Below are positions 1-64,000 of a stretch of DNA of 64,000 nucleotides, one piece after another. Within the stretch, counting starts at the first letter, position 1. Each line of letters begins with the position of its first letter. Below the pieces are notes generated by a model. That model was given only the letters and a program-made list of their open reading frames with translations. It was not told the DNA's origin and ran no database searches. Position numbers and translations under genes: made by a program. This DNA is from a virus: positions 96,001-160,000 of IMG/VR virus record IMGVR_UViG_3300032294_002877. One strand, written 5' to 3'.

Positions 1-8
1 GCAAAAAT

Positions 9-227
9 ATGGCAACTAAAGCCGAAGTTCTTTCTATGATAGAGACTCAATCTCCATATGTTCATGATCGTCAATTTATTATGGAAAGACTCAATAGTGG
101 AAAAGAAAGCCAAGCCGCTTTTGCAATGGCTTTGCAAAGAAATACAGAAGTAATGAATGAGCTAAAAATTCAAATAGCAACCCTTGGTAAAACATTAGAA
201 GCGCTTGAAGATAGAATAGAAAGATAA
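9..227 (+). CDS. Hypothetical coiled-coil protein
   Basis: 72-aa ORF with a heptad-like C-terminus (MNELKIQIATLGKTLEALEDRIER). Confidence 0.6.
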   Translation: MATKAEVLSMIETQSPYVHDRQFIMERLNSGKESQAAFAMALQRNTEVMNELKIQIATLGKTLEALEDRIER

Positions 228-276
228 TATGGTGTATTTTCCTAATGAGCTTTAAACTACATATCGGAGCCATACA

Positions 277-498
277 ATGCCAAGACCATTTACAGATATT
301 GCCTTAATTAAAAACGATCAACCTATTAAAAATCAAACAACAGTTTGCACAACCTCAAATACTGGAGCATATCAAACCTACGACAGATATGTTAGAAACA
401 CACCAGATATCACAGAAATATCAGCTAAATACGGATATAGATTCTATAATGGACTATTAGTTCGTTTAGCTGACGATCAAATAGTAGTAGGTGGTTGA
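277..498 (+). CDS. Hypothetical protein
   Basis: 73-aa ORF preceded by GGAG. Confidence 0.55.
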   Translation: MPRPFTDIALIKNDQPIKNQTTVCTTSNTGAYQTYDRYVRNTPDITEISAKYGYRFYNGLLVRLADDQIVVGG

Positions 499-500
499 CA

Positions 501-863
501 ATGCCAATCAAACCCGGCTATAGAACCAGCGAATTCTGGTTTACACTAGTTAGCTTTATTTTTAGTGGGCTCTATTTAACTGGAGTACTAAACGACACAG
601 CACAAAAGGATGAACTAATATCATCTGTTTCTCATGCTGTTGAAAGTGTTATTTTAATTAGTGGACAAGCTGCTATTCTGTATAGATATATTAAGGGAAG
701 GAACGAAGTCAAAAAAATAGTTGAAACTGAGATATTAGAACAAGTTAAAGAGGAGACCAGCAATGACGATAACATCAAAAGAGTTAATACTCGAACAAGC
801 CGAAAAAACAACGGCTCAAATAAAAGAGTCAGTAAAAAATCTAAAAAAAATAGCACTAAGTGA
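501..863 (+). CDS. Holin-like small membrane protein
   Basis: Starts MPIKPGYRTSEFWFTLVSFIFSGL, a PGY-x-TSEFW start I recognise from small phage membrane proteins. Two hydrophobic segments and a highly basic C-terminal tail. ATG at 501 preferred over 495. Confidence 0.5.
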   Translation: MPIKPGYRTSEFWFTLVSFIFSGLYLTGVLNDTAQKDELISSVSHAVESVILISGQAAILYRYIKGRNEVKKIVETEILEQVKEETSNDDNIKRVNTRTSRKNNGSNKRVSKKSKKNSTK

Positions 864-1152
864 AGCTTGGAAAATTTTACAGCTTGTAGTAGCTGGTGTT
901 GTACAAGTAATAGAAGCTATAGCTACTGATTTAGATGGTAAAGATAAAAAAGCTATCGCTCTAGAATTTATAGAAAGATTTTATGATACTACGTTCATTA
1001 TGGTTGATATTCCCTTTGTTCCTAGTATCGTTGAACCTATTATACATAGGTATATTAAAAGTATTCTGATGGTTATGGTTTCATCCTCAATAGATGCTAC
1101 CGTAACAATTTTCAGACAAACTGGGGTTTTTCTCAAGAAAGGTACGGTATAA
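763..1152 (+). CDS. Hypothetical protein
   Basis: 129-aa ORF with a strong GAGGAG Shine-Dalgarno upstream of ATG 763. Overlaps the previous gene by 101 nt. Confidence 0.7.
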   Translation: MTITSKELILEQAEKTTAQIKESVKNLKKIALSEAWKILQLVVAGVVQVIEAIATDLDGKDKKAIALEFIERFYDTTFIMVDIPFVPSIVEPIIHRYIKSILMVMVSSSIDATVTIFRQTGVFLKKGTV

Positions 1153-1156
1153 GAAT

Positions 1157-1513
1157 ATGTTAGACTATGCACAAAAATTTGAGGATTTTGCAGGAGCTGT
1201 CAGGCCAATGGATTTGGCGCTATATGCTGGTGTTGGTTTAATTCTATTTGTTTTATTTAAGGATAAACTATCACCAGTTCAGACGATGATATTACAGGTT
1301 ATCAATAAAGCAAAGGCTCTTCTTGGCGGTGTTGTACCAAAAACATCTGCTGCTGTTAAGGCCAATGATGATGTGTTTTTTCAATTAGTAACATCGTGGA
1401 AGCAAACACGAGACTTAGCTGAAAAAAGCGGTTGTGTAGAAGCAGTTAAAGTTGCTGATCAAATGTTTCCTTTATTAAGTCCAAATACGTGCGGAAAGGT
1501 ATCAAATGAATAA
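1157..1513 (+). CDS. Hypothetical membrane-anchored protein
   Basis: Hydrophobic segment LALYAGVGLILFVLF. Confidence 0.7.
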   Translation: MLDYAQKFEDFAGAVRPMDLALYAGVGLILFVLFKDKLSPVQTMILQVINKAKALLGGVVPKTSAAVKANDDVFFQLVTSWKQTRDLAEKSGCVEAVKVADQMFPLLSPNTCGKVSNE

Positions 1514-2006
1514 TAAAAAATCTTTATTATTAGTTCTAGGACTTGTTCTTGTTGGTGTTGGATTTTTTGGTTCTAGAATGGAACGACCAGTAATTAATAA
1601 ACCGAATGTGGTAGATACTATTGTTGTCATTACTCCACCAGCAGATAAAGCGCTACTGGAAGCCTGCTCAGGAGTAGTAGAAGCTCTCAAACAAGGAGAT
1701 GCTTCAAGGGTTGCTGACGGACGAAGATTATCTTCTTTATACATGGATCTTGCCACTCTTGTCGAATTAGATAGAGATCAGGAAGTTATTAAAAATACAG
1801 AAGAAATTCGTCAAGCTAATAGTCTTAGTGGAGTTATGTTAAAAATGAATATCAAAGATAAATATTCAGGATTAGCAGAAGCTGCCAATAATGTTATGGT
1901 TACTGGGATTGGAGATGATGCTGTTCCTTTAGATGAAACGCTAAGAGCAAAGGCTGCTGAAACTTTTAGAGCATTAGCATGGGCTTGTAATGAAGGAGCC
2001 AAATAA
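1506..2006 (+). CDS. Hypothetical exported or membrane-anchored helical protein
   Basis: N-terminal KKSLLLVLGLVLVGVGFF signal or anchor. Its stop overlaps the start of the peptidase gene. Confidence 0.7.
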   Translation: MNNKKSLLLVLGLVLVGVGFFGSRMERPVINKPNVVDTIVVITPPADKALLEACSGVVEALKQGDASRVADGRRLSSLYMDLATLVELDRDQEVIKNTEEIRQANSLSGVMLKMNIKDKYSGLAEAANNVMVTGIGDDAVPLDETLRAKAAETFRALAWACNEGAK

Positions 2007-2932
2007 TGGCAAGATTATCTCCAGATGACTTATATAACGAATATAAAAAAGGACTACAAGGATGTCTTTGGGAGCAACACGTATTTGACGAATTATTAGA
2101 AAGCAGCAAATACGCTTACTTTGCTGATGGGGCACAAAAAATAAAAAACAGCGGCAAAGGGAAATTAAGTACTCCATACAAAAGCGTATTAAAATTTGAT
2201 AAGAATCCATATAATGAGAGACAAACTACCGGAGACTGTGTTAGTCATTCTACAAGAAACGCGGTGGATGTAAGCAGAGCGGTAGAAATTGATATCAATA
2301 GAGATAAAGAATCCTGGATAGCAAGAGGCGCAACAGAGGCTATTTATGGTGCCAGGGGTCATGGTGGACAAGGAATGAGTTGTTCAAGAGCTGCTACCTT
2401 TGTTAGTCAAAGTGGTGGTGTTCTTGTTAGAAAAGTATATAAAGGTATTGCTGATTTTACCAAATACAATGGTTCTCTAGGTGCCGGCTGGGGCAGCAGA
2501 GGATTACCTGATCCTGTAATAGATATAGCTAATGATCATCAAATACGAACAGTTAGTCTTGTTAGAACAGTAGAAGAAGCCAGAGATGCTTTAGCTAATG
2601 GTTATGGAATATCGGTATGTTCTAATTATGGTTTTAGTAATAAACGAGATAGCAAGGGATTTGCAAGAGTAAGCGGTAATTGGGCGCATGCGATGGCTTG
2701 GATAGCGTGTGATGATACTGGTGATGAACCAGCATTTTTGGTGCAAAATAGTTGGGGTAAATGGAATGATGGAGGCCATCCCGAATGGGGTCCTATTCCA
2801 GATGGCAGCTTTTTGATCAAAGCAGAAGTTGCTGCTGGCATGCTATCCGGAAATGGTTCGTATGCTTTTAGCAATTTTGACGGTTTTCCTGTACAAAAAC
2901 TTCCAGACTATGGGTTTAAAAAATACCTATGA
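2006..2932 (+). CDS. Papain-like (C1 family) cysteine peptidase
   Basis: QTTGDCVSH (oxyanion Gln and catalytic Cys), WAHAM (His), FLVQNSWG (Asn). Confidence 0.88.
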   Translation: MARLSPDDLYNEYKKGLQGCLWEQHVFDELLESSKYAYFADGAQKIKNSGKGKLSTPYKSVLKFDKNPYNERQTTGDCVSHSTRNAVDVSRAVEIDINRDKESWIARGATEAIYGARGHGGQGMSCSRAATFVSQSGGVLVRKVYKGIADFTKYNGSLGAGWGSRGLPDPVIDIANDHQIRTVSLVRTVEEARDALANGYGISVCSNYGFSNKRDSKGFARVSGNWAHAMAWIACDDTGDEPAFLVQNSWGKWNDGGHPEWGPIPDGSFLIKAEVAAGMLSGNGSYAFSNFDGFPVQKLPDYGFKKYL

Positions 2933-3081
2933 AACTAATAGATAAAATAGCGCTTAACAGATTGCTCAGTATTATTAGTTCTTTTATACTAAGTTTAGTC
3001 AAGATTTTTGCGAATCGGCCTGATACGCAACCAAAACCTAAACGTAAAAGAATATTACCGTGGAGATCAGATCATGAATAA
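2929..3081 (+). CDS. Small amphipathic, basic peptide (50 aa; not in the ORF track)
   Basis: Translated by hand: MKLIDKIALNRLLSIISSFILSLVKIFANRPDTQPKPKRKRILPWRSDHE*. ATGA overlap with the peptidase stop and overlap with the next start; fills the gap exactly. Confidence 0.65.
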   Translation: MKLIDKIALNRLLSIISSFILSLVKIFANRPDTQPKPKRKRILPWRSDHE

Positions 3082-3388
3082 ATTATTATGTTTATGTTTA
3101 TTCGGGGCTGTACTATTAAACAGCACTAGTCAGTCGTATACCGGATCCACCACAGCCTCCGTGGTACTGTCGGGTGGTATAGTAGCGGCCCAACACGTTA
3201 ATAATGAAAAGAAATATAAAAGAAAAGATTGTCCTGTATGCAAAGGTAAAGGGTGGTATATTAGTGGTGATAATATCACAAAAGTGCCTTGCGGATATTG
3301 TGAACCCGATAAACAGCAACCACAAACAGCAACAGCGGATCCAAATTGCACAGATGATAAATGTAAAACTATAATTATTAGGAGATGA
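3074..3388 (+). CDS. Exported protein with a DnaJ-like CxxCxGxG zinc-binding motif
   Basis: Signal-like MNKLLCLCLFGAVLL; CPVCKGKG...CGYC...CTDDKC. ATG 3074 preferred over the track start 3008. Confidence 0.65.
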   Translation: MNKLLCLCLFGAVLLNSTSQSYTGSTTASVVLSGGIVAAQHVNNEKKYKRKDCPVCKGKGWYISGDNITKVPCGYCEPDKQQPQTATADPNCTDDKCKTIIIRR

Positions 3389-4257
3389 TCATGAAATACG
3401 GTTTATGGATAATAGTATTTTTCTTCTGCATGTTCTCATCGAAAGGCATGGCTGCCGAAGTTAGTGAATATCTCCAAGATATTAGTGTTACGATTAAAAC
3501 AACTAAAGGAGAAGGTAGTGGTGTTGTTTTTACGAGAGAAATCAAGACAGAAGATGGGAATAAAAAAATTAATTTTGTTTGGACGGCTGCTCATGTCTTG
3601 GAGAGTATACGTAATGTTAAAACCGTATTAGATACCGATGGTCATCTAAAAAAAGTAGTAGAATTTCAAGATGCAGAAGTTATAAAAAAGTTAGTTGAAA
3701 ATGGTAGAACGGTTGGTCAATTGGCTATGGATGCTAAAGTTATCAAATATAGCGATGCTAAAGACGGAGAAGATCTAGCTTTACTAATGATTCGTAAGTT
3801 TGACTTTATACAATCATCAGCCAAATTTTTAGAAGACAAAGATAACAAAGGAGTAGCATTAGGAACACAATTATACCATGTAGGATCATTACTCGGATCA
3901 GAAGGAAGTAATAGCATGACTACAGGCATAATGAGCCAAGTTGGCCGAACAATAAGTTTAAATGGAGGAGCAAAGGTATTATTTGATCAAACCACTGTCA
4001 CAGCATTTCCTGGGAGTAGTGGAGGTGGTGTATTTCTAACCAGCGGAGAATATGTTGGTATGCTGGTTCGTGGTGCTGGAGAGACCTTTAATCTGATTGT
4101 TCCCATGAGAAGAATCAGCAAATGGTCTAAAGCAGAAAAAATTGATTGGGCATTAAACCAATCAGTAGATGCTCCAACACTAGAAGAAATTGAAAAATTA
4201 CCGGTAGAAAAGTTAGGCAAGATAGAAACTCCATCAACAGGTTTAATCATCCCATGA
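3385..4257 (+). CDS. Trypsin-like (S1) serine protease with signal peptide
   Basis: VWTAAHV (His), DLALL (Asp), PGSSGGGVF (Ser); hydrophobic N-terminus. Confidence 0.9.
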   Translation: MIMKYGLWIIVFFFCMFSSKGMAAEVSEYLQDISVTIKTTKGEGSGVVFTREIKTEDGNKKINFVWTAAHVLESIRNVKTVLDTDGHLKKVVEFQDAEVIKKLVENGRTVGQLAMDAKVIKYSDAKDGEDLALLMIRKFDFIQSSAKFLEDKDNKGVALGTQLYHVGSLLGSEGSNSMTTGIMSQVGRTISLNGGAKVLFDQTTVTAFPGSSGGGVFLTSGEYVGMLVRGAGETFNLIVPMRRISKWSKAEKIDWALNQSVDAPTLEEIEKLPVEKLGKIETPSTGLIIP

Positions 4258-4658
4258 GCATAAAAAAAGAAGGTAGCGAAAAATTAAAATCTATAGCTCA
4301 AAAAGTTATTAATAATGCTGGTCTTCAAGAAGATAGTAATTTTGGTAGTGTTATAATAATATTAACAATTATTAGTATAATACTAACAGCAATAAGAGTT
4401 CTACAAGAATGTAATAAAAATAAACTTATTGGAGCATCCAGCGAACAGAAATGTGAATTATACGGATCTCAGATAAAAGAATTTAGTTCTCGTAGAGGAT
4501 GGTTTACCAGAATGAGAATCAAAAAGATTATCAGAAGAGAACTTAAAAAAGAAGATTATGAGAAATATGGTTTAAAATTAACAGAAGCTATTCTGAATAT
4601 AGGAGAAACTCTCAAGGATGATGAAATTAAAACTTTAGTGGAGGCAGCAAATGTTTAA
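4254..4658 (+). CDS. Hypothetical membrane protein
   Basis: One TM segment, VIIILTIISIILTAI. Confidence 0.7.
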   Translation: MSIKKEGSEKLKSIAQKVINNAGLQEDSNFGSVIIILTIISIILTAIRVLQECNKNKLIGASSEQKCELYGSQIKEFSSRRGWFTRMRIKKIIRRELKKEDYEKYGLKLTEAILNIGETLKDDEIKTLVEAANV

Positions 4659-4899
4659 TATTTTAGTATGGTGTGTTTATGGATTATTTGTTGGATCAAT
4701 AGCCAAAAGCATAGTACCGGGTGAAGAAAACTTCAATTTTGTAAAAACCGTAGCGTTAGGTGTGGCTGGCTCATATATGGGAGGTGCCATATTATATCTA
4801 TTAGGGCAGTATGATGGTCTCAGTCCCGCCGGTATACTAATGGGCATAGCAGGTGCTGTGATCAGCCTTGTACTCTATAATAAACTTACAGAAAAATAA
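4651..4899 (+). CDS. GlsB/YeaQ/YmgE (transglycosylase-associated) small membrane protein
   Basis: GLFVGSIAKSIVPG...TVALGVAGSYMGG...GIAGAVI matches the family pattern of three Gly-rich TM helices. Confidence 0.82.
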   Translation: MFNILVWCVYGLFVGSIAKSIVPGEENFNFVKTVALGVAGSYMGGAILYLLGQYDGLSPAGILMGIAGAVISLVLYNKLTEK

Positions 4900-5806
4900 A
4901 ATAGCAGTATGTTTATATCTATATCATACTGACTTATGGCAAGAGTTTAAACGTCTACTGTTCCCTATTAGGGACGATATAACTTTATATTTGGCCTTAT
5001 CTAAAGAGCACCAATTTCCTGAATTGGAGACTAATGAATTTAGTTGTAAAATCAGCTATCACGATAATTATGGTGCGGATGTAGCGCCATTTTTACATCA
5101 ATTATCTGTTATTGATGAACCATATTTTGTTAAATTGCATTCTAAGAAAAGCTTTTGGGGGTTTAAATTCCATATAAATTGGAGGCATCTAATATTAAAC
5201 GATCTATTGGGATCTATAGAAATTTTTCAATCCAATATAGAATCGCTTAATAGCCCTAGAATAGGAGCAATATGCGGTAAGCCATTACTCATGAAAAACA
5301 GAGAATTGAAAAATAGAGAGAAAATTAAAGAACTATGTAGTCTGATCAATATGGATTATAATATTGTTAAGAATTCCTATTTTATGGCCGGAAATATGTT
5401 TATTGGAAAAACTGATTTGTATAGACAGACATTTATTTCTTATATGGCGCAGTTGGACGAGATATTGCAGCAAGAGCAGGGTAAGATCAGTGATACTTTT
5501 TATGGAACATATACCCATTCAATCGAAAGATTATTCGGATATATCATAGAATATAATAAATTAAATTTTGCTAATCCCAAACATAAATACATTAAAATTT
5601 TAAATACAAAAGCACCAAATAAAAAATATTTTCATATGATTACAACGTTCGATAACCACTGTTATTTACTTGAAGACGCTAATGTTTATGGTAAGATTAT
5701 TGACATAAATAGCGATACCTCCTTGATTGAATGGACCCATATGAATACTATAGTAGGTCAACGGTATAAAATAATTTCTCCAGAATATATAACCAAAATA
5801 CAATGA
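4868..5806 (+). CDS. Rhamnan synthesis protein F (RgpF)-like
   Basis: YLYHTDLW, NYGADVAPF, KLHSKKS, W-R-x-x-I-L, FMAGNMF, HSIERLFG. Start uncertain (TTG). Confidence 0.75.
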   Translation: MYSIINLQKNKIAVCLYLYHTDLWQEFKRLLFPIRDDITLYLALSKEHQFPELETNEFSCKISYHDNYGADVAPFLHQLSVIDEPYFVKLHSKKSFWGFKFHINWRHLILNDLLGSIEIFQSNIESLNSPRIGAICGKPLLMKNRELKNREKIKELCSLINMDYNIVKNSYFMAGNMFIGKTDLYRQTFISYMAQLDEILQQEQGKISDTFYGTYTHSIERLFGYIIEYNKLNFANPKHKYIKILNTKAPNKKYFHMITTFDNHCYLLEDANVYGKIIDINSDTSLIEWTHMNTIVGQRYKIISPEYITKIQ

Positions 5807-6786
5807 AAAAAATACTTGTAACAGGCGCTGCCGGATTTCTAGGATCCCATCTAATAGAAGAAATCCTTATCAATACAGATTGGGAAATCATTGCTTTATG
5901 TAGACTAACATTTGTTGGAGACCTAACCAGAATAGTTAATAGTTTGCATGTTAATCAACATAAAGATAGAATTAAATTGGTATATCATGATTTACGCTTT
6001 GAGATTCCTCCTCATACCAAAGAAGAGATCGGAGAGGTTGATTATATCGCACATGTGGCAGCAAATAGCCATGTTGACAGATCAATACAATATCCAAAGC
6101 AGTTTTTTGAAGATAATGTTATGGGAACAGTTAATTTATTAGAATGGTACAGATCCTGCTCTCCAAAAGCATTATTTATAAACTATCTTACAGATGAAGT
6201 TTTTGGACCGGCGCCAGAAAACTACGACTTTAAGGAAGACGATAGATGGAGACCAAGTAATCCGTACAGCGCAAGCAAGTGTGGTCAAGGAGCTGCTGGT
6301 ATAAGTTATTATAATACCTATCGTTTACCCATAATAACAACATATACGATGAATCTCTTTGGAGAAAGACAACATCCAGAAAAATTAGTAGCAAAAAGCA
6401 TATCTAATATTTTACATAATAAGGTTATCAAGATACATGCAAAACTAGATGAGTCTGGGAACGTTGAATATGTTGGACAAAGACACTGGCTACACGCCAG
6501 AAATGCTGCTAGCGCTACACTATTCCTATTCAATTATGGAAAACCAGGCGAACACTATAATGTTGTTGGAGACGTAGAATTACACAACGACGATCTGGTT
6601 AAAAAAATAGCATCATTGATGAACAAAGAAGCCAGAATAGAGTATGTTGATTTTAGTCACGCTAGACCAGGACACGATAGGAGATATAGTTTAGATGGCT
6701 CCAGACTGAAAGACATGGGATGGAAACCTCCTGTAGATTTTAATACGTCTCTTCAACGAACCATTAATTGGATAGTAAGTCAATAA
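5803..6786 (+). CDS. rmlB: dTDP-glucose 4,6-dehydratase
   Basis: GAAGFLG, AANSHVDRSI, TDEVFG, PSNPYSASK (YxxxK), RPGHDRRYSLD. Confidence 0.9.
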   Translation: MKKILVTGAAGFLGSHLIEEILINTDWEIIALCRLTFVGDLTRIVNSLHVNQHKDRIKLVYHDLRFEIPPHTKEEIGEVDYIAHVAANSHVDRSIQYPKQFFEDNVMGTVNLLEWYRSCSPKALFINYLTDEVFGPAPENYDFKEDDRWRPSNPYSASKCGQGAAGISYYNTYRLPIITTYTMNLFGERQHPEKLVAKSISNILHNKVIKIHAKLDESGNVEYVGQRHWLHARNAASATLFLFNYGKPGEHYNVVGDVELHNDDLVKKIASLMNKEARIEYVDFSHARPGHDRRYSLDGSRLKDMGWKPPVDFNTSLQRTINWIVSQ

Positions 6787-6788
6787 AT

Positions 6789-7121
6789 ATGAATAATCAG
6801 AATAAAAAATTAAAGCCATGGGAAATTATTGCTTTACAGGGAATGGAGCTAGCATTTGATAGTAAAGGCTCTGTACTTAAGGACTTGAGTAATGACAATA
6901 AACAAAAGGCTATAGAATTGTTATATCGTAGTATAGAGTTAAAAGCGGACTTGTGTTGGCCATATATTAAACTTGCGGATCTAATAGATAACCATAAAGA
7001 AAAAATAAAACTATATTTTAAAGCCTATCTGATTGAAGATAATATCTTTTCTATTAAGTTTCTATTTAAGCAAATACTACAAGATCATCCGCATATTCTA
7101 GATAACTATCTATTATCATGA
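6789..7121 (+). CDS. Hypothetical helical (TPR-like) protein
   Basis: AIELLYRSIEL...WPYIKLADL resembles a TPR helix pair. ATG 6789 preferred. Confidence 0.5.
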   Translation: MNNQNKKLKPWEIIALQGMELAFDSKGSVLKDLSNDNKQKAIELLYRSIELKADLCWPYIKLADLIDNHKEKIKLYFKAYLIEDNIFSIKFLFKQILQDHPHILDNYLLS

Positions 7122-7822
7122 ATATAGCAATTTGTTTTTTTGGACAAGTTAAAAATTTTTCGGTTGATTTATACAACAATTATATTAGCAATATTTATGA
7201 TAAAGTACAAGTTTTTTCTCATGATTATTTTTTAATAACATGGAATAATAAGCATATAGATAACCCAAGAAACCGAGAGAACATCGATATAGACTATACT
7301 TCTATCTTGCCATTTTTCAACTTTGTAAAGACTAATATTTTGGATATAGATTCTGATTGCACTAAAACGATAGACGCATATAGTGATTTGTTAGTATCCA
7401 AATATGGAGGATCATGGGGAGAAAATAGTATTCTTAGCACAAGGTTCGGCTTAAGACAACCGTACTCTCTGCAAATTATGAAACAAGAATTCGAACAGTA
7501 TCCAATAAAATACGATAAGTATATTCTACTAAGACCAGACTTATGGTTCAATAGCCCTCTGCCCACAGACTGTTTAAACAAAAATTATGATCTGTGTATT
7601 CCTGATTTCGATTCTTATGGAGGATATAACGATAGATTTGCCGTAACCTCATACAACGGTATGCTCGCTTATTGTAATAGATATAGAGCTATGTTATCTG
7701 AATCTAAAAAATATCATAGCGAGAATTTCTTAAAAGAATATACAGATAAGCAAAATATTAATATCAAAAAAATAGATAATTTTACATTCCAAAGAGTTCG
7801 ATCAGGCCACAATACACAATGA
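7118..7822 (+). CDS. Putative glycosyltransferase-like protein
   Basis: IAICFFGQ, YDKYILLRPDL and NDRFA motifs recur in viral glycan-cluster proteins; supported by context. Confidence 0.55.
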   Translation: MNIAICFFGQVKNFSVDLYNNYISNIYDKVQVFSHDYFLITWNNKHIDNPRNRENIDIDYTSILPFFNFVKTNILDIDSDCTKTIDAYSDLLVSKYGGSWGENSILSTRFGLRQPYSLQIMKQEFEQYPIKYDKYILLRPDLWFNSPLPTDCLNKNYDLCIPDFDSYGGYNDRFAVTSYNGMLAYCNRYRAMLSESKKYHSENFLKEYTDKQNINIKKIDNFTFQRVRSGHNTQ

Positions 7823-8301
7823 CTATTAATACCACTCATATAAAAGATTGTATCTATACCATACCAAACTTATTTACCGATAATCGTGGTATTTTCTCAG
7901 AAATCTTTAAAAGCTCCAAACTCACAGGATTTATACCAAAACAGTTAAATTACAGCTATTCGCATTTTGGTGTTTTTAGAGGTATACACAGAACACCATA
8001 CGCTAAACTAGTAACGTGTGTTAGTGGAGCTGTATATGATATATGTGTAGATTTAAGAGAAGAAAGTCTAACATATGGCGAATACTTCGGCTTAGAACTC
8101 AATTCTGATAAATTGAATTCTTTATATATACCTCCGTATTGTGGTCATGGATTTTTGGCCTTAAAAAATAGCGTGCTGGTGTATGCTCAAGAAGACGAGT
8201 ATATGCCAGACAAAGACGAGGCCCACTGCTACAAAAATTTTGGTATACAACTACCTTTTGATCCAAAAATAATTTCTCAAAAAGACATCTCTCAGTGCTA
8301 A
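7819..8301 (+). CDS. rmlC: dTDP-4-dehydrorhamnose 3,5-epimerase
   Basis: DNRGIFSE, FRGIH, KLVTCVSGAVYDICVDLR, LYIPPYCGHGF. Confidence 0.9.
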   Translation: MTINTTHIKDCIYTIPNLFTDNRGIFSEIFKSSKLTGFIPKQLNYSYSHFGVFRGIHRTPYAKLVTCVSGAVYDICVDLREESLTYGEYFGLELNSDKLNSLYIPPYCGHGFLALKNSVLVYAQEDEYMPDKDEAHCYKNFGIQLPFDPKIISQKDISQC

Positions 8302-8317
8302 TATAAGGACTAATGAT

Positions 8318-8839
8318 ATGGCCCATAAAGAACAAAAAGATTATCTAATATCAATTAAAGAAAAATTTTTAGATAAATTTAATAACTGTTCTGTCTTAGA
8401 TATAGGATCGTTAGACATTAACGGAAATAATAGATATCTATTCACCGATTATTCCTATATTGGTATAGATATAGGTTCTGGTAAAAACGTAGATGTAGTA
8501 TGCCCAGGACATCTATATAAACCAAATCAAAAATTTGATATAGTTATTAGCACAGAATGTTTTGAGCATGATGAGCATTATCGTGAAACAATAATAAACG
8601 CTATAGATCTTACAAAATCTGGAGGAATGTTTATTTTTTCGTGTGCTACCACAGGCAGACCCGAACACGGAACAAAAAAATCTTCCCCATCATCCAGTCC
8701 TTTTACTAACGAATACTATAAAAATCTAACAGAAACTGACATTCGTGATATTCTAATTATAGAAGATGTATTCTCTATATATGAATTTTCTGTCAATAAT
8801 AAACATAAAGATCTTTATTTCTATGGCATCAAAAAATAA
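8318..8839 (+). CDS. Class I SAM-dependent methyltransferase
   Basis: VLDIGSLDING, YIGIDI, FDIVISTECFEHD, LTKSGG. Confidence 0.88.
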   Translation: MAHKEQKDYLISIKEKFLDKFNNCSVLDIGSLDINGNNRYLFTDYSYIGIDIGSGKNVDVVCPGHLYKPNQKFDIVISTECFEHDEHYRETIINAIDLTKSGGMFIFSCATTGRPEHGTKKSSPSSSPFTNEYYKNLTETDIRDILIIEDVFSIYEFSVNNKHKDLYFYGIKK

Positions 8840-9488
8840 TACGTCTAATATTTTAGTTGCGATTGTAAACTATAATTTTAGTGACAATGCGGATTTCTTA
8901 AAAAAAAAATTCCAAAATAAATTTCCTACTATTATTATAGATTCTTCGTCTAAAACACATCCCAATGGTGTTGATTTTATCATAGAGAACCAATATTATA
9001 CAGGTCAATGGAATTGTGCGGTCAATAAAGCTATTGATAATGGGTATGATTGGCTATTTTTCATTGCCTCAGATCTGACTTTTATTATTGATCAAGATAT
9101 AGATATAATTATTAAAGATATTATTGCTAATAATAGTATAGGTATTTATACGCCGTCTGTTGACAAAGAATCAAGATGCTCATTTACAGATTTATTTAAT
9201 CAAAACACCAATAATATAAGGTATACAAATTTAGTAGAAGGTTTTTGTTTTTTAGCGAGAACACAGATTCTGAAACATATGTACCCTGTAAATTATTCAC
9301 AAAATAAGTACGGCTGGTGTCTAGACACAACGATGTGCGATATATGTACAAAAAAGAGATATAAAATAGTAGTAGATGATAGAATAGTAATACATCATCC
9401 ACAATCACTAACGTCTATTGATAGAAATTTAGCAAGTATTCAGTGTAATGAGTATAGAGGATTGTTTGCTGGTAAAACATATGAATAG
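8823..9488 (+). CDS. GT-A fold (GT2-like) glycosyltransferase
   Basis: ILVAIVNYN, YDWLFFIASD, VEGFC, GWCLD, IHH. ATG 8823 preferred over 8766. Confidence 0.7.
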   Translation: MASKNNTSNILVAIVNYNFSDNADFLKKKFQNKFPTIIIDSSSKTHPNGVDFIIENQYYTGQWNCAVNKAIDNGYDWLFFIASDLTFIIDQDIDIIIKDIIANNSIGIYTPSVDKESRCSFTDLFNQNTNNIRYTNLVEGFCFLARTQILKHMYPVNYSQNKYGWCLDTTMCDICTKKRYKIVVDDRIVIHHPQSLTSIDRNLASIQCNEYRGLFAGKTYE

Positions 9489-10413
9489 TGACAAAAAATA
9501 TTACGTTATTAAAGGGAATTGTGGATTTAATGATTTTTTATGTACATTTTTGCGATCATGTCAAGATATTGAATATATTCAAAAGCTAGGGATTGATTTA
9601 TGGCCAGTAATACAATGGGAACAAGTAGATTCAAATTTTTGGAAGATTTTTAATATATCAGATAGAATTTTGAACACAGGCCTACTTCATGACGAAGCTA
9701 TTGAGTACAATAAGTGCATACAGTCCGTTGCTGGTAGCGAAGCTATAAATTTCGATACTATAGCTAGTTCAAATAGACAATGGGATTATATTATTCGTCA
9801 TAATATTGGCGGGGCATTTAATCTACACAATTTATTTTTTCAGTATCTGTGTTTGACCAATACATTCAGAGACTATCTTAGAGAAAAATATATTCGTATC
9901 AAAAACAATGATGGATATATAGCTATTCATTATAGAATATCTGATTATTTTATAAAATACTATAAAAACGATATTGTTAATAATAATGAGTTATTTAGTC
10001 GTAAATATACAGATTATATAAATAAATGTTGTGATTATATAAATAATAAAGCAAAAAATAATAAGATATTACTATGTACAGATAATCTAGATATTATTCT
10101 TAGATGTGTTGATAACATAAAAATATTCAGCTTTAGCTTTTCTAAAACACTCATATTAGATAAGGGTATAGACGCCAATAGTTTTGATCAATTTCATGGG
10201 ATACATATCAATAAATATTATGAATCCTTCAATATCTCTAGTTATGATCTATATCTGAATACTTATTTAGATTATTTCTTAATGGTATTATCTGACGAGT
10301 TAATTGTATCAGATTTGGGCCAGTTCAGTAAAAGCGCTGCTAAATTAAAGAATTTCTTAAAATTAGAATATGGCAATGATTATGCTCAAAAAATATTTGA
10401 GAAAACTATATGA
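9481..10413 (+). CDS. NodZ/O-fucosyltransferase-like (GT23-type) protein
   Basis: GNCGFND N-terminus, IAIHYRISD, ILLCTDN, YLDYFLM, GQFSKSA. ATG 9481 preferred. Confidence 0.6.
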   Translation: MNSDKKYYVIKGNCGFNDFLCTFLRSCQDIEYIQKLGIDLWPVIQWEQVDSNFWKIFNISDRILNTGLLHDEAIEYNKCIQSVAGSEAINFDTIASSNRQWDYIIRHNIGGAFNLHNLFFQYLCLTNTFRDYLREKYIRIKNNDGYIAIHYRISDYFIKYYKNDIVNNNELFSRKYTDYINKCCDYINNKAKNNKILLCTDNLDIILRCVDNIKIFSFSFSKTLILDKGIDANSFDQFHGIHINKYYESFNISSYDLYLNTYLDYFLMVLSDELIVSDLGQFSKSAAKLKNFLKLEYGNDYAQKIFEKTI

Positions 10414-11279
10414 AATTACAAAGACCAGGATACACAGAAACAGATTTATTATTTTGTCACTATCTCAAGAATATAGGGATTTATGACAGTATTGTTAAAG
10501 ATACTGAAGAAAATTTTGTATTATGGTTATATAGTACAGCCGGATGGTACGATAATTCATTACCATATAGTGGTCCAAAGTTTTTTCATAAATACAAAGA
10601 TAGATCAGAAGTTTCAAGAGTATTATTAAATAGTGATGTTTATAAATTTTGGATAGATAAATACTATCATAGCGTTACAAATGCTGATTTTATAATTCCA
10701 TTATGTCATAAAAGCAATTTTAAAGATCATTATGAAAATCATTTCCACAACTTTATAGATTCTCTAATGCCTAAAAATAAAGTAAATACTCAATTTGATA
10801 ATTTTTGGTGTGTTTACAGAAACATATATCCTATTATTGAAAACAAAAAACTATTAGTCGTAAGTAGTTTTGCTAAGCTAATTGACGATCAATATACGTC
10901 TAATAATATATACAAAATATATTCTAGCTTTCCACAAATACAACAACTTATCACCTATAGGTTTCCATACACATTTTTTAATAGAGGTCCAGACCAAAAT
11001 AGTATAGAAACTTTACATAAAATCTATAATGATATCAAACAATATGATTTTGATGTATTATTAATTGGCGCCGGATGCTACGGATGTATATTAACAGATA
11101 TGGTAAACGATTTAGGAAAAACAGGAATAACGATTGGTCATCATATAAGTGATTTTTTCGGTATCAATCCACTTAAAAAGAATGAGTATTGGATATACAA
11201 CATTCCAGACGAATATATACCAGAAGGATACGAACACATAGACCACGGCAAATACTGGAAACCAACGGATGCTAAATGA
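10410..11279 (+). CDS. GT-D-fold-like glycosyltransferase
   Basis: KKLLVVSSF and FDVLLIGAGCYG...GKTGITIG resemble the GT-D C-terminal motif. Confidence 0.55.
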   Translation: MKLQRPGYTETDLLFCHYLKNIGIYDSIVKDTEENFVLWLYSTAGWYDNSLPYSGPKFFHKYKDRSEVSRVLLNSDVYKFWIDKYYHSVTNADFIIPLCHKSNFKDHYENHFHNFIDSLMPKNKVNTQFDNFWCVYRNIYPIIENKKLLVVSSFAKLIDDQYTSNNIYKIYSSFPQIQQLITYRFPYTFFNRGPDQNSIETLHKIYNDIKQYDFDVLLIGAGCYGCILTDMVNDLGKTGITIGHHISDFFGINPLKKNEYWIYNIPDEYIPEGYEHIDHGKYWKPTDAK

Positions 11280-12309
11280 ATCTTTAGATTTTTTCTTATC
11301 TAGATACTCAAGTGAAAATAAAAATACTGATTATATATCCGAGGAAACCCTTGGTGATCTACTAGTTAAACACAATTTAAAAAATAAGTATCCGCCGGAC
11401 TTTGCAATTTTTACTATAAATACAGACCTTAATGTTATCTGTACTAATAGAGATAAGATCAGACTAGACACCAGAATAATTCTATATGAAAATTATTTTA
11501 AAAAGTTACTTATAAAGTATGGTATTAGCATACATAAAAGCATTACATTTTTAATTGATCTGAGCGATGGTTGTCAGAATAGAGACTTTTTATTTGATAT
11601 AGACAAGATTTGTTTAGCTCCAAGTATACCTAACAGAAAAGAGTTGGGCTCTTTACCAATATCAGATCCTCATTATCTTCACCCTAACTATCGTAAATAT
11701 TACGATAAATCTGTTGAATTGAGTAAATTGACATGGAAAGAAAAAAATAATAAATTCCTATACAGAGGAACCGTAAGACCCACATTAAGACCAGATATAA
11801 GAGAAGGATCTAGTTGGATAACACCAAGACTAGACTTTTGTAAAAAATATTGTGACAACCAATACCTAGATATAGGTTTTCCTCCACCAAATACAACAGA
11901 GGTATGGCAAAAAGACTATATACCATACTTTAAAGAAAAATTATCCAGAGAGCAGATGTCTTCATATAAATATAACATTATTATTTCTGGTATAGGAGGT
12001 AATTTTGACGCATTTATTTGGTTGATTCTTAGCAACACAACCTTACTCAGAATGTGCGATAAAGAACAAGATCATTCGTTGGCTCCGGATTATCCATATT
12101 GGCTTTTATGGTTTGACTCTTTGTGTAAACCTTATGAGCACTATGTTCCATTTAATATTGATAATTTTGATACCATTATTACTTGGTGCTTGAATAACGA
12201 AAGCGTATGTGAAAAAATCGCTAATAATGCGCAAAAATTATACGATACTATTATAGACAAATGGGATGATTACAATATTTCTGTGATTAAATTTTTAATA
12301 GATCTATGA
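11269..12309 (+). CDS. Glycosyltransferase family 90 (CAP10-like)
   Basis: WKEK..KFLYRG, PRLDF, YKYNIIISG, PYEHYVPF, CEKIANNA. Confidence 0.8.
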   Translation: MLNESLDFFLSRYSSENKNTDYISEETLGDLLVKHNLKNKYPPDFAIFTINTDLNVICTNRDKIRLDTRIILYENYFKKLLIKYGISIHKSITFLIDLSDGCQNRDFLFDIDKICLAPSIPNRKELGSLPISDPHYLHPNYRKYYDKSVELSKLTWKEKNNKFLYRGTVRPTLRPDIREGSSWITPRLDFCKKYCDNQYLDIGFPPPNTTEVWQKDYIPYFKEKLSREQMSSYKYNIIISGIGGNFDAFIWLILSNTTLLRMCDKEQDHSLAPDYPYWLLWFDSLCKPYEHYVPFNIDNFDTIITWCLNNESVCEKIANNAQKLYDTIIDKWDDYNISVIKFLIDL

Positions 12310-12316
12310 GACATAA

Positions 12317-13144
12317 ATGCATAATATTTGTATAATAAGAAATACTTTTAATGACAGAAGCTCATTCTTGAAGCTATCACTAGAGTACCAGCAAAGCGCT
12401 ATTCAGCCAACACATGCTTTTCCTACTTTTATCTTTTTGGATCCACACCCAGAATACGGTCTATCCAAATCCTACAATGATGAGTATATAAATAAATTTC
12501 CAAAAATAGTTTTTGAAAATTATAAAAACAGAATGAGTTGGTATTTAGCAACAAAATATATGTTTGATAATTACCAATTTGATTATATATTATCTATAGA
12601 AGATGATGTTTTGATTAGTAAAGACTACCTATTAATGTGTGAACAAGTAGTTAAAGATGATATACTCAATAAAAAAGAAAACGCACTATATTTTCACATA
12701 GGAGCATGGGAAGAACCTACTGGAGACCCCAATAAGATAGTATATTCAGGAGCATCTAGTAGATCTATTTTAATCAATAGGAATAAGTTTTCGGTTATAC
12801 AAGACCACATGCTTGGCAACACTGAACATAATCCAAAAATAGGAAATGACGCTATGATAACACAGATACTAAAATCTCATAATATGAGAACCATAGCGCC
12901 TAAATGTAATAGACATGCTCATATAGGAATATATGGTTGGAGCAGCAACGGTGTTCATGCAGATAATAGGGGCAAGAGTAGCGTTTTTGATAACGGAATT
13001 TCTGACAACGAATTGTATCTGATACTAAAACGAAGCTGTTTGCACAAAAATAAATTACTTGAACTAAATCAACAAAAAAATCCCCAATATTTTTGGGACT
13101 TTAATCCCGATATCAATTTTACACAACTGGTTTATCAACTATGA
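12317..13144 (+). CDS. Putative GT-A glycosyltransferase
   Basis: ILSIEDDVLIS (DxD-like), GNDA, RHAHIGIYG. Confidence 0.6.
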   Translation: MHNICIIRNTFNDRSSFLKLSLEYQQSAIQPTHAFPTFIFLDPHPEYGLSKSYNDEYINKFPKIVFENYKNRMSWYLATKYMFDNYQFDYILSIEDDVLISKDYLLMCEQVVKDDILNKKENALYFHIGAWEEPTGDPNKIVYSGASSRSILINRNKFSVIQDHMLGNTEHNPKIGNDAMITQILKSHNMRTIAPKCNRHAHIGIYGWSSNGVHADNRGKSSVFDNGISDNELYLILKRSCLHKNKLLELNQQKNPQYFWDFNPDINFTQLVYQL

Positions 13145-15273
13145 AATGGAGATCGTCGGAATACTCTGTAGCGCTATTCAAACAATTAGAGTTTTTGTTA
13201 CCAGAAGATTTTGATTACCAGACATATATAGACCTACACCCTGATCTTATAGCGGCAGAAATAGATAATGAACAAAAAGCCAAAGAACATTATTTATTTT
13301 TTGGAAGAAAAGAGGGTAGAGCCTATAAAATATTATCCTATGAGTATTCGGTAGATGATACCGATTCATATGAGATATGGAACAATGACAACAATAATAT
13401 TATGGTGTTCTCCCCTACTGCACCAGATTACGATTGTAGCAGTGGAGGGAATAGGCTGTATGAGTTATTAAAAATACTCAAATTACTACAATATAATGTT
13501 TATTTTTTTTGTAATACTATTATTGATTTAAAATATAAAAAAGCAGTAAAAGATTTGGGTATAAATATTTATTATCCCAATATCGATGACGGTATTTATA
13601 TGGATAAATATATAGAGGACTTAAAAGTATCTAATGTTTATTTTGACAATGTTATATTTTGTTGGTATGATATAGGCAATCAGTATATAGATATAGTGAA
13701 ACAATACTATCCAAATATCAAAATTATAGCGGACAGTGTTGACGTACACTGGATACGAGAGCAAAGAGGAAAAGATAATGGAGAATTATCTATATCTCAA
13801 ATGTCTCTTGACCACAGGCAAAATATTGAGATGCAGGTTTATAGAAAATCTAATGTGGTCTTGGCTATAACATCAGAAGATAAACGACACATAGAACAAG
13901 AACTAGGAGATAAAATAAATACTAAAATTTTAAGTAATATTCATCATAAGCAATTTGGACCGTTAGGACCAAACATATTTTTTATAGGTAATTATAATCA
14001 TTATCCGAATATACAAGGAGCAATAGAATCTATAAAAATTTTTGATGTTTTTAGTCGTTCTCAAACCTATTTCAATCTTAAGCAAAAACCTAAACTATTA
14101 ATAGTCGGACCAAATATAGATAACAGAGTGTTGTCTCATATACATACAGACAATATAGAAGTGTGTGGTAAAATAGAAGATCTAGAATCTTTATACTCCC
14201 AAAGCTGTTTATGTTTGAGTCCACTTTACTGGGGAGCGGGAATCAAGGGTAAAATTTGCGATAGCGCCATGAGAGGTATTCCAATTTTAACCACGCCTAT
14301 TGGGAATGAAGGAATTAACTTTATTAACAATCAACATGCTATGATTGGTAATACAACAGAGGATATGGTGGAACATATGATTAATTTTTTCAGCATGTCA
14401 TACGAACAAAAAATAGAGCTTGGAAGAAGAGGACAAGAATATATTGAAAACATAGTAGGTTTAAAAGCGGCTGTTGAAACTATTCAATCTGTTCTTGAAG
14501 AAAAACATATTGTAATAAGCATAGTCGCTTATAGTCAGACAGAAAAACTATATAGGTGTCTTGAGACAATATTCGACAAAGCAAAATATTCGAACTTTAC
14601 TGTTGTTGTCACAGATAATAGCTCGGATAGTACGATATACGAAACAATAAAACCGTTTGCTATTAGACATAATTTCATATACAAAAAGAATGTGTCCAAT
14701 AGATACTTCATAGAGCCTAATAACGATGTTATGTTCGATCCTAAGTATCTCAATTCTGACGTTGTTTTGGTCAATGATGATATAGAAATTTTATCTGATG
14801 GATGGCTGAATTATTTGTATTCCTCCGCATATTCGGAACCAAAAATAGGAGCAGTGGGTGGCAAAACTCTATATCCCAACTATACAATAGCAGAAGCTGG
14901 TGCTGAATTGTATTCAGATGGTACTGGTAAGAACTTGTATAGACATTATCCTAACGATGAGCCATTGGCAAATATCAGAAAAAGTGTAGGTTATTGTTCA
15001 GGGTGTCTGTTGTATTTGAAAAGGTCCGTCATAGACGAAATAGGAGTATTTGATACAGATTTAGAAAAAATGTATTATGAAGATAGCGAATGGCAATATA
15101 GAGCTCATACAAAAGGATTCAAAACAATCTATGAACCAAGATGTGTCGCTATACATCACGAGGGATCGTCTAGTGGTACGGATATCAATAAGGGAACTAA
15201 AAAATATCAAGCTATCAATCAAAAAATATTTGTAAAGAAGTACAAAAATCTCAACATCGAGCAATATAACTAG
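13141..15273 (+). CDS. Multidomain glycosyltransferase (GT4-like plus GT2)
   Basis: N-terminal DYQTYIDLHPDL...HYLFFGRKEGR; SSGGNRL, FFIGNYNHYPN, GIKGKI (GT-B); VVVTDN, LVNDD, GCLLYL, YYEDSEW, HHEG (GT2). Confidence 0.85.
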   Translation: MKWRSSEYSVALFKQLEFLLPEDFDYQTYIDLHPDLIAAEIDNEQKAKEHYLFFGRKEGRAYKILSYEYSVDDTDSYEIWNNDNNNIMVFSPTAPDYDCSSGGNRLYELLKILKLLQYNVYFFCNTIIDLKYKKAVKDLGINIYYPNIDDGIYMDKYIEDLKVSNVYFDNVIFCWYDIGNQYIDIVKQYYPNIKIIADSVDVHWIREQRGKDNGELSISQMSLDHRQNIEMQVYRKSNVVLAITSEDKRHIEQELGDKINTKILSNIHHKQFGPLGPNIFFIGNYNHYPNIQGAIESIKIFDVFSRSQTYFNLKQKPKLLIVGPNIDNRVLSHIHTDNIEVCGKIEDLESLYSQSCLCLSPLYWGAGIKGKICDSAMRGIPILTTPIGNEGINFINNQHAMIGNTTEDMVEHMINFFSMSYEQKIELGRRGQEYIENIVGLKAAVETIQSVLEEKHIVISIVAYSQTEKLYRCLETIFDKAKYSNFTVVVTDNSSDSTIYETIKPFAIRHNFIYKKNVSNRYFIEPNNDVMFDPKYLNSDVVLVNDDIEILSDGWLNYLYSSAYSEPKIGAVGGKTLYPNYTIAEAGAELYSDGTGKNLYRHYPNDEPLANIRKSVGYCSGCLLYLKRSVIDEIGVFDTDLEKMYYEDSEWQYRAHTKGFKTIYEPRCVAIHHEGSSSGTDINKGTKKYQAINQKIFVKKYKNLNIEQYN

Positions 15274-15276
15274 ATC

Positions 15277-15304
15277 TTGACAGAAAGTTCCTGCTGGCTA
15301 CAAT
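15277..15304 (+). promoter_or_regulatory. Sigma70-type promoter for the nucleotide-metabolism operon
   Basis: TTGACA (15277-82), 16 nt, TACAAT (15299-304), intergenic, followed by GGAGA and the ATG at 15330. Confidence 0.7.
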
Positions 15305-15329
15305 ATATGATCAAGAGCCGGAGAGAACA

Positions 15330-15797
15330 ATGAGACCTTCATGGATTGATTATTTTTTGGGATTAGCGAAAGTTATTTCTAAACGTAGCCATGATGTTCA
15401 TACGCAACACGGTTGTGTGATTACTGATCAAAATAATAGAATTTTAGGTGTAGGCTACAATGGCTTTCCTCGCGGGTTAGACGACACTAATCTGCCCACG
15501 ACGCGACCAGAAAAATATAAATGGATGGTACATTCTGAAAGAAACGCATTAGCAAATTGTGTTGTTAGACCAGACGATGGAATAGCATATGTTACTGGTC
15601 AATGTTGTAATGATTGTGTTATAGCGTTGTGGCAGGAAGGAATAAAGACAATATATATGATTGATGGTCACGGAACCCACCTATTCGATATCGAGGAACA
15701 AAAAGTGTTCGATACTTTTGTTAAAATGAGTCAAATAAAAATCAATAAAGTAGATCCTGATCTTTCTTGGTTGAACGATGTGTGTGGTGTAATATGA
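15330..15797 (+). CDS. dCMP deaminase
   Basis: VGYNGFPRG, HSERNA (HxE), CCNDC zinc motif. Confidence 0.9.
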   Translation: MRPSWIDYFLGLAKVISKRSHDVHTQHGCVITDQNNRILGVGYNGFPRGLDDTNLPTTRPEKYKWMVHSERNALANCVVRPDDGIAYVTGQCCNDCVIALWQEGIKTIYMIDGHGTHLFDIEEQKVFDTFVKMSQIKINKVDPDLSWLNDVCGVI

Positions 15798-15946
15798 GTA
15801 TACTATTTTACGGTTTAGTTTTTTATTACTATTACCAATTTTTTACTAATCCATCATTCAATATCTGTGGTCCTGAATTTGTTGGTTTAGTAATTGTTGG
15901 AATAATAGCCAACTTAAGAAAAAGGGTTAACAATGATATTCGATGA
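15794..15946 (+). CDS. Small membrane protein (50 aa; not in the ORF track)
   Basis: MSILFYGLVFYYYYQFF...FVGLVIVGIIANLRKR. ATGA-coupled to the deaminase stop and overlaps the nrdB start. Confidence 0.5.
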   Translation: MSILFYGLVFYYYYQFFTNPSFNICGPEFVGLVIVGIIANLRKRVNNDIR

Positions 15947-16904
15947 GCAAATAACCAGGAAACCAGACAATTATCCTTGGACTCAAGATTTTATAGAAGC
16001 TATGCATAATGGCTTTTGGACCCACAGAGAATTTAATTTTAGTAGCGATGTTCAAGACTTTAGAGTCAAACTAAATGAACAAGAGAAACAAATTATTGTC
16101 CGTGCTCTGTCTACAATAGGACAACTCGAAATATCTGTTAAAAAGTTTTGGGCAAAATTAGGTGATAATCTTCCACACCCATCGATAAACGACATGGGAT
16201 ATGTTATGGCTAATGTCGAAGTAATACACGGAGATGCCTACGAACGCCTGCTAGAAGTATTGGGTATAGACGATAGTTTTGATGAGATTCTTAAGTTAGA
16301 TATTATAAAGGGTAGAGTAAATTATTTACGTAAACATTTGCATAAATTTCATGATAACAATAGGAAACAGTTTATATATTCTTTAATTCTTTTTACTTTG
16401 TTTGTAGAGAACATAGCCTTATTTTCTCAGTTCTATACAATCAGTTGGTTTGGCCGATATAAAAACGTATTGAAAGACACCAATAAACAGGTCGAGTATA
16501 CATCGAGAGAAGAAAATCTACACGCAATGATAGGCATAAAAGTTATCAATACAATTAAAGAAGAGTACCCTGAGTTGTTTGACGAAGAACTTAAAAAACG
16601 CATAGAGCACGAAGCAGGAGAAGCTATAAAGTATGAATGCCAGATCATAGAGTGGATAGTCAATGGATACAAACATGACAAATTAAATTCCAATTTACTC
16701 AAAGAGTTCATAAAGAACAGAATGAACGAATCTCTTGTACAAATAGGCTACGAGCCGATATTCGAAGTTGATCAAGATGTCATAGCTAATACAGTCTGGT
16801 TTGATGAACAAGTACTAGGTAATAATATGACCGATTTCTTTCATAGCCGACCAGTCGAATATGCCAAATGTTCTCAAAGTTTTGATGCTGAAGACTTGTT
16901 CTAA
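15933..16904 (+). CDS. nrdB: Ribonucleotide reductase beta subunit (class Id-like)
   Basis: GQLEISVK, EVIHGDAY, VENIALFSQF, REENLH, DFFHSRPVEY. Confidence 0.93.
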   Translation: MIFDEQITRKPDNYPWTQDFIEAMHNGFWTHREFNFSSDVQDFRVKLNEQEKQIIVRALSTIGQLEISVKKFWAKLGDNLPHPSINDMGYVMANVEVIHGDAYERLLEVLGIDDSFDEILKLDIIKGRVNYLRKHLHKFHDNNRKQFIYSLILFTLFVENIALFSQFYTISWFGRYKNVLKDTNKQVEYTSREENLHAMIGIKVINTIKEEYPELFDEELKKRIEHEAGEAIKYECQIIEWIVNGYKHDKLNSNLLKEFIKNRMNESLVQIGYEPIFEVDQDVIANTVWFDEQVLGNNMTDFFHSRPVEYAKCSQSFDAEDLF

Positions 16905-16920
16905 AACTAGAAAATAGGAT

Positions 16921-18573
16921 ATGAGTAATAAAAAATACTATTGGCTCAACAATCATAGCAGACTCTTTCTCGAAAGAGGATATCTAAAAGAGGGTCTGAC
17001 TCCAGAGCAGAGAATAAAAGATATAGCCAAGAACGCAGAAACAATACTTAATCAACCAGGATTTGCTGATAAGTTTGAAGACTATATGGCTAGAGGATTC
17101 TATAGTCTGGCGACACCGGTATGGAATAATTTTGGTAATGAAAGAGGTCTTCCTGTTTCGTGTTTTAATTCTCATGTAGACGATCAAATGGTAGATATAC
17201 TACATAAAGTAGCAGAAGTTGGCATGATGAGTAAATTGGGAGGAGGAACTAGTGGCTACTTCGGTGATCTAAGAGAAAGAGGTTCTAAAATCAGTGTTGG
17301 CGGAGAAAGTAGCGGACCTGTTCATTTTATGGAATTATTTGATAAAGTAGCCGATGTTGTTAGCCAAGGTTCTGCTAGGAGAGGCTCTTTTGCTGCTTAT
17401 CTTCCGATTGAACATAAAGACATTGAAGAGTTTCTACAGATTAGAAGCGAAGGGCATCCAATCCAAAATATGAGTATCGGAGTAACGATATCTGATGAGT
17501 GGATGAAGACAATGATATCTGGAGATAAAGATAAAAGAAAAATATGGGCAAAGATTATTCAAAAGAGATTTGAAACAGGTTACCCATATATAATGTTCAC
17601 AGATAATGTAAATAATAATTCTCCATCTGTATACAAGGATAAAAATATCAAAGTGAATTCATCCAATCTTTGTTCAGAGATAACATTACAATCAGATAAT
17701 GACAATTCATTTGTATGTGTATTATCTAGTTTAAATCTATTGCATTGGGACGAAATAATCGATACAGATGCTGTAGAAACCATGATTTATTTTCTCGATG
17801 CTGTCAATGAAGAATTTATAAGAAAAAGCAAAGGTATTAAATTCATGGAAACAGCCCATAATTTTGCTAAAAATCAGAGAGCGCTAGGTATGGGTGTTTT
17901 AGGGTGGCATTCTTTATTGCAGTCAAAAATGATAGGTTTTGAAAGTATGCAAGCCAAAATGCTCAACTCCTCTATCTGGAAAACAATCAGAGAAAGAGCA
18001 GATAAAGCAACACAACAACTAGCAGACATATACGGAGAACCAGATTTGCTGAAGGGCTATGGCAGAAGAAATGTGACGACGCTTGCTGTAGCACCAACCA
18101 CATCCAGCAGTTTTATTCTTGGTCAAGTAAGCCCGTCGATAGAGCCTCTAAATTCTAATTATTTTGTTAAGAAACTAGCCAAAGGAAGTTTCACATACAA
18201 AAATCCTTATCTAAAAAAGTTGCTCAAAGAAAAACATCAGGACAATGATGAAATATGGAAGGGTATATTAGTTAGAGGAGGATCGGTTCAACATCTAGAA
18301 TTTCTATCAAAAGAAGAAAAGGATGTATTCAAAACATTTGGAGAAATCAGTCAAAAAGAAATTATTATTCAAAATATACAAAGACAAAAATTTGTAGACC
18401 AGTCAATATCATTAAATCTTATGATACCGCCTAATTCTCCGGCTAAAGAGGTAAGCGAATTACTTATATACGGATGGGAACATGGTATAAAAACATTCTA
18501 TTATCAAAGATCCTCCAACCCAGCACAAGAATTGGCTCGTAGCATATTAACCTGTACATCTTGCGAGGCATAA
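16921..18573 (+). CDS. nrdA: Ribonucleotide reductase alpha subunit (no ATP cone)
   Basis: GLPVSCF, GGGTS, RRGSFAAYL, SNLCSEI, APTTSSS, TFYYQRS, C-terminal CTSCEA. Confidence 0.93.
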   Translation: MSNKKYYWLNNHSRLFLERGYLKEGLTPEQRIKDIAKNAETILNQPGFADKFEDYMARGFYSLATPVWNNFGNERGLPVSCFNSHVDDQMVDILHKVAEVGMMSKLGGGTSGYFGDLRERGSKISVGGESSGPVHFMELFDKVADVVSQGSARRGSFAAYLPIEHKDIEEFLQIRSEGHPIQNMSIGVTISDEWMKTMISGDKDKRKIWAKIIQKRFETGYPYIMFTDNVNNNSPSVYKDKNIKVNSSNLCSEITLQSDNDNSFVCVLSSLNLLHWDEIIDTDAVETMIYFLDAVNEEFIRKSKGIKFMETAHNFAKNQRALGMGVLGWHSLLQSKMIGFESMQAKMLNSSIWKTIRERADKATQQLADIYGEPDLLKGYGRRNVTTLAVAPTTSSSFILGQVSPSIEPLNSNYFVKKLAKGSFTYKNPYLKKLLKEKHQDNDEIWKGILVRGGSVQHLEFLSKEEKDVFKTFGEISQKEIIIQNIQRQKFVDQSISLNLMIPPNSPAKEVSELLIYGWEHGIKTFYYQRSSNPAQELARSILTCTSCEA

Positions 18574-18576
18574 CTA

Positions 18577-19008
18577 ATGTTAGTAAAAGTTAAAAAAGTT
18601 CATTCGGAAGCGAAACTACCTGTTAGAAACAATATTACAGATGCTGGCGCGGACTTGTGTTCTGTTGAAAATTTATCAATACCACCACAATCTAGAGCTT
18701 TGGTAAGCACCGGAATATCTATACAACTCCCGTCAGAAAATGTCTATGGTCGCATAGCACCGCGATCAGGACTAGCTTTTAAAAATGGTATAGATGTCCT
18801 GGCTGGCGTTATTGATAATGGATACACAGGCACCATCGGGGTGGTTCTGATCAACACAGATAAAGAAAAATCTTTCGACATCAAAATTGGTGATAGAATA
18901 GCACAGCTTATTATAGAAACCTATCATCAGTGTGTTTTTAGCGAAACAGATAATCTTGAAGAAACCTCAAGATCAGATAAAGGTTTCGGATCTAGCGGAA
19001 TAAAGTAA
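18577..19008 (+). CDS. dut: dUTPase
   Basis: AGADL, IAPRSGLA, GVIDNGYTG, RIAQL, RSDKGFGSSG. Confidence 0.95.
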   Translation: MLVKVKKVHSEAKLPVRNNITDAGADLCSVENLSIPPQSRALVSTGISIQLPSENVYGRIAPRSGLAFKNGIDVLAGVIDNGYTGTIGVVLINTDKEKSFDIKIGDRIAQLIIETYHQCVFSETDNLEETSRSDKGFGSSGIK

Positions 19009-19073
19009 AAATGCTATAGTCGGTGTATATTAAAGCATAATTGGTTATACACTCCCTATAGTCGAGGTGCAAC

Positions 19074-19805
19074 TTGAGAAAAAACAACAAAGGCTCAAAG
19101 AAAAAATCTAAGGTTATAGATCTCACAAATCAGATAGAAAATAATAGTTTAGCATCTAAAAATTCTCTTAAACCACGAACCTCCAATCAATCCGAATATA
19201 TTAGAACCATATCTGAAAATACTATTACCTTTTGTCAGGGAGTTGCCGGCTCTGGTAAAACGCATTGTGCAGTAGGCTTGGCTTTAGAGTATCTTTTAGC
19301 GTCTAAAGTCAAAAAAATTATCATAACTCGACCTGTTGTAGAAGCGGGAGAGAAGATAGGTTATTTGCCCGGAGATGCTAATACAAAATTGTTCCCATAT
19401 CTATTGCCGATAGAAGATGAAATCAATTATTTTATTGGCCCAGCTCATAACGCCTCGTTAAAACTAAATAATAAAATAGAAATAGTTCCATTGGGTTTTA
19501 TGCGTGGACGTAATTTTCATGAAAGTTTTATCATAGCTGATGAGTGTCAGAATGCTAGCTATGATCAGCTTAAAATGTTATTAACAAGAATCGGCAGAAA
19601 TAGCAAAATGGTTCTTACTGGCGATGTGCAGCAGTCAGATCTGCCAAGACATTTACAGGGTGGCTTCTACACACTATCATCTATACTAGAAGGTGTTGAA
19701 GGGGTTGGTATTTCTAAACTACAGGATGTTGATATAGTTAGAAATCCTATTATAGGTAAAATTCTAGGACGTTTAGACTCTTACGAAAATGAAAGCAAAA
19801 AATAG
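19074..19805 (+). CDS. phoH: PhoH-like ATPase
   Basis: GVAGSGKT, IITRPVVEAGEKIGYLPG, FMRGRNF, DECQNA, TGDVQQSD. TTG start after GAGGTG. Confidence 0.93.
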   Translation: MRKNNKGSKKKSKVIDLTNQIENNSLASKNSLKPRTSNQSEYIRTISENTITFCQGVAGSGKTHCAVGLALEYLLASKVKKIIITRPVVEAGEKIGYLPGDANTKLFPYLLPIEDEINYFIGPAHNASLKLNNKIEIVPLGFMRGRNFHESFIIADECQNASYDQLKMLLTRIGRNSKMVLTGDVQQSDLPRHLQGGFYTLSSILEGVEGVGISKLQDVDIVRNPIIGKILGRLDSYENESKK

Positions 19806-20367
19806 TAAATGTCTGATATTGAACTCGGACTATACCCCATTATCTGTAATTGATTGGCAGAAAGCATTGATATGGTATATCAAATATCAATATCACTCCG
19901 AGATTGGTATAGAAATAATAGATTTCTATAAAGATGATTTTATAAATGGCGTGAATAAGAAATACCCAATTCCAGCAGTTATAAAGACAACAAAATACTT
20001 TAGACTGAACAATAAAAGAGTAAATTTTTCACGTAAAAATCTATTTATAAGAGATGGTTATACTTGTCAGTATTGTGGACAAAAACCAGATATAAAATAT
20101 CTAACATATGATCATGTAATACCAAAGTCTTTATGGAGTCACGATAAAGGATCCCCAACAACATGGACAAATATTGTAACTGCTTGTGTTTCGTGCAATC
20201 GTAAAAAAGGTAATAAAACACCAAAACAAGCTATGATGAAATTACATACATTACCAATAGCTCCTAATAAAAGCGCAAAGTACTTGCCCATAACAGATTT
20301 TCTTCTTACTATAAGATCTGATATTCCTGACGAGTGGAAATTTTATTTACCAGAATCCTATTTTTAA
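19789..20367 (+). CDS. HNH endonuclease (McrA-like)
   Basis: LILNSDYTPL, FIRDGYTCQYCG, TYDHVIP, VTACVSCNRKKG. Confidence 0.88.
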   Translation: MKAKNSKCLILNSDYTPLSVIDWQKALIWYIKYQYHSEIGIEIIDFYKDDFINGVNKKYPIPAVIKTTKYFRLNNKRVNFSRKNLFIRDGYTCQYCGQKPDIKYLTYDHVIPKSLWSHDKGSPTTWTNIVTACVSCNRKKGNKTPKQAMMKLHTLPIAPNKSAKYLPITDFLLTIRSDIPDEWKFYLPESYF

Positions 20368-20368
20368 T

Positions 20369-20716
20369 ATGCCTACATATTCTTATACTTGCGATTCATG
20401 TCATAGCGATTTTGAATTATTCTTCTATATCAAGGACTACACGGAAAATCCAGAATGTATATCTTGTGGTAGCAGCAAAACGTCTAGATGTATCACTAAA
20501 GACGCTATAACACTAAATGCTTCAGTTAAAAAATCTGATAGCGAGCTGAAAACAATCGGAGATTTAGCAAACAGAAATAGAGATAAAATGAGCGAGGACC
20601 AAAAGATTAATCTATATAATAAGCACAATGACTATAAAGACAAAACTCCTCAAAAAGAACTACCAAAAGGAATGACTAGAATGAAAAAACCAGGAGTAAA
20701 GAACAAATGGACATGA
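20369..20716 (+). CDS. FmdB-family zinc-ribbon protein
   Basis: MPTYSYTCDSC...CISCGS. Confidence 0.8.
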   Translation: MPTYSYTCDSCHSDFELFFYIKDYTENPECISCGSSKTSRCITKDAITLNASVKKSDSELKTIGDLANRNRDKMSEDQKINLYNKHNDYKDKTPQKELPKGMTRMKKPGVKNKWT

Positions 20717-21063
20717 ATGACATAAATCCAGATTTTAGTAAAATGGATGATGAGACACTTAAAAATTTCCTAAAAGATCATTACTCTTCCCAAGACTATG
20801 CACAAAATCTCAGTGACGAACCAGAAAAATTATCATTATCCCCATACGAAATAGTTTTTAATGTCACGGCTAATGTTTTACAAGAAAATGAGAAAGGAGA
20901 AAAATTACGATCAAAACACATCTCTACTAAATTCTATCACATTCCCGTTCCTGTGGACGGCGACTATAATGTATTTATGGAATCTTTTTTTAAGTTTCTG
21001 GAAGAAAATCTAGCATCCGCAGCTAATAAGGCGTACGAAGAGAACAACCCCTATAAGAAATAA
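20707..21063 (+). CDS. Hypothetical protein
   Basis: 118-aa ORF tiling the operon. Confidence 0.65.
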   Translation: MDMNDINPDFSKMDDETLKNFLKDHYSSQDYAQNLSDEPEKLSLSPYEIVFNVTANVLQENEKGEKLRSKHISTKFYHIPVPVDGDYNVFMESFFKFLEENLASAANKAYEENNPYKK

Positions 21064-21068
21064 ATCAT

Positions 21069-21446
21069 ATGGAAAACTTTATTCATCAGCATAGCAAACC
21101 TAAAAACCAAAAAAACTTAAATGAATATTATTGCATGATAGGTGAGGAAGATTTTCTTGATAAAGAGAACTATCCTAGATGCAAAGACGAAGCATCAAAA
21201 AATATTTGTGCAAAAAAAGTTATCAGAACAGACGGTACTGCTAGATATAGTATCAAAACATCAGAAGATAGAAAACTTTTGAATCCTTGGTCTATATTTG
21301 ACCCTAAGGATAAAAAATTCTTAGATTCTATATCTAGAAACCAAGATCCATTTATAGACGTTAATTACAATGTTTTTGGATTATATATCAAGTTCTTAAA
21401 AACAAAAAATGTAGCGTACCTTAACAATGCAGAAAGAGAGATGTGA
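21069..21446 (+). CDS. Hypothetical protein
   Basis: 125-aa ORF tiling the operon. Confidence 0.7.
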   Translation: MENFIHQHSKPKNQKNLNEYYCMIGEEDFLDKENYPRCKDEASKNICAKKVIRTDGTARYSIKTSEDRKLLNPWSIFDPKDKKFLDSISRNQDPFIDVNYNVFGLYIKFLKTKNVAYLNNAEREM

Positions 21447-21449
21447 TAC

Positions 21450-21788
21450 ATGGCTAGATTAAACAAAACGCAAATATATGCAATTCAATGGCTTAATAGT
21501 CAAAATAAAAGTCCCGATCAAATAGCTGACGAACTCACACTATCTGTTGAACAAGTTACAAAAACAATAGAGAAACATTCAACTAGCAAAACAGATGATG
21601 ATGCTATCAAAACAGGTAAATCGCCAGTTAGTAGGTCTCATAATTTAATGATAACAGAAACAGCCAATAAGGGCACAAAAAATGTTGCGATCATGACAAA
21701 AGAAGCATCTCAGCTTAATGATGAACTAAAGAATAAGGCAGCAAATCACCCACTAACAGAGAAAGCTATTTTTAGGCCAAGGCAATAA
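21450..21788 (+). CDS. Putative helix-turn-helix protein
   Basis: KSPDQIADELTLSVEQV is HTH-like. Confidence 0.6.
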   Translation: MARLNKTQIYAIQWLNSQNKSPDQIADELTLSVEQVTKTIEKHSTSKTDDDAIKTGKSPVSRSHNLMITETANKGTKNVAIMTKEASQLNDELKNKAANHPLTEKAIFRPRQ

Positions 21789-22223
21789 ATGTTACAAGAT
21801 CCTAACAAGTATATTTCTAAATACTCTAATGGGAAAGAAGTATCCGCTGCTCAATATATAACAGAACTGATATGTGAAAATAAAGCCAGATTACAAAAAA
21901 TGGATTTACACTTTAGATTTTGGACTAATAAAACATGGTCTAAATTCTATAGAGATCAGATAGCAACATCTAATAAGCTGCTGAAAAAATATGAGCCAAA
22001 AGCTATTATAGCAGCATTACGGGATCAGGAGGCCTCAAAAATATACTCTTTGCGGGCTCCTCATCTGATCGCTATTATAGACAAACACAAGGAAATACTT
22101 GACCAACAAAACAAAGATTTCACATTATCCGTTGATAGAAAAGAGCAAAAATCTTTTAGGACGGAATCTCAAAAAAAATCAGGCATACTATCAAGACTAA
22201 AGGATATAGATAATGACAATTAA
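21789..22223 (+). CDS. Hypothetical protein
   Basis: 144-aa ORF coupled to recA. Confidence 0.7.
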   Translation: MLQDPNKYISKYSNGKEVSAAQYITELICENKARLQKMDLHFRFWTNKTWSKFYRDQIATSNKLLKKYEPKAIIAALRDQEASKIYSLRAPHLIAIIDKHKEILDQQNKDFTLSVDRKEQKSFRTESQKKSGILSRLKDIDNDN

Positions 22224-23229
22224 AGAAGATATAACTAAAAATTTTGGCGATAATATTGTTTTAACCGGTAATGCAATAGTAGACAAAAAAGTTCTCACTA
22301 TACCTGTTAGTCCATCTCTAGATATTATTCTTAATGGAGGGATACCAGAAGGTAGTTTCGTTATATTAACTGGACAGCCAAAAAGCGGAAAAACTACAAC
22401 ATCACTAGATTTTGCTGCTAATGCTCAAAAATTAGAATATGCACACGGCTCCTTCAAAGACGGTAGACAGGTATACTATCTAAATATTGAAGGTAGATTG
22501 AAAAAGAGAGATCTTGAGGGCATACCAGGACTTGATCTAACAAGATTTCATGTGATAGGAAGTCAACAAGGTAAAATTCTACACGCAGAAGAATACCTAC
22601 AGATAGGCGAAAAAATCATTAATGAGGTTCCAGGATCGGTTGTTATTATAGACTCATATTCTGCGCTATGCACAGAAGCTGAGATCACTAGCGATATGGA
22701 TAAAATGCAAAGAGCAGATGGAGCAAAATTACTAGCTAAATTCTGTAGGAAAGTAGCAAATGTTATACCCGTAAATCAAAATATTGTAATAGGTATTACT
22801 CATTTAATGGGTAACCCAACAGGCTATGGGGCTGAATTTAAAGAAAAGAGCGGTCAGGCTATAGCGTATCAGACAGATATTAAATTACGAGTAAAAACTT
22901 TCAAGCCTTGGACTTTGAGTGCAGATAATACTCAGATAGGACAAGAAATAGAGTGGCAAGTAATATGTTCGGCATTAGGCCCTCCTGGAGGTACTATTAC
23001 GTCTTATCTCAGATATGGCCAAGGCATAGATAAATATATGGAAGCCATATCGTTGGCCTCTGACCTCGGTTTAATTCAAAAGGGTGGAGCATGGTATACT
23101 CTTGTTAATACAAAGGATAAGCCAAAGTTTCAGGGTACAGAGAAGATACGAGCATTTTTATTGGAAAACCCAAGCGAATATGAGAATTTAGTCGTAAGTA
23201 TTAAACAAACTATGGGAATTAAATGCTGA
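22213..23229 (+). CDS. recA: RecA/UvsX-like recombinase
   Basis: SLDIILNGGIP, Walker A GQPKSGKTT, VIIDS, GGAWY. Confidence 0.92.
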   Translation: MTIKEDITKNFGDNIVLTGNAIVDKKVLTIPVSPSLDIILNGGIPEGSFVILTGQPKSGKTTTSLDFAANAQKLEYAHGSFKDGRQVYYLNIEGRLKKRDLEGIPGLDLTRFHVIGSQQGKILHAEEYLQIGEKIINEVPGSVVIIDSYSALCTEAEITSDMDKMQRADGAKLLAKFCRKVANVIPVNQNIVIGITHLMGNPTGYGAEFKEKSGQAIAYQTDIKLRVKTFKPWTLSADNTQIGQEIEWQVICSALGPPGGTITSYLRYGQGIDKYMEAISLASDLGLIQKGGAWYTLVNTKDKPKFQGTEKIRAFLLENPSEYENLVVSIKQTMGIKC

Positions 23230-23645
23230 TTAAAGATCTGGATAACTTAGGACATACTTGGCATATTACAGGACATATATCCAAAGGACGGCTGACGAAT
23301 AAGTCTAGCTTGCATTTGGCCGCCCGAGAGGTTATAGTATCGGTGTTCCCAACGCTACAAGTTCTTGAGGAAGTAACAATACCTCTCAGGAGGTCTGAGA
23401 CTTTATATCTAGACTTCTATCTGCCTTTAAAAAAGATGTGCATAGAAGTGCATGGAGAGCAGCATTATAAGTTCACACCATACTATCACAACAATATGTT
23501 GGCATTTTTAAAATCTCAAAAAAGAGATAGAGAAAAAGAGGAGTGGTGTTCTATAAATTCAATTTCATATATAGTATTCCCTTATGATGAAACTCCAGAA
23601 CAATGGAAACAAAGGATAATGAGCGATGACACAAAAAACAACTAA
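23223..23645 (+). CDS. Vsr/DUF559-like PD-(D/E)XK endonuclease
   Basis: LYLDFYLP, CIEVHGEQHY, RDREKEEWC. Confidence 0.8.
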   Translation: MLIKDLDNLGHTWHITGHISKGRLTNKSSLHLAAREVIVSVFPTLQVLEEVTIPLRRSETLYLDFYLPLKKMCIEVHGEQHYKFTPYYHNNMLAFLKSQKRDREKEEWCSINSISYIVFPYDETPEQWKQRIMSDDTKNN

Positions 23646-24120
23646 AGAAGAAATACAATATTGGGATAATATATTAGATGAATATGAGACATCATTAGGT
23701 CTCAGCAAATATTCCGATACACATAGTTTTACTGAGCAGGAACTCAATGAATATTTTTCAATGAATAGAGACGCTATAGAAAAACTTAATCCTGAAGATT
23801 GTGCTCAAATAGCATATAGACTTGCTCAGTATGCATTTTTCTTACAAAGGACCATCAACAGAGAAATAGCCAGATATAACTGGGCGGATGAAAGCATCAA
23901 GGAAGTAATCGCTCCAGAGATCAACAACTATAAAGGATATGGATATATTGAAAAATCCTATCAAGCAATTAAACAAAACGATAGAGCGTCCGGACTCAAT
24001 AGTATAAGAAAATACGCCAAACAAAGAATTGACAGACTATCATATCTGGCTAACAATATTAAAAATCTATCAGACGTCATCATGTCTGTACAAAAGAATA
24101 AGGTGAAACATGGATCTTAA
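23626..24120 (+). CDS. Helical protein, possible UvsY-like recombination mediator
   Basis: All-helical 164-aa ORF two genes after recA. UvsY is inferred from context and size only. Confidence 0.4.
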   Translation: MTQKTTKEEIQYWDNILDEYETSLGLSKYSDTHSFTEQELNEYFSMNRDAIEKLNPEDCAQIAYRLAQYAFFLQRTINREIARYNWADESIKEVIAPEINNYKGYGYIEKSYQAIKQNDRASGLNSIRKYAKQRIDRLSYLANNIKNLSDVIMSVQKNKVKHGS

Positions 24121-24517
24121 TGATATGTCCAAAAATCCAGAACAGATTAAGCAGTTAATATCTCTTTTACAGCAACTATTACCACAAGAATCAGATAACC
24201 AAGCTGATGAGTCAGATTCAAAATCTGAGACACAAGATAGTGGTTATAGCGATGTTATGAGAACTAAAGGTCAAAAATCACGGAAAAATCAACACAACAA
24301 TAAGTTCTTAAGTATGAGAGAAAAGGATATGCATAAAGAAGACACGAAAGTGGATAAGCTATTATGTAAAAATAATCCTGTTTCTAGAAGTAGGGAATTT
24401 TCTTTGGTTAAAGTTACATGTCGTGTATGCGGTAAAACAGAAGAAATAAATCCTGTCTTACTGTTTGATAGTCCTAATAGATACAAATGCAACAATTGCT
24501 CAACAACTTCAGGGTGA
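24110..24517 (+). CDS. Hypothetical zinc-finger protein
   Basis: CRVCG...CNNC at the C-terminus. Confidence 0.65.
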   Translation: MDLNDMSKNPEQIKQLISLLQQLLPQESDNQADESDSKSETQDSGYSDVMRTKGQKSRKNQHNNKFLSMREKDMHKEDTKVDKLLCKNNPVSRSREFSLVKVTCRVCGKTEEINPVLLFDSPNRYKCNNCSTTSG

Positions 24518-24524
24518 TTATTTT

Positions 24525-25994
24525 ATGATTTTGTGTGACCCGTCAGCTGAACGTGCTGTTCTCAGTGGGATCTTTCATTATGGAGAACAAGTATATTTAG
24601 ATATAGCCGATCTTGTCAAAGAGTCTACTTTTACTATTGATAGCAATCAATATATATTTAAATGCCTAAAAACTATTTGCGAAACCACACAACCCAAATC
24701 GGCAATAGATATAGCATCTATCTACTCGGTTGCTCAGGACCTTGGTTTGTCGCATGTATTTAATCAAAAAGAAGAGGTTCAGCACCTAAAAGCAGTCAAA
24801 GACTTTCCTGTTAATATAGAAAATATACGAAAATTTGCAGCCAAAATTAAAAAATTGGAAATAGCCAGATCTTTACATAAAGAGATGGAAGTTATACAAG
24901 AAAAGCTTTTGGATGTTAACGGATCAGAGTCTGTTACAGCTATCATGAGCATAGCAGAAGATTCCATATTCAACTTTGCCACAAATATTTCTGGCGACAG
25001 CGATGAATCTCCAAGCCAAATCGGTTTAGGAATAGAAGAATATATACAGTTTTTACAAGAAAATACTATTGATCAGGTTGGTATTCCAACAGGATTTCCT
25101 GTATATGATCAAGCTATTGGCGGAGGTTTACGTAAAGGCACAATTAATGTTATAGGGGCAAGACCAAAAGTTGGAAAGACATTATTATCAGACAATATAG
25201 GATTTCATATCTCAAATAAGCTTAAAATTCCTGTCTTGAATATGGATACAGAAATGAGCAAAGAAGATCATATTCATAGAATTATAGCAATGAACACAGA
25301 GATAGAAGTAAATAAGATAGAGACCGGTAAATTTTCAGATTCTCCAAGCAATATAACAAAAATCAAAGATACAGTAGCAGAATTAAAGCAAACACCATTA
25401 TATCATAAAGTCATAGCCGGTAAGCCGTTTGACGAACAGCTAGCGATAATGAAAAGATGGCTCATCAAAGAAGTTGGTCTTAACGAAGATGGCACAGCGA
25501 AGGATTGCGTAATAATCTATGATTATCTAAAGCTTATGGATAGTACAGGAATATCTCAAGACATGAAAGAATATCAAGTATTGGGCTTTATGATGACGGC
25601 ACTTCACAACTTCGCTGTCAAATATAAAGTTCCTATACTAGCATTTATCCAATTAAATAGAGATGGTATTACCAAAGAAAGTACCGATTCTGCTAGTGGA
25701 TCCGATAGAATTATATGGTTGTGTAGTAATTTTAGTATTTTCAAACGAAAAAGCGATGAAGAAATAGCCGAAGATGGTGGTAAGTCTGGAAACAGAAAAT
25801 TAATACCGATTATCTCAAGACACGGTGGAGGTCTGGACGATAACGACTATATTAATTGTCACATGAAGGGTTGGTGTGCTAAGATTACAGAAGGACAGAC
25901 CAAACTGGAAATAATGAACAATAACAAAACTGAACAAGATGGATTTATAGTTGATGAAAACAATAATGAAGAACAAGTCATACCTTTCGTATAA
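24525..25994 (+). CDS. dnaB: Replicative DNA helicase
   Basis: SAERAVL, GIPTGF, GARPKVGKT, MDTEM, IIYDYLKL, IQLNR, SGSDRI. ATG 24525 preferred over 24465. Confidence 0.93.
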   Translation: MILCDPSAERAVLSGIFHYGEQVYLDIADLVKESTFTIDSNQYIFKCLKTICETTQPKSAIDIASIYSVAQDLGLSHVFNQKEEVQHLKAVKDFPVNIENIRKFAAKIKKLEIARSLHKEMEVIQEKLLDVNGSESVTAIMSIAEDSIFNFATNISGDSDESPSQIGLGIEEYIQFLQENTIDQVGIPTGFPVYDQAIGGGLRKGTINVIGARPKVGKTLLSDNIGFHISNKLKIPVLNMDTEMSKEDHIHRIIAMNTEIEVNKIETGKFSDSPSNITKIKDTVAELKQTPLYHKVIAGKPFDEQLAIMKRWLIKEVGLNEDGTAKDCVIIYDYLKLMDSTGISQDMKEYQVLGFMMTALHNFAVKYKVPILAFIQLNRDGITKESTDSASGSDRIIWLCSNFSIFKRKSDEEIAEDGGKSGNRKLIPIISRHGGGLDDNDYINCHMKGWCAKITEGQTKLEIMNNNKTEQDGFIVDENNNEEQVIPFV

Positions 25995-27111
25995 TCAATT
26001 TCAACTAAAACATTTATCGGATGTTTTATGCGACGATATAACGAATTTATTAGAAGCTCTTGGTGTCGATTTGTATAAAGATTTTGGTAAAATGATAGCT
26101 ATGAGCTGTCCAGTTCATGGAGGAGACAATGAGTCGGCATTTAACTTATATCATCAAGGAGAACACTATAGAGGCAATTGGAAATGCAGAACACATAAAT
26201 GTGAAGAAACATTTAAGGGTTCTATTATAGGATTTATTAGAGGCTGTATATCTCATAGCAAATACGGATGGCAAAAACCCGGAGATGAAATGTGTTCTTT
26301 CCAGGAGGCCCTCCAGTTTGCAACAGATTTTACTAAACAAGATCTAAAATCTATTAAAATTTCCAAAAAAGCAAAAGAAAAGAACAGCTTTATTAACTCC
26401 GTTAGATATATCAAGAATACCAATAGTAGTATACTCAATAAGGTTAATAGGTCTTTTATACGGCAGAATTTATCAATTCCGTCGGAATACTTTGTATCAA
26501 GAGGATTTTCTTCAGAGATTCTACAAAAATACGATATTGGTGAATGTACGAACCCAGATAAAGAAATGTATAATAGAGCGGTAGCGCCGATATACGACAA
26601 CGATCACAAGTATATGATAGGGTGTACTGGTAGGAGTATATTTGAAAAATGTGAAAATTGTAAAGGTTTTCATGAGGTATCAGTAGTTTGTCCATCAAAG
26701 GAAGAAGCCTGGAAATACTCGAAATGGAAACATAGCTATAAATTCAAAAGCGAAGAACATCTATATAATTTCTGGTTTGCTAAAGATTCCATAAAAGAAT
26801 CATCTACAGTTATATTAGTAGAAAGTCCGGGAAATGTATGGAGACTAGAAGAGGCCGGTATCCATAATTCTGTGGCTATTTTTGGATCATCACTAAGCGA
26901 TAGACAGAAAATGATACTGGATACCTCAGGAGCAATGACTATATTTACATTAATGGATAATGATGACGCCGGAATAAAAGCAGAAAACCAGATTATAAAT
27001 AAATGTGAAAAAACCTATAACATAAAGAAGATCCCCTTTAATTATCCAGATATTGGGTCGATGACAATAGCGCAAATACAACAGGAAATCTCACCACTAC
27101 TAATAGGATAA
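25951..27111 (+). CDS. DNA primase (CHC2 zinc finger plus TOPRIM)
   Basis: CPVHGGDNESAF...WKCRTHKC; ILVESPGNV; LMDNDDAG. The real start may be 25954 or 25966. Confidence 0.88.
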   Translation: MMKTIMKNKSYLSYNQFQLKHLSDVLCDDITNLLEALGVDLYKDFGKMIAMSCPVHGGDNESAFNLYHQGEHYRGNWKCRTHKCEETFKGSIIGFIRGCISHSKYGWQKPGDEMCSFQEALQFATDFTKQDLKSIKISKKAKEKNSFINSVRYIKNTNSSILNKVNRSFIRQNLSIPSEYFVSRGFSSEILQKYDIGECTNPDKEMYNRAVAPIYDNDHKYMIGCTGRSIFEKCENCKGFHEVSVVCPSKEEAWKYSKWKHSYKFKSEEHLYNFWFAKDSIKESSTVILVESPGNVWRLEEAGIHNSVAIFGSSLSDRQKMILDTSGAMTIFTLMDNDDAGIKAENQIINKCEKTYNIKKIPFNYPDIGSMTIAQIQQEISPLLIG

Positions 27112-27114
27112 ATA

Positions 27115-27897
27115 ATGCTAATTTTAGGAATATCAGGAAAGAAACAATCCGGTAAAACAACATCCGGTAACTTTATTTTATCTGTGTTTATGACTAATTT
27201 AAATATTAGCAAAAAAATACATATAGACAATGATGGACAAATAGTTATCTCCGATCTTTTCGGAAATGAACAGTATGCTGGGGTATTCGATCTTGCTAAG
27301 AATATCAACAGTACAGACTATCTTATACAAAAAGCAATAGATACACTAAATCCACATGTTAAACTATATAGCTTTGCAGATCCGCTCAAACAAAACATAT
27401 GTATGGATATGCTAGGATTATCATATAATCAATGTTATGGTACTGATGAAGATAAAAACACATTAACATCAATACGGTGGGAAAACATACCAGGATATAA
27501 TACATCTTCTAAATACGGATCGCATGATCCTAGCGGATTCATGACCGCGAGACAAGTAATGGAAATCGTTGGTACTAATATTTTCAGATCAATGAAAAAA
27601 GACGTATGGGTCAACGCAACACTAAATAAAATTGCCAAGGAAAAACCTAAACTAGCGATTATTACAGATTGTAGATTTCCTGACGAAATCACAGCTATAA
27701 AAAATCAAAACGGAAAAACAATAAGACTAACAAGATCAAAGTTTATTTCTGATCACGAAAGCGAATTAGTGCTAGATAAAGATAGATACGATTGGTCTAA
27801 TTTTGATTTTATTGTCGAAAACAGCGAAACAAGTATATATGATCAATGTATCGAGTTACAAAACATTTTAACACAATTATCTAAAGCGACATCATGA
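27115..27897 (+). CDS. Deoxynucleoside monophosphate kinase
   Basis: GISGKKQSGKTT, SFADPLK, TARQVME.VGT, ITDCRFPDE. Confidence 0.88.
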   Translation: MLILGISGKKQSGKTTSGNFILSVFMTNLNISKKIHIDNDGQIVISDLFGNEQYAGVFDLAKNINSTDYLIQKAIDTLNPHVKLYSFADPLKQNICMDMLGLSYNQCYGTDEDKNTLTSIRWENIPGYNTSSKYGSHDPSGFMTARQVMEIVGTNIFRSMKKDVWVNATLNKIAKEKPKLAIITDCRFPDEITAIKNQNGKTIRLTRSKFISDHESELVLDKDRYDWSNFDFIVENSETSIYDQCIELQNILTQLSKATS

Positions 27898-28937
27898 TAG
27901 TAACATATTTTCGTAGTTCTTCGTATAATACCCATTCTATGTGTGAGCAGCAGTACTTTGCTGAATACGTCTTGGGGTGGCGAGGTCTTTCCGGACAAAA
28001 GGCCGATAAAGGCACTATTGTGCATAAAGTTTTAGAGATTTTAGCCGTGATAAAAAAGGCTCTTCAAGATAAAATTACTAATGTAGAAGATGATATTATT
28101 GGTAAAATAGACTGTAATAAATATGATTTAGATAATATTATTAAGTCTGTATATAAGTATTATTCAGAAGCGAACGCTCATCATAAGTGGTCTCAGAAAG
28201 ACTACAAAGATTGCCATGCATGGGTCTATAAGGCTATAGAATTTAATAATGGGATGTTTGATCCAAGGAATCGGAACATATTGTGCCCAGAGCAACATTT
28301 TGATATAGAGATCAAAAAACCCTGGTCTGCGTATTCTTACGACACAGATGAGGGGAAATTAGAAGGATATTTAGCCATTAAGGGCACAATAGATTTAATC
28401 ACACTATTAGATTCAAATACCATAGAAATTATTGACTGGAAAACCGGTAGAAGACTGGATTGGGCAACCGGTCAAGAAAAAACACAAGAGAAACTGGAAA
28501 ATGACCCTCAACTAAGAATATATCACTATGCTATCAGTCATCTTTATCCCGAAATAGACCATATCATATTTTCTATCTATTTTATTAATGATGGTGGTCC
28601 GTTCTCTATTTGTTTTGATAAATCTGATTTGCAAAAAACAGAAGATATGCTACGCAGAAAATTTGAGATTGTCAAAAACACTAAGCGTCCCAAACTTAAT
28701 AAAAGTTGGATGTGCAATAAATTATGTCATTTTGGTAAAACAACATTTGAAAACACTGCGATTCAGCCACAAATAGAATATAGAGATAATCAAATTTGTA
28801 AGACCGGATCTGTAATGACTAAATGCGAACAAATAAAACACGATATGGACTTGCACGGCATGGATGCTGTGGTAAACTTATACAAAAATCCTGGTCACTC
28901 GTTTGGTAAATACAAAGCACCCGGAAGCACAGAATGA
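27894..28937 (+). CDS. PD-(D/E)XK exonuclease (Cas4/RecB-like)
   Basis: KGTIVHKVLE, KGTIDL, IIDWKTG, QLRIYHYA; N-terminal Cys and C-terminal CNKLC cysteines. Confidence 0.85.
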   Translation: MIVTYFRSSSYNTHSMCEQQYFAEYVLGWRGLSGQKADKGTIVHKVLEILAVIKKALQDKITNVEDDIIGKIDCNKYDLDNIIKSVYKYYSEANAHHKWSQKDYKDCHAWVYKAIEFNNGMFDPRNRNILCPEQHFDIEIKKPWSAYSYDTDEGKLEGYLAIKGTIDLITLLDSNTIEIIDWKTGRRLDWATGQEKTQEKLENDPQLRIYHYAISHLYPEIDHIIFSIYFINDGGPFSICFDKSDLQKTEDMLRRKFEIVKNTKRPKLNKSWMCNKLCHFGKTTFENTAIQPQIEYRDNQICKTGSVMTKCEQIKHDMDLHGMDAVVNLYKNPGHSFGKYKAPGSTE

Positions 28938-28964
28938 CCCCCTATTTAAAGGAGACAGACTGAG

Positions 28965-30859
28965 ATGGACGTGAATAAAAGGTATGTGCCTTTACACGTC
29001 CATTCCTAGGTGAATCTCATTATTCACTTTTGGATGGACTTTCAAAACCCTCGCAGATAGCAGAAAGATGCGTCAATATTGGCGTAAACTCCTGCGCACT
29101 TACTGATCATGGAACCATATCGGGATGTGTTCAATTCTATCAAGAATTAAAAGCTAAAAAGATTAAGCCTATTCTTGGTTGTGAGCTATATTTATGTCAT
29201 CAAAATGCCACAATAAAGACTAAGGACAATTCATCCCTAAGTCATTTCATAGTTTTGGCTAAAAATTTTGCCGGTTGGAAAACACTGATCAAGATAGTAT
29301 CTGAAGCCAATAAACCAAATAAATTTTATCATAAGCCAAGATTAAGTATGGCTGAGTTAGCAGAATATTTAGACGGTAATATTATTGGGTTCTGTGGACA
29401 TCTAGGATCATATTTGTCCAATATAATAGAAAATAAAGACGGGTCTGAATCAAAGAAGTTGGGTATAGATTTTATCTCACAGATGAATGATATTTTTGGT
29501 AAAGGCAATTTCTTTTTAGAGTCTCAGCTAATGGACCAACAGCACAATCCTGCTCAAGTACAACTAACAGAATACATAAGAAACTTAGGTAGTGCGACAA
29601 ATACAAAAGTAATATGCACTCCCGATGCTCATTATTGTGAGAAAAGCGATGCTGTTGATCAGCGCATACTCCTATGCAACAATCTAAAGACTACTCTTGT
29701 TAATATAAATAAGAGATTATTAGATAATGAAGATGTTCCGATGTCGTGTTTTTTCAGATCGGACAACTATCATATTTTATCGCCAGAAGAGATGATAGAT
29801 ATTCATACAGAGGAAGAAATAGATAATACAAATTATCTTAACTCATTATGCGAAGAATACTCCATTCTTAGCAAACCATTACTTCCTCCCTTCTCTTGCC
29901 CAGACGGATACGATCCAGATGAGTATCTTAGGGAACTGTGTCGCAAAGGCTGGAGAGAAAAAATATCTAGTGTTATTGCTGAAAATGAGCAACAAGAATA
30001 TCTTGATAGAATCAAATACGAACTAGAAATTTTACAGGGTGCCGGGCTTAGTAGTTATTTTTTGATTGTTCAGGATATAGTCGAGTATGTTCGTCAACAA
30101 AATTGGCTTCCGGGTGTCGGTAGAGGTAGTGCTGCCGGATGTCTGGTGTCATATTTAATCGGAATTACTAATATTGATCCAATCAAGTATAACCTTCTAT
30201 TTGAAAGATTCTATAATGTTGGAAGAAATTCAGCTGATAGAATCTCAATGCCAGATATCGATGTTGACGTTCCGATCAACAAACGAGAGCTGATCATAGA
30301 ATACATAAAAAATAAATATGGTCAAGAAAAAGTATCTCAGATGATAACATATAATACTATGAAGGGTCGCGGTGCTCTAAAAGAAGTTCTACGAGTATAT
30401 GATAATATAACTTTTGAAGAGATGAATAAAATAACCAAAAATATACCTGATGAGGCTAAAATAGCGGACGAATTACAAGAGATGAAAGAAGATACTGGCG
30501 AATCCTCGATCATACGCTGGGCATTAGAAAATAATGTTGACAAACTCAAAGAGTGGTGCTATATTAATACTGATGGCACCCTGGCTGGGCCGTTGTCAAA
30601 AAGGTTTGAGCAGGCTATTCGTTTAGAGGGAACTAAATCTAATCAATCCAAACATGCGGCTGGAGTTGTGATATCTAGTCAAGAATTATCGAGTGTTTGT
30701 CCGATGGTTTATGATAGCAAAAATGATCAAGCAATAGCTGGTATGGAGATGCAAGATTTAGAAGCGATTGGTGTAATCAAGTTCGATATTTTAGGTATCG
30801 CTTTATTAGACAAAATGATGAACATATCAGACGTACTAAAAAATGGAGACTCTTTATGA
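28965..30859 (+). CDS. dnaE: DNA polymerase III alpha, N-terminal part (PHP plus catalytic palm), with an 11-nt interruption at 29007-29017
   Basis: AAAGGAG SD, then MDVNKRYVPLHVHS* in one frame and HYSLLDGLSKP, TDHG, GCELY, DAHY, GRGSAAG, PDIDVD, HAAG, KFDILG in another frame. Confidence 0.9.
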
Positions 30860-31035
30860 TTAAAACATTTGCAGAATTACCGGTTGGTGCTAGATTTTCG
30901 GTAGATAATATTGAATATATAAAAACAGAAACAATCAGAGTTAGCTGCTGTCAAAGCATAAATGCTGAACAAGTAGCCAATGCGTCAGTTAAGAACTTTT
31001 TTGCAGACGATAAAGCGGTAAATATTAATGCCTAA
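30856..31035 (+). CDS. Small hypothetical protein (59 aa; not in the ORF track)
   Basis: MIKTFAELPVGARF...RVSCCQSINA...NINA*. ATGA-coupled to dnaE-N and overlaps the exonuclease start. Confidence 0.65.
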   Translation: MIKTFAELPVGARFSVDNIEYIKTETIRVSCCQSINAEQVANASVKNFFADDKAVNINA

Positions 31036-31723
31036 TTTCCAAAAAATTTGTGTCTTTGATCTGGAAACGGACGGATCGAATCCAGACAAGTGTAGTCCTG
31101 TACAAATAGCGGCTGTGATGGTTGATCCATTGTCTTTGGATATTGTTCCAAATTCAGAATTCAATATTAATCTCAAACCAGAAGCTATTGAGGACAATCC
31201 TGAATATGCATATGCAGATAGCGATGTGTTAGACTTTCATGCTAAAGTTAGGGGATCTTCTAAGCAGGAGATTTTGAACGAATGGAAAGGATATCAGAAA
31301 CAGGATCTAGGATGGAAATTATTTGTTTCGTATCTAGAGATGTATCATATCAGATCCGATAAAAAATCTTGTTTTACGGCTCCTATTGCTGGTGGATTTA
31401 ATATAAATAGGTTTGATCTAAGAATTATAGATAGGCTTAGCGTGAAATATAATAATCTAAATAAAGAAGGTAGAAGCTCCTTATTCTATCCTAGAGATGT
31501 TATAGATGTAATGAATATGTTATTTTATTGGTTTGAAGGCAATAATGAGCTCAAGAACTACACACTAGATAATCTTAGAGATTACTTAGGATTAAGCAAA
31601 GAAGGGGCTCATGACGCATTGAAGGACGTCAAAGATACGGCCCAGATACTTGTAAGGTTTCTAAAGTTACACAGAAATTTATCCAAGAAAGTAAAATTTA
31701 AGGGATCGTTTGTTAATGTCTGA
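31028..31723 (+). CDS. DEDDh 3'-5' exonuclease (DnaQ/epsilon-like)
   Basis: FDLETDG (ExoI), GFNINRFD (ExoII), HDALKD (ExoIII). Confidence 0.9.
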   Translation: MPNFQKICVFDLETDGSNPDKCSPVQIAAVMVDPLSLDIVPNSEFNINLKPEAIEDNPEYAYADSDVLDFHAKVRGSSKQEILNEWKGYQKQDLGWKLFVSYLEMYHIRSDKKSCFTAPIAGGFNINRFDLRIIDRLSVKYNNLNKEGRSSLFYPRDVIDVMNMLFYWFEGNNELKNYTLDNLRDYLGLSKEGAHDALKDVKDTAQILVRFLKLHRNLSKKVKFKGSFVNV

Positions 31724-33344
31724 ATACTTTGTTTTTGACTGCGGATGCAAATTCCGTGTTTTGGATAACAGCGGAGAATTTCCTCTGATAGATTTTTCTC
31801 CAAAATTAGAGAATATTAATTTATCATGTTCTAGAACCTGGGATCTGATTAGTTCTGGAAATACTAAGGGTTGTTTTCAGTTAGAGTCTAGATTAGGACA
31901 AATGATGGCTAAAAAATTAAAGCCAGAGAATATAGAACAACTCTCGGCCTTAATTGCTGTGCTCAGACCAGGAACATTGGAGGCCATACGAGACGGTAAA
32001 AGCGTCACCAATCACTATATAGATAAAAAGAACGGTCTTGAGTCTATAGACTATTTCCATACTGCTTTAGAGCCTATTCTAGATAAAACGTATGGAGAAA
32101 TGATATATCAAGAACAAGCGATGGAAATTGCACAAACCATAGCGGGCTTCGATCTAAAAGAAGCGGACATGTTACGTAAAGCTATTGGTAAGAAAAAACC
32201 CGAGGAAATGGCCAAATTGAAAAACAAATTCATAGATGGATCTGTGAAGCAAAATATAGTCACGGAATCACAAGCAGAAGAAATTTTCGGATGGATTCAG
32301 AAAAGCCAACGATATAGCTTTAATAAATCGCATTCTGTTAGTTATGCTATTAATGCATATGTATCTGCGTATGCAAAAGCTCATTTTCCGAGAGTTTTTT
32401 TTGCTTCTTATCTAAAATTTGCTAAAGACAAAATAGACCCTCAAAGAGAAATTAAAGAATTGGTTAGAAATGCTAATGAGATGGATATTGGAGTAAGAAC
32501 ACCAGATTTCAGGAATCTAAACAGGTTCTTTCTGATTAAAAACAAAGAGATCTATTTTGGATTAACCGATATTAAAGGTGTCGGAGACTCTGTATATAAA
32601 AAAATAATAGATCTATGTAAGGATATAGATTTATCCAAAGCTAGCTGGCTAGACATTCTATTTAAAATATTATTGAATATTAATTCTACTGCGAGCAAAG
32701 CACTGATAAGCAGTGGAGCTATAGATTATTTTCATAAAAATAGAACAGAAATGCTATTTGAGTATGAGGTAGTATCTTCTTTTACTAAAAAAGAAATAGA
32801 AAAACTAATTGCTCTATATGAACAAGATCATAATATATCAGATTTAAATAAACTAATAGAATTAGGTATTAATGGTTCTATAGCGAATAAAAATAGAATA
32901 GAGATTTTTAAGAATTTACTAAAATCTTTACGTCATCCTCCGTATTCACTAACGGATAAAATAGAGTGGTTGTCTGATTCTGAAAATTCTTTACTAGGAG
33001 TATCAATAACTTGTTCGAAGCTAGACTCATACGATATAGAGATGACTAATACTAATTGTAAAACTTTTAAGACGACTCTATTATCTGATAAGATTGTTAT
33101 AGCAGGAGAGATAACGAATATAAATGTTGTTAAAACAAAGACTGGTAAAAATCCGGGACAAGAGATGGCTTTTATAAGTATAGAGGATCAGACAGGCATA
33201 CTGGATTCAGTCATAATGTTTCCGGAGCAATGGTCTAATTTCAAATCTCATTTATTCGTTGGAAATGTTCTGATTTTTGTAGGGAATAAGGCGAAAAACA
33301 AGGACGGTCTTATAGTTGAAAAGTGTTTTGTTCCGCGAACTTGA
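31716..33344 (+). CDS. dnaE: DNA polymerase III alpha, C-terminal part (fingers, HhH, OB fold)
   Basis: TKGCFQLES, RPG, IYQEQAM, ADMLRKAIGKK, YSFNKSHSVSY, FGLTDIKGVG, EMAFISIED. Confidence 0.9.
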   Translation: MSEYFVFDCGCKFRVLDNSGEFPLIDFSPKLENINLSCSRTWDLISSGNTKGCFQLESRLGQMMAKKLKPENIEQLSALIAVLRPGTLEAIRDGKSVTNHYIDKKNGLESIDYFHTALEPILDKTYGEMIYQEQAMEIAQTIAGFDLKEADMLRKAIGKKKPEEMAKLKNKFIDGSVKQNIVTESQAEEIFGWIQKSQRYSFNKSHSVSYAINAYVSAYAKAHFPRVFFASYLKFAKDKIDPQREIKELVRNANEMDIGVRTPDFRNLNRFFLIKNKEIYFGLTDIKGVGDSVYKKIIDLCKDIDLSKASWLDILFKILLNINSTASKALISSGAIDYFHKNRTEMLFEYEVVSSFTKKEIEKLIALYEQDHNISDLNKLIELGINGSIANKNRIEIFKNLLKSLRHPPYSLTDKIEWLSDSENSLLGVSITCSKLDSYDIEMTNTNCKTFKTTLLSDKIVIAGEITNINVVKTKTGKNPGQEMAFISIEDQTGILDSVIMFPEQWSNFKSHLFVGNVLIFVGNKAKNKDGLIVEKCFVPRT

Positions 33345-33368
33345 CACCCTCTCGGTTTCTTTTATCAT
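33341..33368 (+). promoter_or_regulatory. Sigma70-type promoter for ssb
   Basis: TTGACA (33341-46), 16 nt, TATCAT (33363-68); AAGGAG SD at 33397-402. Confidence 0.65.
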
Positions 33369-33408
33369 AGAATGTTGAGTTTTTCTTTTTTTAATCAAGG
33401 AGTTTGAT

Positions 33409-33780
33409 ATGAACATAACTATTTTGCGTGGTAATCTAGCACGAGATCCTGAGCTTAGGTCTGTTAACACAGGCGGTAAGCAAACTTCTGTAGTCAATTT
33501 TACAGTAGCTGTTTCTCGTGAATACACCAAGGCTTCTGGTGAGAAGGACAAGGTAACATCCTTTATCAATTGTGAAGCATGGGATACCGGCGCAGAAATT
33601 ATTGGGTCTTCTTTCAAGAAGGGCGATCTGGTTCTGGTAGAAGGATCTCTAAGGAATGACACATGGGAAAAGGACGGCGTGAAGCATAGTAGTCTAAAGG
33701 TAAGAGTTAATAACTTCTCTAAGATTACTAAGTTATCTAAGCCCACAAAGAACGAGGAAACAGAACCAGTAGCATTCTGA
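33409..33780 (+). CDS. ssb: Single-stranded DNA-binding protein
   Basis: ILRGNLARDPELR, NFTVAV, FINCEAW, KGDLVLVEGSL; acidic tail ending in F. Confidence 0.95.
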   Translation: MNITILRGNLARDPELRSVNTGGKQTSVVNFTVAVSREYTKASGEKDKVTSFINCEAWDTGAEIIGSSFKKGDLVLVEGSLRNDTWEKDGVKHSSLKVRVNNFSKITKLSKPTKNEETEPVAF

Positions 33781-33800
33781 GGCAAGGACGCTACTATCGA

Positions 33801-33834
33801 TAATAAGTAGGGGGCTTCGGCCCCTTATTTATTA
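33801..33834 (+). terminator. Intrinsic terminator after ssb
   Basis: GGGGC-TTCG-GCCCC (C(UUCG)G tetraloop) with an extendable stem and an AT-rich tail. Confidence 0.8.
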
Positions 33835-33856
33835 TGTATACTTACACATAAAATAT

Positions 33857-35521
33857 ATGAAGAATAAACTTAAGATTCTAATGTGTTCCGAGGCTAGTTT
33901 TCTTAGTTCTGGCTTTGGTATTTATGCGAAAGAGATATTATCCAGACTACATAATACTGGTAAATATGAGATAGCAGAATTTGCATCTTATGGTGTGGTA
34001 AATGATCCAAGAGATAAGACGATACCATGGAAATATTACGCCAATGCCGTTAAAGAAAACGATCCAAGACATAAAGAATATACTTCTAGAGGAGATAACC
34101 AATTTGGTAGGTGGAGATTTGAGAAAGTTCTATTAGACTTTAGGCCAGATGTGGTTATAGATGTTAGAGATTACTGGATGAGTCATTACGAAGGAATATC
34201 TCCGTTACGCAAGTTTTACCATTGGATACTAATGCCAACTGTTGATTCCGAACCTCAGCAAGAGGAATGGATGGATACATATTTGTCTGCTGATGCTATT
34301 TTTACATATTCGGACTGGGGAGCTGAAGTGTTAAAAAAACAAAGCTCTGACAAAGTTAATTACATAGCAACGGCGTCTCCGGGTGTGGATTTACAAACTT
34401 TCAAAATTCTACCAAATAAAATAGAGATTAAAAAAACTCTTGGACTACCTTTGGATTCTCTTATAATTGGATCGGTCATGAGAAACCAAAAACGTAAGCT
34501 AATACCAGAGTTAATGATTTCTTTTAGAAAATTTCTTGATATACTAGAACAATCTGGTAACCCATTAGGAGAAAAGACATACCTATATCTACATACTAGC
34601 TATCCAGATATGGGTTGGGATATTCCCGAACTATTGAAAGATAACAGATTGTCTAATCGTGTGCTATTCACTTATGCTTGTAGAAAATGTTCTTTTACAG
34701 AATCAACTGTCTATTTAGGGCCGAATAGAACATGCCCAAGATGTCTAAACAAGTCGATGACTATGCCATCTGTAACTAATGGTATTACATCAGAAAAATT
34801 ATGCGAAATATATAATACTTTTGATTTGTATGTTCAGTATGCTATATGTGAGGGTTTTGGTATGCCTCAAGTAGAGGCTGGAGCATGCGGTATTCCTATT
34901 GCGACTGTTGAATACAGTGCGATGGTGGACATTATTAAAAAACTAGATGCCATGAGCATAAAACCAAAAACACACTTTAAAGAATTAGAAACAAAAGCGA
35001 TTAGGGTATACCCAGATAACGATCAACTAGTTGATTGTATGATCGAAATAGCCTCATTGTCTGAATCGAAAAAAAATGAGAGAAGACTAAATACAAGAAA
35101 ATTAACAGAAAAATATTACAACTGGGATGATATAGCTTCAGTATGGGAAAGATACCTAGATCAAGTGGATCTGCACTATAGATCAAATTGGGATTCTCCT
35201 CCTCAATATATAGCAGACTCCCTACCTGATCCTTCTCAAGTAAATAATACTATTTTTTTCCATACAATGAAAACTATAACAGAAAATATAGCAACACATC
35301 ACAACAAATTATCTTCTATGCAAATGTTATATATGTTACAAAATTGCGACTATGGATTTTCTGGTGCCGGTGCAGGGCTGCAGAATTACAATTATAACAA
35401 TGTGTTGGAACATTTTAAAATAGAAATTGATAATATCAACCAGTCAGAAAATGTAAGATACAATAAAACAAAATTTAATGATGATTTTATTCAATACGCT
35501 CATATCAAAAGCAATACATAA
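33857..35521 (+). CDS. GT4-family (GT-B) glycosyltransferase with a zinc-ribbon insert
   Basis: SSGFGIYA, IGSVMRNQKRK, EGFGMPQVEAGACG (EX7E); CRKC...CPRC insert. Confidence 0.88.
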   Translation: MKNKLKILMCSEASFLSSGFGIYAKEILSRLHNTGKYEIAEFASYGVVNDPRDKTIPWKYYANAVKENDPRHKEYTSRGDNQFGRWRFEKVLLDFRPDVVIDVRDYWMSHYEGISPLRKFYHWILMPTVDSEPQQEEWMDTYLSADAIFTYSDWGAEVLKKQSSDKVNYIATASPGVDLQTFKILPNKIEIKKTLGLPLDSLIIGSVMRNQKRKLIPELMISFRKFLDILEQSGNPLGEKTYLYLHTSYPDMGWDIPELLKDNRLSNRVLFTYACRKCSFTESTVYLGPNRTCPRCLNKSMTMPSVTNGITSEKLCEIYNTFDLYVQYAICEGFGMPQVEAGACGIPIATVEYSAMVDIIKKLDAMSIKPKTHFKELETKAIRVYPDNDQLVDCMIEIASLSESKKNERRLNTRKLTEKYYNWDDIASVWERYLDQVDLHYRSNWDSPPQYIADSLPDPSQVNNTIFFHTMKTITENIATHHNKLSSMQMLYMLQNCDYGFSGAGAGLQNYNYNNVLEHFKIEIDNINQSENVRYNKTKFNDDFIQYAHIKSNT

Positions 35522-36543
35522 TGAATATACTCTATCTAGGACCGTATAGGCAAACCGATTATATAGGGCAGGTATCGTCTTTGCATATAGATTCTATAGC
35601 TCGTAAATTAAAAAAAGAAGATCGCCTAATTACAAGGGCCGTATATCTAGACTATTCTTTGTCAGATGGAACTTACACGACAAAAAAATATGAAAAAATA
35701 GATAATATTAACAAAATAGATACGATAGTGCAGTATTTGCCTATAGACTGTATGGCTATAAATACAGATACTTTCAATGTTGCGATACCCATTCTCGATG
35801 CAAAAATACACAATATAACAAATAATCCAGTATACAAAACATTAAATTTTTATGACAAGATCTTGGTTGATGACGATAAACAAAAAAATATTATTAGAGC
35901 AGTATGTTCAGATAAAAAGATCGGTATCTATGATGAAAAAATAACTGATTCTAAAATGCAGTTATTGAACCTTAGTCCAGAAAACGACCAAGTTTATAAA
36001 TTTGGCTTTATAGGACAATATAATAAAAATAAACAAATCATACAAAAAATACTCACTTCGTTTTTACTTTCAGTTAAAAATAATGATAATATCAGATTAT
36101 TTTTATTTTTGAGAGCTTTAGATAATGAAAAAAATGAACTTGTATCTTTTATTAAAGATCTACAAAATCAATTAGGAATACCTGAATATATAGACAGAAT
36201 ACAGAATATTTTTAGTATGTGGAATTTGGAAGAGAGTATTATTGCATTAAATTCAATTGATTGTCTAATATCAATTAATGACGACTACAAACAAACTCTT
36301 TATGAAAAATATTTTATAAATAGAGGAAACAACAACTATCTGATTAATAGAAATAATTTAATCAGCGTGGAAACACCAGTGACAAATACGCCATTCAGTC
36401 AGTCTTATTCCGATACTGTTAGTTCAGTATCCACCCAAGATCTGATTCAAAAAATTTCTTCAGCATCAGTAAATAATATTCAGAAAAATAAAAAAACAGA
36501 ACATCAGACTCTAGGCGAACACATATGCAAAATTCTAGCGTAG
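35521..36543 (+). CDS. Divergent GT-B-like protein
   Basis: MNILYLGPY start and KFGFIG; no EX7E motif. Confidence 0.55.
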   Translation: MNILYLGPYRQTDYIGQVSSLHIDSIARKLKKEDRLITRAVYLDYSLSDGTYTTKKYEKIDNINKIDTIVQYLPIDCMAINTDTFNVAIPILDAKIHNITNNPVYKTLNFYDKILVDDDKQKNIIRAVCSDKKIGIYDEKITDSKMQLLNLSPENDQVYKFGFIGQYNKNKQIIQKILTSFLLSVKNNDNIRLFLFLRALDNEKNELVSFIKDLQNQLGIPEYIDRIQNIFSMWNLEESIIALNSIDCLISINDDYKQTLYEKYFINRGNNNYLINRNNLISVETPVTNTPFSQSYSDTVSSVSTQDLIQKISSASVNNIQKNKKTEHQTLGEHICKILA

Positions 36544-37424
36544 CCAACAATATTACAAAAACAGTAAAGTCATGCTGCACAACAAGCGGTTCAAAACTAC
36601 ACATATTGTATGACGGAGCCGTATCATTATTCGATGATTTGTTAGATAGTTTAGACTATCTTAATATTTTCCCTTTAATGGCAGAGGATAAAAGGAAGTA
36701 TACGGATTTTATAGGTTATGATTTATTTTTATCTAATAATCCAGTGTGGGCTTCTTCTAATATAAGTCAACTATTAAGTTTTCATCTCAATATTGTGGTC
36801 TTTTTTCATAGTACATGTCCTAATAATTTCAAGAAGGAAGATAAGTTTCTTTTAAAGAATTCCTTAAAATATGTACATAAAATATTTTCTAGTGATATCG
36901 TAATGAGTAGTTGGGGTTTTGACACAACAGATGATAGATCATACACTATTGATTATGGTATTCGTAAACTGCCAATCAATCAGCCTAAGAATATAGATAT
37001 TTGTATTTTGAATATTAACAGCAACCCGTCTGTTAAAATGCTATATAACTATATCAAAAATGTCTATCCAAATACTATATTAGTAGACAATAGTAATTAT
37101 ACCAATATATATGAAACACTACTTAAATCTAAAATATGTATCGAAGCAGAATCAGAGTTTAATATTTATAGCGCAATAGCACATAAATGTTATGTTATAT
37201 CCTCTATGAAATCGTTATCGTGTGAAGGACTGATTAATATTCCCTCATATGACAATATACAAAAAGCTATAAATAGCATCTTATCTAACTATAATGAAGA
37301 TATGACAATACTTAACTCGGATTCTATACTAAAAAAGTATAGTCTGGATGAATTTGCTATGTCATTTGAAAAAATACTACGTAATATAATTAAGGAACCA
37401 TATATTTATGCAAAGAACATATAA
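36525..37424 (+). CDS. Divergent GT-B-like protein
   Basis: KSKICI...AIAHKCYVIS resembles a degenerate GT-B C-domain. Confidence 0.4.
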   Translation: MQNSSVANNITKTVKSCCTTSGSKLHILYDGAVSLFDDLLDSLDYLNIFPLMAEDKRKYTDFIGYDLFLSNNPVWASSNISQLLSFHLNIVVFFHSTCPNNFKKEDKFLLKNSLKYVHKIFSSDIVMSSWGFDTTDDRSYTIDYGIRKLPINQPKNIDICILNINSNPSVKMLYNYIKNVYPNTILVDNSNYTNIYETLLKSKICIEAESEFNIYSAIAHKCYVISSMKSLSCEGLINIPSYDNIQKAINSILSNYNEDMTILNSDSILKKYSLDEFAMSFEKILRNIIKEPYIYAKNI

Positions 37425-37839
37425 CATATATCATAGTAAATATAATAAAAATTTCATAGATAACTGTCATAATATTGATTTTTATGATATTGATAATATA
37501 ATTAATTATTCTGTAGATTTTATAAGATCGGATAGCTTCGAGTACTTAGATATAAGTTCCGTAAAAACAACCATAGATACACTTGTACATAAATTGAGAG
37601 TCGGTGGTGTCATGATGATATCTTTTTCGGACATGAAAAATTTATGCAAATCTTATTGTCATAACGGTATGTCTGACAATGATTTATTATTATCTATTCA
37701 AAATAAACATAGTATTCTGTCCGTAGACTTTTTACAGGATCTCATCAAAACAGCATACAAAGATGTTGGTATATCAAAAATAGAATTTGATCACAAAAAT
37801 AACAAAACCTACGTCTCTATAGAGAGAAAATCTATATGA
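37408..37839 (+). CDS. Hypothetical, methyltransferase-like fragment
   Basis: LVHKLRVGGVMMI resembles the SAM-MTase LkpGG motif. Confidence 0.35.
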   Translation: MQRTYNIYHSKYNKNFIDNCHNIDFYDIDNIINYSVDFIRSDSFEYLDISSVKTTIDTLVHKLRVGGVMMISFSDMKNLCKSYCHNGMSDNDLLLSIQNKHSILSVDFLQDLIKTAYKDVGISKIEFDHKNNKTYVSIERKSI

Positions 37840-38570
37840 ACACACCTTGTGAAAAATGCATCTTTTCTGACTATGCTGATAGTCAAGAGCCATGCAAATT
37901 TAATGTAATTCCATCAGCTAAAAAATATCATACTATCACAATCAAAAATAATTTTAACTATATACAAAATTACCGTTGTCCATACGCATTTAGTATTGAA
38001 TATTATAAGAGTAACTCAGACACTATTGGCGATATAGACAAGCTAGAGTCAGAACTTTTAAAAAGGGCGAGCATAGCGTACTATCTTATGATAGATATTC
38101 ATAACCCAGATAGCATAGCAGATACTTGTAAAAAGGTCAACAGCCTATCACCAGTACCAAAATTCGTATCTTTTATTTTGCATAAAGAAAATACCACGAA
38201 TTCTATCATAGACTCTATCAAGAATAAACTGGATCCAGAAATCCAATGGAAAGTACATAATTTTTTGGAGGACTCTTCAGTAGATCATATTATCTCTACT
38301 GTATTAGATACTAATATTGAAAATAATGATTCGAAATATTTTTGGTTTAATACAGATGCCGATATTCAACTGCTTGATAGCGATATAAAGTCTATAGGCA
38401 AAATTATAACTCTGGAGCAGCCTGAATGCAGTGCCATGTTTAGGACTATTGATCATAGCGGACTGTTCATATCATTTGATGTTTATAAAAACGTAAGATC
38501 CATGATTGATATTAATATTTTTTATGGCTTAAAAGCTATACCTAATGTAAAATTTAATTATTATGCTTAA
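37836..38570 (+). CDS. Hypothetical protein
   Basis: 244-aa ORF with N-terminal CEKC...C...C. Confidence 0.65.
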   Translation: MNTPCEKCIFSDYADSQEPCKFNVIPSAKKYHTITIKNNFNYIQNYRCPYAFSIEYYKSNSDTIGDIDKLESELLKRASIAYYLMIDIHNPDSIADTCKKVNSLSPVPKFVSFILHKENTTNSIIDSIKNKLDPEIQWKVHNFLEDSSVDHIISTVLDTNIENNDSKYFWFNTDADIQLLDSDIKSIGKIITLEQPECSAMFRTIDHSGLFISFDVYKNVRSMIDINIFYGLKAIPNVKFNYYA

Positions 38571-39240
38571 TGCTTTAATAGTAGCTCCAGAAATCACGAA
38601 AGGTATGAAGAGCATAGGGTCAAAAGCGCTTCTAAAACTAAAAAGCTCTACTACGATTATTGAGTATCAAATACAAGAACTTAAAAAAATAGATAAAAAA
38701 GTCAATATAACTATAGTTACGGGATTTGAATCAGAAAAAATTAAAAAGATATTACAAAAACAAAATAAGCTAAATATACTATATAATGACAATTATTTAA
38801 ATACGAACCAAGCAAAGTGCGTAGATATTTTTTTAAAAAACTATGACGTAGAAAATCTACTCATAATTAGTAATGGTGTGCTATTTAAGAATTCTGTTTT
38901 CAATATATCAGATATCGATAGATCCAAAATTTTCTTGATAGACAAACCAAAAACAAACTTTAACATAGGATGTTGTGACACAGGTAGCAATGAGAATATA
39001 GATTATCTGTTTTATGATTTACCAATATTGTGGTCGGAATGTGTCTTTTTAAATAATATAGCCATAAAGAAAATAAGAGAAATTTTTAAATCTAATACTA
39101 TAGATCAACTATACATATTTGAACTAATAAATATTTTGATTCATAATAATTTAGACATACAGAAAGTCTATATACCCAAAAAACATATCATGAAAATCAA
39201 TACTATTAAAGATCTTTCAAGAGCTAAAACTTTTATATGA
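38563..39240 (+). CDS. Sugar/choline-phosphate nucleotidyltransferase-like protein (divergent)
   Basis: KGMKSIGSKALLKL, TIIEYQI, ITIVTGFE, NDNYLNTN; lacks the canonical LAAG motif. Confidence 0.65.
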   Translation: MLNALIVAPEITKGMKSIGSKALLKLKSSTTIIEYQIQELKKIDKKVNITIVTGFESEKIKKILQKQNKLNILYNDNYLNTNQAKCVDIFLKNYDVENLLIISNGVLFKNSVFNISDIDRSKIFLIDKPKTNFNIGCCDTGSNENIDYLFYDLPILWSECVFLNNIAIKKIREIFKSNTIDQLYIFELINILIHNNLDIQKVYIPKKHIMKINTIKDLSRAKTFI

Positions 39241-39944
39241 AAATTTTTATACAATATACAGACAATAGATTCATTAGTAATTTGGTATTGAATCAAATTC
39301 CCGGTCTAGACTTGCTATCCGGAGTATGCAAAAACTCATTATATAAAATACATCATCAGTTTAATCCAAATTCTTATGTATTTTCTGTGACTAATATAGA
39401 TACAGAAATACGTCAGTTCATAGAAGAATACGATAATCAAGTAAAAATATTTATATATCATGATACATTTACGGATCAATATCATGATTCGGTTTCTATG
39501 TTTCCGAGATGTACTCATCTTAGTCATCAAAAAATATCTCAAAATAATGTTGTTATTATACCAGATTTATTAAATCAAAATATTTTTCACAATTTACAAT
39601 TAGCTAGAAATGATTCTATTTTATTTTTTATGGACGATATGATGCGAATGCCAGAGAATCTTTCTAGTATATTATATCCTAAGTCAAAAATCAAATTAAA
39701 AATGTTTGGTGGTTATACTAGTCATAATCAAAATTTGGGTACAGTAACAGAGAGAGAGAAAGCCACTCTTTTAAATAAAAATAAATACTATCTGAGTATT
39801 AATGGATATTATGAAAGCGAAGCTATCGCTTGCGGATGTGAAATATATACCTTAAATGATTTATTAGAAAACAAAAGTCCACAAATACCAAAACAATTGA
39901 AACCTATCGAATACTCCGATTTTATTATCTCAATATTAACATAA
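39237..39944 (+). CDS. Divergent GT-B-like protein
   Basis: LLNKNKYYL...EAIACGCEI. Confidence 0.5.
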   Translation: MKIFIQYTDNRFISNLVLNQIPGLDLLSGVCKNSLYKIHHQFNPNSYVFSVTNIDTEIRQFIEEYDNQVKIFIYHDTFTDQYHDSVSMFPRCTHLSHQKISQNNVVIIPDLLNQNIFHNLQLARNDSILFFMDDMMRMPENLSSILYPKSKIKLKMFGGYTSHNQNLGTVTEREKATLLNKNKYYLSINGYYESEAIACGCEIYTLNDLLENKSPQIPKQLKPIEYSDFIISILT

Positions 39945-39945
39945 C

Positions 39946-40413
39946 ATGAAAAATATTATAAAAGACTTAGGCATCATAGATATCGTTTTATCCAATGATA
40001 AAGAATCAATGGATATTATTAATTTTGCAAAAGAGTATTATGCAAAAAATCCATATAGTCATGTTTGTATATTTAATAGTTTTTCTCAATTAGTAACATC
40101 TTCTGCTGTTCCGATACTACATCTAAGTCAAGCTAAATTTTTCTATGGTAGTATTATTGCAACTGATATAGATTCTTTAGAGATGTGTATAGATTTTCCT
40201 AATGTAAATAAAATAATATTTTTTGCTCAATCTATTCCTTGGGCTAATGAATTGAGTGAATACTCTCGATGGAATAAGTTATTTGAATCCGATAATCTAG
40301 AAATATTAGCACAAAACCAATACATATACGACATATTAGATATATGCTGGAAAACACCTATAGGTATATCAGAAAGGTTGGATTATGAGTCAGTATCCAA
40401 AATCATACAATAA
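39946..40413 (+). CDS. Hypothetical protein (possible GT-B N-domain)
   Basis: 155-aa alpha/beta ORF in the GT cluster. Confidence 0.5.
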   Translation: MKNIIKDLGIIDIVLSNDKESMDIINFAKEYYAKNPYSHVCIFNSFSQLVTSSAVPILHLSQAKFFYGSIIATDIDSLEMCIDFPNVNKIIFFAQSIPWANELSEYSRWNKLFESDNLEILAQNQYIYDILDICWKTPIGISERLDYESVSKIIQ

Positions 40414-41200
40414 CTTGACGGATCCGGAAAAATTGTCTCTGATCTCAAAACTATATACCGAAGAAAATAAAAGTTTTGCAGATATAGCTTCGTTACTAGA
40501 AACTTATCCCAATAAAATTAGAAGAGATGCTATATCTCTAGGCATACCTATAAGAAATAAATCCGAAGCACAAAAAAACGCACTCAGTTCTGGTAAACAT
40601 AAGCATCCTACAAAGGGACACTCCAGAGACAACGAGACAAAAAGCAAAATAGGACTTGGGGTTATGAAGTCTTGGGAGAATCTAACAACACAAGAATTAG
40701 AAGAAAGAAAAGAAAAAAGCAAAGAACAGTGGGATAGTTTAGACCAAAATGCAAAACAGAATTTGATAAAAAAAGCCAATGATGCTGTAAGAGTAGCTAG
40801 TAAATTAGGATCCAAACTAGAAAAATTCATACTCAACAAACTAATATCAGATGGATACAAAGTAGATTTTCACAAAGAGCAGACGCTATCAAATACCAAG
40901 TTGCAGATCGACCTGTTTCTTCCTAAAATAAATACCGCTATAGAGATAGATGGGCCTTCTCATTTTTTGCCTGTTTGGGGTGATGACGCTCTTACTAGAA
41001 ACAAAAGATACGACAACAAAAAACAAGGATTGATCTTAGGTAAGGGTTATGTGTTGATAAGAATTAAGCAAACCAAAGATTTTTCAAATACTAGGGCATT
41101 ATTAATATATAATGAATTAGTCAAGATATTACAAAGTATCGAGTCAAATTTTCCAGAACCTGACGATAGAAACTATACCATAGAGGACACAAATGGCTAA
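40385..41200 (+). CDS. DUF559/Vsr-like endonuclease with HTH and NUMOD3-like N-terminus (homing-endonuclease-like)
   Basis: SFADIASLL (HTH), KGHSRDNETKSKIG (NUMOD3-like), IDLFLP..AIEIDGPSH. Confidence 0.7.
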   Translation: MSQYPKSYNNLTDPEKLSLISKLYTEENKSFADIASLLETYPNKIRRDAISLGIPIRNKSEAQKNALSSGKHKHPTKGHSRDNETKSKIGLGVMKSWENLTTQELEERKEKSKEQWDSLDQNAKQNLIKKANDAVRVASKLGSKLEKFILNKLISDGYKVDFHKEQTLSNTKLQIDLFLPKINTAIEIDGPSHFLPVWGDDALTRNKRYDNKKQGLILGKGYVLIRIKQTKDFSNTRALLIYNELVKILQSIESNFPEPDDRNYTIEDTNG

Positions 41201-41924
41201 AAACACTAAAAAAGACATTGAGTTAGTAACGGAGCAAACAGAAGAAAATACGACTAAAACTGTACTACCTAATGATCTGGATTGGACCGACCATGTTCTG
41301 TCATTATTATCAGATGACGAAAAAATATCTGGTAATCCAACAACAGACGGCCTTAGAAGAATTTTCGAATCTGCACTAAATTGCTCTGTTATCTCGGCTA
41401 CAAGCGATGTTGTTCAAGCTCCTAGTCCAGATAATGAAAAAAGAGCCACGGTTGTTCATACAATTCAGTACGTATTAAAAAACCCAGAGCCTGTGGATGA
41501 TTCGATTAAATACAGGTCTGTGAGCGGCGCTGCGGACGTTTACTGGGGAAATTGTGATAAGGTATACAGAAACCATCCAGTTGCTGTGGCCGAAACGCGA
41601 GCCGAAGGAAGAGCTTTAAGAAGGGCTTTGAAACTAAGGAAAGTAGTTGCAGCAGAAGAAATTGCAAAGGATATAGAGGACCACCCGGATGAAAATTCTG
41701 TATCAAAAATCACAAATAATCAAATCAATTTCATTGACGTAATAGCAAAAAGACTTAATATAAATGTAGTCGAACTTCTAAAAATTAACAATTTAGAATC
41801 GGCCAATATTTATACTTTGTCCCATGAGGATGCTGTCACGATAATAAGACTATTATCATCATATCAACAAAATATGGACAATATTCCTCAAGGGGTTGTG
41901 GGCTATAACAATGAATGGAAATAA
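41193..41924 (+). CDS. Putative Rad52/Sak/ERF-like single-strand annealing protein
   Basis: AVAETRAEGRALRRAL and the C-terminal ITNNQINFI module. Confidence 0.55.
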   Translation: MAKNTKKDIELVTEQTEENTTKTVLPNDLDWTDHVLSLLSDDEKISGNPTTDGLRRIFESALNCSVISATSDVVQAPSPDNEKRATVVHTIQYVLKNPEPVDDSIKYRSVSGAADVYWGNCDKVYRNHPVAVAETRAEGRALRRALKLRKVVAAEEIAKDIEDHPDENSVSKITNNQINFIDVIAKRLNINVVELLKINNLESANIYTLSHEDAVTIIRLLSSYQQNMDNIPQGVVGYNNEWK

Positions 41925-42250
41925 TTATGAAAGTAACATACAAAGCAAATGATAAATTAGCGTTTGAATTGGAGGGTGCTGGTCAGAAAGAAATTTTTAA
42001 GGAATTAGCTCTTATTCAAGAGATTTTTTCTGAAGAAAAGTGCGGTCTATGTGGTAGTGGAAACCTAAGATATATTGTTAGAAGTGTCGATGGTAACGAC
42101 TACTACGAAATCAGATGTAACGAATGCGGAGCTGTGCTAGCATTTGGTCAGCACAAAAAGGGTGGCACATTATTTCCAAAACGCAAAGATGACGATGGAA
42201 ATTATTTGCCAAACAAAGGATGGCACAAATGGACCAAAGATTCGAAATAA
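41915..42250 (+). CDS. Hypothetical zinc-ribbon protein
   Basis: CGLCG...CNECG; the start may be 41927. Confidence 0.7.
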   Translation: MEIIMKVTYKANDKLAFELEGAGQKEIFKELALIQEIFSEEKCGLCGSGNLRYIVRSVDGNDYYEIRCNECGAVLAFGQHKKGGTLFPKRKDDDGNYLPNKGWHKWTKDSK

Positions 42251-42251
42251 T

Positions 42252-42659
42252 CTATTTCTGAATCTTACCCCATTTACCAACAGGACATTCTTGATCGGCC
42301 CAGGCTAGTTTGCTTACAAATTGTTTTGTGCGAACTAGTGGACACCCACATTTTGAACAAGTATCGTCTTTAAAGAATTCGCAACCAAGACAAATATTAT
42401 GTCTTTGGATGATCTCTTCTTCTGTACACATTGGTAAACCATTACTAATATGCTCTGCTGTTGCTTTTGCAAAATTTTTTAATTTTGTAACAAACGTTAC
42501 CTCATCGCCGGGAGCACGATGAAGAGGCTTTCGACATATAAATACCGGCATTGTTTCTTGTTTCGTTTCCGAACTAATTTTTAATCCACAATTGATACAT
42601 TCGAAATTGTATCCGTCTTGAGTTATAAAACTACAAAAGATATTCTCAGAAGTATTCAT
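42252..42659 (-). CDS. Cys-rich protein (DUF6171-like C-terminus)
   Basis: CINCG; RHNICLGCEF..TCSKCGCPL...CPVGKW. ATG 42659, overlapping the upstream stop, preferred over 42701. Confidence 0.65.
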   Translation of the reverse strand: MNTSENIFCSFITQDGYNFECINCGLKISSETKQETMPVFICRKPLHRAPGDEVTFVTKLKNFAKATAEHISNGLPMCTEEEIIQRHNICLGCEFFKDDTCSKCGCPLVRTKQFVSKLAWADQECPVGKWGKIQK

Positions 42660-45600
42660 AAGGAATCCACTCCCATATTTCTTTAGAGTCCATGATATCA
42701 TTCTTATTCTCTACACCATCAGTACTACCAAAAAATCCTCTAAATATCATTTCGTTCATCCACTGGTAAAATGTTGGCGTTGGTATTATCTGGCCATCTG
42801 TTTTGTCCGGGTATGGATCGTTTGGATTGCCAGTATTAACCTTTACGCATCTCCATCCTAGATAATTATTGTACATTGGTCCCCCCTTAGGAGGAATAAT
42901 ATCAGGTCCTAATCTACCATAGTAATCGTATACGTATCTACTATATAGATTATCAGTGGTTTTTAATTTTCTGGGAATATTTCTAAATTTAATAAAAACT
43001 TGTGAAGAATCATTGAGATTAAAAATATTTTTGACTTTTCCTCTAATATTAGCCGGACTTCTTGGTACAATATATGTTTCTCTAACTTTAACTAGTGTAT
43101 CCCTAATATTATTATCACACGATAAGAAAAACTCTCGGTCCATAGTTATCAGATTTTCTGTTTCACCCCAATCTACTCCTGGATATTTGGCTTTTTCTTC
43201 AGCGACTCTATTATTTGTATAACTCAAACCATTACCTGTCAATATTTCGTCAGCCGCAGGATTAGGAGATGTAACTTTGTCTTTACATACAGCATCGCAT
43301 TCTGGGAATTGATAGAATTCTACCACAGGAAGACATTCGTATGTTACGGTCTTTAAAATTTTGACATTAACATCGTACGATAACGAGCACTCTTGCTCTG
43401 GATCAATTGAAATAAAATAATATTGTTTGGGTATATAATTAATATTAATAGCTTGTGATACTGGATTTTGAGCAATATTTATATCATAATATGGCAGAAC
43501 ACCTGATGGCGTTTTGTTATTCTCTTCGAATACTGATAAAATCTCATTTCTCTCAGCATATAATTCAGAAAGTTTTTTCTTTGCTCTATAACCCGAACAT
43601 TTTACATTAAACTCATCGGTAGGATAATAGCCTTTACGAAAACATCCTGATGGATCAGCAGGCAGATTACTATAGAATAGCTCCAAATCCGTTATGCTAG
43701 AGATAGTATCAAAATTGATATTACTAGCATCCAAAGGAGTATCCGACTGAGAATTTAGATTAGTTAATCGCGTATTAAGAACACCAGTTTGATCAGGAAG
43801 AAGTCTAATTGTTGGAATATTTATATTATAATCATTCTCTATGATTATCTCTCCTGTAGTGGCCGGTGACAGTTGAGTTTTAAATTTGTCCGACTTTAAG
43901 TCTATAAAAGAATATTCTTCGTTATTTATAAGTAGATTGTTTTGAATATTTCTTTTTAATCGATCCAAATCTATGCCTGTTATCGGCACCCCACTAGTAA
44001 ATTTTAGTGACGTACTATCTAAAGATAATCCGCTAGAAAAAATTAAGCTATAATTATTTAAAGCGTCTAGAAGATATGCAGCACTATTTAATCTATACGG
44101 ATATGCTACCAATAAATCTTTTTTAACATCCTGATCAGAAAAATCTATTTTTAAAAATGTTGTTGTCCCAGACTGTTGAACCATAATACTATTGAATTTA
44201 TTTTTATTATTTTCGTGGTTGTTTAATATTTCGTCCGTATCAAATATTTTGTTTGGATGAGAAGAGTCTATAAAAGAATACATGGGAGGCTCTAGATATT
44301 GTGATCCATAACCTATAGAACCTTCTGCTGTAGCTACAGAATGTACGTCTAGTATAGATTTATTGATATGATTTTGTTTAGCATTAGATTTCGTTAGCCC
44401 CCATTTGCCAACAGTTAATTTATCGTTTTTAGTTACATTATCTTTGTATATAACAATACTGTTAGAATTTTCTAATGTTTTGCCAATATACCCAGAATCG
44501 ACACCATCAGGTAATGGGCTGTTTAGAGTTAATACGGTATTGTGCTGGTCATTAAAATATATCAATGCTTTTTGTGCTATAGTATTAGTAAATAAATCAT
44601 TTGTCCCTGTTGCTCCTGGTTGTTTCATCACCGCTATTGTATCATCTATATCATAAAGATTATATAACCTAGATCCTGGTATAGTAATAATTTTTTTAGC
44701 TTCAATATTACTATTTGTTATAGTATTATTGCCCCACAATCTATCATATTGTAATGTTTGTCTAATCCCAGGATCAGGATATCTAATCCAGGAACCCGAT
44801 CTAGCGTAATACACTCCATTTTGTGAAACTGTTGTCTGATTGGCTACATAAACAAGGTCATTTTCTTTGAGTGTTACAGATGAAGTGGTTGATAGCGGAA
44901 CTGTCAATCCGGTTAATGGAACATTCATAGTAGTGTCAAGAACTATAACATTTTTATTCACTATCTCGTATATATTTGCAACCCTAGTAAAAGAAAAATT
45001 AGAGAGAGGAGTAATCATATCTTTGTGAAGTCTTATATACTTATATCGATTTTTGGCCAATATGGCTGTGTTATTATACTTATATATAGGAACCTCTAGT
45101 CTGTACCAATTGAAACGATCTTTACTAATTTGAATCAAAGCTTTTGAAGATGATCCCGGGTATGTTCCATCGTACACTGGCTTAAAATAGAATCTTTCTT
45201 GTTCTTGCTGTTGTCTCTGAAACCTAATATCGTAAAGCATACTAATTATAGGATCTCCTCTACCTCCTATAGCAAAAGAGGCTTGTAAAATAGAGATCTC
45301 AGCCAAAGCGCCAACTAGACTATAGAACGGAGTAAAAAACCAACCAACAAAAGGAAATAATATTTGTCTATATGTTAGCGGTTTTGACAATTCTATATTA
45401 CCAGGATATCTACAAGTATTTGTGCTGATATAGTTATATGGAGCATTAAGATTAATTTTAGGTAGAAGATATTCTTTATTTGTAAAATCTGCTATATAAT
45501 TATATCCTGTCCTGCTAACTTGTTCCGATTCATAATCTATAGTACCCAAGTAATCTTGTGTTGTGTATTTTATGGTCGAAGCTGTGTGTGCTATAACAGA

Positions 45601-48600
45601 CCAGTTGCATATGCTACTTAGTATAGTGTTAGAAGATATTCTACTTTCATATACATTTAATCCCGACAGTTCGCTATTATGTACGGTATTATCTAGAGAT
45701 TGTATTTTTTCTTCTGGTCCAAGAACATACAGTTTTAATGTAAAAACAGTATTTCTGAGAGGAAGATTTTTAAATTTAGCCAATGCTGTATCTATAAGAT
45801 TAATTCTATTATTCTTGATTATCTGTTTATGGAGGATAGTTTGTTTTTCAGAGTAGCCTGTTGGAGACAGAGTCGGCTGTACAACACTATCATTTGCGAT
45901 AGCTTGGCTATGAACAGAAACTCCGGAAACAGATGTTTTGTTTTCATCGGAAAAGGTATTGTTGAATGTCATATTGTCAGAAAAGGTCAAACTAAAATGA
46001 TATCCATAGTTATCAAGATTTTCTTGATTATAGAGATATAGAATACTTGTATTAGGTTTATTAGTTGTGTTAGTGTTTTTAAGCTTGTCTAAAAAGTCTA
46101 AAACAGTAACGTCCGATAACGAGCTGCCATTTGATCTTAGTGTAGAGAGCCAGGAGATTGGGGGAGATGTTCTATCTGTGTCTTTATCGAAAGGAATAAA
46201 TATTTTATCCTTATAAATGTTGTTATTAGACGATACTATGCTATCTAATGTAGGATTATATACTTCCAAAGCCATGACTATATTTTTAGGGTTTGGAATA
46301 TTCATTAAATTAATTTTAATTTCTATATCTTTTAGTTTGAGAGCATTCATACTATCTTTCATCAAAACATATTGATAAGTAGGAGTATAATTACAATCAA
46401 ATTCAACCGGCGCTTCCTCGTATTTGATCAGTATAAAATCATCAACCATCTCTTGATTTTTATAGTCTAATCCATTGAAGTTTCTTATACCGTAGTTCCT
46501 GTCTTGATCATACCATTCTGGACTACTAGCATCAGCGTAACTATCTACTCTTACGGCACTTCGATACTCCATAGGAACATTATTATCGCTATTATTTATT
46601 GATCTGAGATTATAAAATCCAGGACCGATAAAGTTGTATGACTTATATTTTTCTACATCAAACTTTTGAATAGAGCTAATATTAGGACTGCTAATAGCAG
46701 AAACATTAGAATATGTTCCATTATATCCTAATGGATTATATCCTGTTGGAGTGTAATAATACCAGCCAGAATTTGGATGAAAAAACCCTTTATCAAAAGT
46801 TGTATATCCAGTCACTGGGATATCCACAAGATGACATCTATAAAAAGGTTCAATACCACCATAATTATTATGTCCGGACATTACAGCTAATGGCGCAGCA
46901 GCAGAAGCTAAATATCCGCTTGCGAGTTCTTGATCAATAACGGGTTGAGTTTTATCTGTTGGATCTACTCCCCATGGCGTATTAAGAGGAATTTTATCGT
47001 ATGATTGGATGGTGTTATTTGTTTTGATTGGGTGGTATGGGATTTCTACTCCTATTTTTTCGACAATATTTTTTGAATATCCTCCATAGGTATATATATT
47101 TGGGGCATAAACTGTTGATACCTTTGGTAGGCTAAAACTAACTCTAGTATCTCTTTCCCAATTTTCACCTACCTTTTTATATGCTCTAACATCAAAAGAA
47201 TCGAACTCTCTATTTATTCTATAGAATCTGGCGGCGCCAGTTATAATACCGGCCCCAAATGTATCTCGTTGTCTAGCTAATCTTGGCTCGTAATAGCTTT
47301 TACATTGAGATAATCTGTCGTCGCTATCTCTCATTAATTCTATTTTAATAGATTGTAATTTAAATACGGTATTATTCGGCTTAAATGTTATGTGTAAATC
47401 ATTTGTTAATGTGTCTGGCTTTTGATAATTAGTAATACTAATTTTTTTATCTACGAACCGTCTGTCTACAACAAATATTGGATTTGAATTGTCTGATACA
47501 TACATATCGCTATCTATAAACCAAACCATTCCGTTTTTATTGAACGCTATTTTCCTGAAATTCGGCACCATAGCTCTGTATTTATTAGGAACAATATCCT
47601 GATTATAGCTCATTAGTGTCGGTAAGGTTTTACCTGGCTCATATTGATTACTGTTATCGTGAACATATACTCTAATATTTTCTATAGATTTTAGAGTAGA
47701 ACCAAATGATGTTATTCCTTGTATAGTATATAATCCTGTTTGTTTTACAAAAATACTCGGATCAAAATCGGCAGAAGTTCTGTTTCTTCTCATAACGTCA
47801 GTATTTCCGTTTGTTGCAAAATCAGAAAATCTCAAACAATCCGGACCATCTACAAGGGACCAAGAATAAGATACGTTCTCGGATAGTGAATCGTCAACAT
47901 TCGCTGTAATGTCTATTTGAATATGATTACCATTATGTATTTGATCACCCTCGCCCCTATCTAAATCTTCTGGTAATTTGATACTGATATCCTTATTAAA
48001 TATTGTATAAATTTTTTCTGGTATCTTAGGCATAGCCATATTAGCTAATGGTACTGTGGTTATCTTATTGGGATCGTTTACATCTCCAATTTTACATAGA
48101 CAACCACTAGCAGATAACGTCGGATCCATCTGCGATTCTGTATAAATATCTCCAAAATCAATTCTCATATCATTATATATGACATCATCCGGAGTCAGTG
48201 TTTTACTTATAAAAGTTTTGATTTTACAGTCGATCAGGGCGTGTGGGCCGTCACAATTGATAAGCTTATTATATTTAATTTTTGTGTTTGTGTTTATTTT
48301 TATATAGCCGCCGTATTTATTTAATAATTGCTGATACAATTGTTTTTTATTAGTAATATAATTAGTAGCCAATGTCTGTTTTTGTAAGAAGTATGATTGT
48401 TGTTTGTAGTATTGTAAAATCTTAGCTACTATTGTAATTAATTTTCTTATTTCTGTATTAGTATTGGTATCGGCTACAGTATTTACATACTCATTATATA
48501 TCAAGTTTTGCAAAAAATCATCTTGTAAATAATTAATATTAACTCTGTCTATCAAAGGAGATGTAGCAAGTATATAGCATAATTTTTTAAGTTTTTCTAG

Positions 48601-49602
48601 TTTGTATACAGATCCTAATCCATCGAAGGTTTTTATACGATTAATCGTTAGGCTATTATATATAGCCCTATATACATGGTATAGACTTGGAGATAAATAT
48701 GATCTGCTTGGTAGTTTTGTTGTAGAGAATACCTGTCTATCATACTTGTCTTTCCCTCCTATAAAATAGGAATAAAATTCTCCATTACTAATCCATAAAT
48801 CATAATCTTTAATATTATCATGAACATAATTAGTATTATCTTCGATATAAAACTTCAAACCGTTAGTAGAGTCCATAATAGATAAAGGCACGAGTTCCAA
48901 TTCTTCGTTGGTATTAAATACAAAAGAACCATTATCCAGAATACTCGGATCGGCAATAAATTTAGAAGAATCTTTATCTAATCTCTTGATTGTATTATTA
49001 TCTATCTTGATGACAGTATCTGTTGTTGCTATTGTGTATGAAATATTATTTCTTTTATATGTTAGATTAATATTGGGCTTGATACGAGTACCAGGAATAA
49101 TCTGATCAAAATTATACAATGTAGAAGATTTATGTATAGCATTTTTCTTGTACCAAAATAAAACACCATACTCTACATCATATGCAGATAAATTTGTGTT
49201 TATGATCCAGTCTACACACAAATCCATAGATCCGGACTCAATATCCCAATTATTAAATTTAACCGCAGGAAATTTGAATAACTCCTCTACACCATAGACT
49301 TTTGCTCCAATAACACTATTTAAATATGTTTCTTTATTGTAAATATAATCATTATGAGATATTATTGCTGGCAACCAAACATCATCTAATTCCGAAATAG
49401 ATATACCGTCAGGAGTATTAGAATCCATAATAGTTTTTAATATATTTGTGCTGGTGGTTGCTATGGATTCTCCATCGTTGGTGTTGTTATATCGTATCTT
49501 AAAGGAAGTAGCGTCTTCTACTAGGGTATGAGGTTTGAGATCATAACATAAAATTTTGTCATGAACTATACAATTTTTTTTATAGTTTTTAGGATATCCC
49601 AT
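42646..49602 (-). CDS. Very large virion structural or tail protein (2318 aa)
   Basis: Uninterrupted ORF rich in N/T/I/Y. Tail-fibre-like motif LKENDLVYVANQTTVSQNGVY...GSWIR and PKD-like SYSWSLVDGP. Confidence 0.75.
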   Translation of the reverse strand: MGYPKNYKKNCIVHDKILCYDLKPHTLVEDATSFKIRYNNTNDGESIATTSTNILKTIMDSNTPDGISISELDDVWLPAIISHNDYIYNKETYLNSVIGAKVYGVEELFKFPAVKFNNWDIESGSMDLCVDWIINTNLSAYDVEYGVLFWYKKNAIHKSSTLYNFDQIIPGTRIKPNINLTYKRNNISYTIATTDTVIKIDNNTIKRLDKDSSKFIADPSILDNGSFVFNTNEELELVPLSIMDSTNGLKFYIEDNTNYVHDNIKDYDLWISNGEFYSYFIGGKDKYDRQVFSTTKLPSRSYLSPSLYHVYRAIYNSLTINRIKTFDGLGSVYKLEKLKKLCYILATSPLIDRVNINYLQDDFLQNLIYNEYVNTVADTNTNTEIRKLITIVAKILQYYKQQSYFLQKQTLATNYITNKKQLYQQLLNKYGGYIKINTNTKIKYNKLINCDGPHALIDCKIKTFISKTLTPDDVIYNDMRIDFGDIYTESQMDPTLSASGCLCKIGDVNDPNKITTVPLANMAMPKIPEKIYTIFNKDISIKLPEDLDRGEGDQIHNGNHIQIDITANVDDSLSENVSYSWSLVDGPDCLRFSDFATNGNTDVMRRNRTSADFDPSIFVKQTGLYTIQGITSFGSTLKSIENIRVYVHDNSNQYEPGKTLPTLMSYNQDIVPNKYRAMVPNFRKIAFNKNGMVWFIDSDMYVSDNSNPIFVVDRRFVDKKISITNYQKPDTLTNDLHITFKPNNTVFKLQSIKIELMRDSDDRLSQCKSYYEPRLARQRDTFGAGIITGAARFYRINREFDSFDVRAYKKVGENWERDTRVSFSLPKVSTVYAPNIYTYGGYSKNIVEKIGVEIPYHPIKTNNTIQSYDKIPLNTPWGVDPTDKTQPVIDQELASGYLASAAAPLAVMSGHNNYGGIEPFYRCHLVDIPVTGYTTFDKGFFHPNSGWYYYTPTGYNPLGYNGTYSNVSAISSPNISSIQKFDVEKYKSYNFIGPGFYNLRSINNSDNNVPMEYRSAVRVDSYADASSPEWYDQDRNYGIRNFNGLDYKNQEMVDDFILIKYEEAPVEFDCNYTPTYQYVLMKDSMNALKLKDIEIKINLMNIPNPKNIVMALEVYNPTLDSIVSSNNNIYKDKIFIPFDKDTDRTSPPISWLSTLRSNGSSLSDVTVLDFLDKLKNTNTTNKPNTSILYLYNQENLDNYGYHFSLTFSDNMTFNNTFSDENKTSVSGVSVHSQAIANDSVVQPTLSPTGYSEKQTILHKQIIKNNRINLIDTALAKFKNLPLRNTVFTLKLYVLGPEEKIQSLDNTVHNSELSGLNVYESRISSNTILSSICNWSVIAHTASTIKYTTQDYLGTIDYESEQVSRTGYNYIADFTNKEYLLPKINLNAPYNYISTNTCRYPGNIELSKPLTYRQILFPFVGWFFTPFYSLVGALAEISILQASFAIGGRGDPIISMLYDIRFQRQQQEQERFYFKPVYDGTYPGSSSKALIQISKDRFNWYRLEVPIYKYNNTAILAKNRYKYIRLHKDMITPLSNFSFTRVANIYEIVNKNVIVLDTTMNVPLTGLTVPLSTTSSVTLKENDLVYVANQTTVSQNGVYYARSGSWIRYPDPGIRQTLQYDRLWGNNTITNSNIEAKKIITIPGSRLYNLYDIDDTIAVMKQPGATGTNDLFTNTIAQKALIYFNDQHNTVLTLNSPLPDGVDSGYIGKTLENSNSIVIYKDNVTKNDKLTVGKWGLTKSNAKQNHINKSILDVHSVATAEGSIGYGSQYLEPPMYSFIDSSHPNKIFDTDEILNNHENNKNKFNSIMVQQSGTTTFLKIDFSDQDVKKDLLVAYPYRLNSAAYLLDALNNYSLIFSSGLSLDSTSLKFTSGVPITGIDLDRLKRNIQNNLLINNEEYSFIDLKSDKFKTQLSPATTGEIIIENDYNINIPTIRLLPDQTGVLNTRLTNLNSQSDTPLDASNINFDTISSITDLELFYSNLPADPSGCFRKGYYPTDEFNVKCSGYRAKKKLSELYAERNEILSVFEENNKTPSGVLPYYDINIAQNPVSQAININYIPKQYYFISIDPEQECSLSYDVNVKILKTVTYECLPVVEFYQFPECDAVCKDKVTSPNPAADEILTGNGLSYTNNRVAEEKAKYPGVDWGETENLITMDREFFLSCDNNIRDTLVKVRETYIVPRSPANIRGKVKNIFNLNDSSQVFIKFRNIPRKLKTTDNLYSRYVYDYYGRLGPDIIPPKGGPMYNNYLGWRCVKVNTGNPNDPYPDKTDGQIIPTPTFYQWMNEMIFRGFFGSTDGVENKNDIMDSKEIWEWIPYEYF

Positions 49603-52600
49603 TATATTTCCTTAGTAGCTGTTAATGTCCATTTCCCATTCATAAATGTAAATAATCCTTTATTTCCGGATATAACATTAAAATCAAAAGGATTATCAAA
49701 GTTCACAAGCATCGTAGGAACAGTTTCTCCTTTCTTCCTGCCTGGAATATATGACAATTCAATTGTTGCATTATTTCCCATTCCTAAAATTCCTGGAGTA
49801 ACAAAAGTTTGTTTACTGACAGGTTCGTAGTATCCTGTATCTTTATCATACCGACAAAGCAGTTTAGCACCTCGTGGAGCAGTATATCCTCCGCGGTCTT
49901 TTATAAATATTAGCCTGCGTAAACCGTTAGCTAATGGTTCCGTTGAATACTGAACATCGTCTAAGAATGCTCTTGCTGGATAAGTCTCGTCATTATCTGC
50001 GTCTTTAACCAAATCTTCTTCTAAAGTAGCATAAACCATTTTATATATGGAAGAAACGCTGTCAGCTTTTGTCGCCCAAACCTTTCTGCCTTCGTCCCAT
50101 CTAAAGTCTATTGGTCCAACCGGCCAAAGGTCTGGTCTTTCCGCCCAGTTTAGATAAAATTGTTTGAGTTTTTTCTTTGCTGTCCACTTACCGTTTTCAT
50201 ATTTTTGTGTTTTGCTGATAATTGATCCTTGGTAGCTTGTGGTTCTATCTCCTGGTTGTATTGTTACAGAATCGTCGGGTGGAAATCCGCCAGGATCACT
50301 TAGATCATCTTCGTAAGCAACTTGACTAACACTACTAGTATTTGTTATACGAGTTCCTTCTATGGTCAAAAAATCACTATCGCTTAAAACTCTATCTTTT
50401 ACGTACTCATTAACAGAATTGCTAAGTTTATATACATCTCCGATCTTTAAATCTTTAAATGTGACCGGTTTTGGAAATCCATCCTTAGCTTTAACTTTGA
50501 ATCTTTTGGGTCTACCATACTGGTCTATTTCGTATGGTTCATCGGCAGCATTTGGAACAGGATAACCCTCCAGATCGTATCCCCATCCATGTAGTACTAA
50601 TGGTCCTCGTAATCCCATAAACCTTTGATTATTTTGATATGATCTTATTTCTCCATTATTCCTATCTTTAATCTTGTTTGATAGCCTCATATCCTTATCA
50701 TAATAATCAGCATTAATAGTTATAGTCCCGTCTGTTTCATATTTTGTTAATGAATTGCTCAATGTTAGGTTTTTGGGGTTCACTGCTCCTCTGCCGACTA
50801 TTTCTATACTGTGTCTGCATCTATCATAAAACGTTCTAGGTTTAGATGAGCTATATACATTTATAGATAAATCTCCATGTACTCCGGAGCCTTCCGGATG
50901 AACGCCCTCATAATGCTGTACATTAGGATTTCTGAATTCCCCATAAGGAACCACTATGGGTTGCAAACTAACCATATTTATAGCAATAGAAACTCCTGCT
51001 TGACTAGAAGTTGTTGAAGCTGCTGTAGAAGCTGTAGAAGCCGTAGAGGTAACAGCTGTAGCATTGTATTCTAATAATGCCGATAGATCTGTACCGCTAG
51101 TTATAATATATGGTGGTAGTGTCTCTAATGATTGAGATGAAGCACTGCTAGTTATACTAGATTTTAGTTTAATATTGAGTTTTTCTTCAGGATTTATACA
51201 TTTATCGCAGTGTAAATTGTATACTCCGCTAGTTCCGTATCCGCTATTTAAATATCTCAGATAAGATACTTGTATTTTCTTGGTTCCACTACAAAATGGA
51301 CATAAGCTTCTATCATAGTATCCAAAATTGTATGTGCTGTGTTTTAAAGTAGGATAAAAAGAAACAGGAGAAAAGATACCATCTAAGCTCATCATGGATT
51401 GTAGTCCATAATCACTCGCTATCTGCGCTCTAACCTCTTTCTCTTCGTATAAACCAACGTCGGTTCGTTGTCTGATCTCGTTGCTCAAAGCAGGGATTGT
51501 GATGGCCGGGTCTGATATGTAAGATGTAGCATCTCTCCATCTTTGAGCATTATCACCAGGATCATTTCCATAGTTTATGGAAAAACTAGGGTTGTCATCC
51601 CTAAACCTACCTGCGCCACCAGAAGAAAATATTATGCCAGTAATAGGATTTGGATCTCGGGTTAATCTAGATAAATATGGATAAGATTGCCCTATTAGTA
51701 CTCTAACCGGACTCCAGCCGTATAGTTTACTTCTATAGTCTTTGGTATCGGGAGCATTGGATAATCTTTGTTGTTGTAGAGCTCTTGTTTGATTATAAAT
51801 ATTATTTGCTGTTTGTTGTGACATTTTAGATAATTGCTTATTACGTTTCAAATTATCTAAATGCATTTTTTTAACTCTATCACTATTTTCTTTATTGAAA
51901 AATCCTAATTTCCTTGTGTAAGTTCTGAAGCTATAAGTAGTTGTTATTCCTTGTTGACCGACGGTGGTCTGTATATTGGTTATAATTGGACCTCCAGTAA
52001 CATTGCCATCGGACTTTACAACTAAAACCTGATATTCTATATCCTCCGTCTTATCTGTTGGTATAAGAGGAGTAAATAATGTCGGCATACCATTAGGAAG
52101 ACTTAGTATAGGATTGGTGGTATTGTATTTAACATCAGTATACAAATAACCCGTACTAACCACTCCGGAAGGTATAGAAGCATAGTAACTGCTTCCATAC
52201 AGGAATCTTCCTCCTAAATTGAACAGTGGTAGGCCGGGCATATCTATCTGTGCAGTCTCTATAATATTCTGATAATTTGTACGACTTCTAGCATCGTTCA
52301 TAGCTACATAATCCAAAAACGCCATACCTCCATAATTCCATGGCGTATAATCGTCAATAAAGTCTACATCGGTAGATAATATCCAATTATCAACGGCTTT
52401 TTGAGCTTGATCCGGACTTATAACCACATTTGTGTACGTACACACTGGGGGTATAGCATCCGATTGTGTTATACTCAATCCTGATGGAAAAACACTACTA
52501 GGATTCACTAAATATTCTATATACGGATAATTTGTCCATGGTCCATAATTATATATATTCGATTTTAATGGTATACCAGCAAAAAACGGATGAGCCATTT

Positions 52601-55600
52601 TAGGAGCTAACTGAGCATATGCGGCTGATTTATTAGCAGGATTAGACGCATTTCCTACGACAAATCCCGGATCTTCTGTAACAGTAAATATATGAGATAG
52701 CATTTGTCTTATCCATCTCAAATCTCTTTGTCCGTCATCTGTCATATGCAAATAGATATTCAAATCCTCCATAGCTATATTCGCTATAATAGTTCTATTA
52801 GGATCTTTAGAAAATTCATCACTACTATTATTTAGAGTAATACCAGGAGCGTCTATCAGTATTCTTGGTTCTTTAAGATTTTCGGGATCTAAAAATACTA
52901 TCTTTTCGTCTATTTGTGTAGTTACGAACAGCTTTTTCATGGGCATATCCGTACCGTTGGCTCTCAAGATTTTTCTGCCAAAAGGATCAATAGCTTTCGA
53001 TCCAACCAAACTCAGCGAGAATGGAGTAAATGTTGTAGGACTTTCTATACCATATTGATTATATATAGCAGGTAGGGATATTGGCGAAGCAGATCCAGAA
53101 ACTTCGACTAATATATAGTCGGATGGAGACAATGAAGAATAGTCCAATACAGGATATGTAAAAGTTCCCTCGGCACAAGCACTATCTCTGCGATCTTTCA
53201 TGATATCCCAATTTTCGAAACTCCAATAAGGATTGAGTTTTTCTGCGGTAAATTTATTAAATTGCTGCTGACTAAGCATACATATTTCGTATCGCTTATA
53301 ATCAAATGCATCAGTAGCATTATATCCTAATACTGGTTTAATTTTACCCATTTCATCAGATATATTATACCAGTCTCTACTGCCTACTGCTATACAATTA
53401 TCTATAATGTTTCCGTATTCCTCCCATGCTCCATCATTAGTTGGAGTATAGCTATAATGAAGTTCTCCACCGCCACTAAAAACAAAGGCGGTGCCCGCCT
53501 CCGTAGGTAAAGCTATATTAGCAAAAGACGAATCTCTGTAACCAGCCAGATAAGGGGCTGTAACCATATATTTTTTACCGTAGTATTTACCAATATCAGA
53601 AACAAAATTATGCAATATTTGCAAATCTTTTAGTGCTGATTCATCAATCGAGAAAGATGCATCTGCTTTATCTGGTATTGGCTCAATAGTTTGGAGAAAA
53701 GCCCCGCTCATATTTGTTCCCAAAGTATATCCCTCCGCTAATAGCCTCCAATACCAATTATGTTTTTCTTTGGCTCTCGCTTCAGCTACGTTAGCAGCTA
53801 GTCCTTCGTTCTGATACTTTATTTTATCTTTAGCTATATATGCTTTACGTAACATCTCAACAATATCTGTTTTAAAGGTCTTAGCTAATGAATATACCAA
53901 AAATTCATCAAAACCAGCGTGAGCAGCTCGAATCTCTGATTCTGATATCAAAAAATATGAGACTCCTGATATATTATAAAAGCTCTCTAAATTAACTGAT
54001 GTTGCTGGCAATTCCGGAATTCTGAGCAATACAACTATTTGTCCTGTCCATGTATCAAACCATACTGGTCTTATTCGTCTAAAGTCTGTATTCCCTCCCT
54101 CTATATTCACATCTATTTCGTTTTCCAAAATATATCCGAAAAATGGACATATAACATCCTTGAATAAAGGAAAAAATCTTTGTTCGAAGACAGTACCCCA
54201 TGTGGCATTGTCAGCATTTTCTGCTTTTATAACTTTTCCCTTGTCGTAATTGCCTGTAGATTTACCAGCTATGCTAGATCCCAAATAGTCCTTATCTGCC
54301 CAATCGATATCGGCATCCTTAAAGGGATAGCTTATATTAGCCGCTAATTTTATTTGATCATTATGTTTATATATACCAGCATATCCAGGATTAATGATAC
54401 TTGACAATTCCGGATTATGCAAATCTATGGCTGATGGGGTTTTTATTTTACCGTAATGAAACTGTTTCGTTACCCCGTTTGTTGTTATTCTGTTAAAATT
54501 AGCAGATATTCTGCCTAATTGCATATAGTCAATAAAGCTATTATCTCTTGGGCTATAAATATAATTGCTTTGAGTATATGCTAATCTATAACTTTTTGCT
54601 TGATATAGTCTTTGTACGGGTCCACCAACTATCATTGCTCTGGCACTAGTTTCGTTTTTTTCTTTCCCTATTGTTAATGAGCTCAAAGGATATTGATTAC
54701 ATTGAAATTGTTTTATTGTAGTTTCTATCTCGTTTTGTCTGGGTTGTGCTAATCTGGATATGGTTCTAACTTTTATAACATTGTATATTTTTCCATTAGA
54801 AACCAACGGTACCAAATCTACATAATAATCGAATCCGGCTTGTTCTGCTACGGCATTGAGCAAATCTGTGATACTGATCACTGGACCACTAATTCTAAAA
54901 TCGTCTGGAAGTCGAGGAATTTCATTAAGATCCAATAAAAATTGACATCTTTTCGTAGGAGTACCATCCTCATTATCAACAATTGTTGGTGGTATAACTC
55001 CAAATCTTTTAAATTGATCGCTGATAGGATTATACGTATCATTTTCTTGCATACTCTTAGCTAAAATTCTACCAAAAGGAGAAAACGCTGTTCTTTTGGC
55101 ATAATCACTAAATGGTACTGCACTTGATGGTGTTTTTAATAATGGGCCAACATCTGTTGCTGATGTTAATACGCTTAAAGCATCTAATATAGCATTAGCT
55201 GATATGCCATTACTATTAGACTTAGAACCACCAAATGAATCTCTTCCAAAAGATTCTAAAAATCCATAAACATTAAAAACATTAGGTATATTTCCTTCGT
55301 ATAATCGTCCATAATACTCTACTCCTAATTTACCTCTATAATTTCTTGGTCCTCCAAATAACGAATTGTTTGGTGCAGTTAGTGGGGCGGGTGTGGAGTT
55401 GGCTAATTTACTATAAATAGCTCCAGCATATCCGCCAATTATGACATAACAAGAATTCAATAAAGACTGCATGCTATTAATAGTAACGCTATATGTATTA
55501 CCGCCAGATCCTACTTGCCTAGTCCAGGATTGAACAAGTCCTCCGAATGAAAAGTTTCTTATCCTAAATAATACAGGAGTATCTATTATGTCGTATCCTT

Positions 55601-56177
55601 TATTCAGATTCGAGTTATCTAATTGCCATGCATTATTGTAAGTATTATCTGGATTGATCCGGTTCGGTTGTCCAAAAAACCCGGGGTCAGGATTGTACCA
55701 GTATTTTGATAAAAATGATGGGGGTAAATCTACCTGGCTATTGGGACTAAAGCTTCCACCTCCATTTGTAAAAAATTCATAATATACTTTGCCAGGAACC
55801 ATACGCTTAGAAATATCCATAGTTGTAGAGCTAAAAGAATTTCCTCTTTCATCTATATAACAATCATTTCCGGCACAGGCATGATAATGGTTGATAGGAA
55901 ACCTGTCTGTATCAATCGCCGGTTTGAGCATACCATCATCTTTTGCAGATAATGGAAATTGGGCAGCGATAGTGCCGTTTACGACATTGCTGTTAGCTGG
56001 TGCTCCAATAATACAACCCCTAGCAGCGGAATCATCCACAAGAGTTACCGTTAATTGAGCTGGTTGTCCTCCCCATCCCATACTAGTATTAAATCCGTTT
56101 ATACTAGCTCCCAAAAATAATGTTTGGGCAATAATATCACTACCTACTTGATTGTCAGGACATGGTTGTGTTGGCAT
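49602..56177 (-). CDS. Very large virion structural protein (2191 aa), tail or baseplate hub-like
   Basis: Uninterrupted ORF coupled to its neighbours. Starts FLGASINGFNTSMGWGGQPAQLTVTL, with later hub-like ISITDLLNAVAEQAGFDYYVDL. Confidence 0.72.
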   Translation of the reverse strand: MPTQPCPDNQVGSDIIAQTLFLGASINGFNTSMGWGGQPAQLTVTLVDDSAARGCIIGAPANSNVVNGTIAAQFPLSAKDDGMLKPAIDTDRFPINHYHACAGNDCYIDERGNSFSSTTMDISKRMVPGKVYYEFFTNGGGSFSPNSQVDLPPSFLSKYWYNPDPGFFGQPNRINPDNTYNNAWQLDNSNLNKGYDIIDTPVLFRIRNFSFGGLVQSWTRQVGSGGNTYSVTINSMQSLLNSCYVIIGGYAGAIYSKLANSTPAPLTAPNNSLFGGPRNYRGKLGVEYYGRLYEGNIPNVFNVYGFLESFGRDSFGGSKSNSNGISANAILDALSVLTSATDVGPLLKTPSSAVPFSDYAKRTAFSPFGRILAKSMQENDTYNPISDQFKRFGVIPPTIVDNEDGTPTKRCQFLLDLNEIPRLPDDFRISGPVISITDLLNAVAEQAGFDYYVDLVPLVSNGKIYNVIKVRTISRLAQPRQNEIETTIKQFQCNQYPLSSLTIGKEKNETSARAMIVGGPVQRLYQAKSYRLAYTQSNYIYSPRDNSFIDYMQLGRISANFNRITTNGVTKQFHYGKIKTPSAIDLHNPELSSIINPGYAGIYKHNDQIKLAANISYPFKDADIDWADKDYLGSSIAGKSTGNYDKGKVIKAENADNATWGTVFEQRFFPLFKDVICPFFGYILENEIDVNIEGGNTDFRRIRPVWFDTWTGQIVVLLRIPELPATSVNLESFYNISGVSYFLISESEIRAAHAGFDEFLVYSLAKTFKTDIVEMLRKAYIAKDKIKYQNEGLAANVAEARAKEKHNWYWRLLAEGYTLGTNMSGAFLQTIEPIPDKADASFSIDESALKDLQILHNFVSDIGKYYGKKYMVTAPYLAGYRDSSFANIALPTEAGTAFVFSGGGELHYSYTPTNDGAWEEYGNIIDNCIAVGSRDWYNISDEMGKIKPVLGYNATDAFDYKRYEICMLSQQQFNKFTAEKLNPYWSFENWDIMKDRRDSACAEGTFTYPVLDYSSLSPSDYILVEVSGSASPISLPAIYNQYGIESPTTFTPFSLSLVGSKAIDPFGRKILRANGTDMPMKKLFVTTQIDEKIVFLDPENLKEPRILIDAPGITLNNSSDEFSKDPNRTIIANIAMEDLNIYLHMTDDGQRDLRWIRQMLSHIFTVTEDPGFVVGNASNPANKSAAYAQLAPKMAHPFFAGIPLKSNIYNYGPWTNYPYIEYLVNPSSVFPSGLSITQSDAIPPVCTYTNVVISPDQAQKAVDNWILSTDVDFIDDYTPWNYGGMAFLDYVAMNDARSRTNYQNIIETAQIDMPGLPLFNLGGRFLYGSSYYASIPSGVVSTGYLYTDVKYNTTNPILSLPNGMPTLFTPLIPTDKTEDIEYQVLVVKSDGNVTGGPIITNIQTTVGQQGITTTYSFRTYTRKLGFFNKENSDRVKKMHLDNLKRNKQLSKMSQQTANNIYNQTRALQQQRLSNAPDTKDYRSKLYGWSPVRVLIGQSYPYLSRLTRDPNPITGIIFSSGGAGRFRDDNPSFSINYGNDPGDNAQRWRDATSYISDPAITIPALSNEIRQRTDVGLYEEKEVRAQIASDYGLQSMMSLDGIFSPVSFYPTLKHSTYNFGYYDRSLCPFCSGTKKIQVSYLRYLNSGYGTSGVYNLHCDKCINPEEKLNIKLKSSITSSASSQSLETLPPYIITSGTDLSALLEYNATAVTSTASTASTAASTTSSQAGVSIAINMVSLQPIVVPYGEFRNPNVQHYEGVHPEGSGVHGDLSINVYSSSKPRTFYDRCRHSIEIVGRGAVNPKNLTLSNSLTKYETDGTITINADYYDKDMRLSNKIKDRNNGEIRSYQNNQRFMGLRGPLVLHGWGYDLEGYPVPNAADEPYEIDQYGRPKRFKVKAKDGFPKPVTFKDLKIGDVYKLSNSVNEYVKDRVLSDSDFLTIEGTRITNTSSVSQVAYEDDLSDPGGFPPDDSVTIQPGDRTTSYQGSIISKTQKYENGKWTAKKKLKQFYLNWAERPDLWPVGPIDFRWDEGRKVWATKADSVSSIYKMVYATLEEDLVKDADNDETYPARAFLDDVQYSTEPLANGLRRLIFIKDRGGYTAPRGAKLLCRYDKDTGYYEPVSKQTFVTPGILGMGNNATIELSYIPGRKKGETVPTMLVNFDNPFDFNVISGNKGLFTFMNGKWTLTATKEI

Positions 56178-56180
56178 ATG

Positions 56181-58211
56181 TTATGTATCCAGATAAGATC
56201 TCGCTATTGTGCATGGTTGATAGGTCCATCCTATTTGTCTAGTATATCTTCCTTCAACCGGGTTCCAAGTTTGATTATCTTGGTTAACGTACACTTGTCC
56301 GGGATTATTTGTTTGTCCTCCTGTTCGTGTATCACTACCCATATTACCAAAGATACTCACAGTCCTATCTCCATACGGTTTTAAACCTTCTATCATGCCG
56401 GTAATCGTTTTGTATACTGTACCTCCTGTCCATAACGGACATTCCTTACTGGTCATAACGAAACCAGCCATACTACTGGGAGGCAGAACAGCCACTTCTA
56501 TAGTCAAATCTCTTTTAGCGGCGGATCTTGTACCAAGAGCCTGTAAAATAGGACCTAGTCTTCTTCCTAATACGAAGGTTTCATTTATCACATCTGTTGG
56601 GCCCGTATCTGTGATAGTAAAGTTTTCGGATAATGCGCCGCTAATAAATACGAATCTGTTACTATATTCGTAACTATATGAAATAGTACCTTTTCTAGGA
56701 TCGTGACCTTCTGTTGTAGATATAGGAATAACATTTAAGAAATTTTCTTTGCAATAAATAGGATTTTTAGGATCGGGTGGCGGCTCCGTTGTGGGACTAA
56801 GATATTTTTCATTCCTGTCAGGAGCATTATTTAATACCAAGCTGGCTCTTCTATACAAATATGGTTTAATATCGTTTACCCAACCACTTAATGCATTTAA
56901 ATATTTTGCTCCTTGAAACTGGGTCACAGCGCTTGTCTGTGTAAAATTATCTAAAATTTTAGGCACCGACGCATAAGGTTCCGATCCGCTAGATATAGTA
57001 TGATCCAAACCTATTCTTGCTGGTTGTATGCCGGTTGGTATCAAACCAGAACTTCCGCTCATAATATTTATCGGAGTAAAACTTAACCCTTTAATATTGC
57101 CTTGAACTCTGACTCTTTTAATATATCTTTCGTCTGTTGATGTTTCTAAGCTATAATCCTCAACATATCCTATTCCTGTTGGCATAGCAAGCCAAGTTTC
57201 ATTAACTTCATAAGATCCTTCGGAAACACTAAAATTTATTGTTCTTAGGTGATTAAATAAATAGACTTTGGATAAGCTTGAAAAAAATACATTATTTTCG
57301 TTCTCTACCCAAGACACAAGTCCGGAAGGAAAATTATTAGCTGATGTGGACGCTTTGAAAGATTCTGCTAATTTATATTGTACCCAGTCTCTAGCCTGTA
57401 GATAAGCGGTATAATTACCGCTAGGACTATAGCATCCGCTGCCTAGGCCTGACATTATAGGAAAACCTACTGCTGATAATCTTCTTGATATTTTATACTG
57501 AGGAATATTAATAATATCTAGAGTATTAGTACCGGCAGTAGGCGCACCATTGGTAGGAGCTCCAGGCTTAAGCATAGGATTACTGTATTCTGGTTTTCCG
57601 CTAACCTGAACACTAAATCTAGTATAAATATAATCCTCTAAAGGCTCTATATTCCATGAATCAACAGTATTTTTAACCGGTGGAGCACCACTGATTCCGG
57701 GCTCGTTGTATTCTAATTGAACCTCATAATCAGCAGTAAAAACCCAATTATCTTCGGATTTGTTTATATTAAAACTATTTACACGAGCACCAGATATTGT
57801 TATACCGCTCTCTGGAGGACTACCATTACACTTTACCTGAAAAAGACCAGCAGTGCAAGAAAATAGTTGCTGTAAGTTTTTAACAGCTCCTAATAATACT
57901 TCCGTCCCTGTCCCTGGAGGCATTAGCTCAGGAATTTGCGCTCCTGGACTAACTGGGGCTCGTACAATTTTTCCGTTTATTGTAACATTAGTCTGAATGT
58001 TTTCTACTATTCCGGCACCGTTTCTATTATAACTCTTACTAAAATTAACGAACGGTGTAGGCCCAGCTATCTTGTGTAATCCTGTTCCATTAAATGATAC
58101 TATAACAGTTGGCTCTCTTGGCGTAAGAGTCCCTGCAACATTTCCTCCACCAGCAACAGAAAACGGTAGATTTTCTCCATCTACTAGCTGTTCTGGACTA
58201 AAATATACCAT
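56181..58211 (-). CDS. Virion structural protein (676 aa)
   Basis: Beta-rich ORF in the tail operon; AAGGA SD. Confidence 0.7.
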   Translation of the reverse strand: MVYFSPEQLVDGENLPFSVAGGGNVAGTLTPREPTVIVSFNGTGLHKIAGPTPFVNFSKSYNRNGAGIVENIQTNVTINGKIVRAPVSPGAQIPELMPPGTGTEVLLGAVKNLQQLFSCTAGLFQVKCNGSPPESGITISGARVNSFNINKSEDNWVFTADYEVQLEYNEPGISGAPPVKNTVDSWNIEPLEDYIYTRFSVQVSGKPEYSNPMLKPGAPTNGAPTAGTNTLDIINIPQYKISRRLSAVGFPIMSGLGSGCYSPSGNYTAYLQARDWVQYKLAESFKASTSANNFPSGLVSWVENENNVFFSSLSKVYLFNHLRTINFSVSEGSYEVNETWLAMPTGIGYVEDYSLETSTDERYIKRVRVQGNIKGLSFTPINIMSGSSGLIPTGIQPARIGLDHTISSGSEPYASVPKILDNFTQTSAVTQFQGAKYLNALSGWVNDIKPYLYRRASLVLNNAPDRNEKYLSPTTEPPPDPKNPIYCKENFLNVIPISTTEGHDPRKGTISYSYEYSNRFVFISGALSENFTITDTGPTDVINETFVLGRRLGPILQALGTRSAAKRDLTIEVAVLPPSSMAGFVMTSKECPLWTGGTVYKTITGMIEGLKPYGDRTVSIFGNMGSDTRTGGQTNNPGQVYVNQDNQTWNPVEGRYTRQIGWTYQPCTIARSYLDT

Positions 58212-58266
58212 AATTCCTTAATCCTTATTATATCCTGTACTAATACTAATTATAACAAATCTTATT

Positions 58267-58506
58267 TCATGTGAACTGATAGTAAAATGATATAGTTTTT
58301 GAAATATTTTCTGCTACAAAACTATAACTACTAGGAAAAGCTCTGACTGGAGTTTCATTGAGACTATTCAAAAAAATAGTATATTTCCGACCAACTACAA
58401 GATTAGTCGCCACAATATCCACCTTATTAGGACATCGACAGCTATTATTATCTATAGATTTGACATTACCGTCTGGAAAAACTAACTTTAAATCCGGATT
58501 TGGCAT
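58267..58506 (-). CDS. Hypothetical protein
   Basis: 79 aa with AAGGAG SD. Confidence 0.65.
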   Translation of the reverse strand: MPNPDLKLVFPDGNVKSIDNNSCRCPNKVDIVATNLVVGRKYTIFLNSLNETPVRAFPSSYSFVAENISKTISFYYQFT

Positions 58507-58545
58507 AATTTTCTCCTTACCATAACTAATACACCAATTTCAGAA

Positions 58546-59304
58546 CTATATATTTTCTATCACTATTGATCTATTTTCTGTTAGATTATCATTAGTGTAA
58601 TTATGAATAGTGTAAGCTAGTAAATTATTCGATATGCTACATTTATAAATATCATAACCTTGATTATTTGTAACTATTCTATTAAGAGAGAAATCGCTAT
58701 TTAGCAAGTACGATACATATTTTCTTGTAAAGTCTTTAGCAGTCACGATTATTTTGTCACTATTGAAAACTGATGAAACTCTCAATATCTCTACCATATC
58801 TAGATTACTATTTATTGTATTTGTTCTATTAGTATCAAGATTTTTTATCATAAGACGATCTTGATTAAGTTCTTTCTCGATAAATATTAAATTATTATTA
58901 GAGACAGTACCACTGAATGTTTTTTGTACTATTTGAAAATCTCTGATATTATGAAAATTAGTATTGTCAGCAATAAAACTGCATAAATAATATACTATAG
59001 GACTATCACAACTTTCCATAAATCCAGCGGTATAGTATATTTTAATATAATTATTACTTACAATAATTTGAGGATTACATTCAATTATGACATTACCTAA
59101 ATCTTTATGACTTTTTATAGTATTAACAACAAAAGATTCTGAGTTATCTATATTATAAGAATAAATTTTCCACGGTTTTACAGAATAAGGTTGGTCTCCA
59201 AATTTTAAATTGATGCTTTTATTTGCATAACAATATAGCATTTTATCGATTTCGCCATCCTTAAATAGATATGGCTGGCTACTATTGTGAATTATTTTTG
59301 TCAT
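58546..59304 (-). CDS. Hypothetical protein (beta-rich)
   Basis: 252-aa ORF with AAAGGA SD. Confidence 0.65.
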   Translation of the reverse strand: MTKIIHNSSQPYLFKDGEIDKMLYCYANKSINLKFGDQPYSVKPWKIYSYNIDNSESFVVNTIKSHKDLGNVIIECNPQIIVSNNYIKIYYTAGFMESCDSPIVYYLCSFIADNTNFHNIRDFQIVQKTFSGTVSNNNLIFIEKELNQDRLMIKNLDTNRTNTINSNLDMVEILRVSSVFNSDKIIVTAKDFTRKYVSYLLNSDFSLNRIVTNNQGYDIYKCSISNNLLAYTIHNYTNDNLTENRSIVIENI

Positions 59305-59322
59305 TTGGAGCTGTTCCTTTGA

Positions 59323-61938
59323 TTATGGAATATCTAATAACAATAGCTCTGTGCAGTATGGCGATTTATAGCTAAATACCAAATTAATATCTCCAGGATT
59401 ATTAAATGGTCCGGAAATCGAGTTCTGTCCCTCTATAACAAAATATTGAGGCTCGTCATTGTTATTATATATTGTTGTGGCATACTTCTGAATTTTGGAT
59501 AAGTCTATAAGAGTGAAAGGTTTATAAGATTGTTTGGGGAATGGCTTGTTTGGTAAGTTAGCAGAAAAATCATTACTATATCTACTATAAGATTTAGTTA
59601 TTCTTAGTTCGTTAATATATCCTTTAAGGTGTTTGCGTAAACCATTAAAATATGGATAGTTTCCGATCTCTAAAACAACACCACTAGAAATTGCAAGACT
59701 ACTATTAAGTGCTCCTACTATGGCGCCATTTACAAATAATTTAATACTTGTTCCGGTTCTAGTAACAGCTATATGGACCCATTCTTCTATTGATGGAGTA
59801 TAAGCGCTATTTATAGTAACCGACCAATTCGGATATCCAATAGAAGACCCATAGAAATACAAAGATCCGTCCTTTAATGTCAACAACCATCCTGTAGCAT
59901 CTGCATTGTTGTATGTGGAAATTAAGGCTTGAGTCCCCTCATTATTCAAGAAATAGAACCAACCCTCTATAGTAAAATCAGCATCAAAAGCCAAAGAAAC
60001 TCCAGCATCACTGATGGAATATCCTCCATCTTTGTATGATCCAGATATAGCATCATATAAATTAGGAGACGATACTGTATTAAAGTTTGTGTTTATAAAT
60101 TTTCTTCCATAGTTAGAAAAATCTATAATACTATTATTTCTATAAGATACTAATAAAGACACATTATCAAATATATTATCTGATATATTTGGATTATATG
60201 GTTCGTTATTGGGTTGTAGTATTCTGAATCCAAGAGGATCCGAATTCAGTATAGTGGTTTTGACAGATAGGGCTCCTATGTTGTCTGATCTTTCCGTATC
60301 GTTTGTTGCTAGTTGTAAATAACCCTCTGATTTAGATAGAGCTTTTAGATACTCTCCTATATAGAAAGGCTCTCCATCCAATCCTATTCTTCCTATTAAG
60401 GACTGATGAGGGAATCTGGTATCGATAGAAGCTCCACTAAAACTGACACCGGTTGCTGTGGCCATATCTCCACTATTATTCCATCTAAAAGATCCTGTAG
60501 CTTCTATGAGCATTCTAGCATTATTTGATACATATGCCCCTGTATTTTGCCAGCTTTGTGTACTGCTAATAGAATGAACGTTAGTTTCAGAAACCTTGGT
60601 AATATTGATAGTATTGATTGTATTTTTCTTTATTACATTATTTAATGTACTATTTGTGACATTAGAGCTAAAAATAATTTTTAAATCATAACCAACACCA
60701 ACGCCATAGTTATCGATTACTGCAAGAGTAAATGAGTCAGTATCACACACAAAAGAATAATCAACAGCACCAGCAGATGCACATGGTTGTGGATTAACCG
60801 GCGTCCCATTAACTATCAAATTATCGTCTGCACTACCAACTATTCTTACTGTGGCCGGAAGAGTGATTCCTTCCGGAATACTAATAGTAGACAATCCATA
60901 TATCGAAGTTTCGCACGAAGTGGGATTGTTAACAACAGGCTGGCCAAAATTGTAATGTTGGGATATACTAGACTTAATACCAGAAATAGACACCGCAGGA
61001 ATCTCATAACATAATCCTGTTAGATCTGTTCGTATAACTAACGGATCTGTTATATCTCCTGGTCTTACATGATTAAGTATTAGTTGACCATTCATATCTA
61101 TATTTACAGGACATATAGGATGGTATCTATTAAATACATGATCACTATTTCCTACTAAAGATATCCAAGATTCAGACGTTACCCAGGTATTGTTGCTGTG
61201 GAATTGCAACTGCATATATCCTGGGTAGCTCTCGGTATTTGGACCATAACTCGCCGGTAATCCTACTGGAGAACCATCGATGATATTTCCGCTAAGATAT
61301 ACTTTATTATGACCAACTTCAATAATTCTCCACTGAGTACCGTTAGCGGTTTTGTTGATTTTAAAGATCTCTACTGAAGACTGATGGTCTATGGATATAG
61401 ATCCTCCTTGAATAGCTTTTTGCGGATCAATAGGATCCCAAGGAATATCGAATATACCTATAGGATCATCAACCTCTTTTGGTATAACCGTAATATTAAT
61501 ATTATTTGTTGTTCCTGCACTTTCAATAGAAGATATAGTATTATCGTATAATAATACTAAACATCTGTACTTATAATTATTTTGACTGAATAATATATTT
61601 TTAATTTGTAAATTAGCTGTGATATTTTTACTATTAGCTATATTAAATTCTGATAACTCTAAATCAACAAGCTCGTCTTTTAAAGACGAATATAATATTG
61701 TCTTATTGGTATTATTTACAGATAATGGATGTATTGATTCTCCATACGGTATATCTCTCCATGTGATTCCATCGGCAGATTCTTGCCATCTATATATTAA
61801 AAATCTTTGTGATGCTCTTGAATCAACCCATATAAAAGATATTCTTGCTGACAGATCCACAGTGTTTCCTGCTGTGGTTGTCAAAGCAGTAGACTCTGCT
61901 GTTGCTAAAATAGTATTAGATGTATAAATTTGTGTCAT
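59323..61938 (-). CDS. Tail fibre or receptor-binding protein with Ig-like, LecA/PA-IL-like and LamG domains
   Basis: YRWQES...YKYRC (Ig-like); SWQNTG...SLIGRIG..EPFYIG...LQLATND..SDNIGALSV (LecA-like); DFTIEGWFY...EWVHIAVTR..IKLFVNG...GYINELRIT (LamG). Confidence 0.75.
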   Translation of the reverse strand: MTQIYTSNTILATAESTALTTTAGNTVDLSARISFIWVDSRASQRFLIYRWQESADGITWRDIPYGESIHPLSVNNTNKTILYSSLKDELVDLELSEFNIANSKNITANLQIKNILFSQNNYKYRCLVLLYDNTISSIESAGTTNNINITVIPKEVDDPIGIFDIPWDPIDPQKAIQGGSISIDHQSSVEIFKINKTANGTQWRIIEVGHNKVYLSGNIIDGSPVGLPASYGPNTESYPGYMQLQFHSNNTWVTSESWISLVGNSDHVFNRYHPICPVNIDMNGQLILNHVRPGDITDPLVIRTDLTGLCYEIPAVSISGIKSSISQHYNFGQPVVNNPTSCETSIYGLSTISIPEGITLPATVRIVGSADDNLIVNGTPVNPQPCASAGAVDYSFVCDTDSFTLAVIDNYGVGVGYDLKIIFSSNVTNSTLNNVIKKNTINTINITKVSETNVHSISSTQSWQNTGAYVSNNARMLIEATGSFRWNNSGDMATATGVSFSGASIDTRFPHQSLIGRIGLDGEPFYIGEYLKALSKSEGYLQLATNDTERSDNIGALSVKTTILNSDPLGFRILQPNNEPYNPNISDNIFDNVSLLVSYRNNSIIDFSNYGRKFINTNFNTVSSPNLYDAISGSYKDGGYSISDAGVSLAFDADFTIEGWFYFLNNEGTQALISTYNNADATGWLLTLKDGSLYFYGSSIGYPNWSVTINSAYTPSIEEWVHIAVTRTGTSIKLFVNGAIVGALNSSLAISSGVVLEIGNYPYFNGLRKHLKGYINELRITKSYSRYSNDFSANLPNKPFPKQSYKPFTLIDLSKIQKYATTIYNNNDEPQYFVIEGQNSISGPFNNPGDINLVFSYKSPYCTELLLLDIP

Positions 61939-61941
61939 TAT

Positions 61942-64000
61942 TTATTCCTCTACCGTAATAGTAGAAAAGGCGTCTTGTATGACCACCCTGTATTTTTCTA
62001 AATTATTTGTATAGTTAAGATTATCTAACAATAGTATTGATCCTGTAGCATCCGGAATATTCTCATACTGATTAGTATTATAGGTAAAATTATATGTATT
62101 ATCTATTATAGCATCTGGTATAAATGATACCATATATTTTGCAACACCTATGGTGATCTTTACATTATCAACAAATCCTTTCATTCCATAGTTAGTTTCT
62201 GCTGTACTGATAGATGTAGAGCTAGATGCTCCTATGACCACATAAGGAGCAGAGTCATCGAGAGGATCTCCGTTAGTGAAATCGCCTATTAGAATACCGT
62301 CTCTAAATAATCTATACGTATTATTATGTCTAGACAATGCCACATGATGCCACTGATTTGGTTCTATATTTTCTAGATTTGCGGAATCATCTATCCAGTC
62401 GTCTCTCCATGTTGATCCTATTTTTGCTCTAAATTTTGTTGCACTAATCACCCAACCATTATCTCCATAGTCTGGCCACGATTTATTTATTCTACGAGAA
62501 ATACCAGCCATATCACTGTTATACTCTGTTGGTCTATACCAATATTCTATTGTAAAATTTTTATTTAATAATTGTAGTTTATTTCCTGTGTCCAATACTC
62601 TCATATGAGTATATATATCGTTGAACTTAGCGCTCGTTGGACCAGATATAAACGAGGTATTGGATAGAGATATATCTCCACTCATATAGAGGTCATTATT
62701 TCTATATAAGCCTACTGGTATTTTATTTTTACTAGAATCAATGAATACCTTTGATGTATTAGAGCCATTCATATCTAGATTCAGGGCTACGCTATCATAA
62801 AAAATATCATTATTTACTAATTGATAATTTAGGGTATTTTTTGTTGTTTTAGAAACTTGCCATTGGTAAGTTAATGGAAGATATTGACTAGTAGCATCTA
62901 TGGATAATTCTATTGCATTATTAGGATAGTTTATTCTCTTAACTTTGGGCAAATTCTTATTAAGAAAAATTGTTTGTGGATTTACTAATAAAGTAGCTGT
63001 ATTAGACACAACCTGTCGCGCTCCATCTACGTTAAGTTTAGCTCTGTATTTTATTCCGCTATCGATTGGAGATAGAGACAGATTAATCAGACTAGACTCC
63101 GCTCCGCTAACAGCAGCAAAAACCGATGAGTTCGGGTCGGATTTTTCCCATGAGTATTTTATAGTTCCTCCAGTAGTGGCTCCACTTACCGATAGCGTTG
63201 TGTTGTAACCTTCTAAACTGTACACAGAGTCTAAATCTTGGGTTAAACTGACTTGAGGAGTAGTATCAACGTATGCGGATGAACTAAATAAAAATCCCCT
63301 ATCGTCTGTTAGTTCGGCCCTGTAATAGGTATTATCGTCCGCTAAAGTTAGATTATCTATTGTGATGGACGAGCCTGTAGCATTTACAATATCCGTATAT
63401 ATTCCTTTTTGGGTATTGGATTTCTGCCACTGATAACTTAATGGAGGATTTGTTGTAGAGGCATTTACCGAAAAAGTCGCAGTACCGCTAATAGAAACGG
63501 TATTAGCTGGTTGAGAATTTACAACTATAGTATTGGGAACTGATAGTTTTGCACTATTTGTATAAATAATATTGTTTTTAATATTTGATATTAATTTTGC
63601 TCTAAATAGCTTATTATCATCTGCAATCTTTAAATTTGTAAGATTTAAAATACCACTAGTTATTAAGTTTCCATAAGGAGCATAAGTTGCGCCATTATCT
63701 ACAGATACTTCCCATTGATATTTCAGTCCTCCGTTATCACAAACTCCGGAAGTTTGGAAAGTTGCTGTTTCAGATAATGATGCTGTCTGGTTGGTTGGTT
63801 GCAGCACAACTGATAGTTTGGGATTAATTGTTAGTTTACTTCCTGGAGATGTGTATTTTTCTCCTGCTCCGTCCTGAACTATAACCCTATATAAATCTGC
63901 ATCATCTTGTTCAGTCAAGTTTGTTAATACTAACGATGAAAGATTTCCGCTCGGTACAGAGTTGTAATTTTTTCCGCTATCATCAGACTTCTCCCACTTG
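61942..64000 (-). CDS. Tail-associated protein with tandem Ig-like repeats and a LamG domain (5'-truncated by the window edge)
   Basis: Repeats QP-x-NQ...ATF...YQW...D...YR; NFTIEYWY...WHHVALSR...GFVDNVKIT. The frame stays open from 63918 to the window end (KWEKSDDSGKNYNS...). Confidence 0.8.
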   Translation of the reverse strand, partial: KWEKSDDSGKNYNSVPSGNLSSLVLTNLTEQDDADLYRVIVQDGAGEKYTSPGSKLTINPKLSVVLQPTNQTASLSETATFQTSGVCDNGGLKYQWEVSVDNGATYAPYGNLITSGILNLTNLKIADDNKLFRAKLISNIKNNIIYTNSAKLSVPNTIVVNSQPANTVSISGTATFSVNASTTNPPLSYQWQKSNTQKGIYTDIVNATGSSITIDNLTLADDNTYYRAELTDDRGFLFSSSAYVDTTPQVSLTQDLDSVYSLEGYNTTLSVSGATTGGTIKYSWEKSDPNSSVFAAVSGAESSLINLSLSPIDSGIKYRAKLNVDGARQVVSNTATLLVNPQTIFLNKNLPKVKRINYPNNAIELSIDATSQYLPLTYQWQVSKTTKNTLNYQLVNNDIFYDSVALNLDMNGSNTSKVFIDSSKNKIPVGLYRNNDLYMSGDISLSNTSFISGPTSAKFNDIYTHMRVLDTGNKLQLLNKNFTIEYWYRPTEYNSDMAGISRRINKSWPDYGDNGWVISATKFRAKIGSTWRDDWIDDSANLENIEPNQWHHVALSRHNNTYRLFRDGILIGDFTNGDPLDDSAPYVVIGASSSTSISTAETNYGMKGFVDNVKITIGVAKYMVSFIPDAIIDNTYNFTYNTNQYENIPDATGSILLLDNLNYTNNLEKYRVVIQDAFSTITVEE

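Follow-up and report, generated by a model that had tools for sequence, protein, structure and literature searches.

The dnaE reading frame of an uncultured phage is interrupted after its 14th codon, within a metal-binding motif, and the comparative evidence leads us to read this break, with a probability of roughly 80%, as a programmed translational bypass, a counterpart of the one in T4 gene 60 that is not homologous to it. The window, that is, the whole stretch of 64,000 nt analyzed here, is part of the 180-kb IMG/VR virus record of this phage, and all the features described below lie on its plus strand. A Shine–Dalgarno (SD) motif, AAAGGAG (28948–28954), can be read 10 nt ahead of the ATG of a first open reading frame, ORF1 (28965–29006), whose 14 codons (MDVNKRYVPLHVHS) spell the DnaE N-terminus with the HxH metal ligands of the PHP domain. 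The final sense codon of ORF1, the Ser codon UCC at 29004–29006, would be the take-off codon, and it is followed by a UAG stop (29007–29009) that would fill the A site at take-off. The coding gap is the 11-nt UAGGUGAAUCU (29007–29017), a length that includes the putative landing codon, a second Ser codon, UCU (29015–29017). Coding then resumes with CAU at 29018–29020 as ORF2 (29018–30859), an N-terminal dnaE gene in which Pfam finds the remaining PHP domain and the Pol III alpha palm, and whose frame is offset from that of ORF1 by +2/−1. An earlier note on this DNA had described the SD, the ATG at 28965, ORF1, the UAG, and the out-of-frame resumption 11 nt on, and had added that the downstream frame offers no start codon before TTG 29030; reading the sequence bears out both statements, as the dnaE frame is open from 28977 only, reads ..GES-HYSLLDG in the window, and holds no ATG, GTG, or TTG upstream of that TTG. 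When 29007–29017 are skipped, HVHSHYSLLDG is restored, ORF1 (which ends in HVHS) and ORF2 (which begins with HYSLLDG) together matching, in an alignment without gaps, the motif seen in gap-less relatives and in Taq DnaE.

The window gene is a DnaE-type DNA polymerase III alpha divided between two ORFs. Pfam matches ORF2 to PHP (2e-31) and DNA_pol3_alpha (4e-74), the DnaE-type domains recognized being PHP, DNA_pol3_alpha, DNA_pol3_finger, and HHH_6, with an OB match (tRNA_anti-codon) at 25.9 bits, slightly below the 27-bit cut-off, and the structures 2hpi, 5lew, and 4jom are matched in the PDB at about 1e-67 to 1e-78. The genetic code is standard: TAA, TGA, and TAG are all ordinary stops in the record (61, 44, and 17, respectively, among ORFs of at least 150 aa, which cover 75% of the genome), and the 11 tRNAs that it encodes include neither a suppressor tRNA nor a UCN tRNA. 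A blastn search of the region against cultured phage genomes returned no match, and the DnaE relatives that tblastn detected in cultured phages all fall below 34% identity, so that no annotated relative is available; likewise, a pattern scan of genome contigs gave 0 matches, and hence no prophage copy and no clue to the host.

Uncultured relatives are more informative. A protein-seeded search of viral contigs gave 38 loci with 65–77% identity, 13 of which carry an insert at exactly this codon, the remaining ones having an uninterrupted M..Y.PLHVHSHYSLLDG whose ATG overlaps the stop of an upstream PD-(D/E)XK nuclease gene. With two scans of viral contigs and one of metagenome contigs by DNA pattern, plus an alignment-seeded search, about 35 distinct gap-bearing haplotypes are known in all, from many independent metagenomes; many of these variants were found by means of DNA patterns in which part of the element, including the hairpin 3′ arm, is fixed. 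The alignment-seeded search used motifs located about 440 codons downstream, which leaves the N-terminus unbiased, and in the smaller sample that it provides the gap is present in 18 of 80 loci, corresponding to 16 of 58 unique N-termini. Stop-containing inserts, which the earlier note had proposed to seek in related phage dnaE genes, thus do occur at precisely this codon, flanked in most cases by Ser codons and accompanied by compensatory hairpin changes.

The gaps found at this codon measure 9, 10, 11, or 12 nt and cover all three reading frames. The majority class has 11 nt, as in the window, and beside it stand gaps of 9 nt (UAAGUGACU, the common form, UAAGUGUCA, and UAAGUGUCU), 10 nt (UAGGUGAUCU, UAAGUGGUCU, UAGAGAAUCA, UAGGGAAUCA, and UAGGUGGGCU), and 12 nt (UAAGUGAGAUCA and UAAGUGGAGUCU). 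Each gap opens with UAA or UAG straight after UCY, a position never held by a sense codon, and all variants have UCC or UCU as their take-off codon. A Ser codon (UCU, UCA, or UCC) stands at the landing position in 25 of 33 haplotypes; the other 8 have ACU or GCU there, with which re-pairing is possible at just two of three positions, and in the ACU class, a full UCA stands 1 nt further on, out of frame. Codon matching alone therefore does not explain landing, and the matched take-off and landing codons that the earlier note had emphasized, although present in the window (UCC/UCU) and as UCY/UCN in most haplotypes, are not obligatory. ORF2 is intact, with 608–619 aa, in every gap-bearing relative whose contig is long enough, SD motifs of the GGAG/AGGA type are found at the equivalent position in every gap-bearing relative, and HxHSH[YF]SLLDG is restored in all variants once the gap is skipped.

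Judging from these relatives, both ORFs flanking the gap are under protein-level selection. Residues 2–7 of ORF1 are variable, but YxPLH[VC]HS is kept among the relatives while its Leu codon varies (TTA, CTG, CTT, CTA, or TTG), and the retention of PLH[VC]HS despite five synonymous Leu codons points to selection on the peptide itself. The residues that we read as PHP ligands (D6, H31, E56, H76, H128, D203, and H205) show no variation among 17 diverse members, C126 being retained in at least 90% of them. In Taq Pol III alpha, both histidines and the aspartate of the motif are PHP metal ligands. HVHSHYSLLDG of a gap-less relative aligns gap-free to HQHTQFSLLDG of the Taq enzyme (2hpi), and only a Ser-to-Ser hop preserves this spacing. 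A His-to-His hop (CAU to CAY) was rejected, although compatible with all variants, because it removes two residues from the invariant HxH-x6-D spacing and because the A site would then hold a sense codon.

Among the alternatives to a bypass, the one that survives best, improbable as we consider it, is termination followed by reinitiation, whereby ORF1 would be a regulatory leader and DnaE would start in or after the gap, at a GUG or at UUG 29030, and would work without its HxH. The resemblance of the start-codon stem described below to a translational control element suits this scenario, as does the GUG that follows the stop in most variants and that is in the dnaE frame for the 9- and 12-nt classes; however, in the 10- and 11-nt classes, the window included, this GUG is not in the frame of dnaE, and the GAG-type hairpin class does without it. 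The UUG at 29030, put forward in the earlier note as an alternative start, is indeed present in the window and in most variants but is not conserved, being replaced by CUG in one relative (L004). Moreover, a simple leader would not be expected to retain YxPLH[VC]HS while its Leu codon varies, the SH[YF]SL codons between the landing site and the UUG stay in frame across all length classes, and the other PHP ligand positions are conserved.

We give even less credit to a class-specific recoding by which the gap would be translated, through a −1/+2 shift for 11 nt, a +1 shift for 10 nt, and readthrough for 9 and 12 nt, so that three to four residues would be added between HVHS and HYS. It is true that the window gap is open in the −1 and +2 readings (giving LGES or GES), but no slippery sequence is found at CAU UCC U, the 11-nt gaps lack a slippery site, and a UGA in the +1 frame of a 10-nt gap (L052) makes a simple +1 shift fail there. 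The 9- and 12-nt gaps retain an in-frame stop, and the genome, as stated, encodes no suppressor tRNA. Since the gaps occur in all three frames, no single frameshift or readthrough mechanism can serve all of them, and three mechanisms would be required for one homologous element. Finally, the insertion would disrupt the H-x-H-x6-D spacing of solved DnaE structures, and the “insert” peptides that would be translated are not conserved.

Two co-varying RNA structures, predicted from sequence, are specific to the gap-bearing genes, and we infer that both stimulate the bypass. The first is a two-helix hairpin within which the take-off codon, the stop, and the gap are held. The earlier note had drawn a hairpin made of AGGUGAAU (29008–29015), the loop CUCAUU (29016–29021), and AUUCACUU (29022–29029), the right arm of which consists of the Y-S-L codons; RNAfold does predict it, but as the inner helix (29008–29029) of a larger structure. 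The outer helix, given by both RNAfold and RNAalifold, pairs GUCCAUUC (28998–29005), which extends into the take-off codon by 2 nt, with GGAUGGAC (29032–29039), which encodes L-D-G-L, and the complete hairpin of the window reaches −20.1 kcal/mol with a z of −5.5 (RNAfold). In the RNAalifold outer helix, covariation is seen at the single pair that the search pattern leaves free (UA 25, GC 3, UG 2, and GU 1). The inner arms co-vary as well, AAU/AUU being replaced by AGU/ACU or GGU/ACU with no mixed combinations among 11-nt haplotypes, and a whole-arm variant of the inner helix, UAGAGAAU/AUUCUCUA, is found in the unbiased sample with UCU CUA as its S-L codons. In this same sample, all 14 of 14 gap-bearing haplotypes take the two-helix shape, at −17.7 to −23.0 kcal/mol with a mean z of −7.0, whereas 39 homologous gap-less segments average −3.4 kcal/mol with a z of −0.4. 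Synonymous sites are frozen in gap-bearing genes only, at codons 3–7 after the resume codon (TCA CTT TTG GAT GGA in 10–11 of 11), and free in gap-less ones; beyond the first 7 codons after the resume codon the freezing is no longer seen. The excess identity among gap-bearing genes stops within 10 codons of the resume site, which leaves no long co-conversion tract. An SD-like role for the AGGUGA of the gap was also considered and is ruled out by the UAAGUGA and UAGAGAA variants.

The inner helix has as its 5′ arm essentially the gap itself, and the apical loop contains the landing and resume codons. This geometry, together with the unmatched landing codons, since a mechanism acting on RNA needs no matching, could also suggest that the mRNA loses the 9–12 nt, or has them edited, through cutting and rejoining at the hairpin ahead of translation. 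We nevertheless regard this as very improbable, less so only than an artefact: the conserved stop after a Ser codon and the duplication of this Ser codon fit the re-pairing of a tRNA rather than splicing, and we know of no self-splicing or enzymatic system that excises so short and asymmetric a piece in bacteria or phages. As for the possibilities that the break arose in assembly or sequencing or reflects a recent inactivating insertion, they are effectively refuted by the comparative data, given that the same gap and many variants of it occur at the same codon in contigs of many independent metagenomes and that the downstream ORFs are intact at 65–77% protein identity, and the break can, on these grounds, be taken as real and recurrent, due neither to chance nor to misassembly.

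To the anatomy of the putative bypass set out in the earlier note, a second co-varying stem must be added, which joins the start-codon region to the HxH codons. In the window, its left arm AUGGACGUG (28965–28973), formed by the start codon and codons 2–3, is the exact reverse complement of its right arm CACGUCCAU (28995–29003), which carries the H-V-H codons, and the two make a 9-bp pairing, inside of which RNAfold places a further helix, AAAGGU/GCCUUU (28978–28993), with similar pairings seen by eye in relatives. Because the shorter leaders and the GAG-type hairpin were shifted in register by MAFFT, pairs were counted on anchored positions (start, take-off, and stop), those of the 5′ stem being scored in scripts on the start and take-off codons only; so counted, 85 of 90 cells are paired across 10 distinct haplotypes. 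Two-sided compensatory changes are seen at pairs 4, 5, 6, and 7 (e.g., ATGGACATG/CATGTCCAT), and the HCH variants provide further examples (ATGGCAG/CTGCCAT, ATGACGATG/CATTGTCAT, and ATGGTAATG/CATTGCCAT). The observed value was reached in 6 of 20,000 shuffles, 27–39% of cells pair when the register is slid, and 2–6 of the 9 positions pair in gap-less relatives. This covariation implies that residues 2–3 of the leader are dictated by RNA pairing. Furthermore, GUCCAU, the V-H codons, can alternatively pair with 29034–29039, which puts the 5′ stem and the take-off hairpin in competition.

On this basis, the interpretation of the break as a ribosome hop, first proposed in the earlier note, gains support from the relatives, with their variant gaps of 9–12 nt in all three frames and their co-varying hairpins, and a mechanism can be sketched. 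Ribosomes would initiate at AUG 28965 and synthesize MDVNKRYVPLHVHS; with peptidyl-tRNA-Ser on UCC 29004–29006 and UAG in the A site, the tRNA would uncouple from the mRNA, slide over 11 nt, and re-pair at UCU 29015–29017, after which decoding would resume at CAU 29018. The product would be a single DnaE N-terminal polypeptide with an unbroken HVHSHYSLLDG. The N-terminus expected of a DnaE that is not reinitiated reads MDVNKRYVPLHVHSHYS... By analogy with gene 60 (10.1101/2024.12.09.627546; PMC5462505), the location of the stop within the 5′ arm of the hairpin may slow the action of release factors and thereby favor take-off, and GUCCAU may stay paired downstream until the ribosome comes, then re-pair, on emerging from it, with AUGGAC in the start-codon region. 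The zipping of the 9-bp stem behind the ribosome might then pull the mRNA forward by approximately the length of the gap (9 nt for the arm, 9–12 nt for the gaps), and the zipped stem might also block back-sliding and occlude the start codon. Besides the unmatched landing codons, two features count against a bypass: the nascent chain has just 14 residues at take-off, much shorter than the gene 60 peptide signal, and the 3′ arm of the hairpin lies within ORF2, hence is translated after landing, while the landing codon is in the loop. Owing to this latter arrangement, the A-site hairpin model of gene 60 is not directly transferable.

The parallel with the bypass of T4 gene 60 and its homologues in the MobA homing-endonuclease cassette (10.1101/2022.08.31.505936; 10.1101/2024.12.09.627546; PMC5462505) nonetheless extends to several traits. 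In both, a stop comes straight after the take-off codon, take-off and landing codons are usually matched, a hairpin, which also has an extended form, carries the stop in its 5′ arm, the insert splits a metal-binding motif of an essential replication enzyme and is patchily distributed among related phages, and an HNH endonuclease stands beside the cassette, here in at least one relative. Yet the dnaE element lies outside the gene 60 family: the two share no sequence homology, dnaE is affected instead of a topoisomerase gene, the codons are Ser UCY instead of Gly GGA, and 9–12 nt are skipped instead of 50. The element of the window is not inserted in the Toprim motif of a topoisomerase II large subunit gene and has neither the 50-nt gap nor the GGA codons that characterize a MobA cassette. 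Because take-off would occur at codon 14, there is no room for a long nascent-peptide signal. The hairpin has a coding 3′ arm and a loop that contains the landing and resume codons, and the 5′ stem involves the start codon itself and directly adjoins the take-off codon, when its gene 60 counterpart is located 9 nt upstream.

The programmed +1 frameshift of prfB (RF2), reviewed in PMC5009743, is a shift by 1 nt to an overlapping codon, driven by an upstream SD. There too, a slowly decoded stop in the A site triggers re-pairing of the P-site tRNA, but in dnaE the shift would be to a non-overlapping codon 9–12 nt away, and the gap contains no conserved SD (both UAAGUG and UAGGUG occur). The closest known short case is the 10-nt bypass of the large terminase gene of the Streptomyces phage phiHau3, for which candidate bypasses of 10 nt (and 7 nt) were proposed and the junction peptide was demonstrated by mass spectrometry in Escherichia coli (PMC10732093). 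Both systems have a very short coding gap in a conserved phage enzyme, inferred from conserved junctions, with flanking RNA structure that brings take-off and landing sites near each other; however, gene and host range are different, and the A-site codon is always UAA or UAG in dnaE when it is a rare UUA in phiHau3 (PMC10732093). The dnaE family, known here from sequence alone, also has far more natural variants and covariation. As they are cited in PMC10732093 and PMC7026636, the byp elements of Magnusiomyces capitatus mitochondria, many per genome, are likewise mobile inserts with hairpins, containing stops or unassigned codons, that ribosomes skip, but they are mitochondrial, measure 27–55 nt, and are unrelated in sequence to the dnaE element. 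Full-text literature searches found no published report of bypassing in dnaE or DNA polymerase III, in line with the earlier note, whose author knew of none in a replicative DNA polymerase.

With regard to the origin of the element, gap-bearing genes always have their own spacer, SD, and leader, and the distance from the APG motif of the upstream gene to the resume codon is 71–164 nt in these genes versus 35–66 nt in gap-less ones. Gap-bearing and gap-less genes are interleaved on a DnaE tree (quick IQ-TREE run), whose well-supported branches require at least three changes. In one lineage (L005, L061, L096, and L113), a gene for a 240-aa HNH endonuclease ends in overlap with the start of the leader; this ORF falls in PHROG endonuclease families at 7e-22 to 7e-16 (PHROG 3322, 7e-22; PHROG 374, 7e-17) and is recognized as an HNH endonuclease by PHROGs only, not by Pfam, which, on the ORFs upstream of the cassette in eight lineages, returned the conserved PD-(D/E)XK nuclease, a methylase, or nothing. 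No HNH endonuclease adjoins the cassette of the window, where the upstream spacer is just 27 nt, and the genome of the window phage contains no homologue of the L005 endonuclease. We think that the cassette (spacer, SD, leader, and gap) probably entered together with an HNH homing endonuclease that the window phage has since lost, and, with one lineage as its basis, this pattern may be said to resemble the “hit and run” picture drawn for MobA and gene 60 (10.1101/2022.08.31.505936).

Taken jointly, these elements could tentatively be read, with the odds against this larger picture as a whole, as a ribosome-driven RNA strand-exchange cassette, spread by HNH endonucleases and constituting a second, independent origin of the gene 60 solution. 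The V-H codons GUCCAU would first be locked with the downstream D-G codons in the hairpin of about −20 kcal/mol; the ribosome would open this hairpin, and GUCCAU, upon leaving the exit channel, would zip onto AUGGAC. The 9-bp zipper would set the hop length at 9–12 nt, restrict the movement to one direction, and shut off the start codon, protecting the hop from disturbance by the next ribosome. The HNH homing endonuclease would have spread the cassette itself, an insert conferring immunity on the highly conserved site that the enzyme targets within an essential polymerase gene.

If the bypass reading is right, it would bear on a field whose detailed knowledge of efficient programmed bypassing comes from essentially a single system, that of T4 gene 60 and its homologues, next to which stand the candidate short hops of a Streptomyces phage terminase and the yeast mitochondrial byps. 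The dnaE elements would be an independent and widespread family in the replicative polymerase of environmental phages, and their dozens of natural length, codon, and stem variants would amount to a ready-made mutational series. With a 14-codon leader and a gap of 9–12 nt, they would provide a minimal system in which the sufficiency of take-off, directionality, and landing signals can be tested, and would allow the study of landing without a fully matched codon. The family would also support the idea that bypass cassettes are a general route for selfish DNA into the most conserved motifs of essential genes. At a more practical level, gene callers would annotate these dnaE genes as N-terminally truncated, with a start at TTG 29030 and two metal ligands missing.

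Not all gap-bearing relatives carry a Ser codon at the landing position, the last codon of the gap: it is ACU or GCU in the related loci with a 9-nt gap (L025, L041-L043, L070, L087 and L095) and in L091. In the ACU class, a complete UCA lies 1 nt past the landing position, out of frame, and a GUG behind the stop is in frame with dnaE. Outside the window, the genome of the phage encodes eleven tRNAs (G000:C1:17645-46765). They include a tRNA-Ser whose anticodon, ACU, is unusual, but no UCN-reading or suppressor tRNA.

In those relatives that read HCH where the window reads HVH, the CAU UGU codons yield a UUG that lies immediately 5' of the gap and is in frame with dnaE (L099:3982-3992). Because of this upstream UUG, mechanical ORF calling runs dnaE through the gap, giving an ORF of 644 aa that lacks the HxH motif.

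The region upstream of the leader, the short ORF ending at the gap, differs between lineages. In L005, the PD-(D/E)XK nuclease gene is separated from the leader of dnaE by an inserted gene for an HNH-type endonuclease (240 aa; L005:2239-2961; PHROG 3322, 374 and 1035). The end of the inserted gene overlaps the start of the leader, and an identical arrangement is found in L061, L096 and L113. This enzyme may be the homing endonuclease of the bypass cassette. In a second gap-bearing lineage (L075/L077), about 1.6 kb separates the nuclease gene from the leader (L077:9022-10465) and contains four small ORFs, one of which matches PHROG 4256/4919, both annotated as of unknown function.

The dnaE of the window (29018-33344) is itself divided into two separate ORFs, an N-terminal one with PHP and palm (29018-30859) and a C-terminal one with fingers, HhH and OB (31710-33344), between which lie a 59-aa ORF (30856-31035), for which no family match was found, and an RNase_T/DEDDh exonuclease gene (31028-31723), with mutual overlaps among these ORFs. 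Elsewhere in the window, two adjoining giant ORFs (2318 and 2191 aa) occupy 42646-56177 on the minus strand, after which come ORFs of 676, 871 and 658 aa, also on the minus strand.
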